Source: an uncultured beta proteobacterium
GTDB taxonomy: Bacteria; Pseudomonadota; Gammaproteobacteria; Burkholderiales; Nitrosomonadaceae
Length of the DNA: 64,000 nucleotides
Assembly (NCBI GenBank): GCA_900696615.1
Contig: CAADGS010000116.1
Span: 148-64,147, forward strand
Direction: 5' to 3'
In this document: piece by piece, positions 1 to 64,000 of the stretch
How positions within the stretch are numbered: position 1 is the first letter of the stretch
Layout: each line of letters starts with the position of its first letter
Notes under the pieces: generated by a model
Seen by the model: only the letters and a program-made list of their open reading frames with translations
What the model was told of the DNA's origin: nothing
Database searches by the model: none
Program-made: the position numbers and the translations under genes

Positions 1-1
1 C

Positions 2-214
2 ATTTTCTGCGCGTCAGTACTAATCGTATTGACTGGTTATGTCCAAGCGCATACCGTCATTGAGCCGCCGCAAATAACTGAAGGTCAAAAATCGGAAAAC
101 TATCTGGTTATCACTCATGGTTGTGGTGAAAACGCGGTAATCGGTTCCAGTATTGTTTTTCCGGATGGCGTGGATTCAACGATTGCGGTAAATGGTAATC
201 CTTATTGGAAGTAA
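2..214 (+). CDS. 3' part of an exported protein whose start lies upstream of the window (signal-peptide end ...LTGYVQA/HTV, then a THGCGE segment reminiscent of YcnI/DUF1775)
   Basis: Frame is open from nt 2 to TAA 212-214. Hydrophobic IFCASVLIVLTGYVQA is followed by HTVIEPPQ. Family call rests on motif memory only. Confidence 0.3.
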   Translation: MFCASVLIVLTGYVQAHTVIEPPQITEGQKSENYLVITHGCGENAVIGSSIVFPDGVDSTIAVNGNPYWK

Positions 215-590
215 TGGTTTCAGAATGGATGGGGCATTAGAAAATTCCTATTTGGGGAATGGTGTGAGTGCCGGCGATATTAATGGTGACGGGTTCGATG
301 ATTTAATCGGCGGTTCTTACTATGCCGGCAGTGGCGGTACCACTTATGTGTTATTTGGTAAAGCCTCAGGTTTTGATGCCATAGTGGATTTATCCAATTT
401 GGATGGAATCAATGGATTCAGTATTGATGGAGAAGTTGTAGGAGATCAAGCAGGGTATTCAGTGGATAACGCTGGTGATGTCAATGGTGACGGCTTTGAT
501 GATCTGATCATTGGCGCGCCCTTTGGTGATGGCGTTATCCCTAATACCGGCGTTGGCTATGTCATATTCGGCGGTATATTTGGTGGGTAA
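192..590 (+). CDS. Short FG-GAP/VCBS-type repeat protein (possible remnant or frameshifted continuation of the preceding ORF)
   Basis: Repeats of G.SV..AGD(I/V)NGDGFDDLI(G/I)G. No signal peptide. In-frame TAA at 189-191 blocks upstream extension. Start could also be ATG 225. Confidence 0.45.
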   Translation: MVILIGSNGFRMDGALENSYLGNGVSAGDINGDGFDDLIGGSYYAGSGGTTYVLFGKASGFDAIVDLSNLDGINGFSIDGEVVGDQAGYSVDNAGDVNGDGFDDLIIGAPFGDGVIPNTGVGYVIFGGIFGG

Positions 591-895
591 AACAATATTT
601 CGGATTGACAGTCACAAGTAGAGCAGGTTTCAGCAAATTTTTTTCTTCTTTAACCATACCGGATGATTCATTGTTTGCTTGGTTTTTAAAGCATGGATTT
701 GATTTGCATAATTTATCTGAGGTAATCGTCGATTAATAATACCGTTACCTTGAATTTATGTCTTTGCCGGTAGTACCAAATAAGAAGATCGTTTTCTATA
801 CATATCCCATACACAGATAACGTCCTTGCAACGGGATATTAACGTATCACGCAACATAAATTATCTGTGTTTGCCGGCGTTAATTTCAAAGTTTT

Positions 896-1756
896 TTAGA
901 TTACATCGATCGGTATTTTAAAGTAAGTGACGCCGTTGTCTTCCGCCGGAGGCATTTGTCCCGCGCGTACGTTGACTTGTACGGAAGGCAGTAGCAATAC
1001 CGGCATTTCCAAAGTCGCATCGCGTTTGGTACGCATGGCCACAAATTCATCTTCGCTCACGCCATCATGAACATGAATATTGTGTGCGCGTTCTTCCGCA
1101 ACCGTGCTTTGCCATTGAGCTGAGCGATCGTTAGGAGGGTAATCGTGGCACATGAACAATCTTGTTTCCGCAGGAAAATCCAACAGTTTGCGGATAGAGC
1201 GGTACAATTGACGGGCGTCGCCACCTGGAAAATCGGCACGAGCAGTACCGACATCGGGCATAAATAGCGTATCGCCTATAAAAATTGCATCGTCGAATTG
1301 GTAGGCCATGTCGGCTGGCGTATGCCCGTGAACTGAAATTGCCTTGGCGCTTAGTTTTCCTACATGGAATATTTCGCCATCGGATAGTAGATGGTCAAAT
1401 TGCCTGCCATCCGGTGAAAATTCGGATTCCATATTGAACAATTTTTTGAAAACTTTTTGAACTGCCGGGATATGATCGCCAATGGCGGTTTTTCCGCCCA
1501 ACTTTTGCTTGAGGTAGTGAGCGGAAGAGAGATGATCGGCATGCGCATGCGTTTCGAGTATCCAGCTAACGGTTAGTCGTTGGTCATTAACAAATGCAAT
1601 TAATTTGTCCGCAGAATGGGTTTTCGTTCTGCCTGCTTTGGGATCGTAATCAAGCACGGGATCGATTATTGCGCAACTTCCTCGAGGTTCATCAAAAACA
1701 ACATAACTGACTGTCCAGGTTGCTGGGTCAAAAAAAGCCTGAATATTCGGTTGCAT
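896..1756 (-). CDS. MBL-fold metallo-hydrolase, persulfide dioxygenase (ETHE1/Blh-like)
   Basis: ETHAHADH metal motif, HGHTPAD, later FMCHDY. Start moved to ATG 1756 (MQPNIQAFFDP), which is preceded by AAGGAG. Divergent from the YeeE/ArsR/SQR operon. Confidence 0.8.
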   Translation of the reverse strand: MQPNIQAFFDPATWTVSYVVFDEPRGSCAIIDPVLDYDPKAGRTKTHSADKLIAFVNDQRLTVSWILETHAHADHLSSAHYLKQKLGGKTAIGDHIPAVQKVFKKLFNMESEFSPDGRQFDHLLSDGEIFHVGKLSAKAISVHGHTPADMAYQFDDAIFIGDTLFMPDVGTARADFPGGDARQLYRSIRKLLDFPAETRLFMCHDYPPNDRSAQWQSTVAEERAHNIHVHDGVSEDEFVAMRTKRDATLEMPVLLLPSVQVNVRAGQMPPAEDNGVTYFKIPIDVI

Positions 1757-1856
1757 GGTTATCTCCTTTATTGTAGAAAGTATCAAAATATTCATTGACT
1801 ATAATATATAATAACATGTAATATAATTTTGTCTATAACTGACAGGAATAAAGACT

Positions 1857-2288
1857 ATGAACATAGACTGGCTGAACTTTACACCGGAGTCTGCTCTTGC
1901 TGGTGGCATGGTAATAGGCATCGCGACTGCAATTTTGTTGTTGTTTGGTGGCCGGATAGCTGGCATTTCCGGCATAGTAGGCGGCTTTTTCAAATGGCAT
2001 AGCGGCGATAGGGGATGGCGCATTGCGTTTGTTACAGGACTTATCATGGCGCCTATGATATGGCAATTGTTCAATGCGCTGCCGGCTATTCATATCGACG
2101 CCGGCTATGGCACGCTGGCCGTTGCAGGGTTGATTGTGGGTCTCGGCACGCGCTATGGCTCAGGTTGTACCAGCGGCCATGGAGTCTGCGGACTGTCGCG
2201 CATGTCGCCACGTTCAATTGTGGCCACCGCTATTTTTTTTACGACCGCTATAGCCACGGTTTATGTCATCAGACATATATTGAGCTAA
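1857..2288 (+). CDS. YeeE/YedE family sulfur-compound transport membrane protein (half-size)
   Basis: 143 aa, multiple TM segments, [12 protein letters not shown] motif typical of the YeeE/YedE family. Confidence 0.8.
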
Positions 2289-2313
2289 TAACTTTATTGC
2301 GGGAGGACGCATT

Positions 2314-2754
2314 ATGACGAGTATTTTAATTGCCTTCATATCCGGCCTTGTTTTCGGTATCGGCTTGATTTTATCGGAAATGGCAAATCCAGAAAAAGTA
2401 TTGTCTTTTCTCGATATGACCGGTTCGTGGGATCCATCATTGGCATTTGTAATGCTAGGAGCAATCAGTGTCGGCGCAATTGCCTTTACCCTAGCGCGAC
2501 GTCGAGGTCAAACCTATCTCGGTGCAACGATCAATTTACCCACGTCGCGCGTTATTGATAAGCGTTTGATTCTGGGAAGCCTGGCATTTGGTGTAGGCTG
2601 GGGCATAGCCGGTATTTGCCCGGGTCCAGGACTTGTTCTGGTAGGAACTGGCAATCTCCACGGGGTAGTATTCGTTCTAGCGATGTTGGTTGGAATGGGT
2701 ATTTTTGAAATGTTGGAACGATACCGCGCAAGTCATACCAAAACGGAGAAATGA
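2314..2754 (+). CDS. YeeE/YedE-related membrane protein (second half-size unit, DUF6691-like)
   Basis: 146 aa hydrophobic protein with GWGIAGICPGPG motif. Located 25 nt after the first YeeE half. Confidence 0.75.
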   Translation: MTSILIAFISGLVFGIGLILSEMANPEKVLSFLDMTGSWDPSLAFVMLGAISVGAIAFTLARRRGQTYLGATINLPTSRVIDKRLILGSLAFGVGWGIAGICPGPGLVLVGTGNLHGVVFVLAMLVGMGIFEMLERYRASHTKTEK

Positions 2755-2864
2755 GCGGAAAGTTGTCATGAGCGAAATCGTGCAGTTTTTTTAGAAATTA
2801 GGCGGGTATTATGCTAAGTAATCGGCTATGTACGACAAAAGAGGAAAATTATGCGGAATGCGGT

Positions 2865-3194
2865 ATGACCATGTCACACAGAAATTCCGTGGCTTCGGCA
2901 TGTGCGCTGCTGAGAGCGCTGTCCAATGAGAACCGCCTATTGATCCTGTGTCAGCTTGTAGAGGGTGAAAAGAATGTCTACGAGCTGGAGCAATTGCTTG
3001 GTATCCGGCAGTCTGCCCTCTCACAACAACTGACTGTTTTGCGTCAAGAGAAGCTGGTGCAAAGTGAACGCAAGGGCAAACATGTTTATTACAGCGTAGC
3101 CGATCATAAAGCATTGCAAATCCTGCAAACGCTATACTGCATTTATTGTGCAGAAAAAGAGCACGAATTTCATCGGAATGAGAGAATTAAATAG
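2865..3194 (+). CDS. ArsR/SmtB-family winged-helix repressor, BigR/SqrR-like candidate persulfide sensor
   Basis: LRALSNENRLLILCQL...VYELEQLLGIRQSALSQQLTVLR HTH. Cys in the ILCQL helix plus C-terminal CIYC. Start is uncertain (ATG 2811, 2865 or 2871). Confidence 0.75.
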   Translation: MTMSHRNSVASACALLRALSNENRLLILCQLVEGEKNVYELEQLLGIRQSALSQQLTVLRQEKLVQSERKGKHVYYSVADHKALQILQTLYCIYCAEKEHEFHRNERIK

Positions 3195-3277
3195 ACGATG
3201 AGGTTTGACAGAGTGTCCAGCAAAGATTATTTGGGGTTGGTGAGAATTAAATCACATCCTTACAGGAGGAGAGCGCA

Positions 3278-4966
3278 ATGAGCATTGTTACGGAAAAACT
3301 GGATGAGAAGTTATTCGTTACCGGTCAAATCAGTAGCGATGATTTGGCGGGAATCGCCGCGGCAGGTTATAAAGCCATTATCTGCAACCGTCCCGATTAT
3401 GAAGACGGTGCAACGCAACCCACTAGCAATGAATTGGAGCAGGCTGCGAATTCGTTGGGAATTAAATTTGTTTATTTGCCGGTAGCCATTGGTTCGCTTT
3501 CTGTAGAAAAAAGCCAAACATTTAACGCATTACTGGCTGAGTTGCCCGGACCGGTTCTTGCTTTTTGTAATACCGGCAATCGTTCCCGCAGGTTGTACGA
3601 ACTCGGCAGACAAGGCCAAGCGTCCGATGCCGAAGATGAGACGGTCACAGCCGCCTGTAGCTGGACTGGGGATGCGCTCGAGACCACTCATATTCCACAT
3701 GCAAGCCATGATCGGTCGATGCCGTCGGTAGCCGCTTGCAACTGGGGCAATGCGTTCGATGTTGTCGTAATCGGCGGTGGTGCAGCGGGTATCGGTGTTG
3801 CTGCCAGCCTTTTGCATCGCCGGCCAGCGCTTCGCATTGCCATAATCGAGCCCAGCGATAAGCATTATTATCAGCCGGCATGGACGCTAGTAGGTGGCGG
3901 CGCTTATGACATCGCGCAAACAGTACGCAACATGGCGGATGTGATTCCTCCAAAAGCAGAATGGATACAAGCGGAAGCGGCTGGTTTTGACCCGGAGAAC
4001 AACTTAGTTAACTTGGCGGATGGCCGTTCAATCGGCTACAGACAATTAATCGTTTGTCCGGGCATACGTTTGGCCTGGGAAAAAATAGCAGGCTTGCCGG
4101 AAACACTCGGCAAGAATGGTGTCACGTCAAACTATCATTTCGAGTTGGCGCCTTATACCTGGTCGCTGACGAAAAATCTTAAAAACGGTAAAGCGCTGTT
4201 TACACAACCGCCGATGCCGATCAAATGTGCCGGCGCGCCTCAAAAAGCGATGTATCTTTCATCCGATTACTGGTTGCGCCACCGTATGCTGGATAAAATC
4301 GATGTCGAGTTCAATACCGCCGGGGCAGTTTTATTTGGCGTAGCTGATTTTGTACCATCCTTAATGGAATATGTGAAACGTTATCATGCCAAGTTGGTAT
4401 TCAATTCGACCCTGGTAAAAGTCGATGGCGCCAGTAAAACTGCTTTTTTCGATATCAAGGATAGCGATGGAAATATAATCCGGGTTGAAAAAACATTTGA
4501 TATGTTACATGTGGTTCCACCTCAGGTAGCGCCGGACTTTATTCGTCAAAGCCCTTTGGCCGATGCGGCGGGATTTTGTGAAGTGAATCCAAAAACCTTA
4601 CAACATCCGCGTTATGCCAATATTTTCTCGTTAGGTGATGTTTGTTCTTCACCGAATGCCAAGACGGCTGCGGCCGCCAGAAAACAAATCGTCATTGTGG
4701 CGGAAAATCTACTTGCAGCCAAGGAAGGGCGGGAATGCTCCCATATTTATGATGGATATGGCGCTTGCCCGCTTACGGTGGAAAATGGCAAAGTAATTCT
4801 GGCCGAATTTGGTTTTGGCGGTAAGTTGCTACCTACTTTTCCGCTTGATCCGGTAGTACCCAGGCGTTTTTCTTGGCTGCTCAAAGCCAAGCTATTTCCC
4901 TGGTTATACTGGCATGGCATGTTGAAAGGCCGAGAATGGCTGACTGGTTCAACGGGTGTGAGTTAA
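3278..4966 (+). CDS. sqr: Fusion of a DUF442 (PTP-like/sulfurtransferase-like, CX4R loop) domain to type II sulfide:quinone oxidoreductase (SQOR-like)
   Basis: N-terminus has AFCNTGNRS. The VVVIGGGAAGIG FAD fold follows. IKCAGAPQKAMYL, LGDVCSSPNAKTAAA and YDGYGACPL blocks match my memory of human SQOR and bacterial type II SQR. Confidence 0.85.
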   Translation: MSIVTEKLDEKLFVTGQISSDDLAGIAAAGYKAIICNRPDYEDGATQPTSNELEQAANSLGIKFVYLPVAIGSLSVEKSQTFNALLAELPGPVLAFCNTGNRSRRLYELGRQGQASDAEDETVTAACSWTGDALETTHIPHASHDRSMPSVAACNWGNAFDVVVIGGGAAGIGVAASLLHRRPALRIAIIEPSDKHYYQPAWTLVGGGAYDIAQTVRNMADVIPPKAEWIQAEAAGFDPENNLVNLADGRSIGYRQLIVCPGIRLAWEKIAGLPETLGKNGVTSNYHFELAPYTWSLTKNLKNGKALFTQPPMPIKCAGAPQKAMYLSSDYWLRHRMLDKIDVEFNTAGAVLFGVADFVPSLMEYVKRYHAKLVFNSTLVKVDGASKTAFFDIKDSDGNIIRVEKTFDMLHVVPPQVAPDFIRQSPLADAAGFCEVNPKTLQHPRYANIFSLGDVCSSPNAKTAAAARKQIVIVAENLLAAKEGRECSHIYDGYGACPLTVENGKVILAEFGFGGKLLPTFPLDPVVPRRFSWLLKAKLFPWLYWHGMLKGREWLTGSTGVS

Positions 4967-4971
4967 ACGGC

Positions 4972-5793
4972 ATGGATCCTATTCTGATCAGTATTATTTT
5001 AGGCGCACTGACTGGGGTTGTGCTCGCTCTTACTGGAGCCGGTGGCACCATTGTTGCAGTGCCGTTACTCATGTTCAGCTTGCATCTGACAGTTGCCGAA
5101 GCTGCGCCCATCGGTTTGTTCGCAGTGGGACTATCCGCTGCTATTGGAGCATTATTGGGTTTAAGGCAAAAGATTGTCCGGTACCGGGCCGCCAGCCTGA
5201 TTGCTTTTGCAGGCGCATTGACTGCTCCGGCAGGGGTATGGCTCGCACAGCGCTTGCCGAATGCGCCATTAAGCATACTATTTGCGGCTGTGCTGATTTT
5301 TGTAGCTGTTCGCATGTTTCGTCAAAGCCGGCAAGATTCTACTGATATTGTGCGTAGCACTGAAGAGCCACCTTGCCGGTTGGATGACATTGAGGGACGC
5401 TTGATTTGGAACATTCCTTGCTTTAGAGCACTGTCCCTGTCGGGGACGGCGGCAGGGTTTTTGTCAGGCCTTCTGGGTGTAGGCGGCGGATTTATTATTG
5501 TGCCGACACTCAGAAAGGTCACCGATTTGAGTGTGCCATCGATATTGGCTACATCGCTTGCCATTATTGCGCTGATTTCCCTGACAGGTGTCACTTCAGC
5601 GATATTTATTGGCGCATTGAATTGGTCGATCGCAATACCTTTTTGTGGCGCCACAGTGGCCGGAATGTTTTTAGGCAGATTATTCGCTGACCGTGTAGCT
5701 GGGCATACGTTGCAGCAAGGTTTTGCCATTATGGCAATTTGTATAGCCATAAGTATGATTATTAAAGTAATTTGGAATGTTTTTTTGCTCTAG
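4972..5793 (+). CDS. TauE/SafE family sulfite/anion exporter
   Basis: Polytopic membrane protein with duplicated GAGGTIVAVPLL / GVGGGFIIVPTL motifs. ATG 4972 lies 5 nt after the sqr stop. The longer ORF-track start overlaps sqr. Confidence 0.8.
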   Translation: MDPILISIILGALTGVVLALTGAGGTIVAVPLLMFSLHLTVAEAAPIGLFAVGLSAAIGALLGLRQKIVRYRAASLIAFAGALTAPAGVWLAQRLPNAPLSILFAAVLIFVAVRMFRQSRQDSTDIVRSTEEPPCRLDDIEGRLIWNIPCFRALSLSGTAAGFLSGLLGVGGGFIIVPTLRKVTDLSVPSILATSLAIIALISLTGVTSAIFIGALNWSIAIPFCGATVAGMFLGRLFADRVAGHTLQQGFAIMAICIAISMIIKVIWNVFLL

Positions 5794-5923
5794 AATATTG
5801 TCCTGGCCTTCGGAGATTATGCAAAAAAACTTTTTCCCAGGTGCCTGCCAAAGCATCTTGAATGACAAAAGTCAGGACATGCCGTCCAGCAAGCAGTCTG
5901 GATGCAGGCTGAACCTTAACGGT

Positions 5924-8900
5924 TTAGATCACCATAATATCCGCATTCGTGATCGCTAATCCTGAACCGATCACGGCAAATTGTTTGGCTGCTCCCGCTC
6001 CACTGCCGTCTGCATCGTACAACAATGTTCCAGCTATTCTGTTGTAAATAATGAAATCATTTGCATCTAAGGCCCTGTCTCCAATAATAAACTGACCTGC
6101 AGGTAACAGACCATTTGTTATCAGCGAAGTGAAAACAGCATTTTCAAGCTGAATAGTGTCATTAACCGCAATAAAATCGGTGATCGTATCGACATGCCCA
6201 ATTGTGGTGAATCTAAAAATATCATTACCCGGCCCGCCGGTTAAAGTGTTAATGCCCGCGAGACCGTCGAGGATGTCGTTACCGTTACCGCCCCTTAATT
6301 GATTATTAGCTGGATTGCCAACTATGGAATTCGGGAGATTATTACCCGTGCCGTTAATAGATGCCGTACCAGTTAATGTGAGATTTTCAATATTTGCTGC
6401 CAGCGAGTGGGTTATGCTGCTGTTAACCCGGTCTATTCCTTCGTTGAGCAATTCAGTAATGACGTTACCCGGATTATTGATAACAAAAATATCATTACCC
6501 AAACCACCAATAAGGGTATTCGTTCCGGCGTTGCCATTTATCCAATCGTTTCCGGCATTACCATTGAGGATATTATTCGCTGAATTTCCGATAAGCGTAT
6601 TGGCCAAACCATTACCGATGCCATTGATGGTTGACGTGCCGGTTAATTGAAGGTTCTCAACATTGGCGGCTAATGTGTAGGTGATTGTGCTGCTCACGCT
6701 GTCGGTGCCGCTATTGAGATTTTCAATGATTTGATCGTTGGCATTATCAATAACATAACTATCATTACCAAGCCCGCCAATTAGAGTGTCTATACCGCTA
6801 TTTCCATTGAGCCTGTCATTGCCGGCATTTCCTCGCAAAATATTATTCTGGCTATTGCCCTTCAGAATGTCATCGAAGTTACTACCCGTCAGATTTTCGA
6901 TATTGATCAGTTGATCAAAACCTGCACCGATCGTGTTTTGTTGACCGGTAATGGCAAGAGAGACTGAAACCGCAGCCGTTGAGTAGATATAGGTTGCGGT
7001 GTCGTTGGTTGCCGCTCCAGTGAGTATATCGTTGCCGGCTGTACTTGCGAGCATTCGCCCGGCAGATTCAACTACGCGGAAAATCTGATCGGCGGGAATA
7101 TTTTTTATGATTTGTACGATACCGCTTGGCCAATGAATGGTTAATTCTTGCACGAGGGTATTGTTGGCCAGCCCGAAGTGGATGCGCGAGTGGTTTTGTA
7201 CTTGATTATGTATGCCGCCGGATTGCTCACGTAATTGCGTAGTGCCGCCTGCAGTTAGAAAAATTTGCGCGCCGATTCCATCGCGATTTGAAGTTATGCC
7301 CTGCAAGTCTATTTCAAGCCAATGATTAGCATTGCCTTCATTGTGAAAAAGTTCATAGGGCGCAAAAGTATTGATCGGAGATTTTTGTCCTCTACCGTTT
7401 GCTACCAAAAGATCGAGAAAGCCATCAAGATTATAATCGGCCGTCGTTACAAAATCCCCTTCGCCAATAGTAGTTCCTGCCGCACCTCCAGCATCCGGAA
7501 CGGCAATGAAGGTTCCATTTCCTTGATTCTCATAGAGAATATCTGGTGTGTTGGTGACGGTGCGCGAGGTGACAATGAATATATCCTGATCCATATCGTT
7601 GTCGAAGTCGCCGGCTACCACATTGTTGCCATGAATGGGAACATGATTGATTCCCGCTTGTTGACTTTGATTAACGAATCCTGATTCTGTATTTATCCAT
7701 AGTTGATCATTAACTGCAGGAGGATCGGGTTGAAAGCCAATAGTGGTCAACTTGGATATTGCATTGGTTGTTTCAATAAAAGCAAGAATTCTGTTTTCAT
7801 CCAGGATGTTATTGTCAATGTCAATATGATCGGAGCTTGACAGCTTGAATTGCCAGCGTTGTAGGCTAGGATCGTAGCCGACAAAAATTCCGCGATCTAC
7901 ACCGGGTGTATGTGGGAAAATTCCATTAACTAAGGGATCCTGCGGCGATAAGGTAAATTTCCAACTGGTGGGATGAGTGCCTGTCGCACCAATATATACC
8001 TGATCGAGCGGTATGGAGTATTTGCCATTGAAGGTGTTAAAAATATCGAAGGTTATTTGTTGTGTCGTATCAATCTCGATCCCTTTTTCTTCTCGCTTAA
8101 CCGATAGGCCTACGATAGCTTTATTCGTATCGTTCTGAAAGATGTCGTTGCCGGCTCGAATCGCACCCTGTGTCAGATACACATCAGGTCGCAAATCACC
8201 GTTGAAGTCGGCAGTGACGGCATCTTCGGCGGCTATGGCATTGGGTATTGTAGACGCGGTAATATCCCTGAAAGTGGGAAGGGAGGTATCATAAACCGTG
8301 AAATCGTTGGGATTAGTCCTCCCAATAAGGTCTAACCTACCATCGCCAGATAAATCTGATAAAAGAAAGTACCTGGCATCGGTTAGATTAAAGCCAATAC
8401 TTGCAGGGGCAGCTTCGAAAGTGTGATCGGCTTGTTGCAGAAAAACTCTCGGGGGAGCTTCCAAGTCGTCCCTTCTTGGCTGGATACCAACAATCAAGTC
8501 CAATAAGCCGTCATTATTGACATCAGACCAGAGAGGATTTAATCCAACTGCCAGCGGATAATCGACTCCGCGCTCACTGGCTTGATCATCCAATAGGCCG
8601 TTTTCATTGATATAGAACTGGTTGGACCATTGCGGTCCAATAGCGAGACCATAAGGCGCACCTACCAATTGTATAAAATCCTGATCGCCATCGTTATCAA
8701 AATCAGCCCATGCCGGTCCATGGTGATCAGACCGCGGTAATTCCGTGAAAATACTGGCGGTGACATCGGTAAAACTTCCATTTCGTTGGTTCAAGTACAA
8801 AATACCATGAGGGTTGTTGTTGAAAAGCTCATGATTGTTTACCCACAGATCGGGATAGCTATCGTTATTTACGTCACCCCACGCTCCACCCCATGTTCTG

Positions 8901-8959
8901 CCTAGATAATCGATGCCGGTTTGCGTTGATGGGATTGCTCTAAAAGATATATTGCTCAT
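5924..8959 (-). CDS. Large secreted FG-GAP/VCBS (CRTAC1-like) protein with an ASPIC/UnbV domain and C-terminal RTX calcium-binding repeats (probable T1SS substrate)
   Basis: Repeated DFDNDGD/DFNGDLRPD/DFDNDMDQD loops. HWLEIDLQG..NRDGIGAQI...HFGLA (UnbV_ASPIC). Many GNAGND/GGLGND nonapeptides. No N-terminal signal peptide. Confidence 0.85.
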   Translation of the reverse strand: MSNISFRAIPSTQTGIDYLGRTWGGAWGDVNNDSYPDLWVNNHELFNNNPHGILYLNQRNGSFTDVTASIFTELPRSDHHGPAWADFDNDGDQDFIQLVGAPYGLAIGPQWSNQFYINENGLLDDQASERGVDYPLAVGLNPLWSDVNNDGLLDLIVGIQPRRDDLEAPPRVFLQQADHTFEAAPASIGFNLTDARYFLLSDLSGDGRLDLIGRTNPNDFTVYDTSLPTFRDITASTIPNAIAAEDAVTADFNGDLRPDVYLTQGAIRAGNDIFQNDTNKAIVGLSVKREEKGIEIDTTQQITFDIFNTFNGKYSIPLDQVYIGATGTHPTSWKFTLSPQDPLVNGIFPHTPGVDRGIFVGYDPSLQRWQFKLSSSDHIDIDNNILDENRILAFIETTNAISKLTTIGFQPDPPAVNDQLWINTESGFVNQSQQAGINHVPIHGNNVVAGDFDNDMDQDIFIVTSRTVTNTPDILYENQGNGTFIAVPDAGGAAGTTIGEGDFVTTADYNLDGFLDLLVANGRGQKSPINTFAPYELFHNEGNANHWLEIDLQGITSNRDGIGAQIFLTAGGTTQLREQSGGIHNQVQNHSRIHFGLANNTLVQELTIHWPSGIVQIIKNIPADQIFRVVESAGRMLASTAGNDILTGAATNDTATYIYSTAAVSVSLAITGQQNTIGAGFDQLINIENLTGSNFDDILKGNSQNNILRGNAGNDRLNGNSGIDTLIGGLGNDSYVIDNANDQIIENLNSGTDSVSSTITYTLAANVENLQLTGTSTINGIGNGLANTLIGNSANNILNGNAGNDWINGNAGTNTLIGGLGNDIFVINNPGNVITELLNEGIDRVNSSITHSLAANIENLTLTGTASINGTGNNLPNSIVGNPANNQLRGGNGNDILDGLAGINTLTGGPGNDIFRFTTIGHVDTITDFIAVNDTIQLENAVFTSLITNGLLPAGQFIIGDRALDANDFIIYNRIAGTLLYDADGSGAGAAKQFAVIGSGLAITNADIMVI
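6247..7042 (-). repeat. Coding tandem repeats (about three ~88-aa units made of RTX GGxGxD nonapeptides) inside the large secreted protein
   Basis: Units ENL(T/Q)LTG..ING.GN...N.L.GN.GND.L.G..G.NTL.GG.GND recur three times in the translation. Confidence 0.6.
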
Positions 8960-9068
8960 AGTGTGTAGCCCCCAGTAACTTGTCAGTTTTCCATCAATTT
9001 GAATGACTAAGCTTATTGATTATTTTTAACAATTTAAATGTTAATAATTGCGACTCAATTACCATACT

Positions 9069-10460
9069 CTAATTTTTTAATAATGTATCCAACCACTTTT
9101 TCCAGCATTGATATTTCTCAAGTAATCCTGTATTGGTTCTACTAATGGTAATTTGTTGCGCTTCCCGGTGGAATTTTGTTTTTAGTTCGCAAGCAAGCAT
9201 GGCGGCGCCTTGCAAACTTGTTTCTTTTTGCTGCAACTGAAACACCGGGAATGTTACGCACTGAGCGATACCTTGTTGCAGGCAAGGTAATTGGGATAAT
9301 CCTCCGGACAAGTAAGCCCGTGTCAGCGGTGAGAGCATATGAAAATCCTCCAAGATACGCGCAACCCTAAAAATTATGGCTTCGAGCATTAATGCGGTGA
9401 TTTGTTGGGGGGTTAAATAGGCGGTCGATTGAGAAAAATAGATACCCCAATCGTTACGAAAATACGGTGCGCCTAAACCGCTGGGTTCGGCCAGGCAAAA
9501 AATAGTGTTGGTGGCTAAATCTTCGCTACAGCAGTTTTGTACCGGATAGGGGGCGAGTGCAGCGGCGATTGAATTGAGCGTTCCTTCGATGGCAAATTGA
9601 ATGGATTGATTTTTGTCTTGATAAACCAATGTTTGCAAGTAACCTTCCGATGCTGATTGCGCCATTTTAATAGGGCGAATCACAAAACCGCCGGTACCGA
9701 GATTGACCAAAGCCTCTGTATGATTACCTGCGAGACAACCAGTCAATGCCGCGGATTGATCGCCAATACTGGCTTGTAACGTCAATCCGATATCTAACGG
9801 TAAATTCAATCTGATAGAAGGTCTGATAGCGGGCAGAACGGTTACCGGAATATCGAATAGGTGACACAAAGTATCCGACCATTGCCGTTTATGAACATCC
9901 ATCAATAAAGTGCGCGCAGCCATTGAAGCGTCGGTGACGAAATGCTGGCCATGCGTCCAACGCCAAATCAGAAAAGTATCCAATGTGCCTGCCAGCCACT
10001 CCTGGCGGATTAGCTTGTCCCGCCAAGTTGGATGATCTTTCAGCAGAATACTGAGTTTTGGAGCGAAATAATAAGGGGTTAGACGTAAACCGGTTAGTTC
10101 GTGAATAGTGCCTGCTTCAGCTTGTAGGCGATGGCAACAACTTGCACCCCGGTCATCTTGCCAGGAAATCAGAGGGGTTGCCGGTTTGCCGCTGGCTTTG
10201 TTCCAAATCAGGAAAGATGAACGCTGACTGCACAATCCCAAAGGAGGTTTGCTGCTTGTTCTTGCAGCACATTCTTCGATTACTTTTCCGGCTATTTCAA
10301 TATATTGGAGTGCATTACTTTCATAGCGGCCTTGCTGGTTGTCGATGACGGGTGCCGGCCGTGACACGATATGCTGCAGATTGCCTTTTTTGTCCATCAA
10401 AGCGGCTTTAATAGACGTTGTGCCCAGATCCAATGCGATTGCCGAAGTTAACTGGTCCAT
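9069..10460 (-). CDS. FGGY-family carbohydrate kinase (glycerol-kinase-like)
   Basis: N-terminal ALDLGTTSIKAAL ATPase motif. Start set to ATG 10460 (MDQLTSAIALDLG), giving a 13-nt overlap with the glpD stop. Confidence 0.8.
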   Translation of the reverse strand: MDQLTSAIALDLGTTSIKAALMDKKGNLQHIVSRPAPVIDNQQGRYESNALQYIEIAGKVIEECAARTSSKPPLGLCSQRSSFLIWNKASGKPATPLISWQDDRGASCCHRLQAEAGTIHELTGLRLTPYYFAPKLSILLKDHPTWRDKLIRQEWLAGTLDTFLIWRWTHGQHFVTDASMAARTLLMDVHKRQWSDTLCHLFDIPVTVLPAIRPSIRLNLPLDIGLTLQASIGDQSAALTGCLAGNHTEALVNLGTGGFVIRPIKMAQSASEGYLQTLVYQDKNQSIQFAIEGTLNSIAAALAPYPVQNCCSEDLATNTIFCLAEPSGLGAPYFRNDWGIYFSQSTAYLTPQQITALMLEAIIFRVARILEDFHMLSPLTRAYLSGGLSQLPCLQQGIAQCVTFPVFQLQQKETSLQGAAMLACELKTKFHREAQQITISRTNTGLLEKYQCWKKWLDTLLKN

Positions 10461-12034
10461 TGTTGTTGGCAACGTTCGATTTCCTGATCGATTCTGATAG
10501 GGTCCCATTGCATCGTAGTGGCTACCTGCAGAGCGATATGCCGTAACTGGCTGCGAGTGAATTTGGCTAAAATGAGCAGTGGCATGCGGCGCCTGAGCAA
10601 GTCGTCCAGATGAATGACCATTTCGGCAGCAGCACAGTGAATCAAATCGGCATAAATAAACGGTAGTGATGGCACGATACGTTGCGCAAGATCGGCTTGT
10701 ACTTCAATAGCGTGAAAAATTCCGGAAATGCCCATACCATGTCGGTGCAGCAGCCAATGGGCGCTTTGTGGGTCGATACCCAGTTGTACTGCCTGGTTTT
10801 GCATTGCTGCTTTCCATTGCGCAAAATTTTGTCGAGGCGCCCACGGGAATAATCTGCCTGCCGTGGCACAAGGGGCGGCACTGCCAAGTTGCGCGCATAC
10901 CGCATCGACAATACGGGCGGCATCTTGGCGCGATGACGTTATCTTTCCTCCAATGGCGTAATGTACGCCATTGGAAGCGGATCTTAATTCCCAGTCGCGG
11001 CTTAATGCAGAAGGATGGGCAGGAGTCGCAGTTTGGGAGAATTGCTTAAAAACACGCACGCCGGCAAAACTACCCATAATGTCCGCGCGTGACCAAGGTA
11101 TTTTGAGATAATGATTGGCAGCGGCAAGCAGATAATCGATGTCGCCATCGTCGACGACGGCTTGCGCCTCATCGCCTTTGAAATCCGTATCGGTTGTGCC
11201 TAGTAACGTCAAACCGTACCAAGGAATCATGAAAAATACCCTTCCATCCACTGGCGCTGTCAGCAACAGTGCTTCACTACCAAGCGTAGCCGGCATGACC
11301 AGATGTACGCCTTTTGCAAGCCGGCACCATTCGCGGCTCGGTGCAGTGTTGGCTAGCCATTGGCCGGTGGTGAAAACAATTTGCTTGGTGGTGATTTTTT
11401 GCCGAGTTTGAGTAAGCTGATCTTGCACGATTACGCCATCAACTTTGACATCGGTTTGCAGCAATTGAAGTAATTTGCAGTAATTAACGCAGACTGCACC
11501 GGCATCCACTGCGCCCGCGATGAGCTCAAGCACCAGGCGTGCATCATCGGTTTGCGCGTCAGCGTAAGTGAAACCGCCTTTTAATGAATTTTCTTGGAGA
11601 AAAGGAAAGTGTGTGGTGAATTTTGCGGCATTGAAGTAGCGATGAGACATATGAGAATCATCAGCATCCGCAAAGAAATCGTACAGAGTTAATCCTAGTT
11701 TAAGTAGTAGCCGGTTAAGGCGTTGTTGCGCATAGACCGGAACGCCAAATCGCAATGGCCAAACACGATGTGGAGCGGCTTGTAACAGCATTTTCCGTTC
11801 TTGAAGCGATTTACTGACCATTTTAAAATCATAGGTTTCCAAATAACGAAGACCGCCATGTATCAGTTTGCTTGAGGCGGAAGACGTGGCACTTGCCCAA
11901 TCGCCTTGTTCAACGATAGCTACTTTGAGACCGCGTAAAGCGGCATCATAAGCAGTCCAGGCGCCATAGATGCCGCCGCCGCAAACCAACAAGTCAAATT
12001 GCCGGTTTTGCAGTGCGCTAAAGTCTCTTTTCAT
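10448..12034 (-). CDS. glpD: FAD-dependent glycerol-3-phosphate dehydrogenase
   Basis: DLLVCGGGIYGAWTAYDAALRG dinucleotide fold, SSKLIHGGLRYLE motif, 528 aa. Confidence 0.85.
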   Translation of the reverse strand: MKRDFSALQNRQFDLLVCGGGIYGAWTAYDAALRGLKVAIVEQGDWASATSSASSKLIHGGLRYLETYDFKMVSKSLQERKMLLQAAPHRVWPLRFGVPVYAQQRLNRLLLKLGLTLYDFFADADDSHMSHRYFNAAKFTTHFPFLQENSLKGGFTYADAQTDDARLVLELIAGAVDAGAVCVNYCKLLQLLQTDVKVDGVIVQDQLTQTRQKITTKQIVFTTGQWLANTAPSREWCRLAKGVHLVMPATLGSEALLLTAPVDGRVFFMIPWYGLTLLGTTDTDFKGDEAQAVVDDGDIDYLLAAANHYLKIPWSRADIMGSFAGVRVFKQFSQTATPAHPSALSRDWELRSASNGVHYAIGGKITSSRQDAARIVDAVCAQLGSAAPCATAGRLFPWAPRQNFAQWKAAMQNQAVQLGIDPQSAHWLLHRHGMGISGIFHAIEVQADLAQRIVPSLPFIYADLIHCAAAEMVIHLDDLLRRRMPLLILAKFTRSQLRHIALQVATTMQWDPIRIDQEIERCQQQWTS

Positions 12035-12789
12035 TGATCGCGCAACATCAATGCTCTTTGGGGAAGGTCGCTGATGAGGATATCAACACCCAATCGCAGA
12101 GCTTTGTTGATTTCTAAATCAGTGTTGCAAGTATAAACCGCGACACATTTGTGATGACTATGCAGCAAATCCACTATCGCGTGGTCAGCAGTTTCTATGG
12201 GTAAGCACAGACCATAGAGATAGGGATGGCTGTGCAGGAGTTGACGCGCATCCGCAAGGGTTTGATGGGTTTCGAAATTAAAAATGAGTGGAAAGATCGC
12301 ATTGTATTGATGCGCATAATCCAGGCTGGTCAAATTGAACGAGGATATAACGATCCGGAGCTGAGGATTATCGCCGATCAGATCGAGTGTCCGGCGGATT
12401 TTTAGTTGGTGGCGGGCGATAGCTTCCCAGTCGCGGTTTTTGACTTCGATCAGTAAATGGCAGCGGTTGCGATACGACATCACAAAATCTTGCAGCATCA
12501 TGATACCTTCGCTTGCGGAGTCCGGATTAATTAGTTTTTGAAGCTCATAAAAATCAAAGTCGTCGATGCGCTTGCCGGGTAACCCGATTTTGTCGAGATA
12601 GCGATCATGCCATAGTACAGCCACTTCATCGCGGCTCATTTGTACATCCGTCTCGATACCATCGATGGCATAGTCAAGCGCTTTGTCAAATGCATGGCGG
12701 GTGTTTTCCATGGCTTCCCGGTTGGCGCCGCGGTGGGCGAACACCGAACATCGCTTAGCATATTGATTCTGTCTGGAAGATTCGTCCAT
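12031..12789 (-). CDS. Cytoplasmic glycerophosphodiester phosphodiesterase (UgpQ-like GDPD)
   Basis: HRGANREAMENT..AF..A...GIETDVQMSRDEVAVLWHD motif. No signal peptide. ATGA overlap with the glpD start. ATG 12789 preferred over TTG 12801. Confidence 0.85.
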   Translation of the reverse strand: MDESSRQNQYAKRCSVFAHRGANREAMENTRHAFDKALDYAIDGIETDVQMSRDEVAVLWHDRYLDKIGLPGKRIDDFDFYELQKLINPDSASEGIMMLQDFVMSYRNRCHLLIEVKNRDWEAIARHQLKIRRTLDLIGDNPQLRIVISSFNLTSLDYAHQYNAIFPLIFNFETHQTLADARQLLHSHPYLYGLCLPIETADHAIVDLLHSHHKCVAVYTCNTDLEINKALRLGVDILISDLPQRALMLRDQ

Positions 12790-12819
12790 GCGTAGAGGCA
12801 ATTGGTTATACGGCTATCA

Positions 12820-13992
12820 TTATTTTGCTGCAACCTGCAGCATTTCGACGATAACGGGATCCTTGGCAATTTCAGCAGCAGTCTTTCCCGTTTTGCTTTT
12901 GATTTTTGCATCGGCGCCTTTAGCTAATAATATTTTTACGGCCTCGGCGTGATCGTGCAAACCTGCCCACATCAGAGCGGTAATACCATCATCGTTTTGC
13001 AAGTCGATTTTTGCGCGGTTATCCAGCAATAACTCGATGACGGCTGTATGGCCGTTTTGTGCCGCCAATATGAGCGGTGTAAAACCTTTGGACGCTTTGT
13101 GATCGACTTGGGCGCCATGCTTAATTAATGCTTTGACTATTTCGGTATTGCCTGTCAATGCCGCGAGTGTCAACGGTGTCGCGTCGTTTTTATCCATTAC
13201 ATCAACTTTGGCACCTTTTGCCAGCAATGCGTTGACAATGTCGACATGACCATTTTGAGCGGCAATATATAATGGCGTCGTTTCATTGATGGCTGTCAAA
13301 TCAAATGCCGCATTTTTCGCAAGCAGCGTTTCGACAATTGCGGTATGGCCATTTCTGGCAGCCATATAGAGGGCGGTAGTACGGTCAGCCGCTTGTGCAT
13401 CGATTTGTGCATTGTTAGCCAATAGCTTTTCAACCATAGCGGTGCGTCCTTCCATTGCCGCAATGATCAAAGCTGTCAGTTTATCTTTGGTTTGTAAATG
13501 AATATCTGCGCCTTTGGACATCAGTTCATCGACTATCGCTTCATGGTCTTTTTGTATGGCCAGCATTAAGGCAGTGATGCCGTCAACGGTTTGGGCGTTA
13601 ATTTGCGCATCTTTGGCTAGTAATGCGTTGACGATATCGGCATGGCCATTTTTTGCAGCGAGAATCAATGCCGTGGCATCGCCTGCATTTTTTAAATCGA
13701 CATTTGCATTTTTTTCCAGCAAGAGCTGAACGATATCGGCATGCCCATACTGAGAGGCAACCATTAAGGCGCTGAATCCTTTTTCATTTTGATAATTGAC
13801 ATTGATTCCTTGCGCCAATAATTGCTCAATTGCTTGATTGTTACCGGAAAATGCGGATTTGAGAAATTCGGTTTCCGTGTCGTCTTCGGCTAACGCATGA
13901 GCTGAGAAAAAAAATAAAATGATGACGATTGATGTGATGAAGGATTTAAATACAGTGTTAATCAAGTTTTTTATATAATTCATGTAGTACAC
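12820..13992 (-). CDS. Exported ankyrin-repeat protein (about 10 ANK repeats)
   Basis: Signal peptide ...FFFSAHALA/EDD. Nine full and two partial 33-aa repeats of type G.TALM.AA..GH..IV..LL..GA. Confidence 0.9.
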   Translation of the reverse strand: MYYMNYIKNLINTVFKSFITSIVIILFFFSAHALAEDDTETEFLKSAFSGNNQAIEQLLAQGINVNYQNEKGFSALMVASQYGHADIVQLLLEKNANVDLKNAGDATALILAAKNGHADIVNALLAKDAQINAQTVDGITALMLAIQKDHEAIVDELMSKGADIHLQTKDKLTALIIAAMEGRTAMVEKLLANNAQIDAQAADRTTALYMAARNGHTAIVETLLAKNAAFDLTAINETTPLYIAAQNGHVDIVNALLAKGAKVDVMDKNDATPLTLAALTGNTEIVKALIKHGAQVDHKASKGFTPLILAAQNGHTAVIELLLDNRAKIDLQNDDGITALMWAGLHDHAEAVKILLAKGADAKIKSKTGKTAAEIAKDPVIVEMLQVAAK

Positions 13993-14216
13993 CTATTTCT
14001 GGCATTTTGTTAGAGTTTGTGGAGTTTACAGTTATCGATGCCCATGATTATTTAATATGTTTTAAATAATCAATAGGGATAAAAAAATCTCAGTCGGGAT
14101 TTGGATAATTCACTAAAAGCCTTATTTTAACCTATTGCTATCGTTTTTAAGGTTTAATTGATCCGACAATCAGTAAAGACACTTATTTATAACCGAAATT
14201 TATTTTGCAAAATCAG

Positions 14217-14963
14217 ATGGATAATTGGATCATTCCCGATTGGCCCGCACCCGCAAATGTAAAGGCTTTGATTACAACTCGTCATGGCGGTGTGAGTTCT
14301 GGCATGGCGGGCAGGTATGCGTCATTCAACTTGGCAATGCACGTCAATGATGATCAGTTGGATGTGGCATGCAATCGAACTCAGTTACGCCGTTATTTGC
14401 CATCTGAACCCAAATGGTTGCAACAGGTGCATGGTACGCTGCCGGTCTGGATCGATTGCATGGCAGATGGTGTGCCCCAAGGCGATGCTGCACTCTGTGG
14501 TACAAAAAGTCATGTGTGTGTTGTCATGGTTGCAGACTGTTTGCCGGTGTTTTTGTGCGACATGGCGGGTACTAAAGTGGGTGTCATTCATGCGGGGTGG
14601 CGTGGATTGGCCGGAGGAATTATTGAACGTTCGATTGCTGCGATGCAAGTGAATCCTGGTAGCTTAATGGCGTGGCTTGGTCCGGCTATTGGGCCGGATC
14701 ATTTTGAAGTAGGGAGAGATGTTTATGAAACATTCGTTCAGCAGCAAGCTTCCGCAGCGCAGGCATTTGTAAGCAAAAACCATGATCATGAGAAGAAATG
14801 GCTGGCGGACATTTTTATGCTTGCTCGCCAGCGCCTGGAGACCAACGGCATTACCCGAGTTTATGGGGGTGGAATTTGCACTTTCAGTGATTCGGTGCGT
14901 TTTTTTTCCTATCGCCGCGACGGTGAGACAGGGCGCATGGCTGCGTTGATTTGGCTGGAGTGA
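14217..14963 (+). CDS. pgeF: YfiH/PgeF family (laccase-domain) peptidoglycan editing factor / purine nucleoside phosphorylase
   Basis: VADCLPV, HAGWRGLAGGI and CT...FFSYRRD motifs. ATG 14217 preferred over TTG 14205. Confidence 0.85.
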   Translation: MDNWIIPDWPAPANVKALITTRHGGVSSGMAGRYASFNLAMHVNDDQLDVACNRTQLRRYLPSEPKWLQQVHGTLPVWIDCMADGVPQGDAALCGTKSHVCVVMVADCLPVFLCDMAGTKVGVIHAGWRGLAGGIIERSIAAMQVNPGSLMAWLGPAIGPDHFEVGRDVYETFVQQQASAAQAFVSKNHDHEKKWLADIFMLARQRLETNGITRVYGGGICTFSDSVRFFSYRRDGETGRMAALIWLE

Positions 14964-15035
14964 ATTGCTCTGCAATTTTTTAAAAGACCGGGTCACAACA
15001 GCGTATAATCCGGCCTTTGTTTTTCACTTAACTTT

Positions 15036-15833
15036 ATGTCAACGCTTACCTGGATTATTGCTGCGAGTTTGTTCGGGGGAATATTAAGTTTATTATTCGC
15101 GGCGATATTGACAATCAATGTCCGAATATCATGGCTGTCGATATTGATTTCTTATGCAATTGGCGCACTGTTGGGCGCCGCTTTTCTCAATACCCTGCCA
15201 GAAGCGCTCGAACTTTCTGACAACCCGATGCAGGTAACGGTTACCGTGCTATTTGGCATTTTGCTATTTTTTATTCTGGAAAAATTAGTATTGTGGCGTC
15301 ATTGTCACTTGGAAGACTGCGAAGTGCACGACCCTTCCCATGGTGCGGCCACACCTACCAGTCAGCCTATGCATGATCATGGCCGTAGCGGAACAATGGT
15401 GATTGTCGGCGATACTTTTCATAATTTCGTGGATGGTATTTTGATTGCTGCAGCGTTCATCGCGGATACGCAATTAGGCATTGTGACAGCGATTGCAATC
15501 ATTGCACATGAAATTCCACAAGAAGCAGGCGATTTTATTATTCTCCTTAATTCAGGCTACAGCCGCCGCATGGCCTTTTTGATAAATTTATTATCGGGCC
15601 TTGCAACGTTGGTGGGTGGTGTGCTTGCTTATTTTATGTTGCATAGTATGGATTTTCTGATACAGCCGCTATTGGCTTTTGCATCCGCTAGTATGATTTA
15701 TGTAGCGATGTCGGATTTAATCCCGGGTTTGCATAAAAGGCCAGAAATTAACGCGACAATACAGCAAGTTACTCTGATTTTATTGGGAATTTCTTCTATT
15801 TGGTTAATGGGTAATTTGTTTACTCATGGTTAA
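15036..15833 (+). CDS. zupT: ZIP-family divalent metal (zinc) transporter
   Basis: His-rich loop HCHLEDCEVHDPSHG...HDHG. HNFVDG and HEIPQEAGDF motifs. About 8 TM segments. Confidence 0.85.
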   Translation: MSTLTWIIAASLFGGILSLLFAAILTINVRISWLSILISYAIGALLGAAFLNTLPEALELSDNPMQVTVTVLFGILLFFILEKLVLWRHCHLEDCEVHDPSHGAATPTSQPMHDHGRSGTMVIVGDTFHNFVDGILIAAAFIADTQLGIVTAIAIIAHEIPQEAGDFIILLNSGYSRRMAFLINLLSGLATLVGGVLAYFMLHSMDFLIQPLLAFASASMIYVAMSDLIPGLHKRPEINATIQQVTLILLGISSIWLMGNLFTHG

Positions 15834-15881
15834 TTGACCGAATGTGGCAAAATTAATCTGCACGAACTCTAAGGACATGTA

Positions 15882-16298
15882 ATGAGAAAACAATTTTTGA
15901 TAGTGTTTTTTTTGCTTTTTTACCTCGGTAACGTGTTTGCTAATGAAAAAAATATTCTTGAAATTGCTGAAGGTAGCGCCCGTTCCTGGCTTGAACTCAT
16001 TGATAACGGAAAATACCGGGAAAGCTGGGAACGGGCTTCAACTCTATTCAAAACCAAAACTGCCGAAGCTGAGTGGGTGCAGACAGTTACTGCAAACAGA
16101 GCATCGCGTGGAGCCGTGACTGCACGCTACATTGCGACGGCTAGTTCTGCAAAATCATTGTCAGGCTTGCCGGATGGAGAATATATAGTACTGCAGTTTT
16201 ATACCACTTTCGCAGCCAAAGGCTTGGCTTTGGAGGCGATAACATTGGCAAAATCCTCAGATGGCGCATGGTTGGTTTCGCAGTATTCGATCAAGTAA
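15882..16298 (+). CDS. Secreted DUF4019-like protein
   Basis: Signal peptide FFLLFYLGNVFA/NE. W..LIDNGKYRESW...W...V...R pattern and C-terminal GAWLVSQYSIK. Family call from memory. Confidence 0.6.
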   Translation: MRKQFLIVFFLLFYLGNVFANEKNILEIAEGSARSWLELIDNGKYRESWERASTLFKTKTAEAEWVQTVTANRASRGAVTARYIATASSAKSLSGLPDGEYIVLQFYTTFAAKGLALEAITLAKSSDGAWLVSQYSIK

Positions 16299-16375
16299 AA
16301 ATTAATGATTGGCAGAGCACGCCATTTCATCGACATGATAAGCGCAACCAGTATTTTCTAACTTCCCTCTAAAAT

Positions 16376-16526
16376 TTAAGGAAACGCTGATTGATTGACT
16401 GCACGAGCGAATCACTTCGCTGCGCGGTACTCGCATCCCTGCCTATCTTGTTGATATGTCTAGACTGCTACGTTCCGTGCGCCTCGTGCTTCATCTCATT
16501 CGTTGAATTAATCGACGTTTCCTTAA
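16376..16526. mobile_element. MITE-like element (~151 bp) bounded by 21-bp terminal inverted repeats
   Basis: Left TTAAGGAAACGCTGATTGATT (16376-16396) versus reverse complement of right end TTAAGGAAACGTCGATTAATT (16506-16526), 18/21 matches. Internal GCACGAG/CTCGTGC inverted repeat. No credible ORF. Confidence 0.45.
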
Positions 16527-16605
16527 TTCCCCGCAGCGAGCCGCGGGGATGCGCTAGCGACCGAATAACTTTTTCAACAATCAGGCAGGACAATTGATCG
16601 GTTGA

Positions 16606-18201
16606 TTAAGGTTTGGGTGGCCAATGTTTCTGCCGGCCGTGTTCATCCACTACGAGGTACTTGCTGTCTTTAGGTAAGATTTTCAACGTCTTGAGAAACT
16701 CTATGACAGTGTCTTTTTCTCCATCGCTGAGTGAAGTCCAATTATTGTACGAGTCCAACGCTTCACCCCGGTGCGCCTCAATTGCCTGACGGAGAGTGGT
16801 AAATTTACCGTGATGAAAATAGGGCGGTTCGTTGGCTATCCCCCATAGCTTGCGAGTGATGAAGCGTGAATTGCCTTTAAAGAATGCCGGGCCGGAAGCA
16901 TTTTGATCAACCGGCTCTGTGTTAGGATCCGATGGACCGCCGGTAATATCATGTAATTTCAGGTCGGTAAAGGCCGGAACCCAGACAATATCGTTTTCAA
17001 CCGCTAATCTGGGGTTATCCAATGTTTTGTCTGTTAAATCCATTTTATATTCCTGAACTTGACCCAGTTGTAAATTGCCTTCCGGATTGTAAGGATTGGG
17101 TTCGGTAAATATCCATCCTTTATTATTAAGAGGGAGCCTGGGGACATGGCAACTGGCGCAACCAATTGTTTGGAAAACTTGTTCGCCCTGCAGTACTGCC
17201 GCTTCGATAACAGGATTATTGGGAATAACTCTTCCTGGGACTGCAAGCTGTGCTTGAAATAACGTAACGGCGGTAATATCGGCGCGTGTGAGTTCATCCA
17301 CAAAACCATCGCCGTCGGGATCGAGGCCGGCACCAAAACGTTCAGTCGATTGAATACCGTGGTGCTGATTGAAGGCCGTATTAGTGAATTCGCGTAATGA
17401 AACTTTTCCACTCGCTTGATGAAAAGGTTTAATGACTAGGCTGGGAGGATCGTCTGGACTGCCGCTGGCTAAGCTAGATGCAAGTAATCCGGTTACTTGG
17501 CTGGTATCCCAACTTCCATCGTTATCCCTGGTTAACGTACCAAAAGAAATACCTTTAGTTTCGAGTTTTGCGCTGCTACCCGCGGAAATTGAATCGCGTA
17601 TTGTTCTTAATTCAGCAGTCATTTGCCTGCTTAGCATTTCAATATATCCGGAGCCGAATAATCCGAGGGTGTTGCGGAAGTTTGCAAAATTATCCAGATG
17701 GATAAATTTACCTTCTTCATCGACTGCTCCGCGTAAGGGAACGCTATCGCTATGATCAAAGGTGACGAAATCAAAGCGTTCCCCGGTGATGAAAACATTG
17801 GTAACGATGTCGCCTCCGCCGCCTATGCGCGGTTTATTATGACAACCAGCGCATGAGTTACTATCGGGCGCCGAGAGCCGATTGAAATTTCTTGGGAAGA
17901 GCAAGGGTGAAATCGGATCAGATAATGCTTCTCCGGTTCCTTTGGTCAATGGACGGCCACCGCCTTCTTCTATAGTCCAATTAGCCCGGAACAACTTTTT
18001 GCCATGCTTGATCAATTCGGGCGTAGAGATAGAGAACTCGGTTCCATCTTTTAAATGATCATAGACTGCTTGTTCTTTACCGATCGTTGTGACTGGGCCA
18101 GGTTGGATTCTAATTTCACTCGCTAAGGAAATGGCGGAGGAGTAACCAATAGACGTAGTGAATAGAATGTATACTCCGATGCTGCGGTATTTTCTGTTCA
18201 T
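16606..18201 (-). CDS. Exported di-haem cytochrome c oxidoreductase (DUF1111 / peroxidase-like)
   Basis: Signal peptide. Two CXXCH sites (CAGCH, CASCH). C-terminal PPYFHHGKFTTL block typical of this family. Confidence 0.8.
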   Translation of the reverse strand: MNRKYRSIGVYILFTTSIGYSSAISLASEIRIQPGPVTTIGKEQAVYDHLKDGTEFSISTPELIKHGKKLFRANWTIEEGGGRPLTKGTGEALSDPISPLLFPRNFNRLSAPDSNSCAGCHNKPRIGGGGDIVTNVFITGERFDFVTFDHSDSVPLRGAVDEEGKFIHLDNFANFRNTLGLFGSGYIEMLSRQMTAELRTIRDSISAGSSAKLETKGISFGTLTRDNDGSWDTSQVTGLLASSLASGSPDDPPSLVIKPFHQASGKVSLREFTNTAFNQHHGIQSTERFGAGLDPDGDGFVDELTRADITAVTLFQAQLAVPGRVIPNNPVIEAAVLQGEQVFQTIGCASCHVPRLPLNNKGWIFTEPNPYNPEGNLQLGQVQEYKMDLTDKTLDNPRLAVENDIVWVPAFTDLKLHDITGGPSDPNTEPVDQNASGPAFFKGNSRFITRKLWGIANEPPYFHHGKFTTLRQAIEAHRGEALDSYNNWTSLSDGEKDTVIEFLKTLKILPKDSKYLVVDEHGRQKHWPPKP

Positions 18202-18707
18202 AATAGGATTCCTTTAATCTAAATCACAAAGATCCAGGAGGGTTATGACTAGGATTAAAAATACCCTTAAGTATTTTTACAGCCAAAGTGAATGACTTTT
18301 TTATGCTGAAAACCGGAATGCTCGATCAATTTCAATTAGTGAGCATCTGGAAAATGCGAATGCATAAATAGCTTATGACAGCAAGGCGGAACATCGTTAT
18401 AACCTCTCCAGAATCTTCAATGTTTTTAATTATCAGCAATCGAGCTATGAATCTTAGTAATTGTTTACATGGAAAGGGGAGTTATCCAATCGTGACAATT
18501 AAAAGAATTAGCTAGATTGCTGATAATTGGTTTCATCGTAGCAGTCTGTTCGATATAAGAAATTTAACTAGGTTATAAATTGTTAAGAAAGGCTGGATTA
18601 ATTAACTGCGGATACAAATTGTTAGGCTGATTGCTATGTAAAAATCCCATATCGCTTAGATAAGTTAGCGCATAGATGGGCGCTCTTTGATCTATAAGAC
18701 TTTCACG

Positions 18708-19538
18708 CTAACCATATAGTTGCCGTTTCAAACCGCATCGGTCCAGTATGGTGGCGCTGATTTCTTCGATTGAAATGCGTGTCGTATCCAAATAGGGGAT
18801 ATTGAACATGCGAAACAGTGATTCCTGCCACAGTATTTCTTGCTGGCATTGTAGCAGCGAAGCGTACTCGCTATTCGGGTGACGTTCTTGGCGGATGAAA
18901 TGGAGTTGTGACGGATTGAGCGTAAGACCGAATAATTTATTTCTAACCTTTTCCAATACTCGGGGTAAATTTAAGGCAGACATATCTTCTTGCGTCAATG
19001 GATAATTGGCTGCCGCAATACCATATTGCAATCCCAAGTAGAGACAGGTGGGAGTTTTGCCGCAGCGGGAAACCCCGATCAAGACAATATCCGCTTCGGT
19101 AAAATTTTTTGGATTAACGCCATCGTCGTGTGCCAACACATAATTGATGGCTGCGATCCGCTTGAAATATGACAAATGATGCTGTAAACCATGCGAACGC
19201 CCAGCCACGCGTACAAATGGTTGTTGGAGCTCTTTTTCGATTGAACGGATAAAAGTTTCAAAAAAATCAAATATGCAACAATTCGCTTGCTTAATAACAG
19301 CCAGAATTTCCGGGTTCAGCAGAGTGCTAAATACCAGTGGGCGATGACCGTCGCAGGCAATAGCCTGGTTAATTTGTGCCAGCACGGTCTCCGCTTTGTC
19401 GATATCGTCCAAAAAGGGTACGTTGATGACTTTCCATTCTATACCGTCAAATTGAGTCAATAAACTGTGTCCTAACGTTTCTGCAGTGATGCCGGTGCGA
19501 TCAGACAAATAGAAAACGGTGCGTTGCTGTCTACCCAT
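18708..19538 (-). CDS. ppsR: PEP synthase regulatory protein (bifunctional kinase/pyrophosphorylase)
   Basis: RTVFYLSDRTGITAETLGHSLLTQF N-terminus and GVSRCGKTPT P-loop. Start overlaps the ppsA stop (TAATG). Confidence 0.9.
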   Translation of the reverse strand: MGRQQRTVFYLSDRTGITAETLGHSLLTQFDGIEWKVINVPFLDDIDKAETVLAQINQAIACDGHRPLVFSTLLNPEILAVIKQANCCIFDFFETFIRSIEKELQQPFVRVAGRSHGLQHHLSYFKRIAAINYVLAHDDGVNPKNFTEADIVLIGVSRCGKTPTCLYLGLQYGIAAANYPLTQEDMSALNLPRVLEKVRNKLFGLTLNPSQLHFIRQERHPNSEYASLLQCQQEILWQESLFRMFNIPYLDTTRISIEEISATILDRCGLKRQLYG

Positions 19539-21916
19539 TATTTATTCAGACTAGCGAGATAGAGCCATGTTTCCATTACCGAGTCGGGATTGAGCGATAA
19601 GCTGCTGATGCCTTGCTCGTAAAGCCAGGCTGCAAAATCCGGATAATCCGAAGGCCCTTGTCCGCAGATTCCAATATACTTTCCTTGTTTGTGACAGGCA
19701 TCGATGGCCATTTTGAGCAACTTCTTGACGGCCGGATTACGTTCGTCGAATAGATGTGCAACTAAAGCGGAGTCCCGATCGATACCAAGCGATAGTTGAG
19801 TCATATCATTGGAACCGATGGAGAAGCCATCGAAATACTGTAAAAATTCTTCTGCGAGTAAAGCATTGCATGGGATTTCACACATCATGATTACGCGTAA
19901 GCCGTTTTTGCCACGCTCTAGTCCATGCGAAGCTAGCAGTGCTACGACTTGTTCGGCTTCTTCAACTGTCCGGCAAAATGGCAGCATTATTTCGACATTG
20001 TTCAAGCCCATGTCATCGCGTACTTTGTGCAGAGCTCTGCATTCAAGCTCAAAACAATTGCGAAAAGCAGTCGATAAGTAGCGCGATACGCCACGGAACC
20101 CGATCATCGGGTTTTCTTCATCGGGCTCATAACGGCTCCCGCCGATCAAATTGGCGTATTCATTTGATTTGAAATCGGATGTCCGGACAATCACAGGATT
20201 AGGATAAAATGCTGCCGCAAGCGTTGAGATGCCTTCGGTTAGTTTTTCGACGTAGAAACTGATTGGGTCTTCATATCCAGCGATCCGTCTGCTGATCTGA
20301 TTTTTTAAGTCATTGGGCAAACTATTGAATTGCAGTAGTGCCATTGGATGAATGCCAATCATATTGTTAATGATGAATTCCAGTCGCGCCAGACCGATGC
20401 CATGATTGGGCGTGCCGGAAAACGAGAAAGCATGTGATGGATTGCCGACATTCATCATAATTTTAATAGGTAGATCAGGGAGATTGCCGGTTTCGGCGGT
20501 AATGTGTTCAAAAGGTAGTAATCCTTCGTATACATAACCGGTATCGCCTTCAGCGCAGGAAACTGTCACTTCTGAATTGTCTCTGATGAGCATGGTTGCA
20601 TCGCCACAACCGACCACGGCGGGAATACCCATTTCTCTTGCAACGATGGCGGCATGGCAGGTGCGTCCGCCGCGATTGGTAACAATCGCGGCAGCGCGTT
20701 TCATAATAGGTTCCCAATCAGGATCGGTCATGTCGGTTACCAGTACATCGCCTGATTGAATTTTGTGCATTTGCTCAATATTCATGATTATGCGCGCTGT
20801 TCCCCGGCCAATTTTATTTCCAATGGCACGCCCCTCAATTACTATTTTCCCCTTGTTATTGAGTTTGTAGCGCTCCATTACCGTTTTTGTTCGACTTTCC
20901 ACAGTTTCCGGACGTGCTTGCACGATATAAAGTTGTCCATCTCGGCCATCCAAAGCCCATTCGATATCCATGGGACGGCCGTAATGTTGCTCTATGATGA
21001 GCGCTTGCTGTGCCAACATTTCAACCTGTTCATTCGTCAAGGAAAAGCGCATACGCCGCTTGGTGTCGACATCACGTGTAATTGTGGATCCGCTCATATC
21101 CTCTTTGCTATCGGCGTAAATCATTTCGATGGCCTTAGTGCCTAATCGACGTGACAAAATTGCAAGTTTTCCCGCTGCCAATCCACGCTTATAAACATAG
21201 AACTCATCGGGGTTGACGATTCCTTGTACTATGGTTTCACCTAGGCCATAAGCAGAAGTAATGAAAATGGCATCGCGAAAACCCGATTCAGTATCCAGTG
21301 TAAACATGACGCCACTGGCACCAAGATCGCTGCGTACCATTTTCTGAATTCCTGCCGACAGATAGACTTTGTCGTGCGGAAATTTTTGATGAACGCGATA
21401 GGCGATGGCGCGATCATTATAAAGCGAGGCAAAAACCACTTTGATTGCTGCAATGATCTGATCGATTCCGCGTACATTTAACAATGTTTCTTGTTGCCCA
21501 GCAAATGAAGCATCTGCGAGGTCCTCAGCGGTGGCCGAGGAACGCACTGCAAATGAAATTTCATCGGAATTATGGTCATTGGCCATAAGCTGTTTATACG
21601 CTTGAGCAATTGCATTTAAGATAACGTCCGGCAATGTGGCGTTAAGAATCCATTCCCGTATAGTCTGGCCCGTTACAGTCAATGCATTGATATCGTTGAC
21701 ATTCAGTTTATTTAATAATTTGTTGATGCGATCGGTCAGGCCGTTGCTGGCTAAGAAATCCCGGTATGCTTTTGTCGTAGTTGCAAAACCCGTTGGTACT
21801 TTAACACCAGCTTTGGAAAGATGACTGATCATTTCTCCCAACGAAGCGTTTTTACCGCCAACAAGGTTGATATCATCCATAGTCAATTGATCTAACCAGG
21901 CTATGTATTCAGTCAT
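19538..21916 (-). CDS. ppsA: Phosphoenolpyruvate synthase
   Basis: 792 aa. [31 protein letters not shown] phosphohistidine region, C-terminal PEP-utilising TIM barrel. Confidence 0.95.
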
Positions 21917-22104
21917 CGAGAACTCCTAGAAACTCAAATTTTTTTCTTATTATAGCGCCCGGTTATGAGAATTACTGATGAAGATGCGTAATTTTAGTAT
22001 CGAAAAATGATGGTGAATGATCCGGAAAGCAATGCATGCGGGTTTTGTGCCGGGTGTAACGAAATCTCGCATTGCATACGTAGCGATATAATTTGCTCGA
22101 GTTT

Positions 22105-23463
22105 TTAGAATGGCAAGATAAAATCTAGGGAAAATAAAATTTGATCCTTGTTGCCGTCAAATGGCCGATAGGATGCTGCTTTGTAGGCATCTACCCTATC
22201 GTAACGGATATTTGGGCGAATATTGAGTTTCTTCAAATAATCCCACTTCAATTTGAATGTCTTGGCCATTTTCCAGTTTAAGCCTACTGTCAAGGCATAA
22301 TAATCTGCTGGCGTAATGGTGACACTGCTGAGCTTGCCCGCATAGCTGACAGCTGAGCCATTGACATCCTGGGTTGCCGCGGCTATCCGGAAAGGGGAAG
22401 GATTACGGAAACCATCTTCATCACGATACCACTCACCGCGAATACCTGCTGACAAATTATCCGTTAGATCATAGTACAAATGTGCTATGGCACTGAACCA
22501 CTCGGCATCTTTAATGGCATTCGTGTATTTTAAATTATTGAGCAAAACGCCACCGGCATGACCATATACTTGATGCAGAACAAGAAGCATTTTTGAAGTG
22601 ATTCGATGTTTCAATACTATGTTATAGAATCCCCAAGGCTCATTACTTCGTGCTGAGGTGTCGCCGTAAGTGCCGGAAATATGGAAAGATGTCGCGCGAT
22701 TGTCACTGGTCCAGGTAAAACCGGCGAGCACGTTCCAGTTTTCAAGCTGTTTGTCCCATCCAGCATCCCACCCACCTGTGGCGCTGCCGGTTATAGGGCC
22801 TGCCAACAGCAACCAATTTTTATTAACGGTATAGTTAGCGAGTAATCCTGTATGTGTAAAGGGTTCCCCGACGTTTAAGGTATAAGCGCGGGTGTAAAAG
22901 AAATTATCAGGTGCTGGCACGGTTTCGAAACCTGTCGGGGTATAGAAGTGTCCTGCTTTGATATTGAGGCCACCTCCTAAAGGTAAATACATTTCCAGAT
23001 AAGCTTGTGGCAGTGCAATGCCGTAGGTTTTCGAAGAAGCGCAGCATAAATCGAGATCCCAGTTACTTCTTTTTAAAGGCTCTCCAGAGTTAACATCATA
23101 AGTTGGAACGCCAAATGCTTGTGTAAATATCGAGTCTGTTCCAAACATAAAATCGAAGCGCCCTCCAAGATCCCATTTCCTGCCTTCCGAAGCAACCGGG
23201 CGCCGCATAAACAGATTTAATTGATTCAATTGAAACTGATTGGCTTGGTCGGCAAAGATGACTGGACCATTAAAACCACTAGTCTGGCTAGGATTGAAAG
23301 TTGCTCCGCCGTGAATCCAGCCGCCGAAATCCAATTTGCTGGTATTAAGAAATTTTCTAAAATTGTTAGCGTACGTGTCATCGGACGGTATTGCTATAAA
23401 AATAAGAATGCTGCCAGTTATGGCCGATAACGGCCATCCTGTGAATTTTAAAATGTAGTGCAT
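22105..23463 (-). CDS. Outer-membrane beta-barrel (porin-like), paralogue A
   Basis: Signal peptide. Alternating beta-strand pattern. C-terminal ...LFSLDFILPF ends in Phe. Long identical blocks shared with ORF 24380-25729. Confidence 0.75.
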   Translation of the reverse strand: MHYILKFTGWPLSAITGSILIFIAIPSDDTYANNFRKFLNTSKLDFGGWIHGGATFNPSQTSGFNGPVIFADQANQFQLNQLNLFMRRPVASEGRKWDLGGRFDFMFGTDSIFTQAFGVPTYDVNSGEPLKRSNWDLDLCCASSKTYGIALPQAYLEMYLPLGGGLNIKAGHFYTPTGFETVPAPDNFFYTRAYTLNVGEPFTHTGLLANYTVNKNWLLLAGPITGSATGGWDAGWDKQLENWNVLAGFTWTSDNRATSFHISGTYGDTSARSNEPWGFYNIVLKHRITSKMLLVLHQVYGHAGGVLLNNLKYTNAIKDAEWFSAIAHLYYDLTDNLSAGIRGEWYRDEDGFRNPSPFRIAAATQDVNGSAVSYAGKLSSVTITPADYYALTVGLNWKMAKTFKLKWDYLKKLNIRPNIRYDRVDAYKAASYRPFDGNKDQILFSLDFILPF

Positions 23464-23788
23464 TTAAGAGGCTTAGAATGATTGGGAAAGAAAAATATAA
23501 CAGCTGGTCTGAACGGGATTAGAGCGTCTGCGGTAATTCATTGTAATGATACGGTGATTTATTTAGAAAAATAGGTGAATGCAATTATAAACACTTTATC
23601 GAATAATTCCCATTATTGCTTTTTAATCAAGGCACAACACATAAAATAATTAACTTTGATCTCAATTTGGGTGTAACAATCGATTTTGTAAGATTAGTAA
23701 CATTTGCATTCAGTATTTCTCAAATTATTACTAACAATTTGCGCTTAGGATAAATAGCTTAGATATCTTAATCTTACCTGAAAAATGG

Positions 23789-23832
23789 TTAATGGTTTCT
23801 ATTAGTGAAAAACAATGGTTTCCCCAATATAC
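23789..23832 (+). promoter_or_regulatory. Conserved 44-bp upstream module, copy A (TGGTTTC half-sites plus -10-like TATAC)
   Basis: TTAATGGTTTCTATTAGTGAAAAACAATGGTTTCCCCAATATAC lies 60 nt upstream of ATG 23893. 33/44 positions are invariant across the three copies. Confidence 0.55.
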
Positions 23833-23892
23833 GGATGATGTCTATCAAATTAACATGGCACCATTCGATGAAATGTTTGGAGGATATTCATC

Positions 23893-24312
23893 ATGAGAAC
23901 ACTAAAATTATTAATTTCACTGTTTACGCTAGTTATGTTGGTGGCTTGTGCTCAAATGAATTCTTCGTTAGTTGCACCAGCCGGGATTGCAAAGAATGAT
24001 CATCATGCACTAATGAAGCATTATGAAGGTTTAGCGAAGCAAGCAAAAATTAAATTAGAAGAAAATAAAGCGATACTTGAAGCTTATGAGGCACGGCCAT
24101 ATTACTATGGTAGGCAAGGGTTGGATTTACAATCGCACACCTCAGCCAATATTCGTGAGCATACAAAAACTTTGAATCAAAGTCTTGAGTTTGCAAACTT
24201 ACATCGAAGATTAGCTATGGAACAACAAAAGAAGTTAAAACAAGCAGTTGATGAAAATGACCGTAGTTTAACCGTCGAGAACTCGGAGTATTCTGATAAC
24301 AAAGGGCTTTAG
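23893..24312 (+). CDS. Small exported helical protein of unknown family, lipoprotein variant (paralogue A)
   Basis: Lipobox LVMLVAC. Core NDHHALMKHYEGLAKQAKIKLEENKAILEAYEARPYYYGRQGLDLQSHTSANIRE is shared with 26113-26499 and 26810-27190. GGAGGA RBS. Confidence 0.7.
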   Translation: MRTLKLLISLFTLVMLVACAQMNSSLVAPAGIAKNDHHALMKHYEGLAKQAKIKLEENKAILEAYEARPYYYGRQGLDLQSHTSANIREHTKTLNQSLEFANLHRRLAMEQQKKLKQAVDENDRSLTVENSEYSDNKGL

Positions 24313-24331
24313 TGACAAGGCAGTAGGTAGA

Positions 24332-24364
24332 CTGACATTCACTGATTTTTTCAGTGGATGTCAG
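24332..24364. terminator. Hairpin between convergent genes (small protein A and porin B)
   Basis: CTGACATTCACTG-ATTTTTT-CAGTGGATGTCAG, a 13-bp stem with one G:T pair and a T-rich loop/flank. Confidence 0.5.
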
Positions 24365-24379
24365 ATTTATACTTTCTAA

Positions 24380-25729
24380 TCAAAAAGGCAATATAAAATC
24401 CAGGGAAAATAAAATTTGGTCCTTATTACCAGCAAATGGTCTATAAGCGGTAGACTGATAAGCATCTACTCTGTCATAGCGAATATTGGGACGAATGGTT
24501 AGTTTCTTGAGCGAATCCCATTGAAGCTTTAAAGTTTTGGCCGCTTTCCAATTTAAGCCTACAGTCGCTGCGTAATAATCTGCCGGAGTAATCGTAACGC
24601 TACTAAGATTGCCTGCATAACTGACCGGTACACCATTGACGATATTAGTGGCTGCTGCGATTCGGAAAGGTGATGGATTGCGAAAGCCATCTCTATCGCG
24701 GAACCATTCTCCGCGCACACCTACTGATACATTTTCCGTGAGATCGTAATATAAATGCGTAACGAAACCCATCCACTCAGTATCTTTAATAACATTTGTA
24801 TATTTCAGATTATTCAATAAAATACCATCAGCAAAACCGTGCACATGATGCAAAACTAACAGAGTTTTTGGATTAAATTTGTGTTGAAAAACTATGTTGT
24901 ACATAGCCCATGTTTCGTTGCTTCGGGTTGATATTTCTCCATAGGTACCGGTTATATTAAATGAAGTTGCATGATTGTCACTGGTCCAAGTGATTCCGCC
25001 AACGCCTCCCCAATTGCCTAGCTGCTTATCCCATCCTCCATCCCAGCCGCCGGTGGCACTTCCGGTAACGGCACTTCCGGAAACTGACCAATTCTTGTTA
25101 ATCACGTAATTGACTTGTAAACCGGTATGTGTGAATGGCTCGCCTGCATTAAATGAATATGCGCGTGTGTAGAAAAAATTATCCGGTGCCGGGATTGTTT
25201 CAAAACCTGTCGGAGAAAAAAAGTGTCCGAGCTTGATGTTTAGTCCGTTCTTTCCAACTGGAACGTGAGCTTCTAAGAAAGCTTGTGGCAATGCGATACC
25301 ATAAGTTCTTGAGGATGAGCAGCATATATTAAGATCCCAATTGTTTCTACTCAGTGCTTCACCTGAATTTACATCAAAAGTTGGTACGCCAAATGCTTGT
25401 GTAAAAATGGCATCAGTTCCAAACAGAAAATCAAAACGTCCACCAAAATCCCATTTATTAGTCTCTGAAATAACCGGGCGTTGCAGAAATAAATTAAGCT
25501 GATTTAACTGGAAACGATTAGCCTGATCGGCGAAAGCAACTGGGCCATTAAAGCCATTGGTTTGGCTCGGGTTAAAAGTTGCGCCGCCATGAATCCAGCC
25601 ACCGAATTCTAATCTGCTGTCTTTCGCAAAATTTTTTAGAGTGTTAGCCTGAAGCGTGCCGGATAATCCAGTAGTGAAAAAAAGCGAAGAGAAAATTGTT
25701 GCTAATAACAGCCATTTCGAGGAATTCAT
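24380..25729 (-). CDS. Outer-membrane beta-barrel (porin-like), paralogue B
   Basis: Signal peptide ...GTLQA/NT. Same conserved blocks (GGWIHGGATFNPSQT, DNFFYTRAY, GEPFTHTGL, KDQILFSLDFILPF) as paralogue A. Confidence 0.75.
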   Translation of the reverse strand: MNSSKWLLLATIFSSLFFTTGLSGTLQANTLKNFAKDSRLEFGGWIHGGATFNPSQTNGFNGPVAFADQANRFQLNQLNLFLQRPVISETNKWDFGGRFDFLFGTDAIFTQAFGVPTFDVNSGEALSRNNWDLNICCSSSRTYGIALPQAFLEAHVPVGKNGLNIKLGHFFSPTGFETIPAPDNFFYTRAYSFNAGEPFTHTGLQVNYVINKNWSVSGSAVTGSATGGWDGGWDKQLGNWGGVGGITWTSDNHATSFNITGTYGEISTRSNETWAMYNIVFQHKFNPKTLLVLHHVHGFADGILLNNLKYTNVIKDTEWMGFVTHLYYDLTENVSVGVRGEWFRDRDGFRNPSPFRIAAATNIVNGVPVSYAGNLSSVTITPADYYAATVGLNWKAAKTLKLQWDSLKKLTIRPNIRYDRVDAYQSTAYRPFAGNKDQILFSLDFILPF

Positions 25730-26053
25730 TTATCAATGACAAGTAAATTTGTTGAATATTAATAAGCCAATATAAGTAGCCGCGCTTGTTCAAAACATGG
25801 TCTACCTAGTAATTATACGATGCCATCACTCAACCATTTTTTCATTTGGATGTTATCTTTTGTACAACTTTTTCATAACCATTATTTTCCGTTTATTAGT
25901 ACTAGCTGGTTCGGTCTAGTTTCTTATTTGGTTTTGAGATGCGCTTCATCTCTATGATTAGCAGAACAAATATAATTGTTACAGCAGATAGAAAAGAGCA
26001 GATGTGATTGGTGGTGCAAAATAATAATTGGAAATTATTTTCTACTTATATAA

Positions 26054-26087
26054 ATAAAAAAACAACCACAGGCAAGCCTGTGGTTGT
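26054..26087 (-). terminator. Rho-independent terminator of small-protein gene B
   Basis: On the minus strand: ACAACCACAGG-CTTG-CCTGTGGTTGT followed by a T-run. Located 26 nt after the stop. Confidence 0.75.
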
Positions 26088-26112
26088 CCGCTTACTACCC
26101 TTAAGCGTTATC

Positions 26113-26499
26113 TTATTGTACTGTCGTATAATTATCTAAATTAAGCTTGGCTTTATTGATAGCATCACTATTTTGTTGATCCATCGCAATGCGATGATGT
26201 GTATCCGCGTTGCTTAAACTTTCAGCCAACAATTTTTCATATTCGCGGATATTTGCAGTTGTGTGTGATTTAACATCTTGGCCTTGACGTCCATAATAAT
26301 AGCTATGGTTTTCATATTCTTCTAATACTGCTTTATTTTCTTGTAATTTAGTTTCCGCTTCTTTGGCGAGAACTTCGTAGTGTTTTGCTAAAGCGACATG
26401 ATCATTATCATCAATCCCGTCTACTTCTGCTGCAAAGGCTAAAGAAACAGTTAGACTGAGTGCGAAAATTAACACTGCTAAAATTGCCGACTTTTTCAT
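26113..26499 (-). CDS. Small exported helical protein of unknown family (paralogue B)
   Basis: Signal peptide ...SLAFA/AE. Core DNDHVALAKHYEVLAKEAETKLQENKAVLEEYENHSYYYGRQGQDVKSHTTANIREYEK. Confidence 0.7.
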   Translation of the reverse strand: MKKSAILAVLIFALSLTVSLAFAAEVDGIDDNDHVALAKHYEVLAKEAETKLQENKAVLEEYENHSYYYGRQGQDVKSHTTANIREYEKLLAESLSNADTHHRIAMDQQNSDAINKAKLNLDNYTTVQ

Positions 26500-26556
26500 G
26501 ATGACTTTCCCCGGGTAATAAATTATGTCGACATAATAATTTGCCCAGCAAGTTTA

Positions 26557-26600
26557 GTATATTAGGGAAACCTTGGTTTTCTTCTAAGGGAAACCATTAG
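26557..26600 (-). promoter_or_regulatory. Conserved 44-bp upstream module, copy B
   Basis: Minus strand: CTAATGGTTTCCCTTAGAAGAAAACCAAGGTTTCCCTAATATAC, 57 nt upstream of ATG 26499. Confidence 0.55.
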
Positions 26601-26758
26601 ATGCTAAGCAATTGATTTTGCAACATGGAAAGAGTGTTCTCAAGGTCGAAAGTTTAGTGATTGACAATTCTTGCTCTGTATTGGGTGCAAGCATGCAAGG
26701 TAGCAGGCGTGTTTATTTGCTGGAAATAGCGGTAATCAGTGTTTCATTTAAGCTCAAA

Positions 26759-26790
26759 TAAAAAAAACCACAGGCCTGCCTGTGGTTTTT
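26759..26790 (-). terminator. Rho-independent terminator of small-protein gene C
   Basis: Minus strand: AAAACCACAGG-CAGG-CCTGTGGTTTT followed by a T-run. Near-identical to the terminator at 26054-26087. Confidence 0.75.
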
Positions 26791-26809
26791 CGCTTAATAT
26801 CTTAAAACC

Positions 26810-27190
26810 TTATCTTATTTCCGTGGAATCATCGAAATTTAACTTAGCTTTGCTGATTACGTTGCTGTTGTGTTGTTCCAGTGCGATTCGATGGTGCAAG
26901 TCAGCGTTGCTCAAGCTTTCAGCTAATTGTTTTTCATATTCGCGAATATTCGCAGTTGTATGGGATTTAAGATCTTGACCTTGGCGACCATAGTAGTAAC
27001 TATGATTCTCATATTCTTCCAGAACTGCTTTATTTTCTTGTAACTTGACTTCCGCTTCTTTGGCAAGAAGCTCGTAGTATTTCGCTAAAGCGGCATGATC
27101 GTTATCATCAATTCCGTCCACCGCAAACGCTGAAGATACTGGCAAGCTTAGTGCCAAGATGAGAGCTCCTAATAGTGTTGGTGTTTTCAT
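26810..27190 (-). CDS. Small exported helical protein of unknown family (paralogue C)
   Basis: Signal peptide ...SSAFA/VD. Core nearly identical to paralogue B. Confidence 0.7.
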   Translation of the reverse strand: MKTPTLLGALILALSLPVSSAFAVDGIDDNDHAALAKYYELLAKEAEVKLQENKAVLEEYENHSYYYGRQGQDLKSHTTANIREYEKQLAESLSNADLHHRIALEQHNSNVISKAKLNFDDSTEIR

Positions 27191-27247
27191 GGCAATTTCC
27201 TCAAGTGATGAATGAATGGTGCCATATTAATTAGGTAAACCCATTAA

Positions 27248-27291
27248 GTATATTGGGGAAACCCTGGTTTTTTTATAAGGGAATCCATTAG
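27248..27291 (-). promoter_or_regulatory. Conserved 44-bp upstream module, copy C
   Basis: Minus strand: CTAATGGATTCCCTTATAAAAAAACCAGGGTTTCCCCAATATAC, 57 nt upstream of ATG 27190. Confidence 0.55.
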
Positions 27292-27451
27292 TTGGTTGCG
27301 CCTAGTACTTGAAGTTGAACGGAAATCTTGTCTTGAATGTGTGATTGTGGCGTCTGTATGGTTGTTAGATTATTGATGCACTGGGAAATCGGAATCATCG
27401 ATTTAACAGATGTGATCATCCATGATTCGGCCATTAACTTTATTGCTGGAT

Positions 27452-28276
27452 TTATTTCCTTCGCGATTTGTGTTCAGTATGATTCCGTAGTTTATTGCTT
27501 TTGCCGCCAGACCACGTGAGAACAGCTATTCCTGCCAAAATCATAGGAATGGACAACCATTGTCCCATGGTTATTCCGAAAGTCAGTATACCCATAAAGC
27601 CTTCTTCAGGCTCTCGATAAAATTCCGCGATTGAACGTAAAATTCCGTAACTAATCATGAACATGCCAGTAATTGCGCCGGTTGCTCGTGGTTTGGCTGA
27701 ATACGCCCAAATAATGATGAATAACACGATACCTTCGAGTACTGCCTGATAGAGTTGAGAAGGGTGGCGAGGGAGTTCGTCGACATATGGAAAAACCATA
27801 CCCCAGGGAACGTCGGTGGAGCGGCCCCATAATTCAGCGTTAATAAAATTGCCAATCCGACCCGCACCTAACCCAGGTGGAATGAGTGGGGAAATAAAAT
27901 CAGTGACAGTAAGCCATGATATGCGGTATTTACTCGCCAATAGAACCATTGCGATAAAAACACCGAGAAATCCGCCATGGAATGACATGCCACCTTCCCA
28001 GATTGCGAATATTTTTAGTGGATGCTCCAGATAATATCCAAATTGATAAAATAAAACGTGACCGAGGCGTCCGCCGATTATTACGCCAAACATGCCATAA
28101 AACAAAGCATCGTCAAGCATTTCATGGGTAAATCCGGACTGTGGATTGTGCTTGATGCGATAACGTCCGAGCAAAATGAACGCTATAAAACCGAGCAAGT
28201 ACATCACACCATACCAGTGTATGGAAAGTGGCCCTACGGATATGGCTACAGGATCAATTTGCGGATGGACGAGCAT
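27452..28276 (-). CDS. lgt: Prolipoprotein diacylglyceryl transferase
   Basis: [25 protein letters not shown]-terminus and [10 protein letters not shown] motif. 274 aa membrane protein. Confidence 0.95.
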
Positions 28277-28376
28277 AGTTTATGACCTTATTTACGGTAA
28301 AATGGTTGCCATTATACCAAGTGCGATAAAGTACACCGGGATATAAGCCGAATTTTTATTTCATTCAGGAGTCAGT

Positions 28377-30050
28377 ATGCCAGACAATAAACGTAGTCAA
28401 GCCATTACCCAGGGAGCGCAGCGTACGCCAAATCGAGCTATGTTACGTGCGGTTGGGTTTAGTGATGGAGATTTTAGTAAGCCAATTGTTGGCGTAGCCA
28501 ATGGCTATTCAACCATTACGCCATGCAACAAGGGATTGAATGATTTGTCATTAAAAGCGGAATCAGCATTGAGGCAAGCCGGTGCCATGCCGCAAATGTT
28601 CGGCACTATCACGGTTTCGGATGGCATTTCAATGGGTACGGAAGGTATGAAGTATTCACTGGTTTCGCGAGAGGTCATTGCCGATTCGATTGAAACTTGC
28701 GTTCAGGCTGAAAGCATGGATGGCGTGATCGCGATTGGCGGCTGCGACAAAAATATGCCGGGCGCAATGATTGCGATTGCACGTATGAATGTGCCCGCAA
28801 TTTTTGTTTATGGTGGTACGATCAAACCTGGACACTACAAAGGTCAGGATTTGACCATAGTGAGTGCATTTGAAGCAGTGGGGCAGTACAGTGCTCATAA
28901 AATCGACGACGAAGAATTGCTGCAAGTTGAACGCCATGCATGCCCCGGTGCCGGTTCTTGTGGCGGTATGTTTACTGCGAATACGATGTCATCGGCTTTT
29001 GAAGCGATGGGAATGAGCCTGCCTTTTTCTTCAACGATGTCTGCTGAAGATGATGAGAAGTTGCTGAGTGCGGGGCAATCTGCCGAAGTTTTGGTGGATG
29101 CCATCAGAAAACAAATTCTGCCGCGCGACATCATTACACGAAAATCAATTGAGAATGCTATAGCCGTGATCATGGCGGTGGGTGGTTCGACGAATGCGGT
29201 ACTGCATTTTCTGGCGATTGCACATGCTGCAGACGTCGAATTGACGATAGAAGACTTTGAGTATATTCGTGGAAAAGTGCCCGTATTGTGTGATTTGAAA
29301 CCATCCGGGCGCTATGTTACAGCCGACCTGCATCGTGCCGGCGGTATTCCGCAGGTGATGAAGTTGTTGTTAAATCATGATTTGTTGCACGGAGACTGCA
29401 TTACCATTAGCGGATTAACTATCGCTGAAATCTTAAAAAATATTCCCGATTTGCCGCGTCCCGACCAAAGTGTGATTCGCCCATGGGATCAACCGATGTA
29501 TAAGCAGGGCCACTTGGCAATTTTAAAGGGTAATCTTTCTCCCGAAGGTAGTGTGGCGAAAATTTCCGGCATCAAAAATCCGAAAATTACCGGCCCTGCA
29601 CGCGTATTTGAATCGGAAGAAACCTGCATGGCAGCGATTCTGGCGCGCAAAATTCAATCGGGCGATGTGGTGGTCATTCGTTACGAAGGCCCCAAAGGCG
29701 GTCCCGGTATGCGCGAAATGCTTTCACCAACTTCTGCATTAATTGGTGAAGGCTTGGGGGATTCCGTCGGACTAATAACGGATGGCCGTTTTTCCGGTGG
29801 TACTTATGGTATGGTGGTAGGACATGTTGCACCGGAAGCGTATGTGGGCGGAACAATTGCACTGGTGCAAGAAGGTGACTCGATCACTATTGACGCAGAA
29901 CAGCGGCTATTGCAATTAAATGTACCGGAAAATGTTTTAGCCCAGCGCCGCGCAGCGTGGCAACCGCCCCAGCCGCGCTATACGCGTGGCGTGCTGGCCA
30001 AATACGCAAAATTGGTATCCAGTGCAAGTCTAGGCGCGATCACGGATTAA
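28377..30050 (+). CDS. ilvD: Dihydroxy-acid dehydratase
   Basis: 557 aa. [25 protein letters not shown] and TDGRFSGGT motifs. Confidence 0.95.
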
Positions 30051-30066
30051 TCGTTTACCCTTCCTG

Positions 30067-32163
30067 ATGGATTCTGAAATGACTAATCATCTTAGCAGTG
30101 AAACCAGTCCATATTTGTTGCAACATTCCGGCAATCCGGTGGACTGGTATCCCTGGGGTGAGCAAGCCCTCGATTTGGCGCGTACGCAAAATAAACCGAT
30201 TTTACTGTCAATTGGTTACTCAGCTTGTCATTGGTGCCACGTCATGGCGCATGAATCGTTCGAGAATACGGAAGTGGCTGCCGTGATGAACGAGCATTTC
30301 ATCAATATCAAAGTAGACCGGGAAGAACGCCCGGATATTGATCAGATTTATCAAACCGCGCATTACATTATGAATCATCGCAGTGGCGGTTGGCCGCTGA
30401 CGATGTTTTTGACGCCTGAGCAAAAGCCTTATTTTGGCGGTACATATTTTCCGCTGCAGCCGCGTTATGGTTTGCCGGGATTTTTGGAATTATTACCTCG
30501 AGTTGCCGAGGCTTATTACACGCGAAGTAAAGACATTGAGAAGCAAGGCAGGGTATTGTTGACGTTGATGAATCAAACGCTGCCTGATAATCAACGTTCC
30601 TCAACCGAGCAATTCTCAGCAGCGTTATTAACACAAGCGATCCAGCATCTGGAAGAGCAATTTGATCCTGTTTATGGCGGTTTTGGGCAGGCTCCGAAAT
30701 TTCTTCATCCCGCCGAATTGACTTTTTGCTTACACCAGTATTTTAAAGCCCAAAATACCAAAGCATTGCAGATGACGGTTTTTACCTTGGAAAAAATGGC
30801 CACTGGCGGCATTTATGATCAATTAGGCGGCGGCTTCTATCGTTATAGTACCGACGGTTATTGGTGTATTCCACATTTTGAAAAAATGCTGTACGACAAT
30901 GGCCCATTACTGCATCTGTATACCACGGCCTGGCTGGCCACAAACAATCCATTATTCAAACAAATTGTCTCAGATACTGCGCAATGGGTCATACGGGAAA
31001 TGCAATCCGATAGATCGGATGAAGGGGGTTATTATTCAACACTGGATGCCGATTCAGAGCATGAAGAAGGTAAATATTATGTTTGGGATCGCGATGAGAT
31101 TGCTCAAGTTTTAACTGCCGAGGAATTTGCAGTGATTGCGCCTTATTATGGGTTATCTCAGGCACCTAATTTTGAGCAGAAACTATGGAATCTGGTAATT
31201 ACAACTGATCTTGTGGAAATTGCACAACGCCTTGACATTACACTGGATCAAGCACTGAGAACCTTACTGTCTGGGCGCACCAAATTGCAGGCAATTCGTG
31301 CGCGTCGTGTTCGACCGGGACGCGACGAGAAAATTCTGGTCAGCTGGAATGGTTTGATGATCAAAGGGATGGCGCATGCAGGGAGGATATTCGGTCAAGT
31401 GGCATGGATCCAATCGGCGCAACGTGCAGCTGATTTTATTCGTACAATGCTTTGGAAAAATAACCGTTTGCTCGCTACTTATAAAGATGGCAAAGCGCAT
31501 TTAAATGCCTATCTTGACGATTACGTATTTTTGTTAGATGGGTTACTAGAGTTAATGCAGACTGAATTTCGGATAGACGATTTGGAGTTTTCCACCGCAC
31601 TGGCGGAAGTTCTACTGGAACAATTTGAAGATCGGCAAAATGGTGGATTTTATTTCACTAGCCACGATCATGAGCAACTGATTCATCGTCCCAAACCTGT
31701 TTACGACAATGCTATGGCATCTGGAAATGGAATGGTGGCAATTGTATTACAACGTTTAGGTCTTCTTTTGAGTGAGCCTCGTTATCTCCAGGCAGCCGAA
31801 CGGACGATTCGCTTGTTTTATCCCATGATGTCAACACAATTGAACGGATATTGTAGTTTACTGACTGCAATGGATGAAACGTTATTTCCGCCGGTAATGA
31901 TTATCTTGCGAGGTCATTCTGATGAAATGGTAATATGGCAGTACACAATCCAACGACAATTTCCGCAAATGTTTGTCTTGACTTTTTCTTCGGAACTAAT
32001 TAATTTGCCGCCCAGTCTTAGCAAAGCCGTTTCTACAGAGGCAGCGGTTGATTCTGTAAGAGCTTGGGTATGTACGGTGGCTGGTTGTATGCCGGAAATA
32101 ACAAATTTGCAGGATTTGCTGCAGATATGTAAAGTTCAAGGTAGAATAAGTAACCTTTTATAA
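30067..32163 (+). CDS. Thioredoxin-domain protein of the DUF255/YyaL family
   Basis: [32 protein letters not shown] (CxxC) and [11 protein letters not shown] long alpha/alpha-toroid-like C-terminal region follows. Confidence 0.85.
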
Positions 32164-32184
32164 TTTTAATAAGGAAAAAAATTT

Positions 32185-32505
32185 ATGAGAAAAGTACTAA
32201 TAGGAGCATTCGCAGCATCAGCCATTTTATTAGCCGGTGGTGCACAAGCAAGCGCAGAACTTGCAAAAAATAGTGGCTGCCTGAACTGCCACAATGTAGA
32301 TACCAAATTAGTAGGACCAGCCCTGAAAGATATCGCCGCTAAATATGCCGATCAGGCTGACGCTTCTGACTATCTGACTGACAAAATCATTAAAGGAAGT
32401 AATGGTGTTTGGGGTCAGGTGCCAATGCCACCAAAAGGCGGCAGTGCAACTTTAACGGATGCCGATGCTAAAGTATTGGCAGACTTTATTCTGACACTGA
32501 AGTAA
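32185..32505 (+). CDS. Class I c-type cytochrome, cytochrome c-552/c-551 (c8) family
   Basis: Signal peptide. CLNCH haem site. VGPALKDIAAKYA...GVWGQVPMPP...DADAKVLADFILTLK closely resembles Nitrosomonas europaea cytochrome c-552 as I recall it. Confidence 0.85.
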   Translation: MRKVLIGAFAASAILLAGGAQASAELAKNSGCLNCHNVDTKLVGPALKDIAAKYADQADASDYLTDKIIKGSNGVWGQVPMPPKGGSATLTDADAKVLADFILTLK

Positions 32506-32521
32506 TTCGTAATCATTGCAG

Positions 32522-32553
32522 AAAAGCCGACGCCTAACAACGTCGGCTTTTTT
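32522..32553 (+). terminator. Rho-independent terminator after the cytochrome c gene
   Basis: AAAAGCCGACG-(8 nt loop)-CGTCGGCTTTT followed by TT. Confidence 0.8.
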
Positions 32554-32602
32554 ATTGATGTGATATTTTGGCAATGAGGGCTTAAGGTTTACCGGAGGAA
32601 GA

Positions 32603-33019
32603 ATGAAAACACGAATTACTTGGAAAGGAAGTGTCAGTTTTTTAGCCGAATCCGGCAGCGGCCATTCGGTTCTGATGGACGGTGCGCCGGAAGCAGGCGG
32701 ACAAAACCTCGGACCGCGTCCGATGGAAATGATGTTGATAGGATTGGGCGGTTGCACCAGTTTCGATGTCGTGCATATTCTTAAAAAAGGTCGTCAGGAT
32801 ATTAAAGATTGCGTGGTTGAAATCGAAGCCGAACGTGCGCCGGTGAATCCGAAAGTATTTACCCATATCCATCTGCACTTCATTATCACCGGGAATAACT
32901 TGAGTGCACAGCAAGTCGAACGTGCAATAACTCTCTCATCAGAAAAATATTGCTCCGCATCGATCATGCTTAAAAATACCGTTAAGATCACGCACGATTT
33001 TGAAATCGTTAACTTGTAG
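32603..33019 (+). CDS. OsmC/Ohr-family peroxiredoxin-like protein
   Basis: 138 aa. GLGGCTSFDV and SSEKYCSAS conserved cysteine motifs. Confidence 0.85.
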   Translation: MKTRITWKGSVSFLAESGSGHSVLMDGAPEAGGQNLGPRPMEMMLIGLGGCTSFDVVHILKKGRQDIKDCVVEIEAERAPVNPKVFTHIHLHFIITGNNLSAQQVERAITLSSEKYCSASIMLKNTVKITHDFEIVNL

Positions 33020-33381
33020 ATTTGAGAAAGATGTTTGAGCAATTTATTGCATCAAGTAAATTTGTTGACGGCAAAATAAAAAATAGTGGAAGGTAAGTAC
33101 AAGTAATAAATACAATAATTAGGTACATAACAATTAGATCAACCTGCTGCCTCCAAAATGCTGAACCTCCCAGTGATTTTTTAGTACCACGCCGTAATGG
33201 TCATATTTCCTATCGATCTGTTTATTAATTTCATAATTTGTTGCGATGCATGTCCTGTTTTCTCTAAACAATACAACCGTTGTCTTTCAGTCTTGGCCGC
33301 TTGTGTGTGCGTTATGTCTATGAAAGCCAGCTATCAGTCATCGAATCGATCATCCAGAAACGGTATGTTTGTGTCATGACG

Positions 33382-34908
33382 CTAGTTTGCTGCGTAAATC
33401 CACTCATTCAACAGCAATCGTGCTAAGTCTATGATATCCGCCGCAGCCATTCCCACCATCCCTCGATGCTGTTGTACCCATCGATCCGCCGCTGCGCCGT
33501 GCAGATAAACCGCAAGTAGTAACGCTTGATCTGGATGCAAACCTTGCGCAATCAGTGCGCCGATAATGCCGGTTAGTACATCGCCGGTTCCGGCAGTACT
33601 GAGTGCGGGGTTGCCGCTGGTGTTGAGGTAGCGTTTGCCATCTGAAAAACAGCAGATGCTGCCGGCGCCTTTTAATATTAAATGGCAATTGAATCGTTGT
33701 GCGAGCTGCAGTGCGGCATTTATGCGATTATGCTGTACGGCGGTGGTATCTGTTTTCAACAGACGAGCAGCTTCAGCGGGATGAGGTGTCAAAATGGCGG
33801 GAGCTTTACGCAGACTAAGTATTTTCGCTAGATTCGTGTGTTGTGCGATCAGATTGAGTGCGTCTGCATCCAACACTAAGATATATTCGCTTGTCAGTGC
33901 ATCTTCAAGATACGATAGTGCGGTGGCAGATTGACCTAAGCCTGGGCCTACAACCAGGCAATGCAAGGGATTTAGCGTGAATATCTCGGATGGTACGCGT
34001 AACATTAATTCCGGTTGTGAAAAGTCAACTGCAGGTGTATTGTCTGCCAACAAACCTAGATATACGCGTCCCGCTCCCAACCGCAAAGCTGACCGGCCGG
34101 CCAGCAATGCTGCACCAACCATGCCGGTAGAGCCGCCCAGTATTGCAACATTGCCGAAAGATCCCTTGTGACTGTTAGCGGAGCGGGGTGGCGGCAGCAG
34201 AGTATGCGCCAACGTATCATTCATAAGCCAGGCTTGTGGTTCAGGCGGGTTGAGTAAGCGGATATCAAGGTCGCACAGCACGACCGTGCCGCAACATTCG
34301 GGTCCGTAGTTAGTAAATAGGCCGGCTTTATAGCCAATGAAAGTTATGGTAGTTGTCGCACGAATAGCAGTGCCGTATATGCAACCGTCGTCACTGCCTA
34401 ATCCGGAGGGAATATCGAGTGCTGCAATCGGCACATGCATCTGATTGACGGTATCGATCCATTCCCGGTATTTGCCCGTAATGGGGCGATTTTGTGATTG
34501 ATCCAAGCCGATACCGAACAAACCATCGACAATCATATCCCAGTTTTTATCACCGTTAGGTATATAGGAGGAAATTTCACCGCCAATATCAAGCCAGGAC
34601 TGGATGGCCTGTTTGGCATCTGATGGTGCGCATTTTGGGTCACCGCTGAATACTACTGCTATGGTATTGCCCCATTCCTTTAGATAGCGTGCCACGACGA
34701 AGCCATCCCCTCCATTATTACCCGGACCAGCGAGCACTAAAATGCAACATTTCGATTTTCTAAGTAATTGGTCACGGATAATTTGTGCCGCTGCCAGTCC
34801 GGCTTTCTCCATTAAGCGCGGAGGCTTGGGCAGTATGGCCGCTTGGTGTTCAATTTCACGTATTTCCGCAGTCAAATAAACGGGGTTGGCAGTCATGATA
34901 ATGCTCAC
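33382..34908 (-). CDS. nnr: Bifunctional NAD(P)H-hydrate repair enzyme (epimerase/dehydratase)
   Basis: N-terminal YjeF_N (AGPGNNGGDG) and C-terminal carbohydrate-kinase domain (GSFGNVAILGG, TAGTGDVLTG). Confidence 0.9.
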   Translation of the reverse strand: MSIIMTANPVYLTAEIREIEHQAAILPKPPRLMEKAGLAAAQIIRDQLLRKSKCCILVLAGPGNNGGDGFVVARYLKEWGNTIAVVFSGDPKCAPSDAKQAIQSWLDIGGEISSYIPNGDKNWDMIVDGLFGIGLDQSQNRPITGKYREWIDTVNQMHVPIAALDIPSGLGSDDGCIYGTAIRATTTITFIGYKAGLFTNYGPECCGTVVLCDLDIRLLNPPEPQAWLMNDTLAHTLLPPPRSANSHKGSFGNVAILGGSTGMVGAALLAGRSALRLGAGRVYLGLLADNTPAVDFSQPELMLRVPSEIFTLNPLHCLVVGPGLGQSATALSYLEDALTSEYILVLDADALNLIAQHTNLAKILSLRKAPAILTPHPAEAARLLKTDTTAVQHNRINAALQLAQRFNCHLILKGAGSICCFSDGKRYLNTSGNPALSTAGTGDVLTGIIGALIAQGLHPDQALLLAVYLHGAAADRWVQQHRGMVGMAAADIIDLARLLLNEWIYAAN

Positions 34909-34984
34909 ATTGGTGGGATGATCGGTGATAAGTACATCTTCTCGTGTAAAATTGCAATCTTTACTAATCGCTTTATTTCTTCTG

Positions 34985-37900
34985 ATGCTTCAATTTTGTG
35001 GTGGACGCGCGCTTTCTCCGTTTCGTCTGGAAAAATTAATCAAACAAATTAGAATGTTGGGTTTTCCGGTATCGCAGCTTACGGCTGAATATTGGCATTT
35101 TTGCGCGATGACGCAGGATTTGAAGGATGCTGAATTGAGCGCCTTACGCAAGCTTCTGAATCACGATGAAGTACCGGAAAATATCCATCATCCCGGTGAG
35201 CTTTTTTTAGTGCTGCCGCGACCGGGCACGATTTCTCCATGGTCGACAAAAGCTACCGATATTGCGCATCACTGTGGATTATTGGCTGTGGAGCGCATCG
35301 AGCGCGGAATTGCATATCATATTCAATGCGATAATAAACTGTCAGTTGAAGACAAAACACGGCTCAAGCCGTTACTGTATGACCGCATGACCGAAGCGGT
35401 TTTTGCAACATTCGAGGATGCCGGGCAATTGTTTCTGCATTTCGAGCCAAAACCGCTCAATACCATTGATGTGATGCAAGGGGGTATCGAAGCGCTGCAA
35501 CAAGCGAATCAAGCGATGGGATTGGCGCTATCGGTGGATGAAATCAGCTATCTGGTTTTTCATTTTCAACAAATGGCGCGCAATCCTACCGATGTTGAAT
35601 TGATGATGTTCGCGCAAGCCAATTCCGAGCATTGCCGTCATAAAATATTCAACGCGGATTGGATAGTGGATGGCAAATCGCAGGATAAGTCGCTGTTTGC
35701 GATGATTCGCAATACGCATCAAATGCACCCGCAAGGCACACTGGTGGCCTATTCCGATAATGCCAGTATCATTGAAGGTGCGGATATCGACAGATTTTAC
35801 GCAAGTGACGGACAGATTTATGGTTACGCGCAAGAAAAAACACATATCTTGATGAAAGTGGAGACGCATAATCATCCAACCGCCATTTCTCCATTCCCCG
35901 GGGCAGCAACCGGTGTCGGGGGCGAAATCCGTGATGAAGGCGCAACCGGACGTGGCGCGAAACCGAAAGCCGGATTATGTGGTTTCTCGGTATCCAATCT
36001 GAACATTCCATTTTTTGTGCAACCGTGGGAATGCAATCGAGCCGATGGTCAATCGACCTATGGCAAGCCCGGCCGTGTTGCATCGGCATTGCAAATCATG
36101 CTGGAAGGGCCGATAGGCGGCGCGGCATTTAATAATGAATTCGGACGCCCGAATCTGGCAGGGTACTTTCGCACATTTGAAGAGCGTGTGGCAGGGGAAA
36201 TGCGCGGTTATCACAAGCCGATTATGCTGGCTGGCGGTATCGGGCAAATTTCAGATGTTCATGTGCATAAGCAAAAATTTCCGGCAGGTGCGCTGCTGAT
36301 TCAATTGGGCGGGCCGGGTATGCTGATCGGATTAGGCGGTGGCGCAGCATCCAGTATGGACACCGGCAGCAATCTCGAAGCGCTGGATTATGATTCGGTG
36401 CAGCGTGGCAATCCGGAAATGCAGCGGCGCGCGCAGGAAGTAATCGACCGTTGCTGGCAGTCGCAAAAAAGCGGGGTTGAAAACCCGATTTTATCCATTC
36501 ATGATGTAGGCGCGGGTGGTTTGTCCAATGCGTTTCCAGAGTTGGTTTATGACTCCGGATGTGGCGGGCGTTTCAATTTGCGCGCTATTCCGTCGGAAGA
36601 AACCAGTATGTCACCGATGCAAATCTGGAGCAATGAAGCGCAGGAACGTTACGTGTTGGCGATTAAACCGGAGTCTCTATCGCTATTTCAGCGTATTTGT
36701 GAGCGCGAGCGCTGTCCGTTTGCTGTGGTCGGTGAAGCTACCAGCGATGAGCAATTGCTTGTGATGGATCAGCAATCAGCGATACCGCCAGTCGATATGC
36801 CATTGCCGGTGCTACTTGGCAAGCCGCCGAAAATGACGCGCGAGGTAACGCGTATCGATCGGATATTGCCATCGCTCGATTGGTCCGGAGTGAATTTGAC
36901 AGAAGCTGCGTACCGGGTGTTGCGCTTGCCCGCAGTGGCTGACAAGACCTTTCTGATAACGATTGGCGATCGTAGCGTGGGCGGTTTGTCGGTGCGCGAT
37001 CAAATGGTCGGGCCTTGGCAAATCCCAGTTGCCGATGCCGCGGTGACGAGCATGGGATTTCAAACGTATTTAGGTGAGGCATTCGCCATAGGCGAACGCA
37101 CGCCGCTTGCGCTCATTGATCAGAAAGCCGCTGCCCGCATGGCGGTGGGAGAGGCTATTACCAATATTGCTGCGGCAGCGATCGGGCGAATTGAAGCGAT
37201 TAAATTGTCGGCAAACTGGATGGCTGCAGCCGGACATGTGGGTGAAGATGCCGGACTATACGATGCGGTGCATACCGTTGGCATGGAATTATGTCCACAA
37301 CTGGGCATCAGTATTCCGGTCGGTAAAGACTCGATGTCGATGAAAACCGCTTGGGAGCAATCAGGGGAGAGCAAGCAAGTAACTGCACCGCTTTCGCTGA
37401 TCGTCTCGGCTTTTGCCGCGGTGACGGATGTACGCAATTCGTTAACACCGCAGTTGCGTACCGATTGCGGCGATACTGAGTTGATTTTGATCGACTTGGG
37501 GTTGGGGCAGAATCGCTTGGGCGGATCGGCGTTGGCGCAAGTGTACAAGCAAGTCGGCAATCATGCGCCAAATATCAATGGCGAGGCAGGTGCGCAGAAA
37601 CTCAAAGCATTTTTTACAGTAATCCAGCAGCTCAACCAAGAAAATAAATTGCTGGCTTATCACGACCGTTCCGATGGCGGTTTATTCGTGACGTTGTGTG
37701 AAATGGCATTTGCCGGGCACACCGGCATCACCGTGAATTTGGATCAATTGTGTTTCGATACGCAGGGTAGCGATATTGACGGCTCTGAATTGCGCCCTGA
37801 ACAACTGAGCGGACGTTTTCTGGAGCGTTTGCTCGCAGTCTTGTTCAACGAGGAATTAGGCGCAGTGGTGCAAGTCAGAACTGAGCACCGTCAGGCGGTG

Positions 37901-38974
37901 ATGCAAATTCTGGCACAGGCAGGATTGCGCGATCATAGTTTTATCATCGGGAAGCCTAATACAACCGATGATATTCGTTTAATGCGCAATAACAAGGCTG
38001 TATTGGCGGAAAAACGCATAGTTTTGCAGCGGGCTTGGTCAGAAACCACGTATCACATGCAATCTTTGCGTGATAATCCGGAATGTGCACAGCAAGAATT
38101 TGATCGTATTCTGGATACCGAAGATCCCGGTTTGCAAATTGTGCTGAGTTACGATGCGCATGACGATATCGCCATGCCTTTCATTCAAACCAGTGCACGT
38201 CCCCGCATGGCCATATTGCGCGAACAGGGTGTGAATGGCCATATGGAAATGGCGGCAGCTTTTGATCGTGCCGGGTTTCTCGCTGTTGATGTGCACATGA
38301 GCGATATTATCGCAGGACGTATTTCCTTAAAGGATTTTAAAGGCTTTGCCGCTTGCGGCGGATTTTCTTATGGCGATGTGTTGGGCGCGGGTGAAGGTTG
38401 GGCCAAGTCGATTTTATTTAATCCACGCGCACGGGATGAATTTGCAGCATTTTTTCAGCGTGGCGATACCTTTGCGCTAGGTGTATGCAACGGTTGCCAG
38501 ATGATGAGCAATTTATATGAAATCATACCTGGCGCGGAACGGTGGCCACGCTTTAAGCGCAATGTCTCGGAGCAATTTGAAGCGCGATTGGTCATGGTGG
38601 AAGTACAAAAAAGCCCATCACTATTTTTTGATGGTATGACAGGAAGCCGGATGCCGATAACGGTTGCACATGGTGAAGGCAGGGTTGAATTTTCTTCCGT
38701 TCAACCTGACAATGCGGATGCGCTGGTTACGCTGCGCTATGTCGATAACTACGGGCAAGTTACTGAGAAATATCCCTTTAATCCGAATGGATCGTTGTTG
38801 GGTATAACAGGACTTACCACTTCGGATGGCCGTTTTAATGTATTGATGCCGCATCCGGAGCGTGTGTTCCGTATGACACAGCATTCCTGGTATCCTCCGA
38901 AATCAAGAGCCGATGCAATGGAAGACGGTCCCTGGATGCGCTTGTTCCGCAATGCGCGTAAATGGGTGGGGTAA
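34985..38974 (+). CDS. purL: Phosphoribosylformylglycinamidine synthase (large single-chain form)
   Basis: [14 protein letters not shown]-terminus, [11 protein letters not shown], and C-terminal GATase ([12 protein letters not shown]). Start moved to ATG 34985 because the longer ORF-track N-terminus has no PurL counterpart. Confidence 0.95.
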
Positions 38975-39010
38975 TTTGTTAATTATTCGATTATTGAGGG
39001 CTTGATAAAA

Positions 39011-40240
39011 ATGACAAATTTAGGCAAGGACCGAACGAACAGAATTGCCAAGGTAGCGTTACTGTTGTTGGGCATGAGTTATTGCTATGGTGCATGGGCA
39101 AGCATCATACCTGCGAAAAAACCTGAACCTAAGCACTGCGTTGCATTAGGAAGCTGGGTGATCCCCGGCGTTGGCGAAACGACACAACGAGAAGTGATAG
39201 TGCAAGCCAGTAAAGCATCAGTCGTATTATTAGGTGAAACGCATGTGAATGCGGATCATCATCGCTGGCAATTGCAGACACTGGCGGCCTTACATGCCAT
39301 GCGCCCCAATATGGTAATCGGTTTTGAAATGTTTCCACGCCGGGTACAGGCAGTTCTGGATAAATGGGTTGCGGGAGAATTGTCTGAAAGCGAATTTTTA
39401 CGCGCCTCCGAATGGAATTTTGTTTGGAACACGGATGCCAATCTGTATTTGCCGCTATTTCATTTTGCACGCATGAATCGCATACCGATGCGGGCGTTGA
39501 ATATTGAAACGAATTTGCGACGGCAAGTAGCCGAAAAAGGTTTTTATGGTATTCCCGTCGAGGAAAGGGAAGGGTTAACTTATCCTGCAGAACCAAGCCA
39601 GGCTTACATCGAATATCTATTACCTATTTACAAGCAGCATGATCGGAAAGACAGGAAAGCGGGAGAAATTGCATACGATGATCCGGATTTCAGACGATTT
39701 ATAGCCGGACAGCAATTATGGGATCGTGCCATGGCGCAAATCCTTCAGCAGGCTGTGGCTGAATCGGTGGCAAATAAACCGCTGGTTGTCGGTATCATGG
39801 GTACCGGTCATGTATTGCATGGTTTTGGTGTAACGCATCAGTTGCGTGATCTGGGAATTAAGCATGTCGCAGCATTGCTGCCGTGGGATAGCGATAAATC
39901 GTGCAAGCAACTTGTAGCAGGCGTGGCTGACGCAGTGTTTGGTGTATTACCTCACGTTTCCGCGGCAAGCCGGCCTCAGTTTCAGCGGCTGGGCATACGC
40001 TATGAAATGGGCAGAGGCGGGGCTGTAATATTACAAGTGGAAAAAAATAGCATAGCGGAACAAGCCGAATTGAAGGATTCCGATGTGATTATCGAAATGG
40101 CGGGTGAGCCGATTAAGACAATGGAGGATGTGATCACGATCGTGAAGCGCCAAGCATCCGGTACCTGGTTGCCTATCAAAATCAAGAGAGAAGGTGCGGA
40201 AATGGAGATTATCGCTAAGTTTCCGGCAATAAGAACTTAA
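39011..40240 (+). CDS. Exported ChaN/Tiki-superfamily (Cofac_haem_bdg-like) protein with C-terminal PDZ domain
   Basis: Signal peptide. VLLGETHVNADHHRWQ (GxxH) and IMGTGHVLHG motifs. C-terminal GAVILQVEKNSIAEQAELKDSDVIIEMAG...I is PDZ-like. Confidence 0.7.
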   Translation: MTNLGKDRTNRIAKVALLLLGMSYCYGAWASIIPAKKPEPKHCVALGSWVIPGVGETTQREVIVQASKASVVLLGETHVNADHHRWQLQTLAALHAMRPNMVIGFEMFPRRVQAVLDKWVAGELSESEFLRASEWNFVWNTDANLYLPLFHFARMNRIPMRALNIETNLRRQVAEKGFYGIPVEEREGLTYPAEPSQAYIEYLLPIYKQHDRKDRKAGEIAYDDPDFRRFIAGQQLWDRAMAQILQQAVAESVANKPLVVGIMGTGHVLHGFGVTHQLRDLGIKHVAALLPWDSDKSCKQLVAGVADAVFGVLPHVSAASRPQFQRLGIRYEMGRGGAVILQVEKNSIAEQAELKDSDVIIEMAGEPIKTMEDVITIVKRQASGTWLPIKIKREGAEMEIIAKFPAIRT

Positions 40241-40263
40241 ATAGCGGGTATGAATCGGTAGCC

Positions 40264-42300
40264 ATGTTTACTTTCATTAGGCATTGTTTATTTCTTTTAC
40301 TGCTATGCCTGGTTAGCGAGCCAGCATTTTCCATCCCGATGCAAGTCCGGTTCAACGATGTCGAATACGATATGACCGTGAGTATTGATCCGGTGAACCG
40401 AGCCCTGATAGGGAAAAGCATCATCACTGTCAAGCATCCAAGAGAATTGCAATTGATGCTTGGCGCTGCTTTTGAGGTGACGCAAGCAATATCCAATGAT
40501 GGACCAATGGGTATTGGCCGTGAGGCATCGAACCAACCGCATGTTTGGAATATACCTGTTGCTTTCAGGCAACAAGTACAATTTGTAATTCATTGGCAAG
40601 GATCGTTGGCACCTTTGGATACTTCACTGGATCATCAACAGACATTGGGTAGACCAATTGCGGTAAGCGGGCAGGCTGGGACCTTTTTGCCTGATGGATC
40701 GAATTGGTATCCGCGTGTAGTAGGCCATCTGGTGCGTTACAAAATCAATATCGAACTGCCGGCCGGCCAGAAAGGTTTGGTAGCGGGCAAATTGATCGAA
40801 GAAAAGGAATCACAACAAGGCTATCAGGCATCGTTTGAGTTTCCAGATCCTACCGAAGGTATCGATTTGATGGCGGGACCTTACGTGGTTGAAACGCAGA
40901 AGTATGAAGGTGTGAAGAACCGGGCAATTCAGTTACGCACGTATTTTCATCCACAAATCAGCGATCTGTCGCGTGATTATTTGGCTTCCGTGAAACGCTA
41001 TTTGGATAAATATGAATCTTGGATTGGCGAGTATCCCTATACTGAATTTAGCATTGTATCGAGTCCGACACCTACAGGGTTCGGTATGCCAACGCTGACA
41101 TACCTAGGAATCGATGTACTCAAATTGCCATTCATTCGCGATACTTCGCTTGGTCATGAAATACTGCATAACTGGTGGGGGAACGGCGTTTATCCGGATT
41201 ATCAGCATGGTAACTGGTCGGAAGGACTGACCACATTCATGGCCGATTATGCCTATAAAGAACAAGAGAGCGATGAGGCGGCGCGCGAGATGCGTCTGGG
41301 GTGGTTACGCGATTTTGCTGCATTGCAATCTGGACAGGATACGCCATTGGCGGCGTTTACATTGCGCACACATGGGGCATCCAAAATCGTTGGTTACAAT
41401 AAAGCAGCCATGTTTTTTTTCATGCTGCGGGATCAATTGGGCGAGGCGGTTTTTCAACGTGCAGTGCAAGGATTATGGAATACCCGGCGATTTAGAATTA
41501 CTTCTTGGCAAGATATCCAAAAAGTATTTGAAATCATTTCCGGACAGCATTTGGATGCATTCTTTACGCAGTGGCTGAATCGCAGCGGTGCCCCCTTTAT
41601 TGTCATCAACGAAGCGAAAAGTATAGGAACTGAATCGGGTTATCAATTAGCTATTACGCTTCAGCAGAGTGAGCCTGCTTATGCGGTGCGTGTACCTATT
41701 GCGATTGAAAGCGAGCAAGGTGTGCATATTCACCGACTTGATTTGCAACAGGCGCAACAGAACTTTACGCTGACGTTACCAGAAAGACCTTTGTCCGTTT
41801 CATTAGATCCCGATTGGCGTTTGTTCCGGCAACTGGCATCCGATGAGGTGCCGCCCATTTTACGTGAAGTGATGGTTAATTCCGCGACGCAAACGGTTAT
41901 ATTGCCGCATCAAGAAGAAGCGCGGAGAGTTGCTGAAATGCTTGCTAGTAAGTTGCAGGATCGAACACCTCAAATCATTTCACCGACTCAACAGATATCC
42001 ACTACGGCCCCGGTTCTGGTCATCGGGCTGCAACCCGATGTCGATACATGGCTTGCAAATCAGCAATTGTCGGCCCGGCCTGATGAAGTCAAGGGAAAAG
42101 GCAGTGCGCAAGCGTGGACCACAAGCCGTCCGCAAGGTGGTTCGCTAGCGATCGTGTCGACTCAGGATGTTGCTGCGATGGAAGATTTGCTGCGTCCATT
42201 GCCGCATTACGGCAAGCAGAGTTATATCGTTTTTGAAGGCCGCCAGGTTGTTGAAAAAGGAATTTGGCAAATACCAATGCAGAAGGTAACGGTTAAGTGA
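40264..42300 (+). CDS. Exported M1-family zinc metallopeptidase
   Basis: Signal peptide. HEILHNWWGN...WSEGLTTF (HExxH-x18-E). Located 23 nt after the ChaN-PDZ gene. Confidence 0.8.
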   Translation: MFTFIRHCLFLLLLCLVSEPAFSIPMQVRFNDVEYDMTVSIDPVNRALIGKSIITVKHPRELQLMLGAAFEVTQAISNDGPMGIGREASNQPHVWNIPVAFRQQVQFVIHWQGSLAPLDTSLDHQQTLGRPIAVSGQAGTFLPDGSNWYPRVVGHLVRYKINIELPAGQKGLVAGKLIEEKESQQGYQASFEFPDPTEGIDLMAGPYVVETQKYEGVKNRAIQLRTYFHPQISDLSRDYLASVKRYLDKYESWIGEYPYTEFSIVSSPTPTGFGMPTLTYLGIDVLKLPFIRDTSLGHEILHNWWGNGVYPDYQHGNWSEGLTTFMADYAYKEQESDEAAREMRLGWLRDFAALQSGQDTPLAAFTLRTHGASKIVGYNKAAMFFFMLRDQLGEAVFQRAVQGLWNTRRFRITSWQDIQKVFEIISGQHLDAFFTQWLNRSGAPFIVINEAKSIGTESGYQLAITLQQSEPAYAVRVPIAIESEQGVHIHRLDLQQAQQNFTLTLPERPLSVSLDPDWRLFRQLASDEVPPILREVMVNSATQTVILPHQEEARRVAEMLASKLQDRTPQIISPTQQISTTAPVLVIGLQPDVDTWLANQQLSARPDEVKGKGSAQAWTTSRPQGGSLAIVSTQDVAAMEDLLRPLPHYGKQSYIVFEGRQVVEKGIWQIPMQKVTVK

Positions 42301-42411
42301 TTGCTGTGTGGAGTGAAGTTGCTTGATATTTTGTTGTATTGTTTAGCTGGATGGTAACGTACCATTAACGTTTTTGTCATTTAATGGATTACACGGCATA
42401 TAGTTTCCACT

Positions 42412-42786
42412 ATGAAAAAAAGAAGATTGATTTTGTTTTTGATGATGTTGATGAGCGCGATCGCGCTTCAAGGCTGCGGGGTAGCGCGGGAACATAGAAT
42501 TCGTCAGGAAGTGTTGGCTGACGCCAGCATGCCGGAAGAAATCCGTAGAGCAATCGATCAAAAAGAATTGGTTGTTGGTATGACACGAGAGCAGGTAATC
42601 GCTTCTTGGGGACTTCCCTGTAAATGGTGTTTTGGAACACGAAAAAGTCCGGGTGGAGATACGTGGGAATATAATCTGTTTGGCTCAGATCTTTGGGTAA
42701 CCGGTTCCGATTTTATTGGCAGCGCAACGGCAATTTATTTGTACTTTGACAGGCATGGATTGCTTAAACACTGGTCCAATAAATAA
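42412..42786 (+). CDS. Small lipoprotein with BamE/SmpA-OmlA-like segment
   Basis: Lipobox IALQGC. VVGMTREQVIASWGLP motif. Confidence 0.55.
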   Translation: MKKRRLILFLMMLMSAIALQGCGVAREHRIRQEVLADASMPEEIRRAIDQKELVVGMTREQVIASWGLPCKWCFGTRKSPGGDTWEYNLFGSDLWVTGSDFIGSATAIYLYFDRHGLLKHWSNK

Positions 42787-42833
42787 GGGTCATGGTTTAC
42801 CAGCGATAATAAGTGTAGTTAGTCAACCGATAC

Positions 42834-44132
42834 TTAGCTAGGTTTGCGCAACAGTTTCTTACTGTCGTCAGATATAACGCTAATTGCTTTATTTCTCAAT
42901 CGCGCTTTGGTGAAGAATTTATAAAAGGTTGGTTCATTGGCTTTTGCAAGTAGTTTGAAAACTTCTTGTTGTGTCATACTGCGTTTTAATTGCAGCAGTA
43001 AAGCGGTGAGTCCGGAAACATGCGCTGTGGCCAGAGAATTGCCCGATACGAAGTCATATGCCCCGTCAGGTAACGTAGTTAGTATGGCCTCACCCGGTGC
43101 GGATAGGACAAGGGCGGGGTCTTCATGACCCGATTGCCCAAATTTTTCACTTATGCTGCGAACGCCGATAACCCCGAGTTGCTGAGCTGGGAAACCGGAT
43201 TTTTCATCATGACTGTCAGCTTGCGAAGCCACGATGATAATTCCCTGTTGAATGGCCTTTTCGATTAATCTAGCTAGAAGCGGGTCGTAAGGCCCGGTTA
43301 AACTTAAATTAAGAATGTCGACTTTCTTTTCAATTGCTGTATTAATGGCTAAAGCTAGTGTAAAGCTATTGCAGACTGCTTCCAGACTATTTGCTTTTAC
43401 ACTCCAGCATGCTTTCAATGAAACGACACGACTATCCGGTGCAATGCCTACGATACCATGCCCGTTATTTGGTTTTGCCGCGATTACACCGGCTATTGCA
43501 GTTCCGTGAATATCAACGGAATCAGTTGATTTCTGCATCACAAAATCTTTGCTCTGATGGATTTGCCCTTTTAAATCAGGGTGATTGATGTCTACCCCGG
43601 TATCGACAATTGCGATGCTAATATTTTTTCCTGTAGATTGGTTGTGTATTTCGGCCAAGTTGATTGAATGTATATTAGTTTGTAGCCGATAATAAGGGTC
43701 GTTATACGTATCGGCCATCACTTTGAAGGTATTCATCGCTTGAACATTACCGATTCGCTCGTCTTGTGACAATGCGGTCATGACATCGGTCAAAGATTCT
43801 TCTTCATCTACTAAATAAACAACACAATGCTCACCAATTTCTTTGATGGGCCATTGGGAAAGAATTTTTAGTTTGTAATCTGTTTCTATGCTGGACGCGA
43901 TTCTTTTACTCCAAGTAGAACTCCCGTAATCGCCTCGACGGCGATATATCTGGTTGGTCATTCCAATTGGAACTTGGTTGATGTGATTGTCAGTGTAGGT
44001 TACTAAAATAATACGTTCTGCGTGCCCGCTATCAAACACCTTGGGATCAACCGATAACTTTTCTTCCGCATGGACAGGAAAGGCAGCAAACATGATCAAT
44101 AGCAAAAAAAGATAAGAACAATAAGCTTTCAT
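42834..44132 (-). CDS. Exported subtilisin-like serine protease (peptidase S8) with N-terminal prodomain
   Basis: Catalytic D (IAIVDTGVD), H (DIHGTAIAGVIAA) and S (SGNSLATAHVSG). Start set to ATG 44132 (MKAYCSYLFLLLIMFAAFPVHA signal peptide). The longer ORF would overlap the anti-sigma gene. Confidence 0.8.
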   Translation of the reverse strand: MKAYCSYLFLLLIMFAAFPVHAEEKLSVDPKVFDSGHAERIILVTYTDNHINQVPIGMTNQIYRRRGDYGSSTWSKRIASSIETDYKLKILSQWPIKEIGEHCVVYLVDEEESLTDVMTALSQDERIGNVQAMNTFKVMADTYNDPYYRLQTNIHSINLAEIHNQSTGKNISIAIVDTGVDINHPDLKGQIHQSKDFVMQKSTDSVDIHGTAIAGVIAAKPNNGHGIVGIAPDSRVVSLKACWSVKANSLEAVCNSFTLALAINTAIEKKVDILNLSLTGPYDPLLARLIEKAIQQGIIIVASQADSHDEKSGFPAQQLGVIGVRSISEKFGQSGHEDPALVLSAPGEAILTTLPDGAYDFVSGNSLATAHVSGLTALLLQLKRSMTQQEVFKLLAKANEPTFYKFFTKARLRNKAISVISDDSKKLLRKPS

Positions 44133-44166
44133 TGAAATGTGAAATACTTGGCAGTTAAATATCATT

Positions 44167-44877
44167 TTAATCAACCGTGGATAATCCATGAGCCAGTTCT
44201 GCAAAAATTACAATTTTGTTGTTACGCAAGTTTGAAATAGCAGTCTTGACTTCCTGTAAACCGGTATGTCCATCACCAATCTGGACTTCATAAACGCCAT
44301 TTTGTAAGGGGCCTTTAACAATTTGACCTGATACGCTATGTAAAGCTGCTGATATATGCTTTGGATTCGCATGCTCGGAAAACACGATACGGATCATATT
44401 GTTTTTTTGTTCACCCTGAACAGGATTGGCAAGCGTTCTATATTCCCCTGTTAAATTAGATTGTTCGATCGATGAAGTTGATAAAAAAGGTAACGCTAAT
44501 AATACTAAGCTTGCAGCCAGAGCAGTAAATTTTATAGCGCTCAAAAATTGCGGGGCAAAAAGTTTGCCTGCGTTGTTTGAACGGGATGATTCGTCTTTCC
44601 GTGCAGTGGGAATAAGCGTATGTTGATTTTCTATCCGCTTCTTCAATTGAGCGAAAGAAACTTGCGATACTTGTTGCAGTAGATCGGTTTGCTGCATTTT
44701 TGCAAGCAGCAGTTTTTGCTGATTGAACTCAAGTCTGCAAGCGATACAATTCTTGAGATGTGCTTTCACAATATCCTGCTCGCTAGGATCTAAAGAGTGA
44801 TTGACATACCAAGGCAAAAGCTTCCAAATCTTTTGATGTTCGCTTTCGCTGCTTGTATTGATATTTGTGGATAACAT
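44167..44877 (-). CDS. Membrane-spanning ZAS-type anti-sigma factor
   Basis: H-x3-C-x2-C (HLKNCIAC) near the N-terminus. One TM segment (FTALAASLVLLALPFL). ~100-aa periplasmic domain. Starts 4 nt after the sigma stop. Confidence 0.75.
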   Translation of the reverse strand: MLSTNINTSSESEHQKIWKLLPWYVNHSLDPSEQDIVKAHLKNCIACRLEFNQQKLLLAKMQQTDLLQQVSQVSFAQLKKRIENQHTLIPTARKDESSRSNNAGKLFAPQFLSAIKFTALAASLVLLALPFLSTSSIEQSNLTGEYRTLANPVQGEQKNNMIRIVFSEHANPKHISAALHSVSGQIVKGPLQNGVYEVQIGDGHTGLQEVKTAISNLRNNKIVIFAELAHGLSTVD

Positions 44878-44881
44878 CTAA

Positions 44882-45493
44882 TTAACCTTTGCCATTATGT
44901 TCATGTAAAAATTGCGCCAAAATTTTTCGTGCGTGAAACATTCTAGTTTTAACAGTATTTTCGGGACATTGCATGATTTCCGAGATTTCATTGTAATGCA
45001 GTCCTTGGAAATATGTCATTTCTACAACAGCTCGCTGTTCGGTTGAAAGTTTGTCGAATGCAACTTGCAACCAATTGCTGACTTCCAGCTCCGATACCCA
45101 GTTAGTACTGCTACTTGGAAAATAATCCAGGTTGTCATCAAATTCATCTGAACGGTCTTCTCTTGTCGAATTTTGTTCGAAACTTTTGATTGATTTCAAG
45201 TATGCAATACCTAAAATCCATGTCGAAGGGCGGCATACTTGGTTATAAGTAGAGGCTTTTTCCCAAACAACAAACATCACGTCATTAATAATTTCCTCAA
45301 TACAGTCGTGATGCCTAACTATATGAAATATAAATTGATAGAGGCGATTATAATAGAGCTGATAAAGTTCTTCAAAAGCTTTCCCATCGCCTCCTGCAGT
45401 GCTTGCGATCAAGCTTCGTTCTTTTTCGTGTTGTTGTTGCGAGCTAAAAATTTTTCGCATTTTTAGCCCTGCCGATTCATGATTTAGTACCAT
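44882..45493 (-). CDS. ECF (group 4) RNA polymerase sigma factor
   Basis: Region 2 (YNRLYQFIF...DVMFVVWEK) and region 4 (LSTEQRAVVEMTYFQGLHYNEISEIMQCPENTVKTRMFHARK). Confidence 0.85.
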   Translation of the reverse strand: MVLNHESAGLKMRKIFSSQQQHEKERSLIASTAGGDGKAFEELYQLYYNRLYQFIFHIVRHHDCIEEIINDVMFVVWEKASTYNQVCRPSTWILGIAYLKSIKSFEQNSTREDRSDEFDDNLDYFPSSSTNWVSELEVSNWLQVAFDKLSTEQRAVVEMTYFQGLHYNEISEIMQCPENTVKTRMFHARKILAQFLHEHNGKG

Positions 45494-45580
45494 AAAAAGC
45501 TAAATTATCCATTTTTTTCAATTCTGCCTGTTTATTCCTGATAGTGTGCAAAAGGTTCATAGCTTAAAAAAACTAAAACA

Positions 45581-46360
45581 TTAGAATCCGACAGTAATGG
45601 AAAATAGCACGCGATTGTCGACAATATGTGGATGAAATCCCCAAGGCTGATATAGCTCTTCGTTTTTATGCGCTGTCGCCGTATGAATGCCGTCATAGTA
45701 ACGCACGTCGACGCCGACGTGACGTGATAGGTGGACGGTTAACCCTGAAGTCCAATAAAGATAGTTGTACTGTAAAACTTGCTTTTGATTGTTGTAACCC
45801 ATGGTGCTTGAAAATTCGATAGATTGTGTAATCGGGTAACGGCCCGTGACTTCGAATCCGTATGCCATATGTTTTTGTTGGTAGCTATCCTCAGAAACAA
45901 AGGCAATGGCTGTAATCAAATCCCGGAAATGGCTGTAAAAATAGAACTCATTGTAATCAGCAACTTGGCCAAATATTTTGCCGTTATAGATGTAGCGGGT
46001 TGCTTCGATATTAAATCGCCAATCTTCAGACAGCTTGTAGGCATAACCTAAATAAGGTCTGAATTCCAAGGTTGAGCGATTTTCGAATCCATGATCGCCG
46101 AAGTTAACCGTTGATCCAAATGAGCCAAAGTAAATACCCGACTTAAATTCATAATCAATATTGGCTTGTGCTGCAGGTTTTTCATCACTTCTCGAGTAGC
46201 CGCGCCAGAAGTAATCCGTTGTACCTGTCAAACTGCCGCGCAGTTCCGCATGACATAGAAACGGAAATGCAAACATAAGTGCGGTCCACCACAAAAGTTT
46301 CTTGTACCAGCCGGCAATGCAAGGATTTGTTCTCCGCCAATACATGCAATGAGTAATCAT
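45581..46360 (-). CDS. Outer-membrane beta-barrel protein of the TIGR02001-like family
   Basis: Signal peptide ...FPFLCHA/E. TDYFWRGYSRSDEKPAAQANIDYEFKSGIYFGSF motif. C-terminal ...LFSITVGF. True start is uncertain. Confidence 0.65.
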   Translation of the reverse strand: MITHCMYWRRTNPCIAGWYKKLLWWTALMFAFPFLCHAELRGSLTGTTDYFWRGYSRSDEKPAAQANIDYEFKSGIYFGSFGSTVNFGDHGFENRSTLEFRPYLGYAYKLSEDWRFNIEATRYIYNGKIFGQVADYNEFYFYSHFRDLITAIAFVSEDSYQQKHMAYGFEVTGRYPITQSIEFSSTMGYNNQKQVLQYNYLYWTSGLTVHLSRHVGVDVRYYDGIHTATAHKNEELYQPWGFHPHIVDNRVLFSITVGF

Positions 46361-46901
46361 TAAAAAATTATCACTGTAATGAGTAAATTAGAAAAACCAT
46401 TAATAATCAATATGGTTGATTTCCCTTGTTATATAAAGCAGTTGTTCTAAAATCTTAAGTCGGTATAAAAACTAAATTTCTAATCAGTCGCTGAGAAAAT
46501 TTAATGACTATCAGTAAGATGCTTTAACTGTTGAACCTTTTTTCATTCTGACAGAATTTACTTGCAGCTATTTTGGAAATAGAAACACTAAAACTAGTTA
46601 TAAAGGGGAAATAGAAATGAAGATGTTATATGTCAAACTGCAGGTAAATGTTTATCTTATTTCATCAACGGTTAGGTTAAAGTCGGAAAGTGGATTAGGC
46701 GGAACTGGCTGAGTTTAGTTGATACAAATAATCATTGTCAACGTTGTGGGATTGGTTGGTGAAGTTAAATGATTTTCTAGAAGATATTGTGTATCCATAT
46801 TACTCATTCTGAGAACTGGCTTGGCGATCAAATCAATTGATTTTTACATCATAAAGTATATATTTTGATTATCGCTGAAATTTTCTGAGTATATTGGAAT
46901 T

Positions 46902-47684
46902 ATGGAAACCTATGATGCTTTAATTGCGACACTTGCGTTAATGATGGGAGTCTCCTGGGCCAGTGGCATTAATCTCTATGCTGCATTGTTTGTGCTGGGA
47001 TGGGGTGGAGCGGCTGGTCACATAGTTTTACCCGATGAACTGACAGTATTGCAAGATCCACTGGTAATTGGCGCGGCCGCTATCATGTATTTGATAGAAT
47101 TTTTTGTTGATAAGATACCGGGAATGGATTCGTTATGGGATTCCATACATACGTTTATTCGTATCCCAGCGGGCGCGATGCTGGCAGCGGGTGCGGTGGG
47201 CGATGTAACGCCAGCTTTGGAAATTGCCGCAGGTGTATTGGGTGGCGGTATCGCAGCAACCAGTCATGTCACAAAAGCCGGGACGCGGTTGCTAATTAAT
47301 ACATCTCCTGAGCCTGTCACAAATTGGTCAGCGTCTCTCAGCGGAGACCTGTTAGTGCTTTCTGGGTTATGGGCGGCGTTAAAACATCCGGAAATTTTTT
47401 TGGTGCTATTTATCGTTTTTATAGGGATTGCCATCTGGGCACTTCCAAAATTATGGCTTTTAATCAAAGGAATGCTGGTACGAATAGGCAGATTTTTCGG
47501 TATTGCGCAAACTCATCCCAGTTCGACTCAGAATGTTCCGGTTGCTGATATCGCCGAGTTGAACGAAAATGTTCAAATAACGGCTCTTGAAAGATTGCAG
47601 CGACTGCGCGATAAGGGGGTGCTAACAGAGCAGGAATTCGAGCAGCAAAAAAGCCAAATTTTGAAAAGTAATCAGCCTAATTAA
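46902..47684 (+). CDS. DUF4126 membrane protein fused to a C-terminal SHOCT domain
   Basis: Gly/Ala-rich TM segments. C-terminal LERLQRLRDKGVLTEQEFEQQKSQIL is a SHOCT-type short oligomerisation motif. Confidence 0.7.
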   Translation: METYDALIATLALMMGVSWASGINLYAALFVLGWGGAAGHIVLPDELTVLQDPLVIGAAAIMYLIEFFVDKIPGMDSLWDSIHTFIRIPAGAMLAAGAVGDVTPALEIAAGVLGGGIAATSHVTKAGTRLLINTSPEPVTNWSASLSGDLLVLSGLWAALKHPEIFLVLFIVFIGIAIWALPKLWLLIKGMLVRIGRFFGIAQTHPSSTQNVPVADIAELNENVQITALERLQRLRDKGVLTEQEFEQQKSQILKSNQPN

Positions 47685-48706
47685 ATTTGGGTTTTGCTGG
47701 ATAATTTATCGAGTTTCTTCATGATTGCGGCTTGTAATTCATCGTTTACCCACGCTTTTCTGGGCAGTGCCCAAAGTGTGGGCTGGGCAAAGGGATAGCA
47801 CTGCAATGCGTTTTCTTCCGGCATGATAATGATTTCAGTATCCGCAGTTTGGAAATCTTTTACATGGAATTGATGGTTTTCGGAAAAAGATTGAAATTGT
47901 GCATTTAACCCTGATTTTTGTATCAAATCAAAGAACCAATATGCATTCTCTCCGCTCGCCATTGCATGAATGCGATCATTGATAAAATCTTTAATTGGGC
48001 GGCGAATTTCCGGATTAAGCACGTTATAGACAATTTCATTGGCTAACATCATATTATAGGCTCTTGTCCACTTACTGATATCGATGTGATGATCTTGCTT
48101 CCCACTCGTGACAATAAGCTCAATTTTATTTAAATGCCGCAAAGGGGTTCGTAGCGGACCGGCAGGTAAAAGCAATCCATTGCCAAGATTGTGCTCATTA
48201 AAATCGACAATTGCGATCTCAACGTCGCGTTCTAGACGATAAAATTGCATGCCGTCATTACAAAGGATGATATTGCAGGCCGGATGTGCATTCAATAGCG
48301 CCTGGGCAACCGCAATCCGATCCCTGCCAACCCAAACAGGACACGTTTGTTGATAATGATGGGCGAGCATGAATATTTTTCCGCCGACCATATTTGGGTT
48401 GGTGGTCGATGTTACCGCAGCAGGTGATCCTGGGTTATCATAATTGCCACGAGTAATGATTCCTGGATGATAACCATTTTTGAGCAGGCTATCGATAAGC
48501 CAATTTATAAAAGGTGTTTTGCCGCCATCATCGATGCTGATACTGTCAATCACGATGACGGGAACCGTCAGTTTAACCGATGGAAAAATATCTAACCAGT
48601 AACATAGTTTCTTGATTGTTAAATAACAACCATAGGCCACACTCAACGGCCAAAGTAAAACATGGAGGGGCGTAATGCGATGCCAGTAGAGCTCAGATAA
48701 TTTCAT
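47681..48706 (-). CDS. Tetraacyldisaccharide 4'-kinase (LpxK) homologue with divergent catalytic motifs
   Basis: C-terminal half aligns well (NDGMQFYRLERDVEIAIVD, GNGLLLPAGPLR). The P-loop region reads DSISIDDGGKTP, and GGKI replaces the usual GDEP. Confidence 0.7.
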   Translation of the reverse strand: MKLSELYWHRITPLHVLLWPLSVAYGCYLTIKKLCYWLDIFPSVKLTVPVIVIDSISIDDGGKTPFINWLIDSLLKNGYHPGIITRGNYDNPGSPAAVTSTTNPNMVGGKIFMLAHHYQQTCPVWVGRDRIAVAQALLNAHPACNIILCNDGMQFYRLERDVEIAIVDFNEHNLGNGLLLPAGPLRTPLRHLNKIELIVTSGKQDHHIDISKWTRAYNMMLANEIVYNVLNPEIRRPIKDFINDRIHAMASGENAYWFFDLIQKSGLNAQFQSFSENHQFHVKDFQTADTEIIIMPEENALQCYPFAQPTLWALPRKAWVNDELQAAIMKKLDKLSSKTQI

Positions 48707-48890
48707 AAACCTCAGCTATTCAAGATATAGTTACAAGACTTTACACATTTTTTGGATCGTAGTCGTCTATTTAAAATTTTACTATGCATCTTTATTTGAA
48801 TATTTTAAATAGTTCCACTATAAGCACCTGGAATCGATGTCATTATTCAAATGTGAATTCGATTGTAACAGTAGTAAAAATGAAAAAATT

Positions 48891-49781
48891 ATGAAAATAT
48901 CGGTTAAACGGCTACTTGTACCAACACCGTCCGGCGATGGCCAATATAAAAATCCTCACTATATCGCCTACACTGACTGGGGAGACCCGCTTAACCCGCA
49001 TGTTGTGATCTGTGTTCATGGGATGACGCGAAATTGCCGCGATTTTGACTACCTGGCAAGTGCACTGCAGCCGAATCGTCGAGTGATTGCAGTGGATATT
49101 GTGGGACGAGGCCAAAGTGATTGGCTGGAGCATGAGCAGGATTATGATTACTATCCCCTATATCTTTCAGATGCAATAACATTAATCGCGCATATTCAAT
49201 CGCAATATCAAACGGCAGTTACGTTCGATTGGATTGGCATTTCCCTAGGTGGCTTAATTGGAATGATTCTGGCCATTCAACCTGATCTTCCGGTGCCGAT
49301 TAACAAATTGGTTATGAGCGATATTGGGCCCTTGATTCCTGAAGCGGCGCTTAGGCGAATTGCCGACTATGTAGGCAGAGATCCTCGTTTCTATAGTTTT
49401 GCAGAATTTAAGCAGTACATGAAAGCAATTTCGGTTTCTTTCGGGCCACTCACCGAAGAGCAGTGGGACCATATGGCAATCCACAGTGCTCGCGAATATG
49501 AAGATGGTTCCTTTGGTTTTCGGTATGACCCAAGAATTGCAATCAGCTTCAAAACTCATGAAATCAGAGACATTACGTTATGGGAACAGTGGGACCAGTT
49601 AGCAATTCCTACACTAGTATTGCGCGGTGCAGAATCCGATGTGCTTTCGGCGAGTACTGCAAAGCAGATGCAAGTTCGTGGAGCAAAAGCGCATCTAGTC
49701 GAATTGGCTGGTGTTGGTCATGCACCGATGTTAATGGAAGAAAAGCAGATAAAAATTGTTCGGGACTTTATTCTAAGTTAG
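48891..49781 (+). CDS. Alpha/beta-fold hydrolase
   Basis: HGMTRNCRDFD, nucleophile elbow GISLGG, C-terminal GVGHAPM. Start is either ATG 48891 or ATG 48837. Confidence 0.75.
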   Translation: MKISVKRLLVPTPSGDGQYKNPHYIAYTDWGDPLNPHVVICVHGMTRNCRDFDYLASALQPNRRVIAVDIVGRGQSDWLEHEQDYDYYPLYLSDAITLIAHIQSQYQTAVTFDWIGISLGGLIGMILAIQPDLPVPINKLVMSDIGPLIPEAALRRIADYVGRDPRFYSFAEFKQYMKAISVSFGPLTEEQWDHMAIHSAREYEDGSFGFRYDPRIAISFKTHEIRDITLWEQWDQLAIPTLVLRGAESDVLSASTAKQMQVRGAKAHLVELAGVGHAPMLMEEKQIKIVRDFILS

Positions 49782-50030
49782 GTGGTTTATCCGATCAGCC
49801 AAGATTATTAATCGATGGATGTCTGTTACAATTTTAATCAGTAGCGTAACGCCAACATATTCGTAGCATGTAATGACAGCGGAAGTAAATGACTTAATCG
49901 TTCATTGCGCCCTGAAATGAACGATAATTCATTCAAGATAAATTGATTTATTCGTTATCAGAAGTAGATCGTTTTTTTGCAGCGATATATGTTTTTGCTG
50001 AATTGCAAGCTTTATTTAGGGTCTGCTTTT

Positions 50031-50058
50031 CTTGACAAAAGATACAACATCACTATAA
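50031..50058 (+). promoter_or_regulatory. Consensus sigma70 promoter for the tRNA-Gly/tRNA-Cys unit
   Basis: TTGACA (50031-50036), 16-nt spacer, TATAAT (50053-50058). About 50 nt upstream of tRNA-Gly. Confidence 0.6.
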
Positions 50059-50107
50059 TCCACCCTTTGTTTCTAAAGCGTTATAGGTCGCGCAGAAACT
50101 TCATATT

Positions 50108-50182
50108 GCGGGAATAGCTCAGTGGTAGAGCACAACCTTGCCAAGGTTGGGGTCGCGAGTTCGAGCCTCGTTTCCCGCTCCA
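50108..50182 (+). tRNA. tRNA-Gly (anticodon GCC)
   Basis: GCGGGAA acceptor pairs with TTCCCGC. Anticodon loop TTGCCAA. GGTTCGAGCC T-arm. Encoded CCA. Confidence 0.95.
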
Positions 50183-50285
50183 TTTTCATCGACAAAATGG
50201 TTCTTATGAAATATTGAATGGTTCCGAGCATTGCTTTTTAGAATAATATAGTATATTCGTTATAAATAAGTTTTAGTATATCCAT

Positions 50286-50359
50286 GGCGGGGTGGCAGAG
50301 TGGTCATGCAGCGGCCTGCAAAGCCGTCTACGCCGGTTCGATTCCGACCCCCGCCTCCA
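50286..50359 (+). tRNA. tRNA-Cys (anticodon GCA)
   Basis: GGCGGGG acceptor pairs with CCCCGCC. Anticodon loop CTGCAAA. GGTTCGATTCC T-loop. Encoded CCA. Confidence 0.95.
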
Positions 50360-50764
50360 TATTACCTCCATTTTCGATAGAAAATCAGCGTAATCTGCAA
50401 ACCACATTAGCTCAGTCAATCTTATAACCATCGCATTACCTAGTAATCCAGCTAATTGCTAGAAGCCAGTTTAAAGATGTGCTAAGAATTCGTGGTAACG
50501 TTTGGTCTCAGGTTTTTTTCTGCTGATGTGGCTTACAGGGGTAGTCTCTAAAAGTGCCGGAATCCTTAAATGGTTGGCTAGTCCAGAGGCATGTTTATTT
50601 TTTTATTTTTCGTTAGTGCTAGTGGATGATGGGGCAGAATCGGATAAGTTATGGAAAATTTAAATTAATCTTCTCGCGTTTTACAACTCTATAGGAAAAT
50701 CTGGACTGAATGTTCACGCGATCAGATAGAATAATACAATAACGATTTCTAACGAGCGCTAATT

Positions 50765-52186
50765 ATGGTATTGCGTAAAATTTTAATTGCTAACCGTGGC
50801 GAAATTGCAGTTCGTATCATCCGCGCATGTGCCGAAATGGGCATTCGTTCGGTTGCCATTTATTCAGAAGCGGATCGTTTCGCTCTACATATCAAAAAAG
50901 CGGATGAATCTTATTGTATTGGCAGCGATCCGATGGCTTGCTATTTAAATATTCACGCGCTGGTTGATTTGGCTCTTGCAACCGGTTGTGATGCGATACA
51001 CCCGGGTTATGGGTTTCTGTCAGAAAATGCTCAATTTGCTCGGGCATGTAAAGAACGTGGCTTGATTTTTATTGGACCCGAACCGGAAGTGATTCATCGC
51101 ATGGGTGACAAAACTGAAGCCCGGAATGCGATGATTGCAGCTGGAATTCCTGTGACACCCGGTTCGGAGGGTAATCTGCACTCGCTCGATGAAGCGATAA
51201 GCGTTGCGGAGAAAATTGGCTATCCAATCATGCTTAAAGCAACTTCAGGAGGTGGCGGCCGTGGTATTCGTCGCTGCGACAATGCCGATGAGTTGCGCCG
51301 TAATTATGCTCGCGTAATTTCAGAGGCTACCAAGGCTTTTGGTAGTGCCAATGTTTTTCTAGAAAAATGTATAGTCAATCCGCGCCACATCGAAGTGCAA
51401 GTTTTGGCGGATCACCACGGCAACGTGATTCATCTCTTTGAGCGCGATTGCTCGATTCAGCGCCGCAATCAGAAACTTGTTGAAATTGCACCATCACCGC
51501 AACTCGATGAAGCGCAGCGTCAGTACATCGGCGGTCTTGCAGTAATTGCCGCTAAATCGGTCGGTTATACCAATGCTGGCACAATCGAGTTTCTACTCGA
51601 CGATAGTGGCCGGTTTTATTTCATGGAAATGAATACACGTGTGCAAGTCGAGCACACTATCACCGAAACTATCACCGGTGTTGATATTGTCGAGGAGCAA
51701 ATCTGCGTAGCAGCCGGCTTACCGTTACGCTATAAGCAAGAAGAAATTGTGCGGCGAGGTTACGCGATTCAGTTTCGTATCAATGCCGAAGATCCGAAAA
51801 ATAATTTTCTCCCCAGTTTTGGTCGTATATCTCGATATTATGCACCTGGTGGCCCTGGCGTGCGTACTGATACCGCGATTTACACCGGTTATGAAGTCCC
51901 TCCTTTTTATGATTCGATGGTGGCGAAGGTAATAGTCAGTGCGCTTACCTGGGAAGATGTCATTAAGCGCGGTCAACGCACGTTGCGCGATATGGGATTG
52001 TTCGGCATCAAAACAACCATACCATTCTATCTAAAGATTCTGAAACATCCGCAATTTCGCAGTGGAAAATTCAATACGGGATTCGTCGAACAAAATCCGA
52101 ATTTGATCAATTATTCCGATAAACCCCGGCCGGAAGTGTTGGCTAGCGTGATCGCCGCAGTAGTCGCTTCGCACACCGGCTTGTAG
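50765..52186 (+). CDS. pycA: Biotin carboxylase subunit (pyruvate carboxylase subunit A type / AccC-like)
   Basis: ILIANRGEIAVRIIRA. ATP-grasp (GGGGRGI). MNTRVQVEHTITE. Paired with a carboxyltransferase-biotinyl subunit 28 nt downstream. Confidence 0.8.
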   Translation: MVLRKILIANRGEIAVRIIRACAEMGIRSVAIYSEADRFALHIKKADESYCIGSDPMACYLNIHALVDLALATGCDAIHPGYGFLSENAQFARACKERGLIFIGPEPEVIHRMGDKTEARNAMIAAGIPVTPGSEGNLHSLDEAISVAEKIGYPIMLKATSGGGGRGIRRCDNADELRRNYARVISEATKAFGSANVFLEKCIVNPRHIEVQVLADHHGNVIHLFERDCSIQRRNQKLVEIAPSPQLDEAQRQYIGGLAVIAAKSVGYTNAGTIEFLLDDSGRFYFMEMNTRVQVEHTITETITGVDIVEEQICVAAGLPLRYKQEEIVRRGYAIQFRINAEDPKNNFLPSFGRISRYYAPGGPGVRTDTAIYTGYEVPPFYDSMVAKVIVSALTWEDVIKRGQRTLRDMGLFGIKTTIPFYLKILKHPQFRSGKFNTGFVEQNPNLINYSDKPRPEVLASVIAAVVASHTGL

Positions 52187-52214
52187 TTGATGAATTGGTT
52201 CAGCAAGGAAAATA

Positions 52215-54038
52215 ATGCAAAAAGTTCATATCACTGATGTTATTTTGCGCGATGCGCACCAATCTCTGATTGCTACCCGGTTACGTACCGAAGACATGCT
52301 GCCGGCTTGCCAGATGCTTGATAATATTGGCTATTGGTCGTTGGAATGCTGGGGTGGCGCAACCTTTGACGCATGCTTGCGTTTTTTGAAGGAAGATCCA
52401 TGGGAACGTCTGAGTAAATTAAAAGCCGCATTACCAAATACACCGCTGCAAATGCTGCTGCGTGGCCAGAATTTACTCGGCTATCGTCATTATTCCGACG
52501 ATGTCGTTCGAGCGTTTGTAAGCCGTGCAGCAACTAATGGCATGGATGTTTTTCGTATCTTTGATGCTTTAAACGATATACGCAATCTCAAAACTGCGAT
52601 TGAAGCCACTAAGGAATCTGGCAAACACGCACAAGGTACGATCTGCTATACCACCAGCCCAGTGCATAATGTCAGCAGTTTCGTCGCATTGGCAAAAGAT
52701 CTGGCTGACATGGGCTGCGACTCGATCGCGATCAAAGATATGGCCGGATTGTTAACGCCTTATGCCACGAGTGAACTGGTCAAGGCATTGCAAGACACGG
52801 TCGATGTACCGATCCATTTGCATTGTCATGCCACGGCCGGTTTGGCAGAAATGTGTCAACTCAAGGCTATTGAAGCAGGTTGCCGCCATATCGACACAGC
52901 ATTGTCGTCCTGGTCCGGTGGCACCAGTCATCCGCCAACTGAAAGCCTGGTAATGGCATTACAAGGTACGAATTATGATTCCGGTTTAGATTTGCAGAAA
53001 CTTCAGGCAGTGAATGATTACTTCGCTCAGATGCGAAAAAAATACCACCGCTTCGAGAGCGAATTTACCGGTGTCGATACCCGTGTGCATATCTTTCAAG
53101 TACCTGGCGGTATGATTTCCAATCTGGCCAACCAATTGCAAGAACGAAACGCGCTGGATCGCATCAATGAGGTTTATGCTGAAATTCCACGTGTGCGCAA
53201 GGACTTGGGTTATCCGCCATTGGTCACGCCGACATCGCAAATCGTCGGCACACAAGCCGTACTCAATGTGCTGACCGGTAAGCGCTATGAAACCATAACC
53301 AATGAAGTCAAACGTTACCTGCAAGGCGGCTATGGTAAAGCGCCGGCACCAATCGATATCAATTTACAAAAACGTGCCATTGGTAAAGAAGATGTCATCG
53401 ATTGCCGCCCCGCCGATTTGCTGAAACCGGAATTTGAGCATCTGCGCCGTGAAATCGGACACTTGGCATTGAACGACGAAGATGTATTGAGTTACGCGAT
53501 GTTTCCGGAAGTCGGCAAACAATTCTTAGAATTACGTTCAACTGGCCACTTAGTGCCAGAGCCACTGGAGCTGGCAGTTGCGAGTGGCGGAGTACAAAAA
53601 GCACCAACCGAATTCAACGTCGCGCTACACGGTGAGTCATATCATATCAAAGTCACCGGTACTAGCCCGAAGAATGACACACTTCGCCATTTTTATTTCA
53701 TGGTCGACGGCATTCCAGAAGAAATCGTAGTTGAGACGCTCGATGAAATCGTGTTGGATGGCGGCACACAAGGCCCAGTCAAGAGCGCTATTGGCAGCAA
53801 GCGCCGTCGTCCCGCTGAAGAGGGTGACATTGTTGTCAGCATGCCATGCAACATTTTGGAGGTGCTGGTCAAAGTCGACCAAAAAGTCACTGCAGGGCAA
53901 TCGGTGCTGATTACAGAAGCTATGAAAATGGAAACCGAAATTACCGCACCCATATCCGGCATTGTCAAAGCCGTGCACGTCATTAAAGGCGAATCGGTGA
54001 ATCCTAACGAAGTATTGATTGAGATTGTGACAGCATGA
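52215..54038 (+). CDS. pycB: Carboxyltransferase plus biotin-carrier subunit (pyruvate carboxylase subunit B / OadA-like)
   Basis: TDVILRDAHQSL HMGL-like TIM barrel. C-terminal biotinyl motif EAMKMETE. No oadB/oadG membrane subunits nearby. Confidence 0.8.
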   Translation: MQKVHITDVILRDAHQSLIATRLRTEDMLPACQMLDNIGYWSLECWGGATFDACLRFLKEDPWERLSKLKAALPNTPLQMLLRGQNLLGYRHYSDDVVRAFVSRAATNGMDVFRIFDALNDIRNLKTAIEATKESGKHAQGTICYTTSPVHNVSSFVALAKDLADMGCDSIAIKDMAGLLTPYATSELVKALQDTVDVPIHLHCHATAGLAEMCQLKAIEAGCRHIDTALSSWSGGTSHPPTESLVMALQGTNYDSGLDLQKLQAVNDYFAQMRKKYHRFESEFTGVDTRVHIFQVPGGMISNLANQLQERNALDRINEVYAEIPRVRKDLGYPPLVTPTSQIVGTQAVLNVLTGKRYETITNEVKRYLQGGYGKAPAPIDINLQKRAIGKEDVIDCRPADLLKPEFEHLRREIGHLALNDEDVLSYAMFPEVGKQFLELRSTGHLVPEPLELAVASGGVQKAPTEFNVALHGESYHIKVTGTSPKNDTLRHFYFMVDGIPEEIVVETLDEIVLDGGTQGPVKSAIGSKRRRPAEEGDIVVSMPCNILEVLVKVDQKVTAGQSVLITEAMKMETEITAPISGIVKAVHVIKGESVNPNEVLIEIVTA

Positions 54039-54092
54039 TGATCCGATTGTGTCACCAACTTATTGATAGTATGTGTTAAATACAATTTATCA

Positions 54093-54539
54093 TCACCATG
54101 CGGGTGGCGCTTTGTTCAATCCAAGAACCTGCGCACCAGTATTTATTTTTCTCGCCGAAAACCAGCCTCTCTTCATTTCCAGGGCATATTTGGCCATACC
54201 TGAGGAAGTGTGAGTAATACTGGTTTGCGGCTGCATATTTGCAATATTGAGAATGATGCCGTGTTCATCGATGAATGCCACGCTCAGAGGAATGTAAGTG
54301 TCTTTCATCCACATACTATGAAAACCAGATTCGGGAAAAATAAATAACATTCCAGCATTCTCATTCATTTGTTTGCGATACATTAGCCCTCTAGACCGTG
54401 AATGCGGTGTATGCGCCACTTCAGCAGAAATTAAGTATCCGGATATTGTCAATGAAATGATATGTTCTTTTGAAGAATGTGCATCAATAGGTGCTATCAT
54501 CAGTACAGCAAAAACTATCGCAAATAAACGCATTATCAA
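54093..54539 (-). CDS. DUF192 (COG1430) exported protein
   Basis: Signal peptide. RSRGLMYR...GMLFIF......[16 protein letters not shown] pattern. ATGA overlap with the dut stop. Confidence 0.75.
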
Positions 54540-54985
54540 TGTTTACCTGTACTGCCGAAGCCATCTTCACCTCGATGGCTTAAAACAAAATCATCTACCA
54601 GATTGAATTCAACCTGAATAATGGGCACTATCACCAGTTGGGCAATTCGTTCAAGCGGATTAAGTTGAAAAGCGGTATGACTACGATTCCAGCAAGATAC
54701 CAAGATTTGTCCTTGATAATCCGAGTCTATCAAACCGACCAAATTTCCCAATACGATACCATGTTTGTGGCCAAGCCCAGAGCGTGGCAATACCAATGCT
54801 GCCATTCCTGTATCGGCAAGATGTACAGCTATGCCTGTAGGAATAAGGCTGGTTTCGCCTGGATTGATTGTAATGGACTGTTCAATGCAAGCACGCAAAT
54901 CTAATCCTGCTGAACCCGGAGTTGCATAGGTAGGAGGTTGTTCCTTGAGGCGCTCGTCTAAAATCTTGACATCAATTTTTATCAT
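54536..54985 (-). CDS. dut: dUTP diphosphatase
   Basis: [10 protein letters not shown]...[33 protein letters not shown]. Confidence 0.95.
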
Positions 54986-56207
54986 TTCTTATGATTAGAT
55001 TATTTTTATGCTTATAAAGTAAATAAATATGGTTTATCAATCGCCTAGCTTGTTCAATTTTTGATGCTTTCGGCAGTACGTGCTTGCCGTTATCATCAAA
55101 TACTATTAGTTCAACCTCATCCGAACCAATTGCATGTTGAGCAAGATTTGCAACTAAAAGGGGTAATTTCTTTTTTTGCCGCTTCATTTGGGCATTTTTA
55201 TCGAGATTTTCCGTTTCTGCAGCAAAGCCGACGCAAAATGGCGGCTCAGGTAGATTCGAAACCGTCATCAAAATATCTGGATTGGGAATCAGTTCAATAG
55301 AGATTTTTTTATTAGTTTTTTTTAGCTTATGCGAACTAACTTCTGCCACACGGTAATCAGCCACCGCTGCCACGCTAATGAAAATGTCTATTTCTGATAT
55401 TCCGGCTTGCACAGCGTGTAACATTTCGTTTGCACTCACAACCGGTATGAATTTATTTACTGCGGGTGCATTTAAACACGCGGGACCCGAAACAAGAGTG
55501 ACCTTCGCACCTGCCTCCGTGGCTGCCTGAGCAATAGCGTATCCCATTTTTCCAGAACTTTTGTTAGTTATTCCGCGAACGGCATCCATTGCTTCAAAAG
55601 TGGGTCCTGCTGTCACCATAACATTCTTATTTTGTAACAATTTGCTAGCCTGTAAGGCAGACCGTATCGCTTCTGCCAATTCATATGCTTCTAGCATTCT
55701 CCCCATCCCGGTTTCGCCACATGCTTGCTCACCGCTAGCAGGACCGATGATTTTGATGCCATCACGCTGTAACGCCATTAAATTTCGCTGCGTTGCGGGA
55801 TTCTCCCACATTTGTCGGTTCATTGCAGGAGCTATCAAGAGTTGACAATCACGCGCCAAACAGAGAGTTGTTAATAAGTTGTCTGCTATACCATTGGCAA
55901 GTTTCGCAATAAAATTAGCACTCGCTGGCGCTACCAGAATCATCCTCGCATTACGGGATAAATTAATATGTGCCATATTGGCTTCTGTATTGGTTTCCCA
56001 CATATCGATATGAACCGGATTTCCAGTTAACGCCTGAAAGGTTACTGGCCCTACAAAGTGGCGCGCAGATTCGGTCATGATCACATGCACATCAGTTCCG
56101 TTCTGGGTTAATAGGCGAGCCAATTCCGCGACTTTATATACAGCAATTCCTCCGGTTACACCCAGTAACAAGCGCTCTTTGGAGAAAGAATTTACATATG
56201 TCGTCAT
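54972..56207 (-). CDS. coaBC: Bifunctional phosphopantothenoylcysteine decarboxylase / synthetase
   Basis: [12 protein letters not shown] flavoprotein N-domain. C-terminal [10 protein letters not shown] motif. 14-nt overlap with dut. Confidence 0.95.
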
Positions 56208-56416
56208 AGCGAAATATTTTCCTGAACAAGCTGTATCTTCAGAATGTATCGAATCATATAAGAATTAATCGCAATAAAATGATTGATTATTGATTTGCTC
56301 GCTGTGCTTTTTTTAAGAGAGTTGAGTTGTCTGCCGTTATTAGCACAATAAAAATGCTAATTAAATAGCCATTATTAAGCTAATACTTTATATAACTCAG
56401 CTATCAACAATCTTTC

Positions 56417-57091
56417 ATGGCAATTCCAGACTGGCCATTAACTGATCGACCACGTGAAAAACTCCTTATGAAAGGCGCTGCCGCACTTTCAGATACTGAA
56501 CTACTAGCTATCTTTCTGCGTACTGGCATCACAGGAAAAAGCGCTGTCGATCTTGCGAGAGAATTGCTTTTACATTTTGGCAGCTTAACTAATATTTTCT
56601 CAGCCAGTCAAGCTAACTTTTGTCAAATACCCGGTCTGGGTGTAGCCAAATACTCTCAACTGCAGGCTGTACTAGAAATGGCTCGCCGTGCACTAGGAGA
56701 AGAATTGAAACAAAGCGATGCCATGAACTCTCCCCAACTTGCCCGAGATTTTCTATGCTTGAGTCTAGCAAATAAAGAGCATGAAGTATTTGTGGGTGTT
56801 TTTCTTGATGCGCAAAATCGCACAATTGCAATAGAAGAGTTATTTAAGGGCACATTGACACAGACAAGCGTATATCCTCGAGAAGTAATTAAACGGGCTT
56901 TATATCACAATGCCGCGGCAATGATTTTTGCTCATAACCATCCATCGGGTACGACAACACCCAGCCATGCCGACAAAGTGTTAACTCAATCTTTAAAACA
57001 AGCTCTGGCAATGATTGATATTAAAGTACTTGATCATTTTATAATTGGCAGTGGTAGCGCTATGTCCTTTTCTGAACATAATCTGATTTAA
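56417..57091 (+). CDS. radC: RadC/YicR-family JAB-domain protein
   Basis: [18 protein letters not shown], and JAMM motif FAHNHPSG. Divergent from coaBC, as in E. coli. Confidence 0.9.
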
Positions 57092-57223
57092 ATCTATACG
57101 ATAAGAATTAGCTTTAGACGATACTCCAGGTTTTATTTGATCTGATAATTAATTCATTGCATTTGAACAAGTACAGTAAAACAGGATAAAATATGCGTTT
57201 TTAGAATTTTGGAGTGCGTTAAT

Positions 57224-57460
57224 ATGGCACGTGTATGTCAAGTAACTGGCAAAAAACCAATGTCAGGTCATAATGTTTCACATGCAAATAATAAAACTAA
57301 AAGGCGATTCTTGCCTAATTTGCAACGTCGTAGATTTTGGGTTGAAAGTGAAAATCGTTGGATTAGTTTACGCTTATCAAATGCTGCGTTACGCACGATA
57401 GATAAAAATGGTATTGATGCGGTGTTAGCTGAAATGCGCCTGCAAAACAAAAACATTTAG
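57224..57460 (+). CDS. rpmB: 50S ribosomal protein L28
   Basis: [41 protein letters not shown]. The ORF-track start at 57209 is too long. Confidence 0.95.
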
Positions 57461-57506
57461 AATTCGTTAACTCGCTAATGCATAGTTAAATTAAGGAGTA
57501 ATCAGA

Positions 57507-57662
57507 ATGCGTGAAAAGATAAAGCTTGAATCTTCAGCAGGAACAGGTCATTTTTATACAACTACTAAGAATAAGCGTGCACACCCCGAAAAAATGGAAT
57601 TGAAGAAATATGATCCTGTTGTTCGCAAGCACGTAATTTATAAAGAAACCAAATTAAAATAA
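57507..57662 (+). CDS. rpmG: 50S ribosomal protein L33 (51 aa, below the ORF-track cut-off)
   Basis: My translation is [60 protein letters not shown] at 57493-57498. Confidence 0.95.
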
Positions 57663-57664
57663 AA

Positions 57665-57697
57665 AAGCCCGCAATACATTAATATTATTGCGGGCTT
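57665..57697. terminator. Hairpin terminator between convergent rpmG and the desaturase gene
   Basis: AAGCCCGCAATA-(9 nt)-TATTGCGGGCTT. The A-run on the plus side gives a T-run for the minus-strand transcript. Confidence 0.75.
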
Positions 57698-57737
57698 GTA
57701 AGACTACGGATCAGTATTAATGTCAGTTTATACGCTG

Positions 57738-58934
57738 TTATGCATAGCAGCGTAGTCTTTGTGAGAAAGTTCTCAATACTTCAATTCCGCTTTCTTCCGC
57801 ACGCCGACACCAATCTTCGAGTTGTTTCACCAATTCTTCTGTTGAGGCTGTGGAACGTTGCCAGATTTCTGCTAACTCTTCACGCATGGTATAGAGTTTG
57901 TCAAGTGTTCTAGCATTACTACTACTTAATACTTGACTTAATTTTTCACGCTCATGTTGTTGCAATGTCTTGGAATCAGCCAAGATCCAGTGCTTTAAAG
58001 TGGATTTATCTATGCCATACTGCGCACCGACTTCTCTCAAATGAGTAATTTCGTTCGCAAGTGTGGTCTTAAGCGATTGGGTATATTTTGCCAATATTTC
58101 ATAGCGATGAGAAATAACCGCCTGTAACGTATCTAGGTCACATTCTGTTTTCTTTTTATCGATACGTAATTTCGGTGCAGTTTTCTTAACTTTTGCAAGC
58201 CCTACCATTTCTAATATACGAATATATAACCATCCGATATCAAACTCATACCATTTATTGGATAATCGTGCTGATGTTGCATAAGCGTGGTGGTTATTAT
58301 GCAACTCCTCACCACCAATTAAAATGCCCCAAGGAACTATATTTCTACTAGCGTCTTCCGCTTGGAAATTCCGATAACCCCAGTAATGGCCAACTCCATT
58401 AATCACTCCTGCGGCAAAAACTGGCGCCCATAGCATTTGAACTGCCCAAATCGTTATACCGATCGGACCAAACAGAAGTACATCAATAATCAGCATTAGC
58501 GAAACTCCTTTCGCACTATGCTTGCTATAAATATTTCTCTCTACCCAATCGTCTGGGGTACCGTATCCATACCTTTTGAGGGTTTCTTCATTCTTTGCTT
58601 CAGTTCGATAAAGCTCGGAACCCTCTGCTAAAACTTTCTTGATGCCATAAATAACAGGGCTATGCGGATCATCCTTGGTTTCACATTTTGCATGATGTTT
58701 ACGATGTACCGCAGTCCATTGCTTGGTCACCATTCCTGTAGTAAGCCACAACCAGAAACGAAAGAAATGACTAGCAATTGGATGTAATTCCAATGCACGG
58801 TGTGCTGAATGCCTGTGGAGATAGATAGTAATTGAAGCAATTGTAATATGCGTCAGTACCAAAGTAACAACGACATATCCCCACCATGGCAAGTCAATTG
58901 CCCCTGAAATTAAAATAAGTAAATCAGAAATCAT
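57738..58934 (-). CDS. Membrane fatty-acid (acyl-lipid/acyl-CoA) desaturase with C-terminal helical extension
   Basis: His boxes HRHSAH, HRKHH and HNNHH. ATG 58934 (MISDLL) has AAGGA upstream. The ORF-track start is TTG 58970. Confidence 0.85.
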   Translation of the reverse strand: MISDLLILISGAIDLPWWGYVVVTLVLTHITIASITIYLHRHSAHRALELHPIASHFFRFWLWLTTGMVTKQWTAVHRKHHAKCETKDDPHSPVIYGIKKVLAEGSELYRTEAKNEETLKRYGYGTPDDWVERNIYSKHSAKGVSLMLIIDVLLFGPIGITIWAVQMLWAPVFAAGVINGVGHYWGYRNFQAEDASRNIVPWGILIGGEELHNNHHAYATSARLSNKWYEFDIGWLYIRILEMVGLAKVKKTAPKLRIDKKKTECDLDTLQAVISHRYEILAKYTQSLKTTLANEITHLREVGAQYGIDKSTLKHWILADSKTLQQHEREKLSQVLSSSNARTLDKLYTMREELAEIWQRSTASTEELVKQLEDWCRRAEESGIEVLRTFSQRLRCYA

Positions 58935-59286
58935 ATAATTATCATCCTTTTGTAAGTTTGCTAAAAGCAAACTCGGGAGCTAAAAAAACTACACGAACAA
59001 CCAAACCAAATTTTAAATTAAATGCCTATAAAAAAATTGTTCATTTAACAGCACATTTTTTAACCTGCACTTTTTTGGTAAAACTATTATATTAACTCAT
59101 AAAAAAAATCAAGTATTAATCTGCATCAATAATATACCCTAAATAATATCTTGGAAAATCTAATTTAAAAATGTATTTATCAATGAAAATGTGTTTATCA
59201 ATGTTGTTTTCCAAAACAATTGTACATTCAAAATTAGAAGGAATGAATTAGTATAATACTTTTTATTTAGTTAAAAAAATTATCTA

Positions 59287-60156
59287 GTCGCCCCTGAAAA
59301 AGTATCAAATAACAGTTGTTGTTCTGGAAAGGCCGCCCGAGAAAACGGCTACCTATCAAAATACATACCCGTGTAGTTTAGATTTCGATCAAGGAATCCG
59401 ATAAATTTGCAGTTTTCGCCACGGGAAAAAGAGCCAAAAAATGACCAGCAGCCATTGTTTCAGATTCCAGGCGCAGTGACTTCACTTCTTTGACAAAGGT
59501 ACGCCGCTATGAAATACCATGGGATTTGGCAATCTTGTTGAGGCGATCGATAATTTTGATCGCCAGTTTGCTATCCGTTTAGTATGTGATGTTTTTCTCA
59601 TGCACGGTCGTGTCAATAGGAATGACATCTTCCAGCGCCGATTCCCCATGCAAACCAACGCTCATCGGAAAATCCGCTCTACACCTTCCGCGCCTATGCG
59701 CTTGCGAAAATGCACCAGCTCCGCGCTATGTCAAGGCAACTTCTGCTGGAACTCCTTCGTGTGCAAAAAGCCTGGTAATAAGGATTACGCCTCCACTGCA
59801 ATACTATCGATTCGTCACTCAAATTCTCTAACTGCTTCAGGATCACCCAACCATCAAACGGATGGCTTACTTGGCGCGCCTGTCGCTGCTGTGTAATGAA
59901 CGGAAAACGATTCCTCAAACTCTTGCCACGGTATCGTTGATGCAAGCTGCAACAATGGATCGTCGGGATCAAGCTGCGTCAGCAAATCTGTTCCAAACGG
60001 ATTCGGTTGATGAATCGTCCTGCTATTTCATAGCATTTTTAATCACCATTTCGACCAGAAATACACCGCCATTTTAACATTCTCGGTCGTTATGATTACC
60101 AATAAACAGTGTATTGATAAATAATATCAAGTGCTTAAGGGTATTTCAGGGCCGAC
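59287..60156 (-). mobile_element. Decayed, internally deleted IS5/IS1182-like insertion sequence (transposase pseudogene with DUF772-type N-terminus)
   Basis: Imperfect terminal inverted repeats GTCGCCCCTGAAA / GTCGGCCCTGAAA. Minus-strand frames give LDPDDPLLQLASTIPWQEFEESF, AIRLMVG, LKQLENLSDESIVLQWRRNPYYQAFC, ELVHFRKRIG and IDTTVHEKNITY*TDSKLAIKIIDRLNKIAKSHGI, broken by stops and frameshifts. No DDE core. Confidence 0.7.
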
Positions 60157-60265
60157 TATCTAGCCTCAAAATTTTTGCCTCGGGAAACACTCATTTAATC
60201 ATCGAGTATAAAAAGTACACGCTGTTCTAAAAATAATGGACGCGACATATCATGAGAACAGGTTA

Positions 60266-60727
60266 AGTTAATCGGTCACACCATTTCAGGATAGATTACA
60301 GTATGCAATAGTGATTCAATCTCCTCACCTTCTTTCTTGGACTTTATCCACCATACAGACCCTTTTTTATGCTCAACTCGGGCGGAATAACTGGAATTAA
60401 ATGACTGGCCACTTCACCCAATGTGGGCTGATGACCTACGATCAAAACAGGACGCTGAGAATATGGCCAATTTGCAGCTGTAAGTATGTTACTAAAGCTT
60501 GCACCAGGTCCAATCTCTATATTTGTCATGAAGTTAGATGTCAATGCAGATGCGGTTTGCTGAGTACGCAGCGCGGGACTTGCGATTACCAGCGTATTTT
60601 CCGGCAACTTCGATTTAAGCCAGTTTGCCATACGATTCGCTTGATCGACTCCTTTTTTCGTCAATTTACGTGACATATCCGGATAACTGTCCTCTGCTTC
60701 GGCGTGGCGCCATAAGATCAAGTCCAT
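60266..60727 (-). pseudogene. sixA: Phosphohistidine phosphatase SixA, interrupted by a -1 frameshift in a homopolymer
   Basis: N-terminus is MDLILWRHAEAE...GHQPTLGE. The ORF ends ...SIKKGLYGG*, but the shifted frame continues SVWWIKSKKEGEEIESLLHTVIYPEMV* to TGA 60266-60268. The shift maps to the T6/C3 run at 60360-60368. Confidence 0.7.
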
Positions 60728-60761
60728 ATAACTGTCGTTCTATAAAAAAATTTGTTGACAT

Positions 60762-61058
60762 TCAATTTTGCAATTCACTTAACAGTGTTTCAGGGTGATA
60801 ACTAGGTTGCTGAATAATTATAGTTTTCTGCCTACACCTATCGCCTCGCTTTAATATAACCTTAGAACTAGGAACGCCAAAGCATTCGGCAATAAATTTA
60901 ACCAGTACAGAGTTTGCTTTACCTTCTATAGGCGCTGCTGCTAATCTGATTTTAAGATATTCGCCATGTAATCCCGCAATTACAGTATTCTTTGCGCCTG
61001 TTTGAACATATATGTTTAGAATAAGATTATTCGTATTGTCATAGTAATACCAATTCAT
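60762..61058 (-). CDS. yggU: DUF167 (YggU) family protein
   Basis: LKIRLAAAPIEGKANSVLVKFIAECFGVPSSKVILKRGDRCRQKTIII. Confidence 0.85.
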   Translation of the reverse strand: MNWYYYDNTNNLILNIYVQTGAKNTVIAGLHGEYLKIRLAAAPIEGKANSVLVKFIAECFGVPSSKVILKRGDRCRQKTIIIQQPSYHPETLLSELQN

Positions 61059-61069
61059 ACATTTAAAAC

Positions 61070-61645
61070 TTACTGCAACATTGCAGCAATTTCCATATGT
61101 ATTCCGGCTACTATCATGAGCAGCAACTGGATGATGATCAAAACAAACAGTGGTGAAAGATCAACGTTGGCTATGGGTGGAATATATTTGCGAAAAGCAC
61201 TTAAGAAAGGGCGTGTAAAGCTATCAAGTAAAGGTGCTAAAGGACTATTTGGATTAATCCATGATAATACAGCCTGTAAGATAATCATCATCATTACAAT
61301 ATAAAGCGTAGTTTTGATAATCTCAACAATTCCGAGCAATCCCATGACACCGGATGCAGTACCGATATTGGCACCAAAGTTATAGTCCTGCATCATAAAA
61401 ACGCTCGTTACGATCACGCATTCCAATATCCAAGCTAAAATCAGAGTTGATAGATCAAGCCCGCCCCAACCGGGAACAAATCGTCGGGTCGGACGTACCA
61501 TAAAATCAGTGATAGCAATCAGAAACTGGGATATTGGATTGTAATAAGGAACGCGCAATAATTGAAAATAAAAGCGCAACAGCAGTGCTAGCGAGAATAA
61601 ACCCAGGATTGTATCAAGAAGAAAAAGTAGAATCTGATTGGACAT
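61070..61645 (-). CDS. yggT: YggT-family integral membrane protein
   Basis: Duplicated YggT repeat (LLRFYFQLLRVPYYNPISQFLIAITDFMVRPTRRF ... LSPLFVLIIIQLL). Confidence 0.85.
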   Translation of the reverse strand: MSNQILLFLLDTILGLFSLALLLRFYFQLLRVPYYNPISQFLIAITDFMVRPTRRFVPGWGGLDLSTLILAWILECVIVTSVFMMQDYNFGANIGTASGVMGLLGIVEIIKTTLYIVMMMIILQAVLSWINPNSPLAPLLDSFTRPFLSAFRKYIPPIANVDLSPLFVLIIIQLLLMIVAGIHMEIAAMLQ

Positions 61646-61708
61646 AACAATTTTCCAAAAAACTATAATTAGTCAAAACCTACAACTTGTCCATTCGCCT
61701 TATTGCAA

Positions 61709-62530
61709 TTAAATTTTGCTAAATTCATCACTCATCTGGCGTGAACGGAGGTTTGCTGCGTGAATAGCCGATATAATCTTACACTTAATATCGCTTTTTT
61801 CCATCATCAGAATTGCTTGCTCGGTTGTGCCGCCTTTCGATGTTACTCTGGCTCGTAAGATAGACGCATCTTCAGCACTTTCGCTAGCCAGCTTACTGGC
61901 ACCTAGAAACGTTTGCAAACTTAATTGCCTAGCTTGTTCTGCGCTTAGGCCCAGCTCTACTCCCGCTTGCTGCATAGATTCAATAAAATAAAATACATAA
62001 GCGGGACCACTTCCAGAAATCGCTGTTACAGCATGAAGCATTTCCTCATTTTCCAGCCATAATGTCGAACCTACCGCAGCAAGAATTGATTCGGCATTTA
62101 TTTTATCCAGTTCACTGACACATGCCGCAGCATATAATCCGGTAACACCTGCGCGCACTAGGGAAGGCGTGTTTGGCATCGCTCGAACTACTTTTTGATA
62201 GCCTTCTAACCAGCGGCTAATATCCACAGTTGATATGCCAGCTGCAATGGAGATTAACAACTGATCGGCCAGCATTGGCGCAAGCTTCTGAGCTAACTGA
62301 AAAAGCTGCTGAGGCTTCACTGATAATACAATAACATCACTCGTTATTGCTTCATTGGTAAGATCTGAAAATACAGAAATACCAAATGCTTGTTTTATTT
62401 TTTCGCAATTCTCGGCATTTATCTCTATTACGCGAAGTTGTTGAGCACTAAAGCCTTGCTGTAGCAACCCTCCGATTAATGCTGACGCCATATTACCGCC
62501 ACCAATAAATGTTATATTCATAGTATTCAA
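61709..62530 (-). CDS. proC: Pyrroline-5-carboxylate reductase
   Basis: ITFIGGGNMASALIGGL NADP fold, MPNTPSLV, C-terminal VTSKGGTTE. Confidence 0.95.
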   Translation of the reverse strand: MNTMNITFIGGGNMASALIGGLLQQGFSAQQLRVIEINAENCEKIKQAFGISVFSDLTNEAITSDVIVLSVKPQQLFQLAQKLAPMLADQLLISIAAGISTVDISRWLEGYQKVVRAMPNTPSLVRAGVTGLYAAACVSELDKINAESILAAVGSTLWLENEEMLHAVTAISGSGPAYVFYFIESMQQAGVELGLSAEQARQLSLQTFLGASKLASESAEDASILRARVTSKGGTTEQAILMMEKSDIKCKIISAIHAANLRSRQMSDEFSKI

Positions 62531-62596
62531 GCCATAACGTATTGTTTGAAATCTCTCAATATCATAATCAATTTAAAATTTAGAGCTATTATCTGG

Positions 62597-63427
62597 CTAA
62601 CGTTGACAATTTGGGCAAAAAAAACTAGATCGATGATTTTGCTTGAGTTGCTTAATCATATGATTGCATTGCATGCAACGTTGCCCCTCGCGTCCATAAA
62701 CCGCATAGTGCTGTTGAAAATATCCTGGGTTACCATCACTCTTAACAAAATCCCGCAGACTACTACCTCCAGCCTGGATTGCGCGTTGCAGGATATGTTT
62801 AATTGCCTGTACCAGCTTTTCATAACGCATCATACCAATTCTACCGGCAGCTATCTTTGGGTTAATACCCGCCAAGAATAAAGCTTCATTTGCATAAATA
62901 TTGCCAATGCCTGCAACAATCCGGCCGTTCAACAATGTCTGTTTGATACTTGCAAGACTATTTCTCGTTTTTTTTAATAACCATGGCGCATTAAAATCGG
63001 CCGTCAACGGTTCAGGTCCTAAATGAGTAAGCAGCGGATGCTGAAAAACATTGCCCGTGTGCCATAATACAGCTCCAAAACGGCGAGGATCTCGCAATCT
63101 TAAAATGGTTCGATCCGTTAAGATCACATCGAAATGATCATGCTTTCCCGGTAGCTCAGCAACGTCACCGGATGCTGTCAACAGTATTCTTAAACTCCCC
63201 GACATACCCAAATGAAGAATCAGTGTGCCCAAATTACAATCAATTAATAAATACTTGGCTCGTCTGGTTACATTTTGGATCTTTGCACCTGTCAATGTTT
63301 CCGGTAAATTATCTGGTATGGGCCAACGTAGGCTGGAATTACGGATAATTGCACCGGCGATTGTTTTCCCTTCGAGATAAGGCGCTATACCTTGCCGTGT
63401 TGTCTCGACTTCTGGCAGTTCAGGCAT
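62597..63427 (-). CDS. mutM: Formamidopyrimidine-DNA glycosylase
   Basis: [15 protein letters not shown]-terminus and C-terminal zinc finger C..C...........FFCPNCQ. Confidence 0.95.
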
Positions 63428-64000
63428 TATTGAGCAGATTTGCTTTCAGATGGAGCCAGCAATCGCTCACCCGTACCAATTGCAAAATGATAGCTTATTC
63501 CGGTATCAGTCCGAGAAAATACAATTTCATTTTCATTCTGCATGATTTTTAAATTGATTACTTGTCCGTCCCGCAGCCTGATTGTCAAATTATTGATCTC
63601 GACAAAATCATCAGTTAGCGCTTGTTCTTTTACTAAGGTCACCTCCCTCGCAGTTGCTGTCTGCCAAAATTGTACCCAATGCTCCGCATCTGCATCTTGT
63701 GGATTGTCGCCATTCTGGATAATGCCGTTCCAGCCTCCATTACTATGCTCTACGACCAGATGATTAAACTCGAATTTAACTGGAATTTCATCATCCGCCA
63801 GCAACTGCAGACTGATCAGACTGCTGGCTTTTATCGGCAGAGAAAGCGCATAATGTGGTGAAACTAAATAAACATAATCACTTGTCAGTACATATTGTTG
63901 ATTGGTAATAGGCGCATACCCGCCAAAACCAAAATAGTCTCCATCAAAATATAAATGTAGATTAGGGCGGTCCAAACCAAAACGCGCAAGATCTTGCAGC
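63427..64000 (-). CDS. Hypothetical protein, 5' end outside the window
   Basis: Frame is open to the window edge ([20 protein letters not shown]...). The stop overlaps the mutM start as TAATG. No family recognised. Confidence 0.5.

Follow-up and report, generated by a model that had tools for sequence, protein, structure and literature searches.

The 44-bp module that precedes three small-protein genes in the window (the whole 64-kb stretch of DNA that was analysed) is a cis-regulatory promoter element that varies very little among ammonia-oxidising bacteria (Nitrosomonas, Nitrosospira). Judging from the genes that recur beside it, the promoter is probably switched on by an uncharacterised two-component regulator. 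To our knowledge, the transcriptional regulation of ammonia-oxidising bacteria is little known, and hardly any of their operators and regulons have been delineated. The genes concerned encode small secreted helical-hairpin (lipo)proteins, a family with no match in Pfam and no significant match by Foldseek (best E = 0.5). The module copies and their surroundings are as follows.

22105..23463, minus strand: second BBP2 barrel gene, divergent from gene A, without a module of its own
23789..23832, plus strand: module copy A, TTAATGGTTTCTATTAGTGAAAAACAATGGTTTCCCCAATATAC, 44 bp, at about -74 to -31 relative to the predicted start, matrix score 65
23893..24312, plus strand: gene A, 139-aa lipoprotein member of the family, lipobox LVAC
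24332..24364, plus strand: terminator-like hairpin past gene A
24380..25729, minus strand: BBP2 (PF07642) outer-membrane barrel gene, syntenic partner of the small-protein genes, without a module of its own
26060..26089, minus strand: terminator-like hairpin past gene B
26113..26499, minus strand: gene B, 128-aa secreted member of the family
26557..26600, minus strand: module copy B, CTAATGGTTTCCCTTAGAAGAAAACCAAGGTTTCCCTAATATAC, with its palindrome at 26584-26600
26762..26791, minus strand: terminator-like hairpin past gene C
26810..27190, minus strand: gene C, 126-aa secreted member of the family
27248..27291, minus strand: module copy C, CTAATGGATTCCCTTATAAAAAAACCAGGGTTTCCCCAATATAC, with its palindrome at 27275-27291

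The letters and coordinates given for the three copies in a preliminary description of this DNA were exact, and these are the only three in the 64 kb; realignment of A, B and C returned the same count of 33 invariant positions out of 44. Pairwise identity was 35/44 for A-B, 35/44 for A-C and 39/44 for B-C, and the 60 nt upstream of the modules were identical between copies at 14-23 positions. A 43-nt degenerate pattern with up to 3 mismatches (<=3) found 3 sites in 64 kb, compared with 0.00 expected from 100 shuffles, and the pattern TGGNTTC-N17-GGTTTC occurred in the window at the three module sites only. A matrix scan of the window likewise gave 3 matches, all of them copies A, B and C, confirming that neither barrel gene has the module upstream. 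The reported fixed distance to the start codon (57-60 nt) also held: 60 nt separate the module end from the ATG in A and 57 nt in both B and C, and most of 179 unique relatives have a distance of 57-61 nt. The hairpin past gene B suggests that this gene is largely monocistronic, and the presence of a terminator for each window gene points to a transcript of its own from each module.

Across Nitrosomonas and Nitrosospira, the matrix gave 247 matches in 205 sources, with scores far over background, in loci that had been retrieved via the protein family or the module itself and are hence a biased sample. A family gene lay downstream of 225 of the 247 copies, and the module was present before 220 of the 231 family genes with sufficient upstream sequence (about 95%), so that the tie to the small-protein family is near-exclusive. 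The limits of the module are sharp: among 88 unique sequences, information content was about 0 up to position 0, 1.0-2.0 bits over most of positions 1-44, and fell past position 44. When 185,579 species genomes were scanned with a pattern of about 40 bits, the matches listed came only from Nitrosomonas, Nitrosospira and unclassified betaproteobacterial genome bins, and among them each genome carried 3-5 dispersed copies.

Gene and upstream DNA might simply have been duplicated together, or the module might be a dispersed repeat, in either case with no regulatory role. Genes B and C are indeed recent tandem duplicates, with 78% amino-acid identity and a terminator stem in common. However, the flanks of these two paralogues are randomised (21/60) compared with 39/44 in the module, and the module is kept in both genera before proteins that are only 41-50% identical, where the adjoining upstream sequence is uninformative. 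The earlier argument for selection rather than recent duplication is thereby borne out. The module failed the test for a dispersed repeat (REP/MITE) as well: 225 of its 247 copies precede members of a single gene family, and their placement and direction with respect to the start codon are fixed. In 1.55 Mb it was found always at a gene start, with 0 cases away from one and 0 cases of half-elements alone. The reading without function is effectively refuted.

The preliminary description took the TATAC(T/G) at the module end for a -10 element and saw no -35 element 17 bp upstream of it. The aligned upstream sequences point to another arrangement, in which TATACN is very probably the -35 region (-35 to -30). 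In 174 of 179 unique upstreams, a TAnnAT hexamer lies 18-19 bp beyond the module end (offset 19 in 135, offset 20 in 39), leaving a spacer of 17-18 bp between TATACN and TAnnAT. The search pattern itself fixes T-12, A-11, A-8 and T-7, and the positions outside it were informative: among 176 sequences, -6 was G in 80%, -1 was C in 80% or T in 19% (a pyrimidine in 99%), and +1 was A in 61% or G in 18% (a purine in 79%). These are the -10 and pyrimidine/purine start features expected of a sigma-70-type core promoter, either housekeeping or sigma-S. TATACN matches 3-4 of the 6 positions of the -35 consensus TTGACA at a spacing of 17-18 bp, without a TG. A conserved TTGA at -22 to -19 is not accounted for by this arrangement. 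A simple consensus promoter scan reported no promoter at the TATACN/TAnnAT site, and a literature search found no mapped start sites in Nitrosomonadaceae. The predicted elements in the window are as follows.

23851..23856, plus strand: predicted -10 of copy A, TAACAT (TAnnAT at offset 19/20)
23863, plus strand: predicted start of copy A, the A of CAT, 7 nt past the hexamer and 30 nt before the ATG
26533..26538, minus strand: predicted -10 of copy B, TATTAT, with predicted start at 26526
27224..27229, minus strand: predicted -10 of copy C, TAATAT, with predicted start at 27217

If TATACN lies at -35 to -30, the question of a missing -35 becomes moot. The opposite assignment would make TATAC(N) the -10 with a start about 7 nt past the module, the palindrome at about -42/-43 a class II activator site like the lux box, and TAnnATG...CAT an element of the leader RNA. 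AATATAC is almost invariant, the palindrome centre would then fall at the classic class II position, and ATG-N4/5-CAT forms a short inverted repeat that is extended in copy B to a perfect 16-bp palindrome. We nevertheless consider this arrangement unlikely, as only 27% of sequences have a T as the sixth base of TATACN (51% have A, 18% have G), whereas the downstream hexamer combines the sigma-70 -10 signature with a G at -6 and a correctly spaced Y(-1)R(+1). The interior of ATG-N4-CAT showed no covariation, its loop of 2-4 nt is too short for an RNA hairpin, and a search of Rfam 15 with module and leader gave no match at E <= 1. The module was also rejected as a cis-regulatory RNA (leader or riboswitch), as it had no Rfam match and lies upstream of the predicted start. 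A start upstream of the module would have made it a leader element, but the predicted start lies about 31 nt downstream of it.

The preliminary description also proposed an alternative sigma factor. Such a factor, whether ECF, sigma-32 or sigma-54, would recognise the proximal GTTTCCCCAATATAC as a -35 or extended element. In favour of this, the element has a fixed orientation and exceptionally little variation, CCCCAAT is loosely like the sigma-32 pattern CCCCATNT, and the window contains an ECF sigma gene at 44882-45493. On the other side, the conserved -10 TAnnAT is typical of sigma-70 or sigma-S and is neither the CGTC-type -10 of ECF factors nor a sigma-54 element. The conserved columns lack GG-N10-GC (-24/-12), and the TGGCAC of copies A and C falls at the predicted start and is absent in B. 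For sigma-32, the TTGAAA box and its required spacing are absent, and CTTGAAA does not lie at the required distance. No sigma gene was recurrent near modules, and we regard this proposal as very improbable.

The distal half of the module, upstream of the predicted sigma-70-type core, is a 17-bp palindrome, CTAAKGG-N3-CCMTTAG (7-3-7), centred near -66. Its arms were complementary at five of the seven pairs in 130-157 of 163 unique modules (80-96%); the palindrome was perfect in 36 of the 163, and at least 6 of 7 pairs matched in 92. The proximal element is conserved at 84-100% over positions 30-44. In copy A these parts are located as follows.

23789..23805, plus strand: distal 7-3-7 palindrome TTAATGG TTT CTATTAG, centre at about -66, putative high-affinity dimer site
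23815..23833, plus strand: proximal oriented element AATGGTTTCCCCAATATACG, with its core GGTTTCC centred at about -43 and TATACG at -35 to -30

This symmetry changes the earlier picture of a direct repeat of TGGTTT(C). The proximal copy is indeed oriented, its centre being never AAA in the 163 unique modules, but the distal TGGTTTC is the core of the palindrome, and its centre flips (TTT in 136 modules, AAA in 17). The inverted AAACCA described between them is exact in copies B and C but not in A, and reads AAAC(C/A)A family-wide. Positions 5/6 and 28/29 have the same degeneracy, K and R, as would follow from recognition of both cores by a single protein. One lineage carries a third palindrome a further 23-24 bp upstream, a sign that the sites are modular and phased. 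An inverted repeat of short half-sites would fit a dimer of a NarL/FixJ response regulator.

Such a regulator was found beside the module in related loci. A NarL/FixJ-type response regulator and a 960-aa HisKA_3 kinase were the sole regulator pair recurring beside modules in both genera; when neighbours up to 4 kb away were clustered without bias, the regulator appeared at 55 loci and the kinase at 48, and the other recurrent regulator was a lineage-restricted PhoBR pair at 13 loci. The regulator gene adjoined the module in 56 of 198 module-bearing loci (about 28%), in both genera, with its stop codon 17-187 nt upstream of the module in almost all 56 (322 nt in two). Where several module loci had been fetched from one assembly, a single one of them adjoined the two-component system in most cases, for example in OW818677.1, N. 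supralitoralis and Nitrosospira 56-18. One lineage had the two-component system without an adjacent module. Across both genera, 42 of 62 columns of the regulator's helix-turn-helix domain are invariant, matching the invariance of the module site. The best solved-structure match of the regulator was NarL (1a04, E = 1e-28), and it scored under every NCBIfam equivalog cut-off. The kinase has a periplasmic domain of about 250 aa and three unannotated Cys-bearing cytoplasmic repeats. The half-site CTAAKGG/CCMTTAG matched neither the NarL TACYYMT nor any other testable NarL-family consensus and would thus be at most the site of an uncharacterised NarL-family member. The tested ORFs of the 64-kb window included no response regulator or kinase; judging from its relatives, this genome presumably carries the two-component system elsewhere.

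Another regulator could bind the module instead, either a LysR-type tetramer, with recognition near -65 and activation near -35, or a repressor. A strong palindrome at -66 with a weaker site abutting the -35 is the textbook LysR layout, and the two-component system is not adjacent in about 72% of module loci. However, no LysR-type or other transcription factor was recurrent within 4 kb of modules, the palindrome at -66 is poorly placed for simple repression, and the weak -35 argues for activation. We consider either kind of reader improbable. We infer instead that the NarL/FixJ-type regulator is the module-binding protein and that it activates rather than represses. The activator dependence suggested earlier is plausible in that the -35 is poor, which is consistent with it, and the response regulator is the sole recurrent regulatory neighbour.

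On balance, we favour a reading in which the promoter is activator-dependent and of the sigma-70 type, with the module as its upstream half and with tandem sites for a NarL/FixJ-type activator. The core would consist of TATACN at -35 to -30, a 17-18 bp spacer, TA(A/G)nAT at -12 to -7, a G at -6, and transcription beginning at the A within a conserved CAT, giving a predicted leader of about 27-30 nt. The regulatory part would comprise the 7-3-7 palindrome near -66, an A-tract at about -55 to -51, and the proximal core A-K-R-G-TTT-CC near -43, an orientation-fixed second copy that extends into the -35. The HisKA_3 kinase would phosphorylate the regulator, which has a GerE helix-turn-helix, and a regulator dimer would bind the distal palindrome. 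A second dimer, or the first dimer together with RNA polymerase, would then fill the proximal site beside the weak -35, and this occupancy would recruit polymerase. The outcome would be co-induction of 3-5 dispersed helical-hairpin periplasmic or lipoprotein genes per genome, and in some genomes of the adjoining BBP2 porin gene. The proximal 15 nt are more invariant than a usual secondary activator site, so a further reader may exist. In a bolder variant, the sigma-region-4-like helix-turn-helix of the regulator takes over -35 recognition, which would explain the invariant proximal element.

We see an even chance that the module serves as operator for a regulon known so far from betaproteobacterial ammonia oxidisers only. 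In it, an orphan two-component system would control 3-5 scattered genes for helical-hairpin periplasmic or lipoproteins whose working partners are BBP2 outer-membrane barrels, and the whole would be a nitrifier-specific envelope or nutrient-stress pathway; we found no description of such a pathway. The module would then define by sequence a regulon shared by both genera, with a single motif, a single candidate two-component system and 3-5 target genes in each genome, and it yields an exact prediction of promoter anatomy. It also draws attention to a putative co-regulated system made up of small envelope proteins, which form an abundant but unannotated family, and the porins that accompany them. 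Metal, envelope stress, pH or nitrite are candidate inducing signals, and the system could matter for nitrifiers in soils and wastewater.

The mechanism itself is not of a new kind. LysR-type promoters resemble it in having a strong palindrome near -65 and a weaker site overlapping the -35, but here no LysR-type gene is linked and the palindrome differs from the usual T-N11-A box. The NarL/NarP promoters of E. coli (nir, nrf, ogt, yeaR) carry 7-2-7 inverted heptamers with the half-site TACYYMT. They share with the module a regulator (here a candidate) of the NarL/FixJ family, inverted 7-bp arms, distal and -35-proximal sites in tandem, and a sigma-70-type core with a weak -35. In contrast, the arm here is CTAAKGG, the spacer is 3 bp rather than 2, the kinase has another sensor (with the three unknown repeats), and the regulated genes are unrelated. 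In Bordetella, the promoters activated by BvgA (fha, ptx) have a high-affinity inverted repeat upstream and lower-affinity sites down to the -35. They too involve a betaproteobacterial NarL-family regulator, T-rich/CC half-sites (TTTCC...), and an upstream inverted repeat with further sites reaching the -35, whereas consensus and positions differ, and the cooperative spreading of BvgA has only a suggestive counterpart in the three-site lineage. In CpxAR-CpxP, BaeSR-Spy and ZraSR-ZraP, a two-component system goes together with a small helical protein of the periplasm. Although the present system has no sequence or significant structural similarity to them, and its regulator is of the NarL rather than the OmpR/NtrC type, its two-component genes likewise adjoin the gene of a small, secreted, all-helical protein, their presumed target, and one operator is common to several dispersed targets.

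The preliminary description had quoted three 44-mers upstream of small-protein genes. Their positions and sequences were exact, 33 of the 44 positions were the same in all three, and the module-to-ATG distances of 60 nt (copy A), 57 nt (copy B) and 57 nt (copy C) agreed with the 57-60 nt that it had given. When the window was searched with a 43-nt degenerate pattern at up to 3 mismatches, these modules were the sole sites in 64 kb (0.00 expected). They were pairwise identical at 35-39 of 44 positions; the 60 nt upstream of them matched at 14-23 of 60 positions, which is random-like, even for the close paralogues B and C. The downstream genes encode one family of small helical-hairpin (lipo)proteins (hereafter, the family):

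23789-23832 (+), module copy A
23893-24312 (+), gene A, 139 aa with a lipobox; paralogue of B and C, about 50% identical to B
26557-26600 (-), module copy B
26113-26499 (-), gene B, 128 aa, 78% identical to gene C
27248-27291 (-), module copy C
26810-27190 (-), gene C, 126 aa, 78% identical to gene B

Analysis with Pfam showed that the three genes were interleaved with two genes for BBP2 (PF07642) outer-membrane barrels, and the cluster was flanked by ppsA, lgt and ilvD (Pfam labels taken from the syntenic locus). The names of homologues placed the window in Nitrosomonas. Each small gene was followed by a terminator-like hairpin of its own. The terminators of B (26060-26089, -) and C (26762-26791, -) had a common stem, AACCACAGGC/GCCTGTGGTT, indicating that the duplication unit ran from module to terminator, with divergence only between units.

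Conservation beyond the window was analyzed in homologue-encoding loci together with 77 metagenome loci retrieved with the family profile. A matrix built from six examples gave 105 matches, with a gap in which none scored between 18 and 29. Across 88 unique sequences, the information content was about 0 as far as the base preceding the module, reached 1.0-2.0 bits at most of positions 1-44 and dropped after position 44. A pattern of about 40 bits, made from the most conserved positions and needing both module halves, was scanned against one genome per species (185,579 species) and found at least 118 stretches; those among the matches listed were all from Nitrosomonas, Nitrosospira, Nitrosomonadaceae or unclassified betaproteobacterial genome bins. 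Copies of the module numbered 3-5 per genome and were dispersed. Cultured strains with the module include Nitrosomonas sp. Is79A3, N. ureae and Nitrosospira multiformis. A family gene lay just downstream of 225 of 247 modules (205 sources), and the module was present at 220 of the 231 family genes with sufficient upstream sequence, counts that carry a retrieval bias because the fetched loci were found via the protein family or via the module itself. Because the module is conserved across two genera, before proteins only 41-50% identical, these comparisons show that the module DNA itself is under purifying selection, in accord with the earlier view that selection rather than recent duplication had kept the copies alike.

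The core promoter was located differently from the first proposal. TATAC had been taken as -10-like, but only 27% of sequences have T at position 45. Of 179 unique upstream regions, 174 had a TAnnAT hexamer at offset 19 (135 sequences) or 20 (39 sequences) from the module, most commonly as TAAGAT, TAGGAT, TATTAT or TAATAT. When the sequences were anchored on this hexamer, position -6 was G in 80%, -1 a pyrimidine in 99% and +1 a purine in 79% (A in 61%). TAnnAT and the bases downstream of it are the signature of a sigma-70-type -10 element and start site. This -10 assignment places TATACN at -35 to -30 with a spacer of 17-18 bp, the centre of the distal palindrome described below at about -66, an A-tract at -55 to -51 and the proximal core near -43. 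Transcription would begin at the A of a CAT, 7 nt past TAnnAT, some 31 nt beyond the module and 27-30 nt ahead of the ATG. The predicted elements in the window are as follows:

23851-23856 (+), -10 hexamer of copy A; predicted start 23863
26533-26538 (-), -10 hexamer of copy B; predicted start 26526
27224-27229 (-), -10 hexamer of copy C; predicted start 27217

Readings of the module as a sigma-54, sigma-32, ECF or sigma-28 promoter were ruled out by the spacing and by the TAnnAT -10. A TTGA was moderately conserved in the promoter spacer at -22 to -19 (T 66%, T 77%, G 66%, A 59%; e.g., the 23841-23844 region of copy A); it is too near the -10 for a -35. Copy B had a perfect 16-bp palindrome, ATTATGTCGACATAAT (26523-26538, -), spanning the predicted -10 to +3, of which only ATG-N4/5-CAT was kept family-wide. 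An RNA leader or hairpin was rejected for this ATG...CAT block, since its interior was without covariation, the loop was too small, and the inverted repeat is accounted for by the last bases of the -10 and the start dinucleotide; Rfam gave no match in the module and leader region. An upstream ORF from ATGGCACC was also rejected, because it was not conserved (M-S-T-stop in copy B) and lay upstream of the predicted start.

The distal 17 bp of the module formed a 7-3-7 palindrome, CTAAKGG-N3-CCMTTAG. Arm pairs 2-16, 3-15, 4-14, 6-12 and 7-11 were complementary in 130-157 of 163 unique modules, and the palindrome was perfect in 36 of them. Its central triplet was TTT in 136 modules and AAA in 17, a flip that is expected of a symmetric dimer site and not of one arm of a direct repeat. 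The proximal part, AAAAC-MA-KRGTTTCCCCAATATAC, was asymmetric, and its centre was flipped in 0 of 163. The distal core recurs 23 bp downstream as the proximal core, A-K-R-G-TTT-CC, and both tolerate the same K and R degeneracy at equivalent positions. Thus, the direct repeat of TGGTTT(C) reported previously stood for the two cores and their 23-bp distance, whereas its distal copy proved to be a symmetric palindrome. In the fetched sequence (1.55 Mb), neither module half occurred alone elsewhere; shuffled controls gave zero. One lineage (L043, L054, L055, L101 and L198; e.g., L055:3181-3248) carried a third palindrome, CTAAGGGAAACTATTAG, which preceded the standard one by 23-24 bp, and thus had three phased sites before the -35.

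Modules that had enough sequence to judge and no ordinary family gene downstream were as follows (L-numbers are fetched loci of relatives):

L200:2360-2403 (+), in one Nitrosomonas genome bin, a module with some divergence, an apparently intact -10 (TAAGGT) and a CAT start; a BBP2 barrel gene starts 56 nt downstream
L102:6660-6703 (-), lower-scoring module in Nitrosospira sp. 56-18, upstream of an SMBP gene (PF16785, E = 2.5e-15)
L110, L160 and L189, modules before truncated family genes
L161 and L197, modules before a short membrane ORF
L089, L103 and L125, three single cases
L096, module with no evident downstream gene

The L200 module stands directly before a BBP2 gene, so that barrels, too, can belong directly to the regulon. 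The L102 module may be a decayed copy, since its -10 is out of register. A copper or other metal link via SmbP was judged weak, because the -10 spacing of this module is off and the PF16785 gene starts 139 nt away; the family proteins had no match to PF16785.

Searches of the family against Pfam, NCBIfam and PDB sequences gave no match. The AlphaFold model (pLDDT 81.6) was a long two-helix hairpin joined by an invariant HSYYYGRQGQD turn, and Foldseek with this model found no significant structural neighbour. The small proteins may function in the envelope, to judge from their conserved His and Tyr residues and from their linkage with BBP2 barrels.

At loci of more remote family members, the gene for the small lipoprotein lay immediately downstream of those for a 960-aa HisKA_3 kinase and a NarL/FixJ-type response regulator (Response_reg, GerE). 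The regulator stop codon was 17-187 nt upstream of the module in almost all of the 56 (of 198) loci concerned, in both Nitrosomonas and Nitrosospira. When all ORFs within 4 kb of modules were clustered without prior assumptions, the ranking by loci was the family (180), the regulator (55), BBP2 (54), the kinase (48), lgt (32) and ilvD (23). Apart from these, the lineage-restricted PhoBR pair (13 loci) was the sole regulator that recurred within 4 kb. PhoB, whose phoBR genes adjoin the gene in N. ureae, was rejected because there was no Pho box and the synteny was confined to those loci. A LysR-like layout, with a recognition and an activation site, has the same geometry as the module but is without supporting gene linkage: neither LysR-type nor sigma genes were recurrent within 4 kb. 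For the two-component system, exactly one module stood beside it in most assemblies with several fetched module loci, the pattern expected of a regulator with a small dispersed regulon.

Across the two genera, 42 of the 62 columns in the helix-turn-helix domain of the regulator were invariant, and orthologues at 80% identity or more bore Nitrosomonas names only, except for two unclassified genome bins. The regulator is a generic NarL-family member, with NarL as its best solved relative, and it fell below all equivalog cut-offs of NCBIfam. The two-component system was not among ten regulator-sized window ORFs scanned with Pfam; we infer that it is present elsewhere in the window's genome from relatives such as GRE_AOB_3, in which the system (L171) occurs along with a barrel cluster resembling that of the window (L186). 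The kinase (L006:1326-4208) had a periplasmic region of about 250 aa and three tandem cytoplasmic repeats of about 135 aa with conserved cysteines (RLKEITCLYEIR...VCG.L.VFYPEDKPFLVLEEQ...WLERK); in its sensor region, Pfam matched nothing outside HisKA_3 and HATPase. In one Nitrosomonas lineage (L205-L214; e.g., L205:1-3657), reached via response-regulator cluster P0089 and distinct from that of the window, a DUF3330 gene and an IS fragment came after the two-component system, with no module or lipoprotein gene.

Two other gene groups were noted in the window. At 42834-45493 (-), genes for an ECF sigma factor (44882-45493) and an S8 subtilase (42834-44204) accompanied a 236-aa ORF (44167-44877) without a Pfam match, possibly an anti-sigma factor; as far as tested, this cluster is unrelated to the module. 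At 14205-15833 (+), a laccase-like Cu-oxidase_4 gene adjoined a ZIP zinc transporter gene, and no module was near this pair.

In kind, the module is nothing out of the ordinary: a promoter and its operator. In the literature searched, neither the motif nor the two-component system nor the protein family was described; as far as could be found, the module is new as an instance, is conserved to an unusual degree and defines an ammonia-oxidiser-specific regulon. In the mechanism that we propose, the promoter would be of the sigma-70 type, dependent on an activator and weak in its -35; a regulator dimer would occupy the palindrome at -66, and at -43 a second site would abut the -35. Here we infer the identity of the binder, activation as opposed to repression, and the signal. 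The proposed -66/-43 arrangement would be similar to tandem NarL or BvgA sites.

Follow-up and report, generated by a model that had tools for sequence, protein, structure and literature searches.

Among alternative sigma factors, those of the ECF type form the largest family and, to our knowledge, the input mechanism is unknown for most of the ECF groups. The locus that is described here raises the question of what a secreted serine protease does when it is encoded directly beside an ECF sigma factor and its anti-sigma factor, i.e., whether it is the regulated output of the sigma factor, a part of the signalling cascade that acts on the anti-sigma factor, or both. We attempted to answer this using the window, which is the whole 64,000-nucleotide stretch that was analysed, and a comparison with 80 related loci from Nitrosomonas, Methylococcales, other Gammaproteobacteria and Acidobacteriota.

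Gene content of the locus

The original prediction described four minus-strand genes in a row, which encode an outer-membrane barrel, an ECF sigma factor, a ZAS anti-sigma factor and an exported subtilase, and all four open reading frames were confirmed. The first encodes a porin of the TorF family (TIGR02001/Gcw_chp outer-membrane barrel; 45581..46360), which scored 85.2 bits against a cut-off of 47.15 and also matched Pfam Gcw_chp (PF09694) with 56.8 bits against 24. The second encodes the sigma factor (203 aa; 44882..45493), which matched Sigma70_r2 (27.3 bits; cut-off of 24), Sigma70_r4_2 (54.5; 25.7) and TIGR02937 (68.8; 42.9). With a length of about 200 aa and only the sigma2 and sigma4 regions, it is, by its domain composition, an ECF (group IV) member of the sigma-70 family. 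None of the NCBIfam equivalogs reached its cut-off for this protein, the best being PRK12515 with 117 bits against 236.

The anti-sigma factor (236 aa, single-pass; 44167..44877, minus strand) starts 4 nt after the sigma stop. It matched zf-HC2 (PF13490) with 24.9 bits against a cut-off of 22.2, and this domain was found in all 68 members of its family. The zinc-binding motif (44737..44838, minus strand) consists of H14, H40, C44 and C47, which are invariant in 68/68 members; residues 40-47, HLKNCIAC, supply the H40-x3-C44-x2-C47 part. Based on the motif, its place in the N-terminal domain and the position beside a sigma gene, the protein is classified as a class I anti-sigma factor of the ZAS/zf-HC2 type.

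The fourth gene encodes an S8 pro-subtilase that is predicted to be exported (432 aa; 42834..44132, minus strand), and its ATG at 44132, which opens a signal peptide, lies 34 nt after the anti-sigma stop. A longer reading frame from a TTG at 44204 was rejected, as the tblastn alignments with homologues start at the first residue of the protein read from 44132. The protein matched Peptidase_S8 (PF00082) with 125 bits; its best NCBIfam match, the mycosin family (TIGR03921, type VII secretion protease), was also rejected, as the 154.2 bits are below the cut-off of 278.75. The signal peptide is followed by the protease's own prodomain (residues 41-138) and by a catalytic domain with D177, H209, N275 and S366. 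The Asp-His-Ser order together with the oxyanion Asn places the protein, at the sequence level, in peptidase family S8, and the triad and N275 were invariant in 61/61 homologues. The best structural match of its model was unautoprocessed pro-subtilisin E (371 columns, Foldseek E 4e-22), and the model was aligned with fervidolysin over 426 columns. The intact catalytic residues and the pro-subtilisin-like model suggest that S8 is a working zymogen.

Conservation of the module

The conservation of the S8 gene beside orthologous sigma/anti-sigma pairs, on which the original prediction depended, was observed in 76 of the 80 related loci, where it lies on the same strand directly 3' of the anti-sigma gene; this corresponds to 76 of the 78 informative loci. 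Two of the four exceptions are uninformative and two, L032 and L073, have the sigma/anti-sigma pair with no S8 gene downstream, which counts against the mechanism that we favour below. The recurrence of the sigma/anti-sigma/S8 order on one strand in 76/80 loci from several phyla is far beyond chance. The gaps between the anti-sigma and S8 genes in the 76 loci lie between -4 and +44 nt apart from one of 104 nt, and in 28 of these loci the anti-sigma stop and the S8 start overlap by 1 or 4 nt, a count that depends on the start codons that were chosen here. In addition, a relative was encoded in 435 of the 490 matched stretches from species-representative genomes.

Clustering of the neighbouring genes over the loci showed that only the sigma factor, anti-sigma factor, S8 and porin are conserved; no RseB-like partner is encoded near the module. 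A porin homologue was found in 54/80 loci, directly adjacent in 51 of them, and was restricted to Proteobacteria (0/9 Acidobacteriota loci).

No published description of this module was found within the literature searched, and it is apparently undescribed. Like the ECF groups of Casas-Pastor et al. (2021; PMC7826278), it combines a class I zinc-finger anti-sigma factor at position +1 with the type of conserved neighbourhood by which such groups are defined. In the main text of that reclassification, the words peptidase, subtilisin and subtilase are absent and protease occurs once in an unrelated sense; the groups are described in its supplements, which may already list the sigma group of this module as having an S8 neighbour.

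Promoter and candidate regulon

An exact match to an ECF-type promoter pattern, TGAACC-N16-GAATA, was found at 45533..45559 (minus strand), 40 nt 5' of the sigma ATG. It consists of a -35 element, TGAACC(T)TTT, and a -10 element, GAATA(AAC), with a 16-nt gap after TGAACC, and with 35.3 bits it is the best-scoring site of the genome. The motif was present 5' of the sigma gene in 56/74 loci using a strict regular expression and in 65/73 loci at a PWM score of at least 17 bits, the matrix having been trained on these same sites. As this conserved promoter lies immediately 5' of the sigma gene, the core of the locus is, as far as the DNA can tell, a three-gene autoregulated ECF module that consists of the sigma factor, the anti-sigma factor and S8. 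The same promoter separates the porin from the other genes, and the proposal that all four form one unit had to be abandoned. The idea of an ECF-type promoter that is shared by the sigma and outer-membrane protein genes held for the sigma gene, but none of the 49 adjacent porins has a same-strand copy upstream. Lying 5' of and outside the sigma promoter, the TorF-like porin is probably a proteobacterial accessory partner. The suggestion that S8 is a regulated output was borne out, because the gene lies 3' of the conserved autoregulatory promoter.

Portions of the S8, anti-sigma and sigma genes are covered by metatranscriptome contigs, one of which spans the sigma/anti-sigma junction and another the stretch from the anti-sigma stop to the S8 start, although such contigs indicate neither the strand nor a single transcript and DNA can occur in RNA libraries.

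A second, divergent copy of the promoter (46532..46558, plus strand; one pattern mismatch, 20.9 bits) lies 169 nt 5' of the porin start and is directed away from the porin; an equivalent motif was found in 25 of the 49 loci with an adjacent porin. Downstream of it is a 31-codon open reading frame (46617..46712, plus strand), whose G-L-G-G-T-G terminus is preserved via synonymous changes in related Nitrosomonas loci. Metatranscriptome contigs, which do not give the strand, span 46587-46827 around it. Two further copies of the promoter, distant in the genome, precede genes for an exported protein of about 110 aa and a DUF1611-like protein. The divergent and the two distant copies probably mark additional genes of the regulon.

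The anti-sigma factor and its periplasmic domain

The anti-sigma factor is predicted to consist of the cytoplasmic ZAS domain, a transmembrane helix, a linker and a periplasmic domain. The helix (residues about 116-134; 44476..44532, minus strand) was placed using a helix in the AF2 model (118-132) and a hydrophobic stretch in the sequence. The juxtamembrane linker contains the motif Y-R-T-L-A (44428..44442, minus strand), which lies within a disordered stretch of low pLDDT. Its family pattern is an aromatic residue, R/H/Q, T, L and S/A, with the aromatic residue and T conserved in 68/68 members and L in 65/68. The motif is a candidate for the site at which a site-1 protease, which could be S8, recognises or cuts the protein. 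Moreover, the genome encodes an RseP homologue (401.7 bits, above the cut-off). The modelled single-pass topology and this RseP are the prerequisites for control by regulated intramembrane proteolysis of the RseA/RsiW type.

The periplasmic domain (residues 161-228; 44194..44397, minus strand) was modelled with a pLDDT above 90 as a beta-alpha-beta-beta-alpha-beta fold of the PF22148 kind. PF22148, the Fervidolysin N-terminal prodomain, matched this domain in 25 of the 68 family members (E<=0.05; best E 8.5e-6), e.g., in P0098 with 26.2 bits against a cut-off of 21. The anti-sigma factor of the window itself had no match to PF22148 even at E<=10, and the link is therefore one at the family level. 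A profile of the domain (A4) retrieved 3717 cluster representatives at E<=1e-3, and when eight of the 150 listed representatives were scanned against Pfam, six matched PF22148, three of them with 40-46 bits. The same profile found nothing relevant among the PDB sequences (best E 0.44, an unrelated protein). Structurally, the four best rows of the VIA-align search were subtilisin propeptides (1scj_B, 1spb_P, 3cnq_P and 3whi_B) with Z-scores of 8.1-8.5; 1scj_B and 1spb_P reached 8.5 over 68 aligned residues and 3whi_B 8.1 with an rmsd of 2.4. The FtsX periplasmic, NapD, ACT and NikR domains, which share the ferredoxin-like fold, were within 1 Z of the propeptides. In Foldseek, propeptides had the highest target TM-score with the domain model, 0.68, with every E-value at 0.009 or worse, and the Site-one protease entry 8uwc was among the weak rows. 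Between the domain and the own prodomain of S8, BLASTP found nothing and hhalign gave a probability of 40% over 24 columns. In the model, the domain superposes on solved propeptides and thus has the fold of a subtilase prodomain (PF22148; I9-like). This suggests that the C-terminal domain of the anti-sigma factor is subtilase-prodomain-like, with the propeptides ranked first but tied with other ferredoxin-like folds. Because of this likeness, the proposal that S8 acts on the periplasmic domain gains specific support.

A sceptical reading of the same data is that S8 is nothing more than the principal product under the control of the sigma factor, processing, e.g., exported proteins or peptides of the regulon, among which the small ones could be its substrates, while the periplasmic domain senses something unrelated and resembles a prodomain only through a common ferredoxin-like fold. 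The position of S8 downstream of the autoregulatory promoter, the fold matches that do not discriminate, the empty PDB profile search and the lack of a PF22148 match in the anti-sigma factor of the window agree with it. We consider this reading improbable, as the PF22148 matches in 25/68 members and the 40-46 bits in the profile-found relatives are signals at the level of sequence rather than fold. Furthermore, the anti-sigma family remains paired with S8 in 76 of the 78 informative loci, although these span several phyla and differ in their other neighbours, and this is hard to explain without an interaction between S8 and the anti-sigma factor.

The domain of the window's anti-sigma factor is followed by a free C-terminal tail of eight residues. 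Cleaved prodomains and I9 inhibitors bound to a subtilase, as in subtilisin-propeptide complexes, show the same arrangement. This geometry, with the domain at the extreme C-terminus, would also fit a role as a second, trans-acting prodomain that holds S8 inactive at the inner membrane, with the release of S8 as the output and that of the sigma factor as a by-product. In the family, however, the tails past a conserved Glu vary in sequence and in length (2-24 residues, most 8-16), S8 already has its own prodomain, and the conserved zinc anti-sigma domain and the autoregulatory promoter indicate that transcription control is central; we regard this as the least probable of the explanations.

Proposed mechanism

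The explanation that we prefer, to which we assign somewhat less than an even chance, is that S8 docks onto the prodomain-like domain and, acting as the site-1 protease, cleaves the anti-sigma factor ahead of RseP. The anti-sigma factor would keep the sigma factor bound through its cytoplasmic zinc-binding domain, cross the inner membrane once and display the domain that resembles an inhibitory prodomain in the periplasm. S8, which would come from the same transcript, would be exported in zymogen form, with a prodomain of its own that it sheds on maturation. The prodomain-binding face and the active site of the mature enzyme would then dock on the domain of the anti-sigma factor, and S8 would either degrade this domain or cut the invariant aromatic-x-T-L-(S/A) linker motif, which would be the site-1 cut. 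The short stub would become a substrate of the site-2 protease RseP, and the released sigma factor would use TGAACC-N16-GAATA to transcribe its own operon and the few other genes that have this promoter, i.e., the divergent small open reading frame, the exported protein of about 110 aa and the DUF1611-like protein. The input signal would be whatever governs the maturation or access of S8. We infer the binding, the cleavage and the direction of the effect. Two further considerations speak against this mechanism: a protease that destroys the anti-sigma factor of its own operon creates a positive loop, which requires a gate, and the translational coupling points to a partner made in stoichiometric amounts more than to an enzyme.

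Subtilase prodomains and I9 inhibitors bind the mature enzyme tightly, and the synteny and the domain evidence would equally fit a scheme in which S8 is the sensed component and makes no cut. Mature S8 would bind the domain and shield the anti-sigma factor from a different, DegS/DegP- or Prc-like site-1 protease; once substrates draw S8 away, or S8 is lost or not matured, the anti-sigma factor would be degraded and the sigma factor would replenish S8 in a homeostatic negative loop. Such a loop would be dynamically steadier than a self-destroying one, and the stop/start overlap in 28/76 loci suggests the stoichiometric co-production that it implies. A precedent, in which a partner shields an anti-sigma factor from proteolysis, is reported for TonB-dependent transducers (PMC11637429). 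The invariant catalytic residues of S8 (61/61) do not discriminate here, as other substrates would need them anyway, and the invariant linker motif would require another protease, none of which is conserved among the neighbours. We consider the shielding scheme rather unlikely, though the strongest competitor to cleavage by S8.

Relation to known systems and significance

Regulated intramembrane proteolysis of ECF anti-sigma factors is established for sigmaE-RseA of E. coli, with DegS (site 1) and RseP (site 2), and for sigmaW-RsiW of B. subtilis, with PrsW and RasP. The module shares with them a single-pass anti-sigma factor with cytoplasmic sigma-binding and extracytoplasmic domains, an autoregulated operon and a genomic RseP, and the logic by which a periplasmic cut licenses the site-2 protease is proposed here from the sequence. 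It differs in that the candidate site-1 protease is an operon-encoded subtilase (S8) and not DegS (S1C), PrsW, a signal peptidase or a Prc-type protease, and in that the sensor domain of the anti-sigma factor resembles the prodomain of the candidate protease's own family. The beta-alpha-beta-beta-alpha-beta fold with a free C-terminal tail is shared with subtilisin propeptides and MEROPS I9 inhibitors (the BPN'/E propeptide, Tk-propeptide and POIA1). Unlike the propeptides, the domain belongs to a protein other than the protease, being C-terminal on a membrane-anchored anti-sigma factor, while S8 keeps a separate prodomain to which it is weakly alike in sequence.

In eukaryotes, SREBP and ATF6 are cut by the Site-1 protease (S1P/MBTPS1), a subtilisin/kexin-type S8 enzyme, and then by the Site-2 protease, a relative of RseP. 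If the favoured mechanism holds, the two would be alike in that a luminal or periplasmic cut by a subtilase licenses an S2P-family protease and a transcription regulator is freed; they would differ in that an anti-sigma factor takes the place of the membrane-bound transcription factor as the substrate here, and in the recognition via a prodomain-like fold, and the comparison implies homology only for the protease families, not for the pathways. A bacterial S1P/S2P-like logic, in which the subtilase recognises a prodomain decoy on the anti-sigma factor and cuts aromatic-x-T-L-(S/A), RseP frees the sigma factor and the state of the periplasmic protease (matured, free or busy) is the signal, is offered tentatively, as a possibility that we rate below the docking and cleavage as such.

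The sequence yields a concrete, testable wiring in which an operon-encoded protease is combined with an anti-sigma domain that mimics the inhibitor of the protease's family, and the conserved promoter and the small regulon (the exported protein of about 110 aa, the 31-codon open reading frame and the DUF1611-like protein) are ready reporters. If true, regulated intramembrane proteolysis would gain a novel kind of site-1 protease and, in the prodomain decoy, a novel principle of recognition. The wiring would also represent a widespread, hitherto undescribed class of ECF signal input, with a domain profile that reaches thousands of relatives in public data, and would provide a handle on an envelope regulon that is common to ammonia oxidisers and methanotrophs.

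The sigma/anti-sigma/S8 module and its conservation

Based on ORF calls and family scores, four minus-strand genes were confirmed where they had been predicted: a TorF-family porin (45581-46360; TIGR02001 85.2 bits against a cut-off of 47.15, Gcw_chp 56.8 bits), an ECF sigma factor (44882-45493; Sigma70_r2, Sigma70_r4_2 and TIGR02937 all over their cut-offs), a zf-HC2 anti-sigma factor beginning 4 nt beyond the sigma stop (44167-44877; zf-HC2 24.9 bits) and a subtilase with an N-terminal signal peptide, S8, whose ATG lies 34 nt past the anti-sigma stop (42834-44132; Peptidase_S8 125 bits). The window belongs to a Nitrosomonas genome: the closest anti-sigma homologues were all from Nitrosomonas, and the nearest locus was that of a Nitrosomonas MAG. 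Convergent with S8 is a short ORF (42412-42786, plus strand) whose 124-aa product looks like a lipoprotein; its BamE-domain match was weak and under the cut-off. In an Rfam scan of window positions 42300-47000, nothing matched at E <= 1.

Searching one genome per species for a pattern taken from the N-terminal part of the anti-sigma factor gave 490 matching stretches, 435 of which encoded a relative, and the best 80 of these 435 were taken with 6 kb flanks for the analysis of synteny. These loci belong to Nitrosomonas and one other betaproteobacterium (27), to Methylococcales and other Gammaproteobacteria, and to the Acidobacteriota (9; Thermoanaerobaculia, Holophagales and unclassified). Among them are Methylomonas, Methylomicrobium and Methylobacter strains (L029, L035, L036 and L039-L043) and the Nitrosomonas cluster-6a isolates N. 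oligotropha Nm45 (L020) and N. ureae Nm13 (L008). Using tblastn with the four proteins of the window and ORF calling, sigma, anti-sigma and S8 were found in that order and on the same strand in 76 of the 80 loci. The absence of S8 beside orthologous sigma/anti-sigma pairs, which had been named as an observation that would speak against the linkage, was clearly not what was found. There were two true exceptions: a Methylococcaceae locus (L032) with a convergent methyltransferase gene where S8 was expected, and a Thermoanaerobaculia locus (L073) with no S8 within 4.3 kb. The remaining two loci were uninformative and were not counted as exceptions, as the contig ends inside the anti-sigma gene in L080 and a run of N follows soon after it in L065. 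In the 76 loci, the gap between anti-sigma and S8 ranged from -4 to +44 nt, with a single case of 104 nt, and the two genes overlapped by 1 or 4 nt in 28 of them, given the start codons that we chose. Of the four S8 genes in the genome of the window, the other three have no sigma factor linked to them.

When every ORF with 90 or more codons from the window and the 80 loci was clustered, anti-sigma, sigma, S8 and the porin were the only widely conserved families; the next one was found in only 10 loci. A porin homologue was detected in 54 of the 80 loci, in 51 of which it immediately precedes sigma in the same orientation, and tblastn found none in the nine Acidobacteriota loci. The porin is a proteobacterial accessory that lies outside the universal core.

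The promoter and its regulon

An ECF-type promoter motif that reads TGAACC(T)TTT and GAATA(AAC), with a 16-nt gap after TGAACC, is located at 45533-45559 on the minus strand, with the sigma ATG 40 nt downstream of it. The motif was found upstream of sigma in 56 of 74 loci using a strict regular expression and in 65 of 73 at >=17 bits using a matrix that had been trained on these same sites, and its range extends from Nitrosomonas to the Acidobacteriota. Because the motif sits between the porin and sigma, the autoregulated unit consists of sigma, anti-sigma and S8. The original prediction of a single four-gene unit therefore holds for these three genes and fails for the porin, which is outside the promoter-defined unit. 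An ECF-type promoter shared by sigma and the outer membrane protein was found for sigma only: none of the 49 adjacent porins was preceded on its own strand by a motif of >=17 bits in the 400 nt before it, and the porin was rejected as a regulon member.

A divergent copy of the motif, which faces away from the porin, was present in 25 of the 49 loci with an adjacent porin, and the window has one too (46532-46558, plus strand, 20.9 bits). Downstream of the copy in the window, a Shine-Dalgarno-like sequence is followed by a 31-codon ORF (46617-46712, plus strand). Eight related Nitrosomonas loci preserve its start (M-K-x-x-Y) and its end (G-x-G-G-T-G-stop), the third codon positions there having changed synonymously. 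Metatranscriptome contigs from three runs cover just 46587-46827, and one of them, with a depth of 21, came from a small-RNA library. This stretch (46532-46830) may encode a sigma-dependent small peptide or a short RNA. In other lineages, as named from translations, a glycosyltransferase-like gene is located behind the divergent promoter in two Methylococcaceae loci (L026, ~4245, and L028, ~4341, both minus strand), an exported repeat protein in two gammaproteobacterial loci (L069, ~4260, and L074, ~4240, both minus strand) and a Ser-rich exported protein in two Methylomicrobium loci (L029 and L041). The periphery of the regulon seems to vary by lineage.

Scanning the genome of the window with the matrix gave three sites of >=24 bits, one of which was a training site, compared to none in ten Markov-simulated genomes; at >=17 bits, there were six sites compared to 1-5 (mean 2.6) in the ten simulations. 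The site at window position 42362 (plus strand), just upstream of the ORF at 42412-42786, scored 17.0 bits, which is at chance level, and was dismissed as noise, as was a site of 17.7 bits inside a 676-codon ORF on contig C89. A motif of 24.9 bits precedes the gene of an exported 131-aa protein on contig C146 (1169-1564 of the piece L081), which has ~110 mature residues, two cysteines and no Pfam family. Its homologues were found beside the module in seven loci (L004, L005, L006, L013, L022, L023 and L080) and in four Methylococcales loci (L045, L046, L051 and L062), sometimes as two tandem copies in Nitrosomonas and Methylococcales; the alignment of the L013 copy is broken in two, suggestive of a frameshift. 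This exported protein may be a substrate of the system or an effector in it. A motif of 24.3 bits precedes the gene of a 387-aa protein on contig C156 (1249-2412 of the piece L082), which had no Pfam match and was DUF1611-like in the protein atlas (feature score 0.98, TM 0.86), and four other Nitrosomonas loci (L004, L007, L010 and L030) have a homologous gene close to the module. For both of these remote proteins, the atlas look-ups returned only 'hypothetical' and DUF1611-like leads. The motif also precedes several of the module-adjacent homologues of these two genes, and this agreement between motif and homologue placement across genomes supports a real, small regulon.

Expression of the locus

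Portions of all four genes are covered, at >=95% identity, by metatranscriptome contigs from four runs of two wastewater/bioreactor studies; one contig (44760-44974) spans the sigma/anti-sigma junction and another (44122-44283) runs from anti-sigma over its stop to the S8 start. Such contigs give neither strand, ends, levels nor proof of a single transcript, and RNA libraries may hold DNA; they lend weak support to expression of the locus in situ. The stretch 45283-45910 had no contig in any of the four runs, which carries no meaning for expression.

A prodomain-like domain in the anti-sigma factor

The C-terminal part of a distant anti-sigma homologue (P0098) matched PF22148, the fervidolysin N-terminal prodomain, with 26.2 bits against a cut-off of 21; in two further homologues (P0101 and P0103) the matches were under the cut-off, and the Pfam scan of the anti-sigma factor of the window gave no PF22148 match. 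In an alignment of 68 members of the anti-sigma family, zf-HC2 was detected in all 68 and PF22148 in 25 (E <= 0.05; best 8.5e-6). When a profile of the C-terminal domain (81 positions) was searched against 1.84 billion proteins, 3717 cluster representatives passed E <= 1e-3, and 766 of them also E <= 1e-10; among the 150 matches listed, most measured 220-260 aa and carried the domain at their C-terminus. PF22148 was found in six of eight such matches that were scanned with Pfam, with strong scores in three of the six (P0165 45.7, P0155 43.4 and P0252 40.2 bits). At the sequence level, the domain family is thus linked transitively to PF22148. Two of these proteins, P0155 (1093 aa) and P0252 (512 aa), carry four or five tandem prodomain-like domains and no other Pfam family, an architecture unlike that of anti-sigma factors and unlike that of proteases.

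The AF2 model of the anti-sigma factor, which was based on the 68-sequence alignment, has a helical cytoplasmic domain, a membrane helix (118-132), a disordered linker and a beta-alpha-beta-beta-alpha-beta domain at residues 161-228 with pLDDT above 90. Foldseek matches of this domain had E-values of 0.009 or worse, and among them a subtilisin propeptide had the highest target TM-score (0.68) and the lowest rmsd. In VIA-align, the top four rows were subtilisin propeptides or pro-subtilisin (Z 8.1-8.5), and the PC1/3 prodomain, the Tk-propeptide and POIA1 were also among the matches. The fold alone does not settle the prodomain reading, because other ferredoxin-like domains (the FtsX periplasmic domain, NapD, ACT and NikR) scored within 1 Z of the propeptides; it is the sequence-level PF22148 signal that makes this reading credible. 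Comparing the domain profile with PDB sequences returned nothing relevant, which counts against it.

We rejected the possibility that the domain is a copy of the prodomain of the neighbouring S8. The best BLASTP hit between the two proteins had 15.4 bits (E 1.9), hhalign aligned only helix 2 and strand 4 of the domain with the S8 N-terminal region (24 columns, 40% probability), and none of the 61 S8 proteins matched a prodomain Pfam family. Since no close likeness was found, the domain is called prodomain-like.

The S8 protease and a candidate cut site

All 61 aligned S8 members share, without variation, the catalytic triad (Asp177, His209 and Ser366), the oxyanion residue Asn275 and two cysteines, C242 and C254. 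In the AF2 model, S8 has its own beta-alpha-beta-beta-alpha-beta prodomain (41-138), a low-confidence junction (143-153) and then the catalytic domain. The top Foldseek matches were full-length pro-forms, led by unautoprocessed pro-subtilisin E (371 columns, E 4e-22), with fervidolysin (426 columns), ProN-Tk-SP and pro-Tk-subtilisin among the further ones, which, as judged from the models, makes S8 an ordinary zymogen-type subtilase. On the modelled structures, the anti-sigma factor would offer S8 a second prodomain-like domain in trans, and the two proteins are probably functionally coupled directly through it. It is quite unlikely that S8 is solely an output of the sigma factor, a role with which its place in the autoregulated unit would agree and with which a prodomain-like domain in its anti-sigma partner would not.

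Between the membrane helix and the domain, the anti-sigma family carries a motif that consists of an aromatic residue (68/68), T (68/68), L (65/68) and then S or A, which is Y-R-T-L-A in the window. It is as conserved as the zinc ligands and is located within a low-confidence AF2 stretch. Subtilisin-type clefts would be well suited to a bulky hydrophobic P1 residue and an aromatic P4 residue, and the motif is a candidate cut site. A Y-R cleavage motif common to this linker and the S8 prodomain loop was considered and rejected, as the loop is missing in the Acidobacteriota S8s, while the motif is universal in the anti-sigma family.

Prodomains are known to be degraded by the enzyme that they belong to. 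Together with the invariance of the linker motif and of the catalytic residues, this is why we give the most weight to the reading in which S8 cuts the anti-sigma factor as its site-1 protease, which nevertheless stays tentative. Binding of S8 could instead shield the anti-sigma factor and close a homeostatic loop, which we regard as rather unlikely. That the domain acts as a tethered inhibitor of S8 is very improbable. In the site-1 reading, a cut at the linker motif would leave a short stub for RseP, a homologue of which is encoded in the genome (401.7 bits).

Relation to known systems

The proposed working logic is like that of the regulated intramembrane proteolysis of RseA and RsiW. Judging by its genes, this locus would differ in that the operon encodes a dedicated subtilase and that the sensor resembles a prodomain. 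The eukaryotic S1P/S2P pair is the closest analogy in logic. Among the papers that our literature searches returned, none describes an ECF anti-sigma factor that carries a subtilase prodomain or is paired with its own S8. The words 'peptidase', 'subtilisin' and 'subtilase' do not occur in the main text of the ECF reclassification of 2021 (PMC7826278), and the supplements of that paper, which hold the neighbourhoods of each group, may include this one. What the locus adds is a promoter with a cross-genome regulon, a porin that stands outside the promoter-defined unit and an invariant linker motif as the candidate site at which the anti-sigma factor may be cut.
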